Of a stretch of DNA of 64,000 nucleotides, positions 1-64,000 are shown piece after piece. The notes below the pieces were generated by a model. It did not search any database. It saw only the letters and a program-made list of their open reading frames with translations, and was not told the DNA's origin. The DNA comes from TPA_inf: Saccharomyces. Taxonomy: Eukaryota. The first letter of the stretch is position 1. The number at the start of each line of letters is the position of its first letter. The position numbers and the translations under genes were made by a program. Where the stretch lies: NCBI GenBank assembly GCA_000146045.2, contig BK006949.2, forward strand, positions 384,001-448,000. The letters run 5' to 3'.

Positions 1-408
1 TATCACGTTCATGATTCATTTGCAAAGAAAAATCTTTTTATTACTATGGTTATGGGCATGATTCCTTTTGTCATTGGGTTCATTTGCTGGCAACTAGATA
101 TTCACCTGTGTTCTTTTTGGATCTATATCCGGAGAACATATTTGGCCCTGCCATTAGGTGTTCTATTGGAACTGCATGCTTGGTGGCATCTTTTGACCGG
201 TACTGGTGTCTATATCTTCGTCGTGTATTTGCAATATTTGAGAATATTAACCCATGGAAATCCAAATGACTTCTTATTTATATGGAGGTGGGGATTTTTC
301 CCTGAGCTGGTAAGAAAGGGCTTACCGATTGGTACTTCTTATTCACTGGAGTATCTGGGGCCAATTGTAAATACACAGGTAGATGATGAAACAAAAAAGA
401 ATAACTAA
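1..408 (+). CDS. YDC1: 3' portion of the alkaline dihydroceramidase gene (YPL087W). The ORF is open to the window start; the stop codon TAA is at 406-408.
   Basis: Reading frame is open from nt 1. The translation has the multi-pass hydrophobic C-terminus typical of YPC1/YDC1 ceramidases. Sits upstream of ELP3 as in the yeast chr XVI gene order. Confidence 0.75.
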
Positions 409-772
409 GGAGTGATTTTGTGCCATCCATTTGAATCTTCAAAATATATGTACGTATATGTTATGTATGTATATAAATTGTTGTACGTGCAATTGACCGA
501 ACGTGTATATTTGTATATAGATATGTGACAAACTAAAGAGCTTACACTTCGTTCCTTCCCTTCTGTTCACCTTTTTTTATTATGCCTGACTATTCTAAAA
601 TTTATGTTTATGTGGCGTAAAATATCTTTCTTCTGAAAACACATGCAGCAGTTACTCCCATCATAAAAGGAATTAATAAATGAATAGTATAAACAATTAT
701 TTACTTAAATATATTTAAATTTCTGCTTGGAAAACCGGCCATGTCGGCGGCACATAAAAGTTCTATTTACCT

Positions 773-2446
773 TTAAATTCTTTTCGACATGTATGGACCG
801 TCTAGTTCATATCCTAGTTTACCATAGTAATTTCTTACACCAACACCAGAAATAACAGAAATTTTCTCTGAACCATGCTCTTCCTTGGCGATTCTTTCCG
901 CTTCTTCCATCAATAGAGTACCAAACCCTTGATGCTGGAATTTACGAGGATCTCTTGAATGAAGTGGAACCACAGAACCATAAACATGCAATTCTCTAAC
1001 AATAGAAGTCCTCTGGGAGGTGAATTCTTTTCTATATGTATATTTCTTTGAAGCCTTTCTCAATCTCAGCAAACCAATCAGTATATCTTTCTTTGGATCT
1101 TCATATGATAAAAAGGTTTCCCAACCACCATTTGCATAGTAATCCCTTCTGATAAGCTCGACCTGATCTGGTTGAACTTTATGATGCACTTCTTGGATAC
1201 CCACTTCCCTAGTACGAACATCCCTACAAGTTGTACCCAAGTCCTTCATTCTAGCTAATGCCAATTCTCTCAAGTTACCATTGTCAACACCTGAGGTAAC
1301 CAAGGGCATTGGAATGTCTCTTTGGACACGGTAGATTCTTGTCCATGGGGGCACTAGGGCCAAGATTCTAGCAACTAAGTCCACTAAGGCGTTGGCACTA
1401 TAAGACTTATACCTGCCCGTTTTCCAAAGTTCGTATAAACCTGTACCCCTAATGACTAAAGTTGGATAGATTTTCAACCCATCAGTCCTAAAATCAGGAT
1501 TTTCAAAATACTCTTTGAACTGTTCAATATCTCTTTCCATCCCAACATTTGGTAAATCTGGCATCATGTGAGAAACAACCTTATAACCAGCATCTTTAGA
1601 CACAGCAAAAGTTTCACAAACAGACCTAACGGTGTGTCCTCTATTAGTATCACGAGCAACGTCTTCGTACAAGGACTGAACACCAATTTCTAATCTGGTA
1701 CAGCCATATTTTAACATATCGTCCAAATGTGTTTGCGTACAATAATCAGGCCTAGTTTCGATTGTTATACCAACACACTTCGTTAAACTTTGTTGCGAAT
1801 AAAGAATAGCTTCATCAATATCATTACCATTGAACCCAGAAAGTGCATTATGCAATTTCACAATAAAATCTTCACGATATTCTTTTGGTAATGACATAAA
1901 TGTACCACCCATCAGAACATATTCGACTTTATCGATGGAGTGACCTAACTGTTTCAATTGTTCCACCCTACCACGTGCTTGTTCATAAGGGTCATAACGA
2001 GCTCTGATGGCACGCATTGAAGTTGGTTCATAGCCTGTGTAAGATTGTGTAGAATACTCAAAATCTGAATCTGGACCACCTGGACAATAAACACAAATAT
2101 TACCTGTATATGCAATGTGAGGACAACGATGTGGTTTACACATAACGGCTACCACTGCAATACCCGATGCTGTTCTTACTGGCTTAGCCTTCAATTTGGG
2201 TAATAAATATTTTTTGTATTGGTCTGGAATAGAATTAATGATATCGGTTAACCTTGGTTGTTGCTTTAGTTTATATTTCTTTGAATATTTAGTAATCAAA
2301 CCATTCAGATTAATTTCTCTTGTTGTTCCCGAGGTTAAAGAATCTGTTAACTCTAATGTGATATCAGCACAACATTGTATAAACCTTTCCTTTTCAGGTG
2401 CTAGCTTTTTTTTGTTAGTTTTTGGGCCTTTTCCATGACGAGCCAT
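773..2446 (-). CDS. ELP3: Elongator catalytic subunit, radical-SAM plus GNAT acetyltransferase (557 aa).
   Basis: 557-aa ORF starting [14 protein letters not shown]. Contains the radical-SAM Cys cluster ([17 protein letters not shown]) and a C-terminal GNAT-like region. Length matches yeast Elp3. Confidence 0.93.
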
Positions 2447-3066
2447 CTTTGTCAGGGTGTTCTTCGATTTTCCTTAGGTGCTTTTAGGACTTGTTTATTT
2501 CAAAACTTTGCACTGGATAATTTGAGATGAGCTAACTAAATTTCAAAATTTTTTGACCATTTTTTTTTTTTCATGAGGAAGAGCCAGTGACAGTAAATAA
2601 TAAAAGGTGAAATGATTAAACAATGAAAGCGGCAGAAAAATAAAATCAAACAGTGGCAGTATTGACTTTTGAAAATCAGAAGTTCATCCTAAGTTAAGAC
2701 TTTCTTCTTTTAAGTGCTTTCTCCTTCTCTCACTGTCTTATCGCTGTATATCTCATTGTTGAATAATATAACACAACGTTATAAGTGATCATCACTTTCT
2801 GATCCATAATTTCAAACCTCAAGCGACCGTACATGTGGCATTTTCCACTATAAACTTACGAGCAAGAGAAAGATATACGGAAAAGGTTAATTGGCAGGTT
2901 ACACAAGATTTTGGTCATTGAATATTTGCAGCCCTCCTGCTTGAGAAACTGGACAACAACTGTTATCAATATTCCCTTTTCAAAATAGTGGTATTTAACT
3001 GGCCATAACCAAGGAAACCGTTGTACCTATTATTTTGTATAGTCTTCATTTAATAACGTGTTAAGA

Positions 3067-6000
3067 ATGACACCTGAAGCCAAGAAAAGGAAAAACCAAA
3101 AGAAGAAGTTGAAGCAAAAGCAAAAAAAAGCTGCTGAGAAAGCTGCTAGCCACAGTGAAGAACCACTTGAATTACCAGAAAGTACGATTAACAGCAGCTT
3201 CAACGACGACTCGGTGAACCGTACAGAATCTGACATAGCTTCAAAATCTGATGTTCCTCCGGTCTCATCATCTACCAATATCTCTCCGGCTAATGAAACA
3301 CAACTAGAAATACCTGATACTCAAGAATTGCATCATAAACTGCTCAACGACTCTGATCAACATGATATTACCGCGGACTCAAATGATTTGCCAGACAACT
3401 CAATCGTTGAACATGACTCTGTTATTACCCAAACAAAACCAGCCATGTCTCAAGAATACGAAGAGACTGCCGCTCACTTATCTTCGAGAAATCCATCGCT
3501 CGATGTAGTCGCGGGAGAACTTCACAATAATAATGAACATACCCAGAAAATTGCCGTATCCGCTGTGGAAGAGGATTCTTTCAATGAAGAAGAGGGTGAA
3601 AATCACGACAGCATAATAATTTCATCATTAAACGATGCTACCCCTTCTCAATATAATCATTTTCTCCCATCCGATGGCAATCTTCTTTCTCCAGAATTAT
3701 CTTCTGGTGATACGCCAACTCACAATGTTCCTCTAGGCACAAAAGACAATGAAATAAATGACGATGAGTATTGTAATGATAAGGAAATTAGTTTGAACGC
3801 AAATAATGTGCTTCCTGATGAACTTTCAAAGGAAGAAGATGAAAGATTAAAACTAGAAACGCATGTATCAACCGAAGAAAAGAAACAGGATATCGCTGAT
3901 CAGGAAACTGCAGAAAACTTATTTACGTCTAGTACAGAACCATCTGAGAATAAAATAAGAAATTCTGGTGATGATACCTCCATGTTGTTTCAAGATGACG
4001 AAAGTGATCAGAAGGTTCCATGGGAGGAAGATGTGAAGAAAGATTTTCATAATGAGAACACAAATAATACTCAAGAATCGGCACCGAACACAGATGATCG
4101 TGATAAGGGTTATGAAGGAAACGAAGCTTTGAAAAAGTCCGAAAGTTGTACAGCCGCGGACGAGAGGTCGTACTCTGAAGAAACTTCAGAAGATATCTTT
4201 CACGGACACGACAAACAGGTAGTTGAAGGCCAAAATGATTTCACTGGGAAAAATATTGAGAATGAAAGCCAGAAATTAATGGGGGAAGGGAATCATAAGT
4301 TACCGTTGTCTGCCGAAGCTGACATTATAGAACCTGGTAAGGATATTCAAGATCAAGCCGAGGATTTGTTTACGCAGAGCAGCGGAGACTTGGGAGAAGT
4401 TTTGCCATGGGAATCTACTGATAAAAACGCTGATGTAACGAGCAAATCCCAAGAGAAACATGAAGATTTATTTGCTGCTTCTGGAAACGATGAGAAACTT
4501 CCTTGGGAAGTTTCTGACGGTGAAGTATCATCGGGAAAGACGGAAAACAGCATGCAGACTAGTACTGAGAAAATAGCTGAGCAAAAGTTTTCGTTTTTGG
4601 AAAACGACGACGACCTTTTGGACGACGACGACAGCTTTTTGGCTTCTTCTGAGGAAGAAGACACAGTACCTAATACCGATAATACAACGAATTTAACCTC
4701 AAAACCAGTTGAAGAAAAAAAGGCTTCAAGATATAAACCTATTATCGAGGAGGAAGCAGGAATGCGTCAAGAGCAAGTTCATTTTACCAATACTACTGGC
4801 ATTGTAACACCGCAGCAGTTCCACGGTTTGACTAAAACTGGACTAGGCACCCCCAACCAACAAGTCAGTGTACCAAATATAGTTAGTCCTAAGCCTCCTG
4901 TGGTAAAAGACAATCGTTCAAATTTTAAGATAAATGAGGAGAAAAAGAAGTCTGATGCTTACGATTTTCCACTGGAAATTATTTCAGAAAGTTCCAAGAA
5001 GGGTCACGCAAAGCCGGTTGCCGTTCCTACTCAAAGGTTTGGCTCAGGGAATTCTTTTAGTTCTTTGGACAAACCAATTCCACAGAGCAGGAAAGGCTCT
5101 AATAACTCAAATAGGCCACCCGTGATCCCATTGGGGACGCAGGAGCCTCGATCTTCGAGAACTAACTCAGCGATCTCGCAATCTCCCGTTAATTATGCTT
5201 TCCCTAACCCATACAAAATTCAACAACTACAACAGGCTCCTATCCAATCAGGTATGCCTTTACCAAATACCAACATACCTCCCCCAGCATTAAAAGTGGA
5301 AACCACCGTTTCTGCTCCTCCAATTCGGGCAAGAGGGGTCAGCAATGCCTCCGTGGGAAGTTCAGCGTCTTTTGGTGCTAGACATGCAACACAGTACGGC
5401 CTCAATAACGGGGTACCTCCGGTTTCGCCATATGGTCAAGCTACCATAAATTTGCCAACTGCGAATAAGTATGCCCCCGTCTCTCCTACAGTTCAGCAGA
5501 AGCAATATCCATCAGTTGTGCAAAACCTTGGCGCTTCGGCCGTAAATACCCCCAATTTTGTAAAGACCCATAGAGGCCATACAAGCTCTATTAGTTCGTA
5601 TACACCAAACCAGAATGAACACGCCTCTAGATACGCACCCAACTATCAACAATCTTATCAGGTGCCATATACCTCACAACCTGTTGGTCCTGTAGCTGGG
5701 AATTCAAGCTATCAAAGCCAAACCCGAAGTTCTTATGCAGTTCCTATGATGCCCCAGGCTCAAACTTCAGCAAGTATTCAGCCTCACGCGAACATTCAAC
5801 CGCCTACTGGCATTTTACCTTTAGCCCCCTTACGACCTCTAGACCCCTTACAAGCCGCTACGAACTTGCAACCCCGTGCAAGCAACATAACGGCTGCAAA
5901 TTCACTACCTCTTGCAAATTTGCCACTTGCTGAAAACATACTGCCAGAAATTATCACGCATCGAGCTACAAGTAGTGTTGCACCACCACGACAGGAAAAT

Positions 6001-9000
6001 AATCCAATTAAAATAGACAACGAGGCTTTATTACGCCGTCAATTTCCGATTTTTCATTGGAGTGCTGCAAACAAGGTCGTGTACGCAGTCCCCCCTATCC
6101 CTGACCAATCGCAGTACATGATTTCATCAAGCATTGTACAGGAAATAAAAGTGACACCAATTGACCAGATAATTAAACCGAACGATATGCTCAAAAGCTT
6201 CCCAGGTCCTTTGGGTAGTGCCAAATTAAAAAAAAAGGATTTAACCAAATGGATGGAAACCACTATTAAATCCATATCTGAAAATGAATCATCCACTGAT
6301 ATGACTATATGGCAACTATTGGAAATGAAACTAAACGATAAAGTTAACTGGAAAAATATTTCAAAACTACTATACAATTCTGACGAACTTTTAATGTACC
6401 TATCTCAGCCCTTTCCAAACGGTGACATGATTCCAAATGCATATAGACTGGATATAAATTGTCAGATGAGAGTCCTGGCGTTCTTACAAACGGGAAATCA
6501 CGATGAGGCACTTCGCTTAGCTTTAAGCAAGAGGGATTATGCCATTGCACTATTGGTTGGCAGTTTAATGGGTAAAGACAGATGGTCTGAAGTCATTCAG
6601 AAATATTTATATGAAGGGTTTACTGCGGGGCCAAACGACCAAAAAGAATTGGCACACTTTCTGCTCCTTATCTTTCAAGTATTTGTTGGTAACTCCAAAA
6701 TGGCCATAAAAAGTTTCTACACTAATAATGAGACCAGTCAATGGGCATCCGAAAACTGGAAGAGTATCGTTGCAGCTGTTCTGATTAATATCCCAGAAAA
6801 TAATGAAGATCCACTACTTATACCACCTGTTGTCCTTGAATTTTTGATAGAGTTCGGTATATTCCTCACCAAAAAGGGCTTGACAGCCGCAGCTAGTACA
6901 TTATTTATTATTGGTAACGTACCACTTTCTAATGAGCCAGTAATGGCAGATTCAGACGTTATATTTGAAAGTATTGGAAACATGAATACTTTTGAAAGCA
7001 TTCTATGGGATGAAATCTACGAGTATATATTCTCGTATGACCCTAAATTCAAAGGATTTTCATCTATTTTGCCCCAGAAGATATACCATGCATCTCTTTT
7101 ACAAGAACAAGGTTTGAACAGCCTGGGGACAAAGTATACTGATTACCTCAGTTCCTCAGTTCGAAAACTGCCTAAGAAAGATATTTTAACAATAAACCTC
7201 ACTCGTGAATTGAGTGAGGTGGCTAGTAGGCTTTCCGAGTCTAATACAGGATGGCTTGCAAAACCAAAACTAAGCAGCGTATGGGGTCAATTAGATAAAT
7301 CCTTCAATAAATATATTGGTGGCGATGATATTGATGCATTGAATAAAAAAAATGATAAAAAGAAAGTTTTTGATGGGTTCACACCGGGATCTTCTGCCAA
7401 TTCGTCAACTGTGGATCTCACCCAAACATTCACACCTTTCCAAGCTCAAGTTACTTCGCAAAGCTATGTGGATACTACAGCTCTTTTGCATAATGCCCAT
7501 AATGTACCAAGCCATAGTGTGCTGCATTCAAAGCCTTCCAATGTGTCAAAGGGGTTAGTTGAAGCAAACTTACCGTATACGCATAGGATCGGTGATAGTT
7601 TGCAGGGATCTCCTCAGCGCATTCATAATACACAGTTCGCTGCTGCTGAGCCTCAAATGGCTTCTTTGAGAAGAGTTAGAACAGACCAGCATACAAACGA
7701 AAAGGCTTTGAAGAGTCAGCAGATTTTAGAGAAAAAGTCTACGGCCTACACTCCACAATTTGGACAGAACCATAGCGTTCCAATGGAAAAGTCTAATTCG
7801 AATGTGCCATCTTTATTTGCCGACTTCCCTGCTCCACCCAAACTTGGAACAGTGCCGTCTAATTATGTGTCTAGTCCTGACTTAGTAAGAAGGGAGTCTA
7901 TCATATCTACCGGATCAGAATTTCTTCCTCCTCCCAAAATTGGGGTACCTACTAAAGCTAATTCCTCGCAGGGATCGCTTATGTACTCACCAAGTGTGGA
8001 AGCTTTGCCTATCGACCCTGTCGTCCCGCAAGTTCATGAGACGGGATACAATGATTTTGGTAACAAACATTCTCAAAAAAGTATGCCTGAAGATGAATCT
8101 CACACATCACATGATAATAGCAATGCTGATCAAAATACATTAAAAGACTCTGCAGATGTTACAGATGAAACAATGGATATTGAAGGACCTGGCTTCAACG
8201 ATGTGAAGAATCTTCTTCCTATGGAGCCCAACCACCAGCCTACGTCTACAGTAAATCCTATACAAACTATTAGTGACGATATCCAACCGATTCTTCAAAC
8301 TAACGTGGAGGTCCGGGGTACTGATGCATCGAAAATGGAAAATTCACTTCCCTCCATTGAAAATGAAAGAAGTAGCGAGGAGCAGCCAGAAAACATTTCA
8401 AAATCAGCATCATCAGCATATTTACCATCAACTGGTGGATTGTCACTCGAAAACAGACCGCTAACTCAGGATGAAAACAGTATCTCAGAGACAGTTCAAT
8501 CCACATACTTGCCAGCAGGAAGTATTTCAATGGAAGCTAAACCAATTTCTCAAGTGCAAGATGTTCCAAGAAATGTTAATAATAAAGCATCCAAACTTGT
8601 GGAGCAACATATGGCACCACCAAAGCCAAAAAGTACTGACGCAACCAAAATGAACTACTCACCATACGTGCCTCAATCAACTGCCGCTAGTGCAGATGGC
8701 GATGAATCAACGATTCTGAAAACATCGCCTGCTATATATGCAAGAACTCACCAAGCACATGCATCCAATCCATCACAATACTTTCCTTTGGTCAACCAAG
8801 CAAATGAAACTGCTTCATTCGAATTATCTGAATCAACATCCCAGGCACAAAGTAATGGAAATGTTGCTTCAGAAAATAGATTCAGCCCAATAAAGAAAGC
8901 CGAAGTCGTCGAGAAAGACACTTTTCAACCTACTATTAGGAAGGCTTCAACTAACCAATACAGGGCTTTTAAACCGTTGGAATCAGATGCGGATAAATAC

Positions 9001-9654
9001 AATGACGTTATTGAAGATGAATCCGATGACGACAATATGTCTACTGATGAGGCAAAGAACAGAAAGGAAGAAAAAAAGAATGTGAATATGAAAAAGGAAA
9101 CAAAACCAAGTAACAAGGACATAGATGACAAGTCTAATGGTTGGTTTGGTTGGTTGAAGAAAGATACTGGCGACAAAAAAGTGTATAAGGCCAAGCTAGG
9201 TCATAAAAACACACTATACTATGATGAAAAATTGAAACGTTGGGTGAATAAGGACGCAACCGAAGAGGAAAAACAAAAAATTATTGAAAGTTCGGCACCA
9301 CCACCTCCTCCAATCGTGAAACGTAAAGATGGCGGCCCAAAGACAAAGCCACGTTCAGGCCCCATCAATAATTCCCTACCTCCAGTACATGCCACATCAG
9401 TTATTCCGAACAATCCAATCACTGGTGAGCCTTTGCCGATCAAAACATCCCCTTCTCCTACAGGACCCAATCCAAACAATTCTCCATCACCATCCTCTCC
9501 CATATCAAGGATTTCTGGCGTAAACTTGACTAGCAAAAAGGCAAACGGTTTGGATGATTTATTGAGTTTGGCAGGAGGACCCAAACCAGCAAGTACGAGA
9601 AGGAAGAAGAAAACAGCGAGAGGCTATGTTAATGTAATGGATAACATACAATAA
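3067..9654 (+). CDS. SEC16: COPII coat and ER-exit-site scaffold protein Sec16. The six-frame ORF begins at 3058 (MLRM...). The annotated protein is likely 2195 aa, starting at the second Met (MTPEAKKRK...).
   Basis: ORF of about 2.2k aa with a long S/T/P/Q/N-rich low-complexity region and a conserved central domain. Size and position between ELP3 and BRO1 match SEC16. Confidence 0.9.
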   Translation: MTPEAKKRKNQKKKLKQKQKKAAEKAASHSEEPLELPESTINSSFNDDSVNRTESDIASKSDVPPVSSSTNISPANETQLEIPDTQELHHKLLNDSDQHDITADSNDLPDNSIVEHDSVITQTKPAMSQEYEETAAHLSSRNPSLDVVAGELHNNNEHTQKIAVSAVEEDSFNEEEGENHDSIIISSLNDATPSQYNHFLPSDGNLLSPELSSGDTPTHNVPLGTKDNEINDDEYCNDKEISLNANNVLPDELSKEEDERLKLETHVSTEEKKQDIADQETAENLFTSSTEPSENKIRNSGDDTSMLFQDDESDQKVPWEEDVKKDFHNENTNNTQESAPNTDDRDKGYEGNEALKKSESCTAADERSYSEETSEDIFHGHDKQVVEGQNDFTGKNIENESQKLMGEGNHKLPLSAEADIIEPGKDIQDQAEDLFTQSSGDLGEVLPWESTDKNADVTSKSQEKHEDLFAASGNDEKLPWEVSDGEVSSGKTENSMQTSTEKIAEQKFSFLENDDDLLDDDDSFLASSEEEDTVPNTDNTTNLTSKPVEEKKASRYKPIIEEEAGMRQEQVHFTNTTGIVTPQQFHGLTKTGLGTPNQQVSVPNIVSPKPPVVKDNRSNFKINEEKKKSDAYDFPLEIISESSKKGHAKPVAVPTQRFGSGNSFSSLDKPIPQSRKGSNNSNRPPVIPLGTQEPRSSRTNSAISQSPVNYAFPNPYKIQQLQQAPIQSGMPLPNTNIPPPALKVETTVSAPPIRARGVSNASVGSSASFGARHATQYGLNNGVPPVSPYGQATINLPTANKYAPVSPTVQQKQYPSVVQNLGASAVNTPNFVKTHRGHTSSISSYTPNQNEHASRYAPNYQQSYQVPYTSQPVGPVAGNSSYQSQTRSSYAVPMMPQAQTSASIQPHANIQPPTGILPLAPLRPLDPLQAATNLQPRASNITAANSLPLANLPLAENILPEIITHRATSSVAPPRQENNPIKIDNEALLRRQFPIFHWSAANKVVYAVPPIPDQSQYMISSSIVQEIKVTPIDQIIKPNDMLKSFPGPLGSAKLKKKDLTKWMETTIKSISENESSTDMTIWQLLEMKLNDKVNWKNISKLLYNSDELLMYLSQPFPNGDMIPNAYRLDINCQMRVLAFLQTGNHDEALRLALSKRDYAIALLVGSLMGKDRWSEVIQKYLYEGFTAGPNDQKELAHFLLLIFQVFVGNSKMAIKSFYTNNETSQWASENWKSIVAAVLINIPENNEDPLLIPPVVLEFLIEFGIFLTKKGLTAAASTLFIIGNVPLSNEPVMADSDVIFESIGNMNTFESILWDEIYEYIFSYDPKFKGFSSILPQKIYHASLLQEQGLNSLGTKYTDYLSSSVRKLPKKDILTINLTRELSEVASRLSESNTGWLAKPKLSSVWGQLDKSFNKYIGGDDIDALNKKNDKKKVFDGFTPGSSANSSTVDLTQTFTPFQAQVTSQSYVDTTALLHNAHNVPSHSVLHSKPSNVSKGLVEANLPYTHRIGDSLQGSPQRIHNTQFAAAEPQMASLRRVRTDQHTNEKALKSQQILEKKSTAYTPQFGQNHSVPMEKSNSNVPSLFADFPAPPKLGTVPSNYVSSPDLVRRESIISTGSEFLPPPKIGVPTKANSSQGSLMYSPSVEALPIDPVVPQVHETGYNDFGNKHSQKSMPEDESHTSHDNSNADQNTLKDSADVTDETMDIEGPGFNDVKNLLPMEPNHQPTSTVNPIQTISDDIQPILQTNVEVRGTDASKMENSLPSIENERSSEEQPENISKSASSAYLPSTGGLSLENRPLTQDENSISETVQSTYLPAGSISMEAKPISQVQDVPRNVNNKASKLVEQHMAPPKPKSTDATKMNYSPYVPQSTAASADGDESTILKTSPAIYARTHQAHASNPSQYFPLVNQANETASFELSESTSQAQSNGNVASENRFSPIKKAEVVEKDTFQPTIRKASTNQYRAFKPLESDADKYNDVIEDESDDDNMSTDEAKNRKEEKKNVNMKKETKPSNKDIDDKSNGWFGWLKKDTGDKKVYKAKLGHKNTLYYDEKLKRWVNKDATEEEKQKIIESSAPPPPPIVKRKDGGPKTKPRSGPINNSLPPVHATSVIPNNPITGEPLPIKTSPSPTGPNPNNSPSPSSPISRISGVNLTSKKANGLDDLLSLAGGPKPASTRRKKKTARGYVNVMDNIQ

Positions 9655-10037
9655 TTATAGTAATACGTTTTTCTTTCATGGTACCCTTATGCCTTCCCTT
9701 TTCTTGATGTATATTATATACTTATAAAAACCGTAGTAAATTTTATTAAAACAATGATTACAGGAATCCGTATTTAGGTTATGCATCGTTGTCAGTAAGA
9801 AATCAGATGAATGCGATCTGAAACTTTGCTTATACTAATATTATTCTATCATACCTCATTTTCTTGCTTCGATTAATGCAGGACGCCGGTTCCGGGTTAG
9901 GATCACCGAGAAACAGAAAGCAAGCAAGGCTTCAGTTACAATTCGAAGAAGTACTAAGGGGGTTGTCGTGGAAAAATCTTGAATCAGAAAGCGGCTGACT
10001 GGAGCATTACTAGGTTCATTACTCACTGGTTCTACTC

Positions 10038-12572
10038 ATGAAACCTTACTTATTTGACCTAAAGCTAAAAGACACAGAGAAGCTGGATTGGAAAAAAGGC
10101 CTCTCCTCATATCTCAAGAAATCATACGGCTCCTCACAATGGAGAACATTTTATGATGAGAAAGCTACTTCAGAACTGGATCACTTAAGGAATAATGCAA
10201 ATGGAGAACTAGCACCTTCTTCATTGTCGGAACAAAATCTAAAATATTACTCATTTTTGGAGCATCTTTATTTTCGCCTGGGTAGCAAAGGATCAAGATT
10301 AAAAATGGATTTCACTTGGTATGACGCAGAATACTCATCGGCCCAGAAAGGATTGAAATACACGCAACATACGTTAGCATTTGAAAAGTCTTGTACTTTG
10401 TTCAACATTGCTGTAATCTTTACCCAAATTGCGAGGGAGAATATCAATGAGGACTACAAAAACTCAATCGCAAATTTGACAAAAGCTTTTTCCTGTTTTG
10501 AATATCTATCAGAAAATTTTTTGAACTCACCTTCAGTCGATCTTCAGTCAGAAAACACTAGGTTTCTGGCTAATATTTGCCATGCAGAAGCTCAAGAATT
10601 GTTTGTCTTGAAATTATTAAATGATCAAATATCATCCAAGCAATATACATTAATCAGTAAACTTTCTAGAGCCACGTGTAACCTCTTTCAGAAATGTCAC
10701 GATTTTATGAAAGAAATAGATGACGATGTGGCCATTTATGGTGAACCCAAATGGAAAACGACAGTTACTTGCAAACTGCATTTCTACAAATCGTTAAGCG
10801 CTTATTATCACGGTTTACACCTTGAAGAAGAAAATAGAGTTGGCGAAGCAATTGCTTTTCTCGATTTTTCTATGCAACAATTGATTTCATCCCTTCCATT
10901 CAAAACGTGGTTAGTGGAATTTATAGACTTTGATGGGTTTAAAGAAACTTTAGAAAAGAAACAAAAGGAGTTGATTAAAGATAACGATTTTATATATCAT
11001 GAAAGCGTTCCAGCCGTTGTGCAGGTTGATTCCATTAAGGCGCTCGATGCAATAAAATCTCCAACATGGGAGAAGATATTAGAACCATATATGCAAGATG
11101 TTGCAAATAAATGTGACTCTTTGTACAGAGGAATTATTCCCCTAGATGTCTATGAAAAGGAAAGTATTTACTCAGAAGAAAAAGCGACGCTGTTGAGAAA
11201 GCAAGTTGAAGAAACTGAGACAGCAAATTTGGAATATTCTTCCTTCATCGAATTTACAAATCTACCCAGGCTCTTGAGTGATTTGGAAAAACAATTTAGT
11301 GACGGAAATATTTTCTCGAATACGGATACACAGGGACAATTGATGAGGGACCAAATTCAGACATGGTGTAAATTTATCCAAACAAATGAATTTAGGGATA
11401 TAGAAGAACAGATGAACAAAATTGTTTTCAAAAGGAAACAAATTTTAGAAATCCTTTCTGCCTTACCCAATGATCAAAAAGAAAATGTTACAAAACTAAA
11501 ATCTTCTTTAGTAGCTGCTTCAAACTCAGACGAAAAATTGTTCGCATGCGTAAAACCACATATTGTCGAGATCAATCTATTGAATGACAATGGAAAAATA
11601 TGGAAGAAGTTTGACGAATTTAATCGCAATACGCCTCCACAACCTAGCCTATTGGATATCGATGATACCAAAAACGACAAGATATTAGAGTTGTTAAAAC
11701 AAGTAAAGGGCCATGCGGAAGACTTAAGAACATTGAAAGAGGAACGTTCGAGAAATTTGTCTGAACTAAGAGACGAAATCAACAACGATGATATCACAAA
11801 ATTATTAATTATTAATAAGGGGAAATCCGATGTTGAGCTCAAAGATTTATTCGAGGTGGAACTGGAGAAATTCGAGCCTTTGAGCACAAGAATAGAGGCG
11901 ACAATTTACAAACAATCTTCAATGATAGATGACATCAAAGCCAAGCTAGATGAAATTTTTCACCTTTCAAATTTCAAGGATAAATCTTCTGGGGAAGAAA
12001 AATTTTTAGAAGATCGTAAGAATTTTTTTGATAAGCTGCAAGAAGCAGTGAAATCATTCAGTATTTTTGCATCCGACTTGCCAAAAGGAATAGAGTTCTA
12101 TGATTCATTATTCAATATGAGTAGAGACTTAGCAGAAAGAGTGAGAGTTGCAAAGCAGACCGAGGATTCAACAGCTAATTCTCCCGCTCCTCCCCTCCCT
12201 CCACTTGATTCTAAAGCGTCTGTCGTTGGGGGTCCTCCATTACTGCCCCAAAAAAGTGCAGCCTTTCAGTCATTATCTAGACAAGGGCTCAATTTAGGGG
12301 ACCAATTTCAAAATCTCAAAATAAGTGCCGGCAGTGATTTACCTCAAGGACCCGGTATTCCACCAAGAACTTATGAAGCTTCGCCATATGCTGCAACGCC
12401 TACTATGGCAGCCCCACCAGTACCACCGAAACAATCGCAAGAGGATATGTACGACTTGAGAAGACGTAAAGCAGTTGAAAACGAAGAACGTGAACTGCAA
12501 GAGAATCCTACGTCCTTTTACAATAGACCCTCTGTTTTTGATGAAAATATGTACTCCAAATACAGCAGTTAG
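10038..12572 (+). CDS. BRO1: Bro1-domain ESCRT-associated protein (844 aa).
   Basis: 844-aa ORF with an N-terminal Bro1 domain and a Pro-rich C-terminus (PPLPPLD, PPVPPKQ). Length is exactly that of yeast Bro1. Confidence 0.9.
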   Translation: MKPYLFDLKLKDTEKLDWKKGLSSYLKKSYGSSQWRTFYDEKATSELDHLRNNANGELAPSSLSEQNLKYYSFLEHLYFRLGSKGSRLKMDFTWYDAEYSSAQKGLKYTQHTLAFEKSCTLFNIAVIFTQIARENINEDYKNSIANLTKAFSCFEYLSENFLNSPSVDLQSENTRFLANICHAEAQELFVLKLLNDQISSKQYTLISKLSRATCNLFQKCHDFMKEIDDDVAIYGEPKWKTTVTCKLHFYKSLSAYYHGLHLEEENRVGEAIAFLDFSMQQLISSLPFKTWLVEFIDFDGFKETLEKKQKELIKDNDFIYHESVPAVVQVDSIKALDAIKSPTWEKILEPYMQDVANKCDSLYRGIIPLDVYEKESIYSEEKATLLRKQVEETETANLEYSSFIEFTNLPRLLSDLEKQFSDGNIFSNTDTQGQLMRDQIQTWCKFIQTNEFRDIEEQMNKIVFKRKQILEILSALPNDQKENVTKLKSSLVAASNSDEKLFACVKPHIVEINLLNDNGKIWKKFDEFNRNTPPQPSLLDIDDTKNDKILELLKQVKGHAEDLRTLKEERSRNLSELRDEINNDDITKLLIINKGKSDVELKDLFEVELEKFEPLSTRIEATIYKQSSMIDDIKAKLDEIFHLSNFKDKSSGEEKFLEDRKNFFDKLQEAVKSFSIFASDLPKGIEFYDSLFNMSRDLAERVRVAKQTEDSTANSPAPPLPPLDSKASVVGGPPLLPQKSAAFQSLSRQGLNLGDQFQNLKISAGSDLPQGPGIPPRTYEASPYAATPTMAAPPVPPKQSQEDMYDLRRRKAVENEERELQENPTSFYNRPSVFDENMYSKYSS

Positions 12573-12701
12573 GTGCATTTCTTATTTCTTAATTTTATTG
12601 TAGCTTTTTTTTTTCAACTAATATGATAATTATATATATACCGGATTTGTTGAAAGCCAGTTTTGCAAGGATAAAGAAACTGCGATTTAGCAAAAGTCCC
12701 T

Positions 12702-14105
12702 TTAATGCTTCTTCCATCTTTGATCTACTTTCTTTTGAGTATTAGGTGTATACCATACACTTTCAGATCCAAAATCAGCCTCGGACATTTTTACAAACGA
12801 AATAAGGCCATTATCCATAATAGCGATAATAAAGCTCCGATATCCCGTCTTCAATCTACGATTTTGCTGTATGTGAGGTGGGTACGCCTTTCTCTTCTTT
12901 TTCGTGCTAGACTGTGCAGTTTTTTTTTGAAAACTTGCTTTCATAGACGACTCACTTTTTTCAGTTTGAGATTTCGCGCTCCTCTTATGAATATATTCCT
13001 TTCGTGGGATATCTTCAACGTAGGAGTTTGTCTCCCAATCGTCATCATCCTCGATTTCGCTTAAAAATTCGAATTTATAATCAAGTGAGGAAAACATAGA
13101 TCGCAGCTCTTTATAGGTAGGAAAATGCTGAAGATCGTCATTTTTATTGTAAACGAAAACTTGGAAATCAGGAAGACCGGGGTCTCTTTTCTTGAAATTA
13201 GAATGGGGTTTCCATACTTTAAATGTCAAGGGAATATCCTTTACCTTTTGAAATTCCCTATCAGATTGTGCATCCAATAGCTCTTTTTTATTCTTTGGTA
13301 CAGCCACGGAACGAACAAGCCTATTTAAACCCTGGTATAACTGTGGTGAAGTCGTATATTTACGAAAAAAAAAATTCCACTTAGAATAGAAGAAACCACT
13401 AAACAGCGATAACTCTTGTATTTTAAACAATGAAAGTAATCTCCAAGTGATTGCTTGTAAATTACTTCGTTGCTTTTTCAATGGGAAAAAGGAAGTCTTG
13501 ACTGCTGCTTCTTGATTGCTGGGTTTTAGAATAAAACCCAACCTTTTTAAATGAGCAAACACAAAATATTGGTCCATTTCCTGTTGCGATGAAAACAGCG
13601 AATACAAATCCTCCATACTGAGTAAAATCTCTGTTTCGTGCTTTGAGCTTTTGTTAGAGCCTGCTTCTAATCTATAATAAGGAAGAATAGTGCCTCTCTC
13701 TGCCAAATAAACAAACTCATGGAAGTCAAGCCAGAGTTCGCCTGTGCTATCAGCCCTTCCCATCGTTTGCATAAAGCTGCCTTTGGGTTTAAGTAGAACG
13801 GCTTGATGTTTATGGGGAACATAGTATCCTCTTACTTCAGATTTTACTGTTGTGCCTCTTATTGAGTCTGATATGGTATCAAACATGGCTTTACTTGCAT
13901 TATAGAGAAGCAGATCTTGCAAATTAGTCCCATCTGGTTCATAGTCTTTTTCACCCCTCTTTGGAAGTGAAAGAGCAGCATTTTTGCTAACGAGCGATGC
14001 GAGTTGCGACCAATCTTGTTGTAGTTCTTCTTCTTCTTCTTCTTCTTCTTCAAAGCCCGGATTAGATGTGGTCACTTGATCAGTTTTCTTCCCAGCGAAT
14101 TGCAT
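12702..14105 (-). CDS. SEN54: tRNA splicing endonuclease subunit Sen54 (467 aa). Contains an N-terminal poly-Glu run encoded by (GAA)9.
   Basis: 467-aa ORF. Length and gene order (convergent with BRO1, upstream of MOT1) match SEN54. The poly-E tract is at coding nt 14025-14051. Confidence 0.85.
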   Translation of the reverse strand: MQFAGKKTDQVTTSNPGFEEEEEEEEELQQDWSQLASLVSKNAALSLPKRGEKDYEPDGTNLQDLLLYNASKAMFDTISDSIRGTTVKSEVRGYYVPHKHQAVLLKPKGSFMQTMGRADSTGELWLDFHEFVYLAERGTILPYYRLEAGSNKSSKHETEILLSMEDLYSLFSSQQEMDQYFVFAHLKRLGFILKPSNQEAAVKTSFFPLKKQRSNLQAITWRLLSLFKIQELSLFSGFFYSKWNFFFRKYTTSPQLYQGLNRLVRSVAVPKNKKELLDAQSDREFQKVKDIPLTFKVWKPHSNFKKRDPGLPDFQVFVYNKNDDLQHFPTYKELRSMFSSLDYKFEFLSEIEDDDDWETNSYVEDIPRKEYIHKRSAKSQTEKSESSMKASFQKKTAQSSTKKKRKAYPPHIQQNRRLKTGYRSFIIAIMDNGLISFVKMSEADFGSESVWYTPNTQKKVDQRWKKH

Positions 14106-14479
14106 TTAAATTGGCAGAAGAACAGAGGTTTTATGTATGTTTATATCCAAACGTTTCGATAGCTCAAATGAATAATTTTTCATACTGAGATGAAGCTCTG
14201 CAGAGTTCGACTAAACTGTTTCTAGTTTCCCTTTGGCGCAACTTAACTATGAAAAATAATAAAATAAAAAAAAAGTCCAAGCCATAATCAATAGACAGCT
14301 AATAACCTGAATTTTAACAAGAGAATATGAAAACATTATCAATACTGATTTGAATATACCCGTAAATTCTATAAGACTCCATTAATATACCGTATTATAT
14401 TACAAGTTGATAATACATAAATGCGTTAAATAAAACAAAAATGACCTTGTATACGCGTCATTCCAATGCAAGAATTTGT

Positions 14480-17400
14480 TTATCGTAAAGTTTTGATGAA
14501 GGTGTCTAAATTATACTCCTCCTCGTATTGAGATGGGTCCCATAGCTCTTTCAATTCACCGAGGGCCTCTTTGGCTTTGCCAGTTAAACCAGTCTCGTTG
14601 GCAATATCTTCCATGCCCTTGGCTGCTTGGGAATCGCCATTATTCTTTTCCTCATTGTCCTGTGAGGTAACGTTATCGGGGTCGAAGAGATCAAGCAGCT
14701 GATGTGTATCCATGGATGCTAATCCACTGTTTTGCTGATTAACAACTGTAGAAGCTATATTCATTTTGAATTTCTGCAAACCCATGATTTTTTCTTCAAG
14801 CGTACCTTTCGTAATAATTCTGTAAACATTAACAACCTTTTTCTGACCAATTCTATGTGCTCTGTCCATTGCCTGTAGATCATTCATTGGATTCCAGTCA
14901 TGCTCTACAAAAATGACGGTGTCTGCACCAGTTAAATTCAGACCCAGCCCTCCGACCTTGGTGGTCAACAGTAGGCAATCAATAGAGGGATCTTCGTTAA
15001 ATTTCCGAACAACTTTTTGTCTGTCTCTTGGGTCAATGCTTCCATCTAGCCTCATATAGGTTACGGAGGGCATATACTTTTTAAACAAGTCATTTTCAAC
15101 CATGTCTAGCATATCTTTTAGTTGGCAGAAAATCAGGGCTCTGTGTTGTGATATGACATTTTGAATAGGAAAATTCTGATCTTGGCTTGCTTTTTTGTCG
15201 ATATCTTCTTCACCTATACCACATTCAAAGAGTAATGTTCTCAATGCGCTCAGTTTTGGAGCGTTGATAATATCGTGTAAATCTAGACCAGTTTGCTTTA
15301 AATAGTCTTGTACTTGCGCTAATTGCGGGTGATTTGGTGAAAGGACCAAAGCTGGATGATTACACAATTTTCTCATGTATTGTAAAGCTTGGAAAATATG
15401 TTGCTTGCCATCAGCAATCTCAGAATTTTCAATATCTTTCTCAACTACATTTTTTTGTTTTTTAGTAAAATCCATGTATAGTTGTTTTTGTAAATCACCT
15501 AATTCACAGTAGTAATCCTGAATAATTTTAGGTGGTAAATCAGATAGAACGTCTTCCTTCAATCTTCTCAGCATGAAAGGTAGAACTTGCTTATGTAGTG
15601 CCTCCAAAGCCAGTACACCTGCTTCCTGCTCCTTAGATGATGTTTTACTATTTCTTGACGCAGCGATTGGCTTTGCGAACCTTTCCTGGAACATCTTTTC
15701 CGTTCCCAAAAATCCCGGCATTAAGAAGTCAAACAGAGACCACAATTCTAAAACGTTGTTTTGGATGGGAGTTCCGGTTAAAATTAATCTATGGTTTGCA
15801 GTAATTTCTTTAACAGCCTTAGCAAGTTTTGATTGAGAGTTTTTAATTATATGTCCTTCATCCAAAACACAATAATTATATTCAGTTTTGTTTAGGACTG
15901 CGAGATCATTTCTAGCTACGTCATATGATGTTACAATAATATCAGCATCACTTAACTGTGGTCTCAGAGTTAATCTGACAGTTGGGCCACCGGCATACAC
16001 AACAACCTTTAAAAAGGGAGCATACTGGTCAAACTCGTTTTCCCAATGGCCAGTTAAAGATGGGGGGCATATTATGAGAGATGGTAAGGCTCTACTTTCA
16101 ACAGAACGCGTTTTTTCATAATCTTCCTTCCTCAAATATTGATCGCTTGCGATAATGCAGATGGTTTGTAATGTTTTACCCAAACCCATATCGTCACACA
16201 ATATTCCATGTAGATGATATTTGTTCAGGAATGCCAACCAGTTAACACCATCTTGCTGATATTTTCTTAAAGTCGCCTTGATGGCAATGGGTAATTTAAA
16301 TGGCTTAGCTTTAGAAGGATCCATCATTTGTTGGATAAAATCACGCTCCCTCTCTCTGCTTGCCACTAGTTCTTCTGGGAGTCCTTTTGGATCGGCGATA
16401 CCAGCTTCTAAAGGAACTAATTTGATGATAGAAGCAAATGTTGTTGTAGCTAAATTCCTCACATCTTCGTTCGAATCACTCATGCGACCCAAAAGTGGAA
16501 CTATTAAGAAAATGACGTAAGGTAGAACATCGGTTTCCATAGAAAGTGATAAATGATAAATAAGCTCCGTGGACCCTTGACGATCGGATAGAGAACCAGC
16601 GCTATTCATTAAAGGCAAAATCTCACGTATGGTGTAAGCCATTACCTCCACGGAGGAAATTTTAGCCAGATCAGCAAAAGTTCTTGCAGCTGAATAACGA
16701 AAAACAGATAAGTTTGATCTTAAGAACGTTAATAAAACAGGGAAACGGGTAAAAACCTCACTAGAACGTAGCGAATCAGACATAAATGGGAATAGAGCTC
16801 TTAGTACACCAAATGAGTCGACTATTTTTTGACCTTGCTCGTTGTCAACTTTACTTGCTTCCTCATTTTCATGATCAGATAATGAATCAAATAAAATCGA
16901 TCTAAGCTGAGGTAGTTTCTGTAATATAGAAGGCCCAAGAACTTCAAATAGTATTTTTAACGTAATCAACCCACCCTTCCTTTTTAGTTGAGCCTCTTCC
17001 GACATCTTTGCGAGATTAATGTCATCTTGTGCGGCAATCGAATTAGATTCTTTTATTAACGTCAATATTTTTTCTTTATATTCTGCATTTACGGAGAAAT
17101 CAGGAACTTCTGAAGTATCAACGCATAAAAATCCGCAGAGATTTTTGACTATCTTACCAGACACATTAACTTTATTATTTTCTAACAGTTGCTGAATCAA
17201 ATGTACGACCGATTCTCCGGCCATCGTTTGTAACTTTTCATTCCTTTCTTCTTTAACACTGTCCATTAGCGACCTGATAATGGGGTTTAATTTAAGAGGT
17301 AGACCATCAAATAACAAGATGGATGATGCGTAATTAGCGAGAATGCTGCCTGTACGAAGTTTTGCGGATTCTTTGGCTGAATTGATTGCCATCAACACGC

Positions 17401-20083
17401 GATGCTTAGAATCTTCTAATGGCTTCTTGGCCAATAGTTTGTAAGAGTTGTTCATGGATTTGAACATTTTATCATAGTATTCGCCGTACACTTTTTCTGC
17501 TGTTTCAACACCAAACGCATGTGGACCGGCTTCTGTTTCGCCTTGAACCACAATTGCTACGTTGGGTAGTTTGTACTGAGGTAACATACCTACATCCACA
17601 AAGGTAGCCAGTAGGCTTTGACATTGAGTCCTCAGAGCTTTTAAGCTAGGTACTAGCTCCCTAAATACAGGAAATTCATCGCGATTCAGTAACTGTTTAT
17701 TCATCACAGGACTGAAAATCTCTGATACAAAAGAAGGTAATTTTTCCCCTTCTGGATGCTTTTGTAACCACGAGGAGCAAAACTGTGAAACAATAATGCC
17801 TGCCAACATACGTGGAGTTGAGAATGGCAGCTCTAAACAACGAACCAGAACGTTTGTGAAGAAGGATTGAAGCGTGGAATCTTGAAACATTGACAATGTC
17901 AAAGCAAATGCCTTTGCTCCCATTATTCTAGTGTTCAATATTACGTCCAATCCTAGCAAAGTAATATCTCCAGCAATCATAGGTGCATCGATATTGATAT
18001 GTTCATTATTTTTTGGTATTGGAATGTCAGAATCTGTTGTGGTTTCAGATATAGAACGTTTTTTTTCTGGATGTAATTGATAGTGCTGGGAAGGCTTTAG
18101 AATATATTGTGATTCCATGGCATAATTCTTTCCCTTTTCCCCTACTGGCGTATTTAGAAGATGTAGTATTGGCTGCAAATGTTTACTGAAAACATGATCT
18201 AAAGTTTTTTCGGTATGCTTAACTTTATAATGCTCCAATAACGCAACATAAACATCAAAAGACAGTTGCAATAGTTCCGGGTTTTGCTCCAGTAAAATAT
18301 TCTGAAAAACTAGACGGAATACCTTGCCGTTTAACCAGTTTTTAGTAGAATCATCCTTTATTGATAAGAATGCAATCAGTAGATTCAAAACAGCCCTCCT
18401 CACAGAAGAAATCGAATGGCGTAAAAAGGGATACAATTTCGGTACCAGTGACTTGAATGACCACTCTGAAGGATGCTCTAAAGCCTTGTTCTTTAAAATA
18501 TCTAGTACTTCTTGGTGGTCGCACAACTTTGCCAATAGATCCATTATAGAACCTACGCTTGAAGATATATCATCATCTAAACGAGCTAGTAATGACCATA
18601 TCGTGGTCACCAAAATTTCTATGGTAGAGTTGTTTAATTTGACAAATTCGCTGGTTATTGGGGTTAAAATTGAGGCTGCTACGCTTTGAACGTCATCATC
18701 ACTTTGGTTTAAACCATATAGCACTATACGGACAACGTTTTCTAAAAGGCCATGGGCAAATAGGAAATTTGTCTTTATGCTGACGAAGTAACGAATCCCT
18801 AAAAGCCCTCCATGGGTAGCTTCCCATATTTTGTTCGGTAGACCTGTTTGTAGTGGATCTTGTAGAACCAGTTGTTCTAAACAATTAAATATTTTAATTG
18901 ATAAGGTACTGTCTAGGTGAATTAATAACGCAGCTAGAGTTTGCGCAACTGACTCTCGTACAGGGGCCACAACTGTATCATAAACATAATCACCAAATCT
19001 ATCCAATGCAAATACTGTAAGTAGACGGGACGCCAAGTCTTCTAAGCTTCTAGAATTCCTCAGGTTGTTCTCCTCTCGGGTATTCCCCTTAACCCTGCTG
19101 ACTCCATAAGCATGTTTTTTTACCAATTCTCGAAGACCCAACGCAGCTCCATGCCTTATTTCCCAATTTTCGCTCATTAGATTATCTAAAAGTAGTTCAT
19201 AAATGCCTTGGAATTGCCAAACTAGGCCAGCAACAATTTCGTGTTGTTCTAGCAATGGCCTTACTGTGGATTCTATCATTAGTTTACTTTCATCGGCTTG
19301 TTCAGTAATCTCCAGTTTGGGATTTAGCTGGTTACTGGTGGGAGAAGTGGCTAGCGATGCAGCAGAATTGGTCATATTTTTTCCATTTAATAAAGTCTTG
19401 GAAACTGAACTTTCCGTTATATCTACAGGATGTTTGGGAGTATTCTTAGCACTCATTTTCTTTTTTCGCCTTGCCATAGCAAGCATCCTTGCTGACTTCT
19501 TGTTAGCATTACTTTTATTTTCATTCGCCTTATCAGACGCATTTAGCATAGATGTTTCCTGTTTTATATCATCAGTTTTAGCTTGTTTTCTTATATTATC
19601 GTCAGCCTTACCAAGAACATTGTAATCATTCATACTCGACGCCAGGAGCACTTTACCTGACTTTAAAATTTCGTTCAATTTCCAATCAGACAGAGAACTG
19701 AGGTGATGGTCCTCCTGTAAGAGATTCAACTGATTGTTCTGAGTAGCCTCTTCCAATTTTATTTTCATTTCATGTTCCAACTTCACCTGAGCATTATCCA
19801 ATGGAGAACCTTCATTTGTACCACCTACCAAGTCAGATTCATTCGGATCCCAAGAAGGAGCATGGGCAACTATGCCACCCACAGCTCTTGCTGCAGTAAC
19901 ACGCGTTTCCCATTTCTTCACTAGTAAAAAGGGGTAAACTCTGGACAGCAACGAAAGAATGTCTTCGGGGTGCTGTTTGGCCAAGTCTCCCATTTGATCG
20001 GCAGCCATGTTCCGGACTACTTGGGTGGAACCGGTCTCTATTAATATTACCTGCCGGTCCAGCCTCGAAACTCGTGACGTCAT
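14480..20083 (-). CDS. MOT1: Snf2-family ATPase Mot1 (TBP-associated, 1867 aa).
   Basis: 1867-aa ORF with N-terminal HEAT-like repeats and C-terminal SNF2 helicase motifs (GLGKT, DEGHIIKN, LTGTPIQNN). Exact length match. Confidence 0.93.
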   Translation of the reverse strand: MTSRVSRLDRQVILIETGSTQVVRNMAADQMGDLAKQHPEDILSLLSRVYPFLLVKKWETRVTAARAVGGIVAHAPSWDPNESDLVGGTNEGSPLDNAQVKLEHEMKIKLEEATQNNQLNLLQEDHHLSSLSDWKLNEILKSGKVLLASSMNDYNVLGKADDNIRKQAKTDDIKQETSMLNASDKANENKSNANKKSARMLAMARRKKKMSAKNTPKHPVDITESSVSKTLLNGKNMTNSAASLATSPTSNQLNPKLEITEQADESKLMIESTVRPLLEQHEIVAGLVWQFQGIYELLLDNLMSENWEIRHGAALGLRELVKKHAYGVSRVKGNTREENNLRNSRSLEDLASRLLTVFALDRFGDYVYDTVVAPVRESVAQTLAALLIHLDSTLSIKIFNCLEQLVLQDPLQTGLPNKIWEATHGGLLGIRYFVSIKTNFLFAHGLLENVVRIVLYGLNQSDDDVQSVAASILTPITSEFVKLNNSTIEILVTTIWSLLARLDDDISSSVGSIMDLLAKLCDHQEVLDILKNKALEHPSEWSFKSLVPKLYPFLRHSISSVRRAVLNLLIAFLSIKDDSTKNWLNGKVFRLVFQNILLEQNPELLQLSFDVYVALLEHYKVKHTEKTLDHVFSKHLQPILHLLNTPVGEKGKNYAMESQYILKPSQHYQLHPEKKRSISETTTDSDIPIPKNNEHINIDAPMIAGDITLLGLDVILNTRIMGAKAFALTLSMFQDSTLQSFFTNVLVRCLELPFSTPRMLAGIIVSQFCSSWLQKHPEGEKLPSFVSEIFSPVMNKQLLNRDEFPVFRELVPSLKALRTQCQSLLATFVDVGMLPQYKLPNVAIVVQGETEAGPHAFGVETAEKVYGEYYDKMFKSMNNSYKLLAKKPLEDSKHRVLMAINSAKESAKLRTGSILANYASSILLFDGLPLKLNPIIRSLMDSVKEERNEKLQTMAGESVVHLIQQLLENNKVNVSGKIVKNLCGFLCVDTSEVPDFSVNAEYKEKILTLIKESNSIAAQDDINLAKMSEEAQLKRKGGLITLKILFEVLGPSILQKLPQLRSILFDSLSDHENEEASKVDNEQGQKIVDSFGVLRALFPFMSDSLRSSEVFTRFPVLLTFLRSNLSVFRYSAARTFADLAKISSVEVMAYTIREILPLMNSAGSLSDRQGSTELIYHLSLSMETDVLPYVIFLIVPLLGRMSDSNEDVRNLATTTFASIIKLVPLEAGIADPKGLPEELVASRERERDFIQQMMDPSKAKPFKLPIAIKATLRKYQQDGVNWLAFLNKYHLHGILCDDMGLGKTLQTICIIASDQYLRKEDYEKTRSVESRALPSLIICPPSLTGHWENEFDQYAPFLKVVVYAGGPTVRLTLRPQLSDADIIVTSYDVARNDLAVLNKTEYNYCVLDEGHIIKNSQSKLAKAVKEITANHRLILTGTPIQNNVLELWSLFDFLMPGFLGTEKMFQERFAKPIAASRNSKTSSKEQEAGVLALEALHKQVLPFMLRRLKEDVLSDLPPKIIQDYYCELGDLQKQLYMDFTKKQKNVVEKDIENSEIADGKQHIFQALQYMRKLCNHPALVLSPNHPQLAQVQDYLKQTGLDLHDIINAPKLSALRTLLFECGIGEEDIDKKASQDQNFPIQNVISQHRALIFCQLKDMLDMVENDLFKKYMPSVTYMRLDGSIDPRDRQKVVRKFNEDPSIDCLLLTTKVGGLGLNLTGADTVIFVEHDWNPMNDLQAMDRAHRIGQKKVVNVYRIITKGTLEEKIMGLQKFKMNIASTVVNQQNSGLASMDTHQLLDLFDPDNVTSQDNEEKNNGDSQAAKGMEDIANETGLTGKAKEALGELKELWDPSQYEEEYNLDTFIKTLR

Positions 20084-20705
20084 TTGAGGTGCTGTGTGTG
20101 TTGTGATACTTTTGTTCGTTAATATTGGAATACGATCGCTACTTATATTTTATGTTCTGAAGGACTCTAAAAGCAAATCAAAATAACCGCCGAGCTGTGT
20201 GTTCAGAGCTATAATAGCAGAATGGTGGTTTTTTTCTGAGCGCAATAGAAAATGGCGCGCAAACCGCCAAGGGAACGGAATTGGTGGAAATCATAAGCTT
20301 TTATATCAAGTGCAGCGGCCGGCGAGTGGGACGTGCTTTTTTTACTTTTGGGTTTTTGCGATGAGGCGGTAGACGCGTTGTCTTTGCGCCTGGGGCCCGC
20401 CGTCCAACGTGCGGGTACCGTACCCTGCAGTGTTGCAATCGTGTACTTGCCTTATAGTGTCAGCTATTGATCAAGGCCACATGCAAAATAGGGAAGGGGG
20501 GCATTGGCACAAAAGAGTGGTTAGACGCTCACAGGGGTGACTACGGTTACAAGTCTAAATATTTTAAGCCCATCATTACCGGCAATGCCCTCTGTACAGG
20601 AGTTATAAGAAAGATTATTCAATTTCGCGCTTGCATTATGAAAGAGGTTGCATTCTTCAATATCAGGTGAAATGTGTCTTGCCTAGACAATCTAAAAAAG
20701 GCTGC

Positions 20706-20718
20706 ACACCCATGCATC
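20706..20718 (+). promoter_or_regulatory. Rap1-binding site (ACACCCATGCATC) in the RPS9A promoter. It is followed by a T20 tract at 20760-20779.
   Basis: Match to the ACACCCRYACAYM Rap1 consensus about 240 nt upstream of the RPS9A ATG. A Rap1 site followed by a T-rich element is the canonical ribosomal-protein promoter architecture. Confidence 0.6.
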
Positions 20719-20949
20719 ATTCTAAAAAAATTATTTTTTTTCTTTTCATTTACTTTTCGTTTTTTTTTTTTTTTTTTTCAGTTCGATTTCTTGGTCGGAC
20801 GCGATGGCAAATTTTTCATCGAGAGATTATCGTTATAAAGGCCTGTTGATTTTCAAAGAGATAGAAATCTTCTCTTTTAAGTATTCTTTTTTTAATTAAT
20901 AAAAACACAAGAAAACTAATACAGCAACAGAAATACAAAAGTATACAAC

Positions 20950-22044
20950 ATGCCAAGTACGTCGTTAATCTTCTCCTTTTAAGGGGTTGAGAATATTTTT
21001 ATTAAAAAATCATACTTGCTATGATTTTGAGGATCGGGTCCTCATAAATATTTTGAAGAGCCTTTGTTGAATTTTTTTCTTTTCGTTTTGTTCAATAATG
21101 GACGGTTCTTCATAGAATACTTTTTTTTTCGGAGAAAACCTTTACACTGAACTCCCGACACTTCAGGTAAAGCGTTCCGAAGTAATTCAACATTAGAAGA
21201 GGAACATTTCCCCAGTTCTGATTATGTCTGTTGAAGATAACTCAAGTATTCTAGGCTTAATACAGAAATGTGTTAGGTTTGAGAACTCCATCATGGATTA
21301 TGCATATTCGTCAGTGACGTGCACAATTCTTTTGAAGATAGGAAGAACAAAACTTCAATAATTGCTTTAATAATATTTATGTAGTGATCTTGATCCTCGC
21401 ATTCGTTTGAAAAAGAGAGCGCTCACTAACAATGGTTGTAATTATCTTGTAAAACAGGAGCCCCAAGAACATATTCCAAGACTTACTCTACCCCAAAGAG
21501 ACCTTACGAATCTTCTCGTTTGGACGCAGAATTGAAGTTGGCCGGTGAATTCGGTTTGAAGAACAAGAAGGAAATTTACAGAATTTCCTTCCAGTTATCT
21601 AAGATTCGTCGTGCTGCAAGAGACTTGTTGACAAGAGACGAAAAGGACCCAAAGAGATTGTTCGAAGGTAATGCTTTGATTAGGAGACTAGTTAGAGTCG
21701 GTGTTTTATCCGAAGATAAGAAGAAGTTAGATTATGTTTTAGCCTTGAAGGTCGAAGATTTCTTGGAAAGAAGATTGCAAACTCAAGTCTACAAGCTAGG
21801 TTTAGCCAAGTCTGTCCACCATGCAAGAGTTTTAATCACTCAAAGGCACATTGCTGTTGGTAAGCAAATTGTCAACATCCCCTCTTTCATGGTCAGATTG
21901 GACTCTGAGAAGCACATTGACTTTGCTCCAACATCTCCATTCGGTGGTGCTAGACCAGGCAGAGTTGCTAGAAGAAATGCTGCAAGGAAGGCGGAAGCTT
22001 CTGGTGAAGCTGCTGATGAAGCTGATGAGGCCGATGAAGAATAA
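20950..22044 (+). CDS. RPS9A: Ribosomal protein S9 (197 aa), a two-exon gene. Exon 1 is 20950-20956 (ATGCCAA). The intron is 20957-21457. Exon 2 is 21458-22044.
   Basis: The spliced product reads [43 protein letters not shown]..., with an acidic [10 protein letters not shown] tail. 5' splice site GTACGT at 20957, branch-point-like CACTAAC at 21424-21430, 3' splice site AACAG at 21453-21457. A Rap1 site and a T-tract lie upstream. Confidence 0.9.
20957..21457 (+). other. Spliceosomal intron of RPS9A (501 nt).
   Basis: GUACGU 5' splice site immediately after a 7-nt first exon. UCACUAAC branch site 27 nt upstream of the AG. Joining the exons restores the S9 reading frame. Confidence 0.85.
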
Positions 22045-22171
22045 TTGTGCTGATTTTTATTTCTTAATTACGTGTTGAAATCACGATACTGGCATCCGAT
22101 AGGGGAGTTGTATTCACAATACTATCGATTTTGTAAAATAGGACGAAGAACTTTTTATATACGAGCATTTC

Positions 22172-22498
22172 CTAATTAGTAGGAAGCGGAAAATAATAAT
22201 ATAAGAAAGTAAACGCAAAAGATAGGCTGACTGCCTTCATTCGACTAGGAGGTGAGGCGACATATTTGTCACCATTCAAGTTACCGAGATGGTAGAGAGG
22301 TGGATGGCTCGGGTGAGCTTGATTGTACACTGCAGCAACGATGCTTTTTCTACCCATTTTATGAAGTTTAACATCCGTACCTTTCCACCTCCAAACATTT
22401 TTTGTAACTTCGTCCTTTGAAAAATCAAGAAGTAATAGGTGTGCAGTATAGGGCCGCTTGAGCGCGCAATATCGGTGAGTGAGGTAAGATCCATCCAT
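22172..22498 (-). CDS. Dubious 108-aa ORF (YPL080C-like) in the RPS9A-RPL21B intergenic/promoter region. Probably not protein-coding.
   Basis: ORF present in the six-frame track, with no recognisable domain. It lies in the promoter of a ribosomal protein gene. Confidence 0.2.
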   Translation of the reverse strand: MDGSYLTHRYCALKRPYTAHLLLLDFSKDEVTKNVWRWKGTDVKLHKMGRKSIVAAVYNQAHPSHPPLYHLGNLNGDKYVASPPSRMKAVSLSFAFTFLYYYFPLPTN

Positions 22499-22635
22499 AC
22501 CTTAGCAAATATGGTAGTGAGGAGGCCAACTGTATTGCGTTAAAGGCAAAAGGATTGGTATATACGAATGATTGGTAATTTGAAAAGTAGGTTTCGAATC
22601 AAAGAAACTGAGACAGTCAAGGACACTAAACAAAA

Positions 22636-23539
22636 ATGGGTAAATCGTATGTCCATATAACTTCAAAATGAAAATATAGCAGTTGAAACATATCAATTAA
22701 ATCATTATACATCTCCAATAAACATGTATGCAAGAGGAAAGCGTAAATATCTTCGATTTCGACAATACTTTGCTACTGAACTAAAAATGAAAATGAAGTT
22801 GAATTCTCAAAGGAATGTGATGCAAGTTCGTTAATTAATATGGTTTTTAGTGGAATTATCATAGTTTGTGATAGATACACACGAGGAGTAGTGAGCAAAG
22901 CAAGTGCAACAGCAATGATATGTTAGCAGGAAATAATATTATAAATTGGATATTGTGTGTTTTTTTGATATATGTTTGTCGAAGCTAATACAGAATGATT
23001 ACTAACTGGAATTTAAAAGCACAATCATGCTCTTGGATGATTGATCTATTAAAAAATTATAAAACAGACATGGTTACAGATCTCGTACACGTTACATGTT
23101 CCAACGTGACTTCAGAAAGCATGGTGCCGTTCACATGTCCACCTACTTGAAGATCTACAAGGTTGGTGACATTGTCGACATCAAAGCCAATGGTTCTATC
23201 CAAAAGGGTATGCCACACAAGTTCTACCAAGGTAAGACCGGTGTCGTCTACAACGTTACCAAGTCTTCTGTTGGTGTTATCATCAACAAGATGGTCGGTA
23301 ACAGATACTTGGAAAAGAGATTGAACTTGAGAGTTGAACACATCAAGCACTCTAAATGTAGACAAGAATTTTTGGAAAGAGTTAAGGCCAATGCTGCTAA
23401 GCGTGCTGAAGCCAAGGCCCAAGGTGTTGCTGTCCAATTGAAGAGACAACCAGCTCAACCAAGAGAATCCCGTATTGTCTCTACTGAAGGTAACGTTCCT
23501 CAAACTTTAGCTCCAGTTCCATACGAAACCTTCATTTAA
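22636..23539 (+). CDS. RPL21B: Ribosomal protein L21 (160 aa), a two-exon gene. Exon 1 is 22636-22646 (ATGGGTAAATC). The intron is 22647-23067. Exon 2 is 23068-23539.
   Basis: The spliced product reads [26 protein letters not shown]...PVPYETFI. Consensus GTATGT 5' splice site at 22647, TACTAAC branch point at 22999-23005, 3' splice site AACAG at 23063-23067. Confidence 0.9.
22647..23067 (+). other. Spliceosomal intron of RPL21B (421 nt).
   Basis: GUAUGU, UACUAAC and CAG signals are all consensus. The 11-nt first exon supplies MGKS. Confidence 0.88.
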
Positions 23540-24009
23540 TCTACCTCGTTTGGTATATTTATCGAAGTTATCACATTCCTATATATTGTATCCTTTACAT
23601 AAGAATTGCGTATAGATAGATACTATAACAATTTACATGATATTATTTGATTAAGGTGCATATTACCATCTTCTCAGCAGGTATTCAAACATATCTGCCA
23701 ATGTATGACCTTGACATATGTGAAGAGATTACTGTGGAGAAGAATAGATGTAGCATTGTGCGCACTTATTAAATCTACTACTTAAAAAAATGTGTGAAGT
23801 ATAAAGTGAATCTAAGAATATTTGTAGTATTTAAAACATCAATGTCTGTACAAGAAGAGATATATAACCTGAGCATCCTTTTTCAGATAGTGCACTTCAT
23901 CGTTATCAAACTGAACTCATAAGGCGCCATTTTTTTAATTTTTTGCCTTTCCGTATTGTTTTTCTTTTCCTTTCCTTTTCTTTCATTCTTGTCGCAGTTA
24001 CTGTTGTGA

Positions 24010-24744
24010 TTACTTCAATTTAGAAAGCAATTGTTCAATTTCAGATATAGACTGTTGCAAAACTTTCTCTTGGAATTTTGGATTACCCAATTCTGACTGA
24101 ACTCTGGAGATGACAGATTTTGCTAGTTGCCTTTGTTCCAATTGACGCAAGGAAGCTTCATATCTAACCCACGAATCTAAGACTGCCTTTGCTTCGTGAG
24201 CTAATTCTACCTTTTGTTTCAATTCAAAGGCTTCGCTTTCAAGTTCAACAGTTTCCTTGGAAACATCAAACAAAACCTTTGTAGTTTCAGCAACATTTTG
24301 TAGTTGAGAGACAGAGTCGATTCTATCTTTAACAGCTTCGACATGCTTGTTTCTCGAGGCATTTAAAACGTCGGAGACTTTCTTCATTCTTGCATCGGCA
24401 AAATCTTTATATGCTGGCGCCAAATACTTTGCCACTAAACCAGTGAAACCCAAAAAAGTCAGCAATAAAATACTTTCATCGTTGATAACGTACAATTCAT
24501 TGGAAATGGCATAAATGACAGCGGCAGCAGAAGTCCCCAAAACCCCCGTCTTTGTCAAAATATTATTACCTGGAATGGCATTGATGATAGAGTTAGCCTT
24601 TGCTTTTGGATCTGTCTGTTTTTCTGGAGTGGAAGACATATAACGGGCTCCAATCACCATCGAAGGACAACGAACACCTTGGCTAAATAATGTTTTAGAA
24701 ACGGACCTTAACGCTAGGCCACGGACACCCATACTCATGCTCAT
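24010..24744 (-). CDS. ATP4: F1F0 ATP synthase peripheral-stalk subunit b (244 aa, mitochondrial presequence).
   Basis: 244-aa ORF beginning MSMSMGVRGLALRSVSKTLF, with an N-terminal targeting peptide, a membrane segment, and then a long coiled-coil. Length matches Atp4. Confidence 0.88.
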   Translation of the reverse strand: MSMSMGVRGLALRSVSKTLFSQGVRCPSMVIGARYMSSTPEKQTDPKAKANSIINAIPGNNILTKTGVLGTSAAAVIYAISNELYVINDESILLLTFLGFTGLVAKYLAPAYKDFADARMKKVSDVLNASRNKHVEAVKDRIDSVSQLQNVAETTKVLFDVSKETVELESEAFELKQKVELAHEAKAVLDSWVRYEASLRQLEQRQLAKSVISRVQSELGNPKFQEKVLQQSISEIEQLLSKLK

Positions 24745-25367
24745 TTTATCTCTTGCGCACTTAGGAGGTACTGAATTCTCGTCAGTCTTTTAATAAAATA
24801 TAACCCTTCCTAGCACAGTATAAACTTGTCAACATAAACTGCTAACTGCAATTATAATCCCTTGCTATTTTAATTACCCAAACCTGTGGTGAAGGTCCGA
24901 ATGAGCGGTGAAGAGAAAAAGCGTCGTGATTGGTTCAATATTGATGTCGATTACCCGGCCAATGAGGCTCGCTCGATGGGACACCTCTATGATAATAGTT
25001 GTCGCCACAGCCATTCTGAATTATATTTATCTTTTATCTACGTATGTGCCATTGTCACAGCACATTTCTAATTCTGTGTGAGGAACTAATTTAGCCATGG
25101 ACAGTTTCTCATGCGTGGAAGACCTGTTATGCTGTATAGTACTGCGCCGCGTTAAAAAATATTCATGCTTGTAGAGTAGAATATTCCTATCTTTACCGGA
25201 CCGTATTTCATCTGGGAGTTGCAGTTGCGTCACAACACAGTTTATGGCTATTTTATTTTGAAAATTAAGCATATATGACATAATTAGAGCACTCCTATGT
25301 GGGAATTCTTACACTTTTAATGTAGAATCTCTTGGTGATTGTTACTATCAGTTGTGTTTTGGCCCTA

Positions 25368-26090
25368 CTATTGTAATTCCCTTATAGTGTTCACCAGCTC
25401 TTGAATGTACTTTCCTTCTTCAGGATCAACGGTTGGTCCATTTGGATTTCTAATTGCGCTGCTACTATGCATGTTGTTGCTTGTAGCTTCATCTCCGACG
25501 GATTTTCCTGTTGGTGATGGCGTTCTAGTCATCATGGCAGCAGCGGTTGCGACCGCCACTTCACGACGTTGTTCCTCTTCTATTTTAGCATTGCGGTCCC
25601 TCAAGACTTGAAGTAGTTTACTATGTGCTTGCCTTAATTGCATCAGTTTGTTCTCGAACCCTGGAGGAAACTGATCATACAATTCTGTTGCCTGCGCCTG
25701 TCTTTTAACGTCATCTAGGGCATCTATTTCTCTCCACAAATAGTCTTGTCTGTCGATTATAGGCCGTACTTCCAGTCTGTTATGTGTCTGTAGCGGTATA
25801 TCTACGCTATTTCTCCGGAATTTGGCAACTCCGTTATAGCTAACACTATCGGTATCTATTGTGTCATTACCAACTGTGTTAGCACTTGAACGGTTATAAT
25901 AGTTATTGAATAGACTCCTTGTCGAAGGAATTTGGGAAGAATAAGATGGCCTAAATCCTGAATTTCTAATATAGGGATTTACATTTGGTATTGTCCTGGG
26001 AAGGTCATGGATGCTGTCCTCCCCATACCGTTCATCGTCTTCATTCGTGATTTGCCTTCGTACTGAGCTTTTTTTCTGGAGATCTTTCAT
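25368..26090 (-). CDS. YPL077C-like protein of unknown function. The ORF is open to 26141 (257 aa). A second in-frame ATG at 26090 gives 240 aa, which I think is the annotated length.
   Basis: Ser/Asn-rich ORF with no catalytic motifs. Position between ATP4 and GPI2 matches YPL077C. Confidence 0.6.
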   Translation of the reverse strand: MKDLQKKSSVRRQITNEDDERYGEDSIHDLPRTIPNVNPYIRNSGFRPSYSSQIPSTRSLFNNYYNRSSANTVGNDTIDTDSVSYNGVAKFRRNSVDIPLQTHNRLEVRPIIDRQDYLWREIDALDDVKRQAQATELYDQFPPGFENKLMQLRQAHSKLLQVLRDRNAKIEEEQRREVAVATAAAMMTRTPSPTGKSVGDEATSNNMHSSSAIRNPNGPTVDPEEGKYIQELVNTIRELQ

Positions 26091-26442
26091 GAAGATAGTG
26101 AATTGTAAATTTTTGGTTAGGTTTTTCAAAAACAATGTCAATTACATGTCAGCGAAGGCCAGGTAGTAGGTGTCCGTGGCTATTGATTATCTTGATATCC
26201 GAACTTGAGACCACTTCGCGGCTACTAAATTTATGAACTAAAAATGAAAATTTCAACTTTCCATTACCTCTTCGCTTTAAACCAATTTAAAGGTACAATC
26301 ACACTTTAAGTATTGTTGTTAGACGGTGGTGAATATAATCAGAGGCATCCAAACTTTCTGTTGCAGGTCCATTATCCTCTCAATTTTCGTATGACCTTAA
26401 AGAGACTTCATAGTTTATATTTGGTTATTTTCAATAGGTACA

Positions 26443-27285
26443 ATGACAAGATCTCCCTGGAAGCGCCTACTATGGTTGAAACAGGAGTACCCAGATAATT
26501 ATACAGATCCAAGTTTTATTGAGTTGAGAGCAAGACAAAAGGCTGAGAGTAACCAGAAGTCTGATAGAAAATTATCAGAAGCTGCTCGCGCTCAAATTAG
26601 GTTGGATTTTATAAGTTTCTACCAAACCATATTGAACACTTCTTTCATTTACATCACTTTTACATATATTTACTATTATGGCTTCGATCCTATTCCGCCA
26701 ACTATTTTCCTTTCATTTATAACATTGATTATATCAAGGACGAAAGTCGACCCTCTATTGTCCTCATTCATGGACGTAAAGTCTTCGCTGATTATCACAT
26801 TTGCAATGTTGACTCTCTCTCCAGTCCTCAAATCTCTTTCTAAAACAACTGCATCTGATTCCATATGGACATTGTCTTTTTGGCTGACCCTATGGTACAT
26901 TTTCGTTATTTCGTCAACAAAGTCCAAAGATAAACCCTCTAACCTTTCCACCAATATACTTGTCGCCCTTGTTGCTGTCCTATCATCGAGGCTTTCGACC
27001 ACAATCGACGTATTCTGTTTTCTTTTAATTTGTATTCAGTTGAATATCATTCTACCCACTTATTTATCGGTGACGAATAAGGTAGTACCAATAATTTCAA
27101 ATATTATTGTATACTCATTTTTGAATGTTGCTCTAGGTTGGATTTATATGCTGTTGATTTTCTTTGCTTCAGTATTTTATATTACTGTTTTACCTAAGTG
27201 GTTCATCTACTGGAAAATCAATTATCATAAACGGGATAACGATCTACTAAGTACATGGGATGCAAGAACACCAATATTGGATTAG
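26443..27285 (+). CDS. GPI2: GPI-GlcNAc transferase complex subunit (PIG-C homologue), a multi-pass membrane protein of 280 aa.
   Basis: 280-aa very hydrophobic ORF (several TM helices) starting MTRSPWKRLLWLKQEYPDNYTDPSFIE. Length matches Gpi2. Confidence 0.85.
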   Translation: MTRSPWKRLLWLKQEYPDNYTDPSFIELRARQKAESNQKSDRKLSEAARAQIRLDFISFYQTILNTSFIYITFTYIYYYGFDPIPPTIFLSFITLIISRTKVDPLLSSFMDVKSSLIITFAMLTLSPVLKSLSKTTASDSIWTLSFWLTLWYIFVISSTKSKDKPSNLSTNILVALVAVLSSRLSTTIDVFCFLLICIQLNIILPTYLSVTNKVVPIISNIIVYSFLNVALGWIYMLLIFFASVFYITVLPKWFIYWKINYHKRDNDLLSTWDARTPILD

Positions 27286-28253
27286 CGCAATCAAGAACAT
27301 GATTTCCTTCGGATAAGCAAGGGAGGGGTACGACTTCTGCCCGCAGGGGCTTATTGCCTGTCCTCTTCCTCGACCCCACGGTATTTCATTATATATAGAG
27401 TCACTGTAATAATAATTATCATGAAACCTGACAAGCAAAGGCGTCGGGCAATTACCAAAGGGCAGTTCGGTCGATTAAGTTTGCTTCACTACAGATTATT
27501 CACATATCATACGACAACTTTAAAATTGAACATTCAGGAGATTTTTGAATGCATTGATGGGCCCTTGCACCTTAACCGGGTCCCAATATTAGAGAAACGC
27601 CCCCTTAAACTGAACACAAGACAATACTACCTGGCCAATAGGGTACAATTTGCGGCCGTGTTAAACAGGCGTTTCAGCGTCTACCGCTCCTAATTTAAAG
27701 TCACTTGTTTCTTGGTAGCAGCAGCTTCCTGTTTTCTTCTTTTTGGCACTTGGTTATGTGATAATATCACCCGGATGAGAAACCTTTAAAATAAGCGTTT
27801 GGGAGGGGAAAAAGTGCAGTAACTGTCACAAATTTAACAAACAATTTGTTCACAAGTTTTGCCTTATCGTTCATCACATGTTATTTTTTTCAATCTAGCC
27901 AAAGTATCTAAAGAAGAATTTTCGTCTCTCTTGTGCCTTCTCATAATGTTCAATTAAGATGCAGACGGCTTTGACATGTCATTAATTTACTGAATTTCTG
28001 ACACTTCCCCACGATATTTATCATTTTTTACGTAATTAAGATTTAAACTCCGTACACCCGGCTTCCACAAATGTAGAATTTTCCGGAGCTTCGAACTTCT
28101 TGTTTCACGAATTAAAAGCATCCAACGTAGAACCACCCAACTCATCTTCCTAATGCTGAAGCTTCATCGGTAAACAAACCACAGTTAATAGCGAGAAAGT
28201 CGGCAAGTGACAAACGACGGTTATATTTAATTGGCCTTTGATATATATTGAAA

Positions 28254-31200
28254 ATGGTATGGTATGATCATAACACGCATTCTGAAAATGTTATCTGGGA
28301 GGTTTTCGATGGGTATGGAGTTTTCCTTGATTCTCACTTATTATCCCTTGTATTGTAATTGATCCTTCAGTAATATTTGCAGCCTTTCACAACTATCCTT
28401 TTTTTCATTGCTTATTACTATTGAACCTTTTTTAGGAGTTGCCTGCTTATGCAATATAATTTGCTGACAAGTAGTAAATTACCAGCACAATATTAAGATT
28501 AAAAAAGAAATTAGCCAAGAGCTTGATATATTATCTTATACACAAACCTTTCCGACCTACTTGATAAAGCCACATACCTCTACCTCTTCTATTAGAAATA
28601 GAAAAGTACAAAAATAGCAAAAGGAAATAATTTCTTTAAAATAACATTGTGTGAGGTTCCAACTATGGATTATTAATAGAGTAACGCAAACTTAAGGAAA
28701 GGAAGTGCTTTACAATTAAGTATTTATAAGAACGAATTTATCCCCCAAAAAAAAGCACCTATACTTAATAAAAGGAGGGGAATAGCTATCAATTGAGTGT
28801 TGTCTGCGTCTGTCTGCGTACAAGAGGATGAATTTTCTGACTCAGGCTATGTCAGAAACTTTTCAAGGGACAAATAACAGGATAAAACGTAATGTCAGGA
28901 CACAAAGTGTGCCATCAACTTCCTATAATAATGGCAAAGAATCATATGGACCAAATACTAACCAATTAAATGCCCTACTTTCTCAATTGGAACAGCAAAC
29001 AAGTGTTGATAGTACCAGCACGAGCTCAAACTTTTATTCCATTGCACAATATATTTTACAATCATACTTCAAGGTCAATGTAGATTCTCTAAACTCTCTG
29101 AAATTGGTGGATTTGATAGTGGACCAAACTTACCCTGATTCTTTGACGCTGCGAAAGCTGAATGAAGGAGCAACGGGACAACCATACGATTATTTCAATA
29201 CAGTTTCTCGTGATGCTGATATCTCCAAGTGTCCAATTTTTGCGTTGACCATATTTTTTGTTATACGATGGAGCCACCCAAACCCTCCAATTTCAATTGA
29301 GAATTTTACTACAGTACCGTTGCTAGATTCAAACTTTATTTCTCTAAATTCCAATCCTTTACTATATATTCAAAATCAAAACCCAAACAGCAATTCAAGT
29401 GTTAAAGTTTCAAGGTCACAAACGTTTGAACCTTCTAAAGAGTTGATCGATTTGGTATTTCCATGGCTGTCTTATTTGAAGCAGGATATGCTTCTTATTG
29501 ATAGGACGAATTACAAGCTTTATTCTCTCTGTGAACTATTTGAATTTATGGGCAGGGTTGCCATTCAGGATCTCCGATATCTGAGTCAACATCCCTTATT
29601 ACTACCCAATATCGTAACATTCATTTCAAAATTTATTCCTGAGTTATTCCAAAACGAAGAGTTTAAAGGAATCGGTTCAATTAAAAATTCAAACAATAAT
29701 GCCCTGAACAATGTTACAGGAATAGAAACCCAATTTTTAAATCCATCTACCGAGGAAGTGAGTCAAAAAGTTGATTCTTACTTTATGGAATTATCAAAAA
29801 AATTAACTACAGAAAATATCAGGTTAAGTCAAGAAATAACACAACTAAAAGCAGATATGAACTCCGTAGGCAATGTTTGTAACCAAATTTTGCTGTTGCA
29901 GAGACAATTGCTTTCAGGAAATCAGGCGATCGGATCAAAGTCCGAAAATATTGTGTCTTCCACAGGTGGGGGGATATTAATACTAGATAAAAATAGCATC
30001 AATTCGAACGTACTGAGTAATTTGGTTCAGTCGATAGATCCTAATCACTCCAAGCCCAACGGACAAGCCCAAACACATCAAAGGGGTCCGAAAGGACAAT
30101 CACATGCACAGGTTCAAAGTACTAATAGCCCTGCGCTAGCGCCAATTAACATGTTCCCGAGCTTAAGTAATTCTATACAGCCGATGCTTGGCACCTTGGC
30201 TCCGCAACCGCAAGATATAGTACAGAAGAGGAAGCTACCGTTACCAGGTTCAATAGCCTCTGCAGCAACAGGCAGTCCTTTTTCTCCATCACCCGTTGGT
30301 GAGTCTCCCTATAGCAAACGCTTTAAACTAGACGATAAACCAACTCCGTCTCAGACGGCTCTTGATTCCTTACTTACAAAATCCATTTCAAGCCCTAGAT
30401 TACCCCTTTCGACGTTGGCTAACACAGCTGTCACGGAATCTTTTCGCTCACCTCAGCAGTTTCAGCATTCTCCAGATTTTGTAGTTGGTGGTAGCTCAAG
30501 TTCAACAACGGAAAATAACTCTAAGAAGGTAAATGAAGATTCTCCATCATCTTCTTCAAAACTAGCTGAACGACCTCGTCTTCCAAACAACGACTCCACT
30601 ACTAGCATGCCTGAAAGTCCCACCGAGGTAGCTGGTGATGATGTTGATAGGGAGAAACCGCCAGAGTCAAGTAAGTCGGAGCCCAATGATAACAGCCCAG
30701 AATCGAAAGATCCTGAGAAAAATGGTAAAAACAGTAATCCGCTTGGTACGGATGCTGACAAACCAGTACCAATTTCTAATATTCATAATTCTACTGAGGC
30801 TGCAAATTCAAGTGGTACAGTGACAAAGACAGCTCCATCATTTCCGCAGAGTTCTTCTAAGTTTGAAATTATAAATAAAAAGGATACGAAGGCGGGGCCA
30901 AACGAGGCAATCAAATACAAGCTGTCCAGAGAAAATAAAACAATATGGGACCTATATGCGGAGTGGTATATTGGTCTGAACGGTAAATCTTCAATAAAAA
31001 AATTGATTGAAAATTATGGCTGGCGAAGGTGGAAGGTTAGCGAAGATTCACATTTTTTTCCTACTAGAAGAATTATTATGGATTATATTGAAACGGAATG
31101 TGATCGTGGCATAAAACTCGGCAGGTTTACTAATCCTCAACAACCGAGGGAGGATATACGGAAGATTTTAGTAGGGGACCTAGAAAAGTTCAGGATAAAT

Positions 31201-31362
31201 AACGGTCTGACTCTGAATTCTCTATCATTGTACTTTAGAAATTTAACGAAAAATAACAAGGAAATTTGTATTTTTGAAAACTTTAAAAATTGGAACGTTA
31301 GATCAATGACAGAAGAAGAGAAATTAAAGTATTGCAAAAGGCGACATAATACACCATCTTAA
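28254..31362 (+). CDS. GCR1: Glycolytic gene transcriptional activator Gcr1 (785 aa when spliced). Exon 1 is 28254-28261 (ATGGTATG). The intron is 28262-29012. Exon 2 is 29013-31362.
   Basis: Splicing gives [25 protein letters not shown]..., with the C-terminal DNA-binding region. The branch point TACTAAC is at 28956-28962, 50 nt before the TTGATAG 3' splice site. The 5' splice site is GTATGA, which is non-consensus. The six-frame track reports an 844-aa in-frame ORF from an intronic ATG at 28828. Confidence 0.85.
28262..29012 (+). other. GCR1 intron (751 nt). It contains an in-frame AUG at 28828.
   Basis: An 8-nt first exon, a GUAUGA 5' splice site, a UACUAAC branch point and a UAG 3' splice site. 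The frame of exon 2 is open through the 3' part of the intron back to the ATG at 28828. Confidence 0.8.
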
Positions 31363-31762
31363 GTTTATTGAGGTTGTCCGCGACAATAGTTCCTTCAACA
31401 AAATAACGAAGCGACGATAACGAGAAATGTCATTAGGTTATTACTACCTTTATAGAAAATATATATACTTATTTAATATTTATATAGATTTATGTGTGTA
31501 CATACCTATGCGGATGTATGCCTATGTGGGAATTCCTAAATGTCTTTCCATCAACGACTAAATATATATTCTCATGACTGACTATATGGGTTACGAAAAC
31601 TTAATTTTTTTGTCAAAGACCCTGGCGAATTGAGAAAACCCGCTGGATAGATGGGCTATCCGAAATTTTGAAAGATGGAAAAAACATTAATCTCATTAGC
31701 AAAAGAGGTAAGACCCTGGGTGAAGAAAAGTCCGAGGAGGGAACACAAAAAAGTCTAGGATA

Positions 31763-34027
31763 ATGGCACATGAAAAGTTTAGTATACCTGAGAACTTCAC
31801 ATTAGCGCAGTCTTTGCAATTGCTTTACTCTGTTGTCAAAAATCAATATAAAAACCTAGCAGACCTAATAATCAATAGCAAAGGTAATAAGGACACAGTA
31901 ACGTATGGGAAAATCCACAAAAACTTAGACACTTTACTGGTATACGTCAATGAAGGTCTACGAAAAATTGAAAAGACTTATACCTTAAAGAAAGGGTTAG
32001 GAAATCTTGTAGTTGATCATCCTGAATTGAGGAGCATCATTGAGGATTTCCAAATTCTTGGCCAGGATATAAGGATCGCACGTCGTAAAGCAGAAACGCT
32101 TATGGCCGAAGGAAACGGTAGTCCCTCTTTGTCATCCTCCTCTTCCGTTTTGGGCCTTGGGACAGGAAATGGTTTGCGTTTTCCAAAACTTTGGAGAATG
32201 GGTTCCAAAAGAGATAAATTGAAAGAAGCTGACGAAAAGGAGGCTAAAATCAACAAACAGGCTGATAATATCAGACGTGCTAGGAAATTAGAAGAAGAGA
32301 AAAAGTTAGGAGCAAAACTTCAGTATGAGAGGGACTTAGAACTTCAAAGGGAAAAATTGATCGAGTTAAAGGTTAAAGAAAAGGTCGAATTTGAAGTGGC
32401 CCAAAAGTTGGAGGAGGAGAGAGTTAAGAGAGAGGAAGAAGAACGCAAACATAGAGAACAAGCGGAGAAAAAACGTATATCAACCCTGAAACATGAGAGG
32501 AAAACAAATTACAAATCAAGGGCTAGCCTCGACAACTTCTCTTCCAGTAGCAAATCTTCTGGAAAGATTGACAACTCCCTAATTAAAAGAAGATCACTTG
32601 ACGTTGTACGGACTTCAGGCGAAAGAGTACGAACGCCAGTAAGAAAATCAATGGAGGCAGCAGAAATAGGTATGGCTGCGCAGTTAGCCTGGTCTCAGTA
32701 TCAAAACGGGGCAAATCATTCAAAAGTGAGTAACAACGGATCGCATTCAAATGAACTTCAGATACGTTATAAGCCAACACCACCTTTGAAAAAAAGGTAT
32801 GACTACAAAAAGCCAACAGTTAATCGACCGATTATAAAATCACCTACTCTTAACAGGCAAAACAGCAAGTCTTCACGGAATATACCCACAAATAGCAAGC
32901 TGAAGGCTAGTAAATCCAATACTAACAAAGTTTCTCGTAGGAATGAGCAAAATTTGGAGCCTAGTTCACCAGTACTCGTTTCAGCGACAGCGGTACCTGC
33001 TGAATCCAAACCCATGCGTTCTAAAAGTGGTACACCCGATAAGGAAAGCTCTGCTAGTTCATCCCTCGATTCCAGAAAGGAGGATATATTAAAATCAGTG
33101 CAGGGAGTAGATCGAAACGCTTGTGAACAGATACTTAATGAAATTCTTGTTACGGATGAAAAAGTTTATTGGGAGGATATCGCAGGCTTACGGAATGCGA
33201 AGAATTCTTTGAAAGAAGCAGTGGTTTACCCATTTCTGCGGCCTGACTTATTCAAAGGGCTAAGAGAACCTGTTAGAGGTATGCTTTTGTTCGGCCCACC
33301 AGGTACAGGTAAGACAATGATTGCTAAGGCGGTTGCGACAGAGTCCAATTCCACATTTTTTAGTGTAAGTGCATCTTCTTTGCTATCGAAATACCTCGGT
33401 GAATCTGAGAAGCTGGTTAGAGCATTGTTTTACATGGCCAAAAAATTGTCACCCTCAATTATTTTCATAGATGAGATTGACTCTATGTTAACAGCTCGCT
33501 CTGATAATGAAAATGAGTCCTCGAGGAGAATTAAAACAGAACTTCTTATTCAGTGGTCCTCCCTATCTAGTGCTACTGCACAATCGGAAGACCGAAATAA
33601 TACGCTTGACAGCAGAGTACTTGTCTTAGGAGCAACGAATTTGCCATGGGCGATTGATGATGCAGCAAGAAGACGATTTTCACGGAAACTATACATTCCT
33701 TTACCAGATTATGAAACTAGACTATATCATTTGAAGAGATTAATGGCCAAGCAGAAAAATAGCCTGCAAGATTTAGACTATGAATTAATAACAGAAATGA
33801 CCGAGGGGTTTTCTGGTTCTGATCTTACGTCATTAGCCAAAGAAGCGGCAATGGAACCTATTAGAGATTTAGGAGATAAGTTGATGTTTGCGGATTTTGA
33901 TAAAATCAGAGGAATTGAAATAAAAGATTTTCAGAATGCTCTGTTGACAATAAAAAAGAGCGTGTCGTCAGAATCTCTACAAAAATATGAGGAGTGGTCT
34001 AGTAAATTCGGTAGTAATGGTTCCTGA
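31763..34027 (+). CDS. YTA6: AAA+ ATPase of the katanin/Sap1 group (754 aa).
   Basis: 754-aa ORF. The C-terminal AAA module has Walker A (GPPGTGKT) and Walker B (IIFIDEIDS). The N-terminal half is coiled-coil and K/E/R-rich. Length matches Yta6. Confidence 0.88.
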
Positions 34028-34511
34028 ACGAGAGGGAGCGTCTTAATGGCAAAGAAAGGTATGAGAAGGAATTTTCCCCTTTCAACTTCTTGCTTCTGAT
34101 CTAATTTTATTACCTATGTACTTTCTATGTATTATCAAAGAAAAACTAACTTCGGTTCCCTTATGATTTGATATTTTTCTTTCTTATTTACAATTAGTTT
34201 TCTCAGAACGATATTCAATACAGTTCTCCGGATTTTTGCTTACTATATTGGCCCCAAAAAAATGAAATAAAAAAAGAAAACAAAATAATATACTTGGGTG
34301 AAATAAAAAAAATAAATCAATAGCACCCAGTTAACCTAGATTCAAAGTTTCTTCTTCAATCTCAATTTATATACACGTTTGAGTTAATGGGAAAGCAAAG
34401 TCCAGCTATAAAACACTTGACCGTTAGCGCCATACCCTCCAACAACTAATTGGACCTTCTCCTTCTGCCCAAACAGTATATGCAAGGTACAGCAGTTACT
34501 ACAAGCACAAT

Positions 34512-45938: not shown

Positions 45939-47369
45939 ATGCTGTCCATTTTAAGAAATTCGGTGAGACTAAATTCAAGGGCTCTTAGGGTTGTGCCATC
46001 TGCCGCCAACACCTTAACATCGGTTCAAGCATCCAGAAGACTTTTAACAAGTTATTCAAGTTTTTTACAAAAAGAAACAAAAGACGACAAGCCTAAATCC
46101 ATTCTTACAGATGATATGCTGTTCAAGGCCGGTGTTGACGTCGATGAGAAGGGCCAAGGCAAAAACGAGGAAACATCAGGAGAAGGAGGAGAGGACAAGA
46201 ATGAACCTTCTTCCAAAAGTGAAAAATCTAGAAGAAAAAGACAAACTTCTACAGATATTAAAAGAGAAAAGTATGCTAACTGGTTTTACATTTTTTCGTT
46301 GTCTGCGTTGACAGGTACTGCAATCTACATGGCAAGGGATTGGGAGCCTCAAGAGTCTGAAGAATTGAAGAAAGACATCGATAATGGCTACACTTTATCA
46401 CTTATGTATAAAAGATTCAAGGCCAGGTTCAACTCAATGTTCACCTACTTCCAAGAGCCACCTTTCCCTGATTTACTACCTCCACCACCACCACCACCGT
46501 ACCAAAGGCCATTAACTCTTGTTATCACATTGGAAGATTTTTTGGTTCATTCTGAGTGGTCTCAAAAGCATGGTTGGAGAACGGCCAAAAGACCTGGTGC
46601 TGACTACTTCTTGGGTTACCTATCGCAGTATTACGAAATTGTTTTGTTTTCATCCAACTATATGATGTACTCTGACAAAATCGCTGAAAAATTAGATCCA
46701 ATCCATGCATTCGTATCTTATAATTTGTTCAAGGAACACTGTGTTTACAAAGACGGTGTGCACATTAAGGATCTGTCAAAATTGAATAGAGATTTGAGTA
46801 AAGTAATCATTATTGACACTGACCCTAACAGTTACAAATTGCAACCTGAAAATGCTATTCCAATGGAGCCATGGAATGGTGAAGCTGATGACAAATTAGT
46901 AAGATTGATTCCATTTTTGGAGTACCTTGCCACTCAACAAACCAAGGATGTTAGACCAATCTTGAACAGCTTTGAAGACAAGAAGAACCTAGCAGAAGAA
47001 TTTGATCATCGTGTGAAAAAATTGAAGGATAAATTTTACGGAGATCATAAATCTGGTGGCAACTGGGCAATGACGGCACTAGGTCTCGGAAATTCCCTGG
47101 GCGGCAGCACCAAGTTCCCGCTCGATTTGATTCATGAAGAAGGACAAAAGAACTATTTAATGTTCATGAAGATGATTGAGGAAGAAAAGGAAAAAATTAG
47201 AATACAGCAGGAGCAAATGGGCGGGCAAACATTTACGCTGAAAGACTATGTTGAAGGTAACTTGCCTTCGCCAGAAGAACAAATGAAAATACAATTGGAG
47301 AAGCAGAAGGAGGTAGACGCCTTATTTGAAGAGGAAAAGAAAAAGAAGAAGATTGCTGAATCCAAATAA
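45939..47369 (+). CDS. TIM50: TIM23 complex subunit Tim50 (476 aa) with an FCP1/NIF-type phosphatase-like domain.
   Basis: 476-aa ORF with an N-terminal presequence, one TM segment, a (CCA)n-encoded PPPPPP linker and an FCP1-homology domain. Length matches Tim50. Confidence 0.88.
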
Positions 47370-47894
47370 TTTTCATGTAAACCCTCTTCTCATGTATCTA
47401 CGTATCTATGTGTGTATGTAAATGTACCTGTACACTCCCCACACCCTCATTTTGTTACTGTCATGTGAATAAAACTTATGTATATTGCTAACTTACTACC
47501 ACTGCACCTCCTAACATCACCATACTACGTACAAACACGCCTATTTATTTTTTCTATGTTAAATTTTAACGATGTAGACACACCTAATGATCTGATGCGC
47601 TTTGCATATCTCATATTCCTTCACTAGCATAAAAATCCAAAAAAAAAGAATATTTAGGCCGAATGGAATTATTCGTAACGTCATACGAAAAAAGTTTCAA
47701 TTCGTACAATGCCTGGCATGTTCATTCGAATATAAGGCCGCCGCCTTCCAGTCAGGGTAGCCAAAAGTATAATCCCGGGTGGAAACTAAACTAAAAACCG
47801 TACTCACAACTTTCCGCGGACGCTAACAGACAAATAGACACACTATCAGGTCAGGAACTGCCGTCACATACGACACTGCCCCTCACGTAAGGGC

Positions 47895-48299
47895 ATGATA
47901 GAATTGGATTATGTAAAAGGTGAAGATACCATTGTAGAAGCAACCAGCACGTCGCCGTGGCTGATGAGGTCTCCTCTTGCCCGGGCCGCAGAAAAGAGGG
48001 GCAGTGGCCTGTTTTTCGACATAAATGAGGGGCATGGCCAGCACCGAGACGTCATTGTTGCATATGGCGTATCCAAGCCGAAACGGCGCTCGCCTCATCC
48101 CCACGGGAATAAGGCAGCCGACAAAAGAAAAACGACCGAAAAGGAACCAGAAAGAAAAAAGAGGGTGGGCGCGCCGCGGACGTGTAAAAAGATATGCATC
48201 CAGCTTCTATATCGCTTTAACTTTACCGTTTTGGGCATCGGGAACGTATGTAACATTGATCTCCTCTTGGGAACGGTGAGTGCAACGAATGCGATATAG
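47895..48299 (+). CDS. Dubious 134-aa ORF (YPL062W-like) inside the GC-rich ALD6 upstream region. Probably promoter DNA rather than a gene.
   Basis: ORF present in the track. Basic, low-complexity translation. It overlaps an unusually GC-rich block directly upstream of ALD6. Confidence 0.2.
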   Translation: MIELDYVKGEDTIVEATSTSPWLMRSPLARAAEKRGSGLFFDINEGHGQHRDVIVAYGVSKPKRRSPHPHGNKAADKRKTTEKEPERKKRVGAPRTCKKICIQLLYRFNFTVLGIGNVCNIDLLLGTVSATNAI

Positions 48300-48587
48300 C
48301 ACCGACCATGTGGGCAAATTCGTAATAAATTCGGGGTGAGGGGGATTCAAGACAAGCAACCTTGTTAGTCAGCTCAAACAGCGATTTAACGGTTGAGTAA
48401 CACATCAAAACACCGTTCGAGGTCAAGCCTGGCGTGTTTAACAAGTTCTTGATATCATATATAAATGTAATAAGAAGTTTGGTAATATTCAATTCGAAGT
48501 GTTCAGTCTTTTACTTCTCTTGTTTTATAGAAGAAAAAACATCAAGAAACATCTTTAACATACACAAACACATACTATCAGAATACA

Positions 48588-50090
48588 ATGACTAAGCTAC
48601 ACTTTGACACTGCTGAACCAGTCAAGATCACACTTCCAAATGGTTTGACATACGAGCAACCAACCGGTCTATTCATTAACAACAAGTTTATGAAAGCTCA
48701 AGACGGTAAGACCTATCCCGTCGAAGATCCTTCCACTGAAAACACCGTTTGTGAGGTCTCTTCTGCCACCACTGAAGATGTTGAATATGCTATCGAATGT
48801 GCCGACCGTGCTTTCCACGACACTGAATGGGCTACCCAAGACCCAAGAGAAAGAGGCCGTCTACTAAGTAAGTTGGCTGACGAATTGGAAAGCCAAATTG
48901 ACTTGGTTTCTTCCATTGAAGCTTTGGACAATGGTAAAACTTTGGCCTTAGCCCGTGGGGATGTTACCATTGCAATCAACTGTCTAAGAGATGCTGCTGC
49001 CTATGCCGACAAAGTCAACGGTAGAACAATCAACACCGGTGACGGCTACATGAACTTCACCACCTTAGAGCCAATCGGTGTCTGTGGTCAAATTATTCCA
49101 TGGAACTTTCCAATAATGATGTTGGCTTGGAAGATCGCCCCAGCATTGGCCATGGGTAACGTCTGTATCTTGAAACCCGCTGCTGTCACACCTTTAAATG
49201 CCCTATACTTTGCTTCTTTATGTAAGAAGGTTGGTATTCCAGCTGGTGTCGTCAACATCGTTCCAGGTCCTGGTAGAACTGTTGGTGCTGCTTTGACCAA
49301 CGACCCAAGAATCAGAAAGCTGGCTTTTACCGGTTCTACAGAAGTCGGTAAGAGTGTTGCTGTCGACTCTTCTGAATCTAACTTGAAGAAAATCACTTTG
49401 GAACTAGGTGGTAAGTCCGCCCATTTGGTCTTTGACGATGCTAACATTAAGAAGACTTTACCAAATCTAGTAAACGGTATTTTCAAGAACGCTGGTCAAA
49501 TTTGTTCCTCTGGTTCTAGAATTTACGTTCAAGAAGGTATTTACGACGAACTATTGGCTGCTTTCAAGGCTTACTTGGAAACCGAAATCAAAGTTGGTAA
49601 TCCATTTGACAAGGCTAACTTCCAAGGTGCTATCACTAACCGTCAACAATTCGACACAATTATGAACTACATCGATATCGGTAAGAAAGAAGGCGCCAAG
49701 ATCTTAACTGGTGGCGAAAAAGTTGGTGACAAGGGTTACTTCATCAGACCAACCGTTTTCTACGATGTTAATGAAGACATGAGAATTGTTAAGGAAGAAA
49801 TTTTTGGACCAGTTGTCACTGTCGCAAAGTTCAAGACTTTAGAAGAAGGTGTCGAAATGGCTAACAGCTCTGAATTCGGTCTAGGTTCTGGTATCGAAAC
49901 AGAATCTTTGAGCACAGGTTTGAAGGTGGCCAAGATGTTGAAGGCCGGTACCGTCTGGATCAACACATACAACGATTTTGACTCCAGAGTTCCATTCGGT
50001 GGTGTTAAGCAATCTGGTTACGGTAGAGAAATGGGTGAAGAAGTCTACCATGCATACACTGAAGTAAAAGCTGTCAGAATTAAGTTGTAA
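48588..50090 (+). CDS. ALD6: Cytosolic NADP-dependent aldehyde dehydrogenase (500 aa).
   Basis: ALDH family motifs are present (ELGGKSA, catalytic Cys in GQICSSGSR, and others). [34 protein letters not shown] start. Length is 500 aa. Confidence 0.93.
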
Positions 50091-50522
50091 TGTACCAACC
50101 TGCATTTCTTTCCGTCATATACACAAAATACTTTCATATAAACTTACTTGGTCTTACGTCATAAATAAATATGTATACATATAAATTAAAAAATTTGGTT
50201 TTATATTTTTACAAAAAGAATCGTTTACTTCATTTCTCCCTTTTAAGCGATACAATCCATGAAAAAAGAGAAAAAGAGAGAACAGGCTTGTGCCTTCTTT
50301 AAAACATCCCACACAAAATCATATTGAATTGAATTTTACATCTTAAGCTAGTGTACAACAACTGCTATATCCAAAGAAAACTAACGTGGACCGCTTTTAG
50401 AGTTGAGAAAAAGGTTTGAAAAAAATAGCAATACAAAGACTTGTTTCATATATAAAATACAGGGAGCACATTGAGCTAATATAACATAAACACTGCGAAC
50501 CAATTCCAATCAAAAGGTACAC

Positions 50523-51764
50523 ATGAGAGCATTCCCCCGAGTACTGCCATTTCGCCATCAGAGATCATATAATAACATCCTTCTTCGAACAGTAAGGCTT
50601 TTTGGTTCATCACTTTCTTCTTTTGATTTCTCTAGGCAAATGCCTAAGGTGGACCCTGACAATACCGCTGCAATGCTACTACAGAAAAACTTGATCCAAA
50701 GAAACAACATGCTCTATGGGTATGGATCAGGGACAATACGATGTACTTTGCTAGACTCAACTGGACGAGCCAAATCACCATTAGTAGAGATAAAACGTGA
50801 GGATCTAGTATCAAAACATGGCTTGTTGCCCAGAGATCTACGTAAAATTGAAAAATCAAGGAAGAATGACTTAGTCCCTAGTTTGCTCGTGCGAGAAAAT
50901 TCCATACTAATCAGTTTACTTACTGTGAAAGCCCTAATTAAGCCTGATATGGTTATTATCTTCGATTCAGCCGGCAGTGGAATAACTTTAAACTCAGAAG
51001 CTCACAAGGATTTTATTAACGATATGAAATTGAGACTAAAAAATCAAGAAACAAGCGAGCTAAATAGCGATCCACTTCCTTATGAATTCAGAGCTTTAGA
51101 AACGATCTTCATTTCGGCATTATCTAACCTTACCAGTGAAATGAAGGTGTTGCTAACCATATGCAAGGGGGTGCTTCAAGATCTAGAATTTAGTATAACA
51201 AGAGATAAATTAAGGTTCTTACTGGGTCAAAACAAAAAATTGAGCAGCTTCAATAAAAAGGCTGTTCTAGTTAAAGATATGCTGGATGACTTGCTAGAGC
51301 AAGACGATATGCTTTGTGATATGTACTTAACCGACAAAAAGGCTGGAAAAATTAGAGTTCAAGATGATCATACTGAAATTGAAATGCTTCTGGAAACATA
51401 TCATAACTATGTCGATGAAATAGTTCAGAAAAGCGAAAGCGCCATATCTGACGTGAAAACCACAGAAGAAATCATCAATATAATCCTAGATTCTAACAGA
51501 AACGAATTAATGCTGTTAGGGATAAGATACGCCATAGGAATGCTTTCGTTGGGAGGCGCTCTATTCCTGGGTTCTATCTATGGTATGAATCTGGAAAGTT
51601 TCATAGAAGAAAGTAATTATGCGTATTTAACTGTCACCATTTTGGGGTTAATATCTACTGTTTGGCTCTATGCGAAGGGAATCAGACATTTGCATAAATT
51701 ACAACGTATGACATTATTGAGTAAAATAAAAACAGATTCCGTTCACGAACTGTTGAAGAAATAG
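50523..51764 (+). CDS. MFM1: Mitochondrial inner-membrane Mg2+ transporter of the CorA/Mrs2 family (413 aa), alias LPE10.
   Basis: A GMN signature (YGMNLESF) followed by two C-terminal TM helices. N-terminal presequence. Length is 413 aa. Confidence 0.88.
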   Translation: MRAFPRVLPFRHQRSYNNILLRTVRLFGSSLSSFDFSRQMPKVDPDNTAAMLLQKNLIQRNNMLYGYGSGTIRCTLLDSTGRAKSPLVEIKREDLVSKHGLLPRDLRKIEKSRKNDLVPSLLVRENSILISLLTVKALIKPDMVIIFDSAGSGITLNSEAHKDFINDMKLRLKNQETSELNSDPLPYEFRALETIFISALSNLTSEMKVLLTICKGVLQDLEFSITRDKLRFLLGQNKKLSSFNKKAVLVKDMLDDLLEQDDMLCDMYLTDKKAGKIRVQDDHTEIEMLLETYHNYVDEIVQKSESAISDVKTTEEIINIILDSNRNELMLLGIRYAIGMLSLGGALFLGSIYGMNLESFIEESNYAYLTVTILGLISTVWLYAKGIRHLHKLQRMTLLSKIKTDSVHELLKK

Positions 51765-51882
51765 TTATCACGAAGAGTCAATCAATCTTTTTAATACGCA
51801 TTCAAATGAATAAGAACAACTTTCACTTTTTTAAGTATATAAAAAGCCGTACAGGCGAACGTATATAATTAAAATTCTTTGG

Positions 51883-51892
51883 AAAAAAAGAA
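51883..51892 (-). terminator. RNA polymerase III terminator (TTCTTTTTTT on the minus strand) for tRNA-Cys.
   Basis: A run of 7 T directly downstream of the tRNA 3' end. Confidence 0.8.
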
Positions 51893-51964
51893 AGCTCGCA
51901 CTCAGGATCGAACTAAGGACCAACAGATTTGCAATCTGCTGCGCTACCACTGCGCCATACGAGC
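51893..51964 (-). tRNA. tRNA-Cys (anticodon GCA), 72 nt, intronless.
   Basis: The reverse complement is GCTCGTATGGCGCAGTGGTAGCGCAGCAGATTGCAAATCTGTTGGTCCTTAGTTCGATCCTGAGTGCGAGCT. A-box is TGGCGCAGTGG, B-box is AGTTCGATCC, and the anticodon loop UUGCAAA carries GCA. A T7 Pol III terminator lies immediately 3' at 51883-51892. Confidence 0.95.
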
Positions 51965-52057
51965 TTTTGTTGTATAGTTTTAAGGCAATAGAATAATAAC
52001 ACTTATCCACGCAACAGTAATGTGGTTAAATAATAACTTCCTGTCAGGACTTGTGGT

Positions 52058-52249
52058 TGATTGGTGAAAATCAAATATCATGCTGACTACTAGAAATATT
52101 AGCAGTATATTATCATATACGGTGTAAGAAGATGAGATAAGGATTGAGAAACAGTCATCAAGTTTAATGAAAGTGAAATGAAAGGATTGATTATATAATA
52201 GGATAATGAATCACAAAGTATAAAAAGAAGGAAGAAAAAATGATATCAT
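52058..52249 (+). repeat. Delta (Ty1/Ty2 LTR) 5' portion of a solo LTR in + orientation, interrupted at about nt 215 by a nested insertion.
   Basis: Recognisable delta 5' region (TGaTTGG...AGTATATTATCATATACGGTG.AGAAGATGA...AAGGATTGAT...). It ends abruptly at 52249, where an inverted delta begins. Confidence 0.6.
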
Positions 52250-52590
52250 TGAGAAATTGATGAATTTTGAGATAATTGTTGAGATTTAATTGTTGATAAA
52301 GGCAATAATATTAGGTATATAGAATATACTAGAAGTTCTCCTCGAGGATATAGAAATTTTCAAAGGGGAATCGATTTTTCTACAAATAATATTACTATTA
52401 TTCCTCCTTCCGTTTTATATGTTTCATTATCCTGCTATATTATCAATCGTTGCATTAATCGTTGAATTTCAACTTACTCGAACTTCGATGACAGTTTCTC
52501 ATCCCTTATGTTATCTTCTTACACTGTATGTGATAATATACTGGTAGTATGACTACTAGTTGATAGACGATAGTTGAATTTATTCCATAA
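52250..52590 (-). repeat. Complete but diverged delta solo LTR (about 340 bp) in minus orientation, nested inside the + delta.
   Basis: The plus strand reads the reverse complement of delta from its 3' end to its 5' end. The 3' end is TGAGAAATTGATGAATTTTGAGATAATTGTTG...GGCAATAATATTAGGTAT...CTCGAGGATATAG. The 5' end is ...TCTTCTTACACTGTATGTGATAATATACT...TTGAATTTATTCCATAA. Near-duplicate flanks ATCAT and ATTAT. Confidence 0.6.
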
Positions 52591-52734
52591 ATTATTTATG
52601 TAAAACTGCCGACCCCTTTTGTCGATTTCTATATTCTCGAAGAGAACTTCTAACATTTTCTGTATACCTGATATTATAGTCTTTAACAACAACGGAATCC
52701 TCACAGTTATCTACGATTCATCTATTTCTCATCA
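52591..52734 (+). repeat. Delta 3' portion (+ orientation). It continues the interrupted solo LTR and ends ...TCTATTTCTCATCA.
   Basis: Resembles the delta 3' region ...TTCTATATtCTCGAaGAGAACTTCTAacAT...ACCTgATATTAT...GGAATCCtCACAgTTAtCtaCgATtCAtcTaTTTCTCATCA. Confidence 0.55.
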
Positions 52735-52769
52735 GTAACAAAGATATTTCAGTAGTTATTTTATATAAT

Positions 52770-52856
52770 TCATGCGTTTCACACATAGAGATGGTTTCTT
52801 AAGTTTAGAATGACGTATTTAGCTATAATAAAATGTTTCATTGTGGGATAAAAACT
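52770..52856 (-). repeat. Possible sigma (Ty3 LTR) 5'-end fragment in minus orientation.
   Basis: ...TTTCACACATAGAGATGGTTTCTTAAGTTTAGAATGACGTATT...TTTCATTGTGGGATAAAAAC resembles the reverse complement of the sigma 5' end (TGTTGTATCTCAAAATGA...CGTCATCCTAAACGTTCATAAAACACATATGAAA). The match is from memory and weak. Confidence 0.3.
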
Positions 52857-52889
52857 TGTGGGCCATGACATGAGCAAATTTATTATCAA

Positions 52890-53260
52890 TGTTGATAATT
52901 AGAGGTAAAAAATTAGTATTAATGAAGAAGTGAGTACTGATCTTCTTATACTAAATAAGAGAGGTATATAAAACACACGCCGATTGGTCATATTAATCAT
53001 GACCAATATAATAGTGGTTCCGGTAGTTACTATACATTGATGTGACGACTCATATTCCTCATATATGTACCTACCATATCATGTTCAACTAATAGGTCTT
53101 TAACACAGCTTCAGTATTGTCTGAGCTTCTCGTTTAACATTCCTTCTGCAATAGGCGCAATCACACTTAAACGTATACGAGTTGTACATTAATATACGAT
53201 GTAAGCATTAGATTGTTACCATAGCAACTCATGTCACTATTAATTACTCTCGTTCCAACA
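52890..53260 (-). repeat. Ty4 LTR (tau). This is the 3' LTR relative to the element's minus-strand orientation.
   Basis: 371 bp, TG...CA termini (TGTTG...CAACA). Appears identical to the copy at 58742-59112. Confidence 0.9.
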
Positions 53261-53332
53261 TGCTCCCTTAAAGATATATTATTGTACTTCAACAGATATT
53301 CATTGTGTGTTTAGAACTTCATTAATTAATTA

Positions 53333-55495
53333 TCAATAGTCTGTTGAGGCCAAAATATCCTGTGATGTTATTTTATTTTTTAATACTTGTATAAATCTTT
53401 TAAAATCAGATGCTGATACTGGTTTTGTTAGTAAATCAGCAATATTACCTTTGCCGGTAATTTTTAACAGTTTTATACTCTTCTCTTTAATTTTTTCTTT
53501 TATTATTTCAGTTTTTATCCAAGTGAATTTCTCTTTTGGTTGTTGATAGCTGCGATTTAATCCTTGAATGGCTGGCTTTGAGTCAGTGATCATGACAATG
53601 TCATTATTGTCTCCTTCTCCTAGCTCCTTTAATGTTACCTTCAACGTTTCTGAGTCTGCATAGCCTTCATAAATGGCATGAAGCTCTGCTTCTGTTGATG
53701 ATACACATCTGTTTGTGCTCTTGTTAGAATAAACATTAAAAATATTCATACCGTACCATAATATAACTCCAATCCTTGATTGAGCATCATATTCTGATCC
53801 AACTGATGCATCAGTTATAGCAATAACCTTCTTGTCTTTATTACAGTCTCGGTCATAGTGTATTCCAATATCTTTATACCGAACCAAGTACTGGATTATT
53901 TTGTAAATCATATAAAAGACTCTTTCATGTGGGTAATTTACTAGTCTAGCCACTTTCTTAACAGCAAAATTAATGTCGTATCTGCATTTGTGTCTGACAT
54001 AGTTTAGTTCACCTAGTAATTGTTGTAGCTTTAGAACACCTTGTCTAAACTCTTCTTCTGACATTTGCAGTACGTCTTTCTTAGGATCTATTTTATAAGT
54101 TGACATATGCGGAATTGAACTTTTTCTAATCTTTTTCAATTCCTCGTTGTATTTTTTATCCATTCTATTTATGAATGATTTTAATGTTAAATCGATAGTA
54201 CCAAGTCTTTTGTTGTATACTAGATCCATTCCTAATATATCTGTATCGAGTACATCATCTATTAATGTTCCTGTAATTTTCAGTTCAAAATTACTTTTCA
54301 ATTTGTTTATGAATTCATCCAATCTCTGTTCATTGCTTGCCGCAATTACGCAGTCATCAACATAGACTGCAATCATTAGATTTTTATCCTCGGTTTGGTA
54401 TAATCCCGGAGTATAAGAGTTATCTTTCAGTCCAATTCCATTCAAGTATTGTCTTAGATGATCATTCCATTCTTTAGGACTCTGTTTTAGACCATATAAC
54501 GCCTTATTTAGCTTGACTACACATCTCCTATCATGCGGATGTGGGATGTATATTTCTTCTTCCAATTTAGCATATAGGAATGCATGATTGATATCCAGGG
54601 TCTTCATAAACATATTTCTGTTGTTTGCAATCATTAAGAATATCTTAATATGATTGTGATTTAAAGATTCTGTAGTTATTACACTGTAAGTGTCTGGTGA
54701 CTGAGTATCACCTCTGCAGACTATCCTAGCCTTATAAATCCCATTTCTTTTCTTTGTGAATATCGTGTTGGTGGGTACTATTAAATTATCAGGGATTTCT
54801 GATCTACTGTACTTCACATCGACATCAAATACCTTCATATCTTTTAAATTCTGTAATTCTTTATGATATGCCTGTTTGTATTCATGTTTTTCTTTGAGGT
54901 CAGGATTTTTTGAAATAGCTTCATTATAATATATGGCTCTAATTTTTTGTGCTGAAACTGTTTCCATATTATCTGGAATTAATTTCACTCGATTCCTTTT
55001 TGAACGCTTCTTATCTCTTTCTAATTCATAGCTTGTTAGACTATTGTTTTTATCGTGTCTTTTCCGTTTTCTTTTCATGTTCAAAGAACTGAATTCTTTG
55101 TTTAAGAAGGCACTTTTATTAACTGTTTGTACTGGTGATCCAGATGCTTCAATATTTTGTTCCAACCTTGGTGACACATTTGTTCCATTGTCAGTTGGTA
55201 CATTTTTATCGGTGACTTTTAATTCTTTTAAGTTATTACCATCCTGACAGTTTGATTCCATATCAGTTTGATCACTCATATCCACAATGTCCTCAATCGG
55301 GGGCGGATGATGATTTTCCTTCTCAAACTTTTCAACTTTGTTTGTGGAATAATCATTACTATGGTGATTGTTAATGCTTTCTAAAGTTTTTATTGGTAAA
55401 CTCGTATCGCCTGTTTTTAAAGAAATCTCATTGTCTGTATTTCGGAATTTTACATTTTGTTCCAATGCTCCCTTCTTTAGGAAACGAAGTTTCAT
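53333..55495 (-). CDS. Ty4 second ORF in the +1 frame (720 aa from the first ATG). It encodes reverse transcriptase (YVDDCVIAAS) and RNase H (ITDASVG...). The frame opens after a TAA at about 55523-55525 and overlaps ORF1 by about 68-98 nt.
   Basis: The frame offset relative to ORF1 is +1 (end coordinates 58742 and 55495 differ by 2 mod 3 on the minus strand). RT and RNase H motifs are present. Confidence 0.85.
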   Translation of the reverse strand: MKLRFLKKGALEQNVKFRNTDNEISLKTGDTSLPIKTLESINNHHSNDYSTNKVEKFEKENHHPPPIEDIVDMSDQTDMESNCQDGNNLKELKVTDKNVPTDNGTNVSPRLEQNIEASGSPVQTVNKSAFLNKEFSSLNMKRKRKRHDKNNSLTSYELERDKKRSKRNRVKLIPDNMETVSAQKIRAIYYNEAISKNPDLKEKHEYKQAYHKELQNLKDMKVFDVDVKYSRSEIPDNLIVPTNTIFTKKRNGIYKARIVCRGDTQSPDTYSVITTESLNHNHIKIFLMIANNRNMFMKTLDINHAFLYAKLEEEIYIPHPHDRRCVVKLNKALYGLKQSPKEWNDHLRQYLNGIGLKDNSYTPGLYQTEDKNLMIAVYVDDCVIAASNEQRLDEFINKLKSNFELKITGTLIDDVLDTDILGMDLVYNKRLGTIDLTLKSFINRMDKKYNEELKKIRKSSIPHMSTYKIDPKKDVLQMSEEEFRQGVLKLQQLLGELNYVRHKCRYDINFAVKKVARLVNYPHERVFYMIYKIIQYLVRYKDIGIHYDRDCNKDKKVIAITDASVGSEYDAQSRIGVILWYGMNIFNVYSNKSTNRCVSSTEAELHAIYEGYADSETLKVTLKELGEGDNNDIVMITDSKPAIQGLNRSYQQPKEKFTWIKTEIIKEKIKEKSIKLLKITGKGNIADLLTKPVSASDFKRFIQVLKNKITSQDILASTDY

Positions 55496-64000: not shown

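What the first reader, a model, noticed from the sequence alone, without database searches (positions are those of the whole stretch)
28254..29013. The GCR1 intron has a non-consensus GUAUGA 5' splice site and an in-frame intronic AUG that gives an 844-aa retained-intron ORF
Shown by the sequence:
- The annotated-type product MVCTSTSS... requires an 8-nt first exon (ATGGTATG), followed by GTATGA rather than GTATGT.
- The intron is long (751 nt) and has a perfect TACTAAC branch point.
- An ATG at 28828 inside the intron is in frame with exon 2 and has no intervening stop. An unspliced transcript could therefore make a Gcr1 isoform with a 62-aa alternative N-terminus ([14 protein letters not shown]...).

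I recall that translation of unspliced GCR1 from an intronic start has been reported. The point therefore needs confirming rather than being new, but it is the clearest non-textbook gene structure in the window.
Basis: partly seen in the sequence, partly recalled or inferred. Interest (0 to 1): 0.55.

Follow-up and report, generated by a model that had tools for sequence, protein, structure and literature searches.

The report
Yeast GCR1 intron encoding two proteins
This is the well-studied yeast GCR1 gene, whose long intron carries its own start codon so that spliced and unspliced RNAs give two versions of a glycolysis regulator; the sequence facts are right but already published, and the annotated splice junction is the minor one.

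Summary
Every sequence statement in the finding is correct: ATG 28254, 8-nt annotated exon 1, GTATGA 28262, 751-nt intron, TACTAAC 28956-28962, TAG 3' site ending at 29012, and an in-frame ATG at 28828 opening an 844-aa ORF.

The locus is S. cerevisiae GCR1. The dual output is published. Gcr1U (844 aa) starts at the intronic AUG and Gcr1S comes from spliced RNA; both appear on immunoblots (Hossain 2016, as cited; Cha 2020; Hurtig 2020).

One correction matters. The GUAUGA/UAG junction behind MVCTSTSS is a very low-abundance isoform. The main splice uses GUAUGG at 28257, so exon 1 is just ATG, and CAG at 28993-28995. That removes 739 nt and gives a 789-aa MQTSVDST... protein (Kawashima 2014).

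My comparisons agree. In 10 other Saccharomycetaceae loci the intronic N-terminus is conserved as coding sequence. In the five distant species, ATG|GTATG, a branch point inside the same codons and an in-frame CAG are all kept.

One question is still open: whether Gcr1U mRNA is a full-length retained-intron RNA, which carries 8 upstream AUGs, or starts inside the intron.

Verdict: real, ordinary, already known.

The parts
28254..28256 (+). Exon-1 start codon. For the major spliced isoform this ATG is the whole coding part of exon 1.
   Evidence: Sequence. GAAAATGGTATGGTATGAT is invariant in 6 Saccharomyces species. ATG directly followed by GTATG is found in 5 more distant Saccharomycetaceae.
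28257..28262 (+). GTATGG, the 5' splice site of the major spliced isoform (Gcr1S).
   Evidence: Sequence. Kawashima 2014 and Cha 2020 name GUAUGG, 5 nt upstream of the annotated site, as the major 5'SS.
28262..28267 (+). GTATGA, the annotated 5' splice site. It is the site in the finding and gives the minor isoform.
   Evidence: Sequence. The annotated product is detected at very low levels. GUAUGA + CAG gives a PTC transcript degraded by NMD.
28268..28400 (+). 5'-proximal intron segment, unusually conserved for an intron. It contains a further alternative 5'SS, GTATGG, at 28313-28318.
   Evidence: Mean pairwise identity is 0.86 here against 0.75 in mid-intron. A 1-nt indel in the uvarum/eubayanus clade argues against coding. 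The alternative 5'SS 51 nt downstream of the annotated site is reported.
28783..28785 (+). In-frame TAG that closes the frame upstream of the intronic AUG.
   Evidence: All six Saccharomyces species have an in-frame stop upstream of the AUG.
28828..28995 (+). Intronic AUG (28828-28830) and the Gcr1U-specific N-terminal coding segment (USS domain, 56 codons including Met).
   Evidence: There are no gap columns in 6 species, against 70 gap columns in the rest of the intron. Variable columns by codon position are 8/8/21, and dN/dS is 0.15-0.53. The N-terminus is homologous in Kazachstania, Naumovozyma, Nakaseomyces, Torulaspora and Zygosaccharomyces proteins. The USS domain was characterised by Cha 2020.
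28889..28894 (+). GTAATG at the position of the alternative 5' splice site reported 627 nt downstream of the annotated one.
   Evidence: The position is computed from Kawashima 2014. Sequence.
28956..28962 (+). TACTAAC branch-point sequence (branch A at 28961), embedded in codons AAT ACT AAC (N-T-N) of the USS ORF.
   Evidence: The homologous codons carry TACTAAC, TTCTAAC or TGCTAAC in five distant species.
28970..28972 (+). [quoted passage not shown]
   Evidence: Kawashima 2014 places it 40 nt upstream of the annotated 3'SS. Sequence.
28993..28995 (+). CAG, the 3' splice site of the major isoform. It is the first AG after the branch point (34 nt).
   Evidence: The first CAG after the branch point sits on a codon boundary, and is in frame with a 3-nt exon 1, in all five distant species.
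29010..29012 (+). TAG, the annotated 3' splice site (51 nt from the branch A). It gives the minor isoform.
28996..31362 (+). Exon 2 of the major isoform. The annotated exon 2 starts at 29013. The stop codon is at 31360-31362.
   Evidence: ATG + 28996... gives 789 aa, MQTSVDST...
28828..31362 (+). 844-aa ORF of Gcr1U.
   Evidence: It is 99% identical to S. cerevisiae 844-aa entries carrying Pfam GCR1_C.

Best explanation
The window carries S. cerevisiae GCR1, a gene that makes two main proteins from one transcription unit.

**Spliced product.** RNA that includes the exon-1 AUG (28254) is spliced mainly from GUAUGG (28257) to CAG (28995), using the UACUAAC branch point at 28956-28962. This joins the bare AUG to codon CAA at 28996 and yields Gcr1S (789 aa, MQTSVDST...). 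The annotated GUAUGA (28262) to UAG (29012) splice is a rare in-frame alternative (785 aa, MVCTSTSS...). Most mixed combinations of sites shift the frame, and the ones that have been detected are removed by NMD.

**Unspliced product.** RNA that keeps the 3' part of the intron is translated from AUG 28828 into Gcr1U (844 aa). Its extra 55 residues (USS domain) are reported to block homodimerisation, so that Gcr1U works with Gcr2.

**What is shown here.** The sequence anatomy, the frame consequences of each junction, coding-type conservation of the intronic N-terminus, and family-wide conservation of ATG|GUAUG, the codon-embedded branch point and the in-frame CAG.

**What comes from the literature.** Junction abundances, NMD sensitivity, the two protein bands and USS function.

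**What is inferred.** The weak position-6 5' splice sites and the tandem arrangement keep splicing inefficient, so that both RNAs coexist.
For: - **Anatomy and frames:**. Of 12 combinations of 5' and 3' sites, only GUAUGG28257+CAG, GUAUGA28262+UAG and GUAUGG28313+UAG are in frame.
- **Identity of the gene:** (99% identity to S. cerevisiae 844-aa entries, PF12550 GCR1_C; 3-4 differences from named Gcr1p entries).
- **Conservation within Saccharomyces:**. The tandem 5' splice sites are invariant. The USS region has no indels and 0.91 identity, against 0.75 and 60 gap columns in mid-intron. Variation is biased to third codon positions (8/8/21; chi-square p = 0.010).
- **Selection and chance:**. 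dN/dS is 0.15-0.53, and the open frame was reached in 47 of 20,000 shuffles.
- **Distant species:**. The USS homologue, ATG|GTATG, the branch point in the same codons and the in-frame CAG are all present.
- **Literature:** (major product S = GUAUGG+CAG; annotated form at very low level; unspliced and PTC forms are NMD targets). (Gcr1U, Gcr1S and Gcr1A defined; both bands on immunoblots; USS function). (two proteins; intronic AUG conserved). (ribosome footprints in the intron).
Against: - A full-length unspliced RNA has 8 AUGs ahead of 28828. These include the exon-1 AUG in a good context (AAAATGG), which opens a 34-codon ORF. Unspliced GCR1 RNA is an NMD target. Scanning ribosomes should therefore rarely reach 28828 on that RNA.
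- Strains making only Gcr1U or only Gcr1S grow like wild type. This contradicts the earlier plasmid-based claim that both are needed, so the biological need for two isoforms is unsettled.
- No RNA or protein data could be analysed here.
- The primary paper (Hossain 2016) is not in the held library. It is cited only through others.
Confidence: 0.9

Rival explanations
1. Gcr1U is made mostly from a shorter mRNA whose transcription starts inside the annotated intron, downstream of the 5' splice sites, and not from a true retained-intron RNA. Such an RNA cannot be spliced, has AUG 28828 as its first or nearly first AUG, and would look like intron retention in RNA-seq coverage.
For: - There are 8 upstream AUGs on the full-length unspliced RNA, and 3-8 in the five distant species.
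- The unspliced RNA is NMD-sensitive.
- A TATA-like element with one mismatch lies about 100 nt upstream of 28828 in all six Saccharomyces species, at alignment columns 814-824 (my reading of the alignment).
- The 45 nt before the AUG are gap-free and 0.82 identical.
Against: - RT-PCR with an upstream forward primer detects a full-length unspliced species.
- Hossain 2016, as summarised, attributes Gcr1U to the exported intron-retained transcript.
- No 5'-end data were available to me.
- The TATA-like match is weak, and the nearby A-tract is not conserved.
Confidence: 0.3
2. The annotated GUAUGA to UAG intron (751 nt) is the principal splicing event, and the 785-aa MVCTSTSS protein is the principal spliced product. 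This is implicit in the finding.
For: It is the gene model used for several Saccharomyces annotations (785- and 784-aa entries). The junction is in frame.
Against: - Kawashima 2014 detected this product only at very low levels and names GUAUGG+CAG as the main product. Cha 2020 concurs.
- In three of the five distant species GTATG occurs only directly after the ATG, so only a 3-nt exon 1 is possible. In all five, the first CAG after the branch point restores the frame with a 3-nt exon 1.
- CAG 28995 is the first AG after the branch point.
Confidence: 0.04
3. The intronic ORF is a chance open frame with no protein product.
For: Introns occasionally contain open frames. A 49-codon stop-free run also occurs elsewhere in this intron.
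Against: - Shuffles reached the observed run in 47 of 20,000 (0.0024).
- The ATG is invariant, there are no indels, and substitutions are biased to the third codon position in 6 species.
- The N-terminus is homologous across the family.
- The protein has been seen on immunoblots.
Confidence: 0.01

Closest known systems
S. cerevisiae GCR1 (YPL075W) Gcr1U/Gcr1S system (Baker 1986; Tornow & Santangelo 1994; Kawashima 2014; Hossain 2016; Cha 2020; Hurtig 2020)
   Same: It is this locus. The splice sites, alternative sites, intron lengths (739 and 751 nt), product lengths (789, 785 and 844 aa) and N-terminal sequences (QTSVDST versus VCT) all match the published descriptions exactly.
   Different: Nothing substantive. 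The window's allele differs from named S. cerevisiae Gcr1p entries by 3-4 residues.
PTC7 retained-intron translation in S. cerevisiae
   Same: One yeast gene gives two functional proteins, one from spliced and one from unspliced RNA (mentioned).
   Different: From general knowledge, the PTC7 intron is read through in frame from the exon-1 AUG. In GCR1 the unspliced RNA is out of frame from the exon-1 AUG (34-codon ORF) and needs a separate intronic AUG.
SRC1 overlapping alternative 5' splice sites
   Same: Two staggered 5' splice sites lie a few nucleotides apart: 4 nt in SRC1 and 5 nt here (GUAUGGUAUGA).
   Different: In SRC1 the two 5' sites give two functional proteins with a single 3' site (my recollection; one search says only that SRC1 splice variants fold differently in the membrane). 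In GCR1 each 5' site is in frame only with its own 3' site, and the mixed pairs give PTC transcripts.
APE2 alternative start within the annotated intron
   Same: The intron is spliced inefficiently, and a second start codon inside it gives an alternative N-terminus, possibly through an intronic transcription start.
   Different: In APE2 the two N-termini are predicted to change localisation (mitochondrial versus cytoplasmic). In GCR1 the extra segment changes oligomerisation and Gcr2 dependence.

Membership tests
S. cerevisiae GCR1 locus | Protein essentially identical to Gcr1 and carrying the GCR1_C DNA-binding domain | tested here: met
   The 844-aa ORF is 99% identical over 100% of its length to S. 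cerevisiae entries with PF12550. The spliced form has 3-4 differences from named Gcr1p entries.
S. cerevisiae GCR1 locus | Conserved neighbourhood (GPI2 upstream, AAA-ATPase gene downstream) | tested here: met
   A 754-aa AAA-type ORF lies at 31763-34027 in the window. An AAA ATPase is downstream in all 10 orthologous loci. GPI2 is called upstream in 7 of them; it is absent from the three where the flank held does not reach it or a different gene lies upstream. GPI2 was not checked in the window itself.
Budding-yeast spliceosomal intron | 5' splice site matching the consensus GUAUGU | tested here: not met
   Both used sites deviate at position 6: GUAUGG at 28257 and GUAUGA at 28262. They are nevertheless used in vivo. 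The deviation is invariant in 6 species.
Budding-yeast spliceosomal intron | UACUAAC branch point | tested here: met
   A single perfect TACTAAC lies at 28956-28962. It is invariant in 6 species, and TACTAAC, TTCTAAC or TGCTAAC is kept at the same codons in 5 distant species.
Budding-yeast spliceosomal intron | YAG 3' splice site a short distance downstream of the branch point | tested here: met
   CAG is 34 nt and UAG 51 nt from the branch A.
Budding-yeast spliceosomal intron | Spliced junctions observed in RNA | not testable with these tools
   Literature only: RT-PCR, cloning and sequencing; lariat sequencing; RNA-seq.
Dual-product gene with intronic start codon (Gcr1U/Gcr1S) | AUG inside the intron, in frame with exon 2, with no intervening stop | tested here: met
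   ATG 28828, 844-aa ORF.
Dual-product gene with intronic start codon (Gcr1U/Gcr1S) | The intronic ORF evolves as coding sequence | tested here: met
   No indels, variable columns by codon position 8/8/21, and dN/dS of 0.15-0.53. The N-terminus is homologous across Saccharomycetaceae.
Dual-product gene with intronic start codon (Gcr1U/Gcr1S) | Both proteins detected in cells | not testable with these tools
   Literature: two bands for TAP- and Flag-tagged Gcr1, and single bands in isoform-specific strains.
Dual-product gene with intronic start codon (Gcr1U/Gcr1S) | The template for the long protein is a full-length intron-retained RNA | not testable with these tools
   Asserted in the literature, but an intronic transcription start is left open. 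The 8 upstream AUGs make this the weakest step.

The most novel reading that the evidence does not exclude
Most Gcr1U is made from a transcript that initiates inside the annotated intron, not by intron retention. GCR1 would then be a two-promoter gene in which the choice of start site, not splicing efficiency, sets the Gcr1U:Gcr1S ratio. The conserved 5' intron segment (28268-28400) and the region before 28828 would be promoter or regulatory DNA. The family-wide presence of several AUGs between the mini-exon and the internal AUG fits this reading.
Probability: 0.3. Interest if true: 0.35.

Novelty: already known. Interest (0 to 1): 0.1.

Why it matters
GCR1 is one of the few budding-yeast genes in which splicing choice yields two functional transcription-factor isoforms, and it controls glycolytic gene expression. 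All of that is published, so the finding adds no new biology.

The practical value of this check is a correction for anyone using the reference annotation. The annotated exon 1, intron and 785-aa protein describe a minor isoform. The conserved and abundant products are the 789-aa (ATG + CAG junction) and 844-aa proteins.

The unresolved point is whether the 844-aa protein's mRNA is a retained-intron RNA or starts within the intron. It is of specialist interest only.

Tried and rejected
- **RNA structure in the intron.** I looked for a stable or 'zipper' structure that might explain the conserved 5' segment. The 777-nt fold is no more stable than shuffles (z = +1.05; 17 of 20 shuffles fold at least as well). 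Inverted repeats are short (9-16 nt). The only pair linking the conserved 5' segment to the USS region (28341-28350 with 28864-28873) lies mostly in invariant columns (its CCCTTG/CAAGGG core is invariant), so covariation cannot be assessed. Not pursued.
- **A conserved upstream ORF.** I considered whether the conserved 5' segment encodes a uORF peptide, either the 34-codon ORF from AUG 28254 or the 32-codon ORF from 28264. A 1-nt indel in the uvarum/eubayanus clade breaks the frame. Rejected.
- **Primary papers.** Hossain 2016, Baker 1986, Holland 1987 and Tornow & Santangelo 1994 are not in the held library.
- **Published 5'-end mapping.** Literature searches found no published 5'-end mapping of GCR1 transcripts beyond Hurtig's remark.
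- **S. paradoxus.** It could not be added. Its protein falls in the same 90% cluster as S. cerevisiae and was not among the members read.

Full report
**1. Observation**

Reading 27900-29300 and listing ORFs, then scripting the coordinates, confirms every statement in the finding.
- ATG is at 28254-28256. ATGGTATG (28254-28261) is followed by GTATGA (28262-28267).
- A single perfect TACTAAC lies at 28956-28962, with branch A at 28961.
- TAG is at 29010-29012, so the annotated-type intron 28262-29012 is 751 nt.
- Joining 28261 to 29013 gives 785 aa, MVCTSTSS...
- ATG 28828 is in the exon-2 frame and opens an 844-aa ORF ending at 31362 ([14 protein letters not shown]...). Its first 62 codons replace MVC.
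- The nearest upstream in-frame stop is TAG at 28783.

- A second 5' splice-site hexamer, GTATGG, sits at 28257, overlapping the first. The sequence reads ATG-GTATG-GTATG-A.
- Two AGs lie nearer to the branch point than the annotated TAG: CAG at 28993-28995 (34 nt from the branch A) and AAG at 29001-29003.
- Eight AUGs lie between 28254 and 28828. The exon-1 AUG itself opens a 34-codon ORF on unspliced RNA.

**2. Is it more than chance?**

The stop-free run of 75 codons abutting exon 2, in an intron of 33% G+C, was reached in 47 of 20,000 shuffles.

I fetched the orthologous loci of S. mikatae, S. kudriavzevii, S. uvarum, S. eubayanus and one unnamed Saccharomyces assembly. I aligned them with window 27954-29250.

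| Region | Mean pairwise identity | Gap columns | Variable columns by codon position |
|---|---|---|---|
| Intronic ORF 28828-28995 | 0.91 | 0 | 8/8/21 (counted over 28828-29013) |
| Mid-intron 28401-28782 | 0.75 | 60 | not applicable |
| Exon 2 (29013-29250) | 0.90 | 0 | 10/3/38 |

- The ATG at 28828 is invariant, and an in-frame stop precedes it in every species.
- The codon-position bias in the intronic ORF gives a chi-square p of 0.010.
- dN/dS against S. cerevisiae is 0.15-0.53 for the intronic ORF and 0.03-0.07 for exon 2.
- dS is lower in the intronic ORF (0.19-0.38) than in exon 2 (0.51-0.61). This fits a stretch that serves both as coding sequence and as the 3' end of an intron.

**3. 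What it is**

The 844-aa ORF is 99% identical to S. cerevisiae entries carrying Pfam GCR1_C. The spliced form differs by 3-4 residues from named Gcr1p entries. The AAA-ATPase gene downstream matches the orthologous loci. This is GCR1.

From memory of SGD coordinates (chrXVI 412254-415362, not tested), the window would start at chrXVI:384001.

**4. What is published**

- **Kawashima et al. 2014 (PMC3983031)** mapped GCR1 splicing by RNA-seq, RT-PCR, cloning and sequencing.
  - The annotated GUAUGA+UAG product is 'detected at very low levels'.
  - The major product uses GUAUGG, 5 nt upstream of the annotated 5' site, and CAG, 17 nt before the annotated 3' site. In it, VCT is replaced by QTSVDST.
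  - Further alternative sites are a GUAUGG 51 nt downstream of the annotated 5' site, a site 627 nt downstream of it, and a non-canonical AUG 3' site 40 nt upstream of the annotated 3' site.
  - Mixed products and the unspliced RNA are NMD targets.
- **Mapping these onto the window.** The sites correspond to 28257, 28995, 28313, 28889 and 28970-28972. Computing all 12 junction combinations reproduces the paper's frame outcomes, including a PTC at codon 43 for GUAUGG+UAG. Only three combinations are in frame: 789 aa, 785 aa, and an 802-aa product from 28313+UAG.
- **Cha et al. 2020 (PMC7826247)** define three products.
  - Gcr1S is 789 aa, from the 739-nt intron.
  - Gcr1A is 785 aa and minor.
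  - Gcr1U is 844 aa, from the intronic AUG.
  - They note that the 844-aa ORF was the original 1986 gene model and that the spliced cDNA was described in 1994.
  - They show both protein bands in tagged wild type.
  - They show that the 55-residue USS segment blocks homodimerisation, so that Gcr1U acts with Gcr2.
  - They credit Hossain et al. 2016 with the discovery of translation from the intronic AUG.
- **Hurtig et al. [quoted passage not shown]
- **A 2025 preprint** notes ribosome footprints in the GCR1 intron.

**5. Independent comparative check of which splice is the 'real' one**

Gcr1 proteins of Kazachstania, Naumovozyma, Nakaseomyces, Torulaspora, Zygosaccharomyces and others begin with an MNF/MNL... 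segment. This includes a ...TN(Q/K)L..LL(S/K)Q(Q/E/D)... motif homologous to the S. cerevisiae intronic N-terminus.

I fetched five of these loci. Each shows the same three features.
- An ATG is immediately followed by GTATG(G/T/A), 137-705 nt upstream of the internal ATG. N. dairenensis even has the same ATGGTATGGTATGA.
- The branch point lies at the homologous codons: AAT/ATT/GAT ACT AAC gives TACTAAC, and T. globosa has TTCTAAC and Z. rouxii TGCTAAC.
- The first CAG after the branch point falls on a codon boundary, so a 3-nt exon 1 joins in frame.

The conserved design is therefore the 739-nt type of event, not the annotated 751-nt one.

**6. Mechanism**

*Shown by sequence.*
- Two staggered weak 5' sites, each in frame only with its own 3' site.
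- A perfect branch point embedded in the coding sequence of the long isoform.
- An intronic AUG in a good context (A at -3).

*From the literature.*
- Relative junction use.
- NMD of unproductive forms.
- The two proteins and their different partner requirements.

*Inferred.*
- The position-6 deviations, invariant across Saccharomyces, keep splicing inefficient enough for both RNAs to persist.

**7. The weak step**

On a full-length unspliced RNA a scanning ribosome meets 8 AUGs before 28828. That RNA is NMD-sensitive. The five distant species also have 3-8 such AUGs.

Hurtig et al. leave open that the abundant intron-containing RNA starts inside the intron. A one-mismatch TATA-like element lies about 100 nt upstream of 28828 in all six Saccharomyces species (my reading). 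No 5'-end data were available, so I give this rival 0.3.

**8. Leads that went nowhere**

- The intron is not unusually structured (z = +1.05), and its inverted repeats are short.
- The conserved 5' intron segment (28268-28400, identity 0.86) is not a conserved uORF, because a 1-nt indel breaks the frame. Its role is unexplained.

**9. Verdict**

It needs one correction: the annotated junction is the minor one. The matter is already known in detail, so interest is low.

Noticed in passing
window 28268-28400: The first ~130 nt of the intron are about as conserved across six Saccharomyces species (0.86 identity) as the promoter, and clearly more than mid-intron (0.75). A 1-nt indel excludes a conserved uORF, and no stable structure was found. 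The segment contains the alternative GTATGG at 28313. Its function is unexplained.
   Followed up: partly
window 28050-28125: The promoter region is highly conserved. It holds a Rap1-like ACACCC at 28054-28059, followed 3 nt later by a CT box (CTTCC, 28062-28066), and a second invariant CT box (CATCC, 28119-28123). This is the arrangement typical of Gcr1/Rap1-activated glycolytic promoters and suggests GCR1 autoregulation. It was not tested against binding data.
   Followed up: no
window 28828-28995: Synonymous divergence in the intronic N-terminal ORF (dS 0.19-0.38) is about half that of adjacent exon 2 (0.51-0.61). This fits overlapping constraints, since the stretch is coding sequence and also carries the branch point and 3' splice-site region.
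   Followed up: partly
window 28956-28962; L006 2665, L007 2626, L010 2680, and the homologous codons in L008 and L009: The branch-point heptamer is encoded by the same (N/I/D)-(T/S/A)-N codons of a conserved protein motif in all Saccharomycetaceae examined. One short sequence therefore serves both as splicing signal and as protein motif.
   Followed up: yes
Protein clusters (P0003, P0004, P0058-P0062, P0072): Public gene models for GCR1 orthologues in Saccharomyces species disagree, with lengths of 784, 785, 788, 789, 823, 843, 844, 847, 852 and 854 aa. Annotators variously chose the intronic ATG, the annotated-type splice or other junctions. None that I inspected (P0003, P0004, P0045, P0059, P0061, P0062) starts MQTSVDST, the major spliced form.
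   Followed up: partly
window 28313+29012 junction: The alternative 5' site GTATGG at 28313 combined with the annotated UAG 3' site would be in frame and give an 802-aa protein ([25 protein letters not shown]...). Cha 2020 states that only two spliced isoforms are in frame, so this combination may not occur or was not observed.
   Followed up: no
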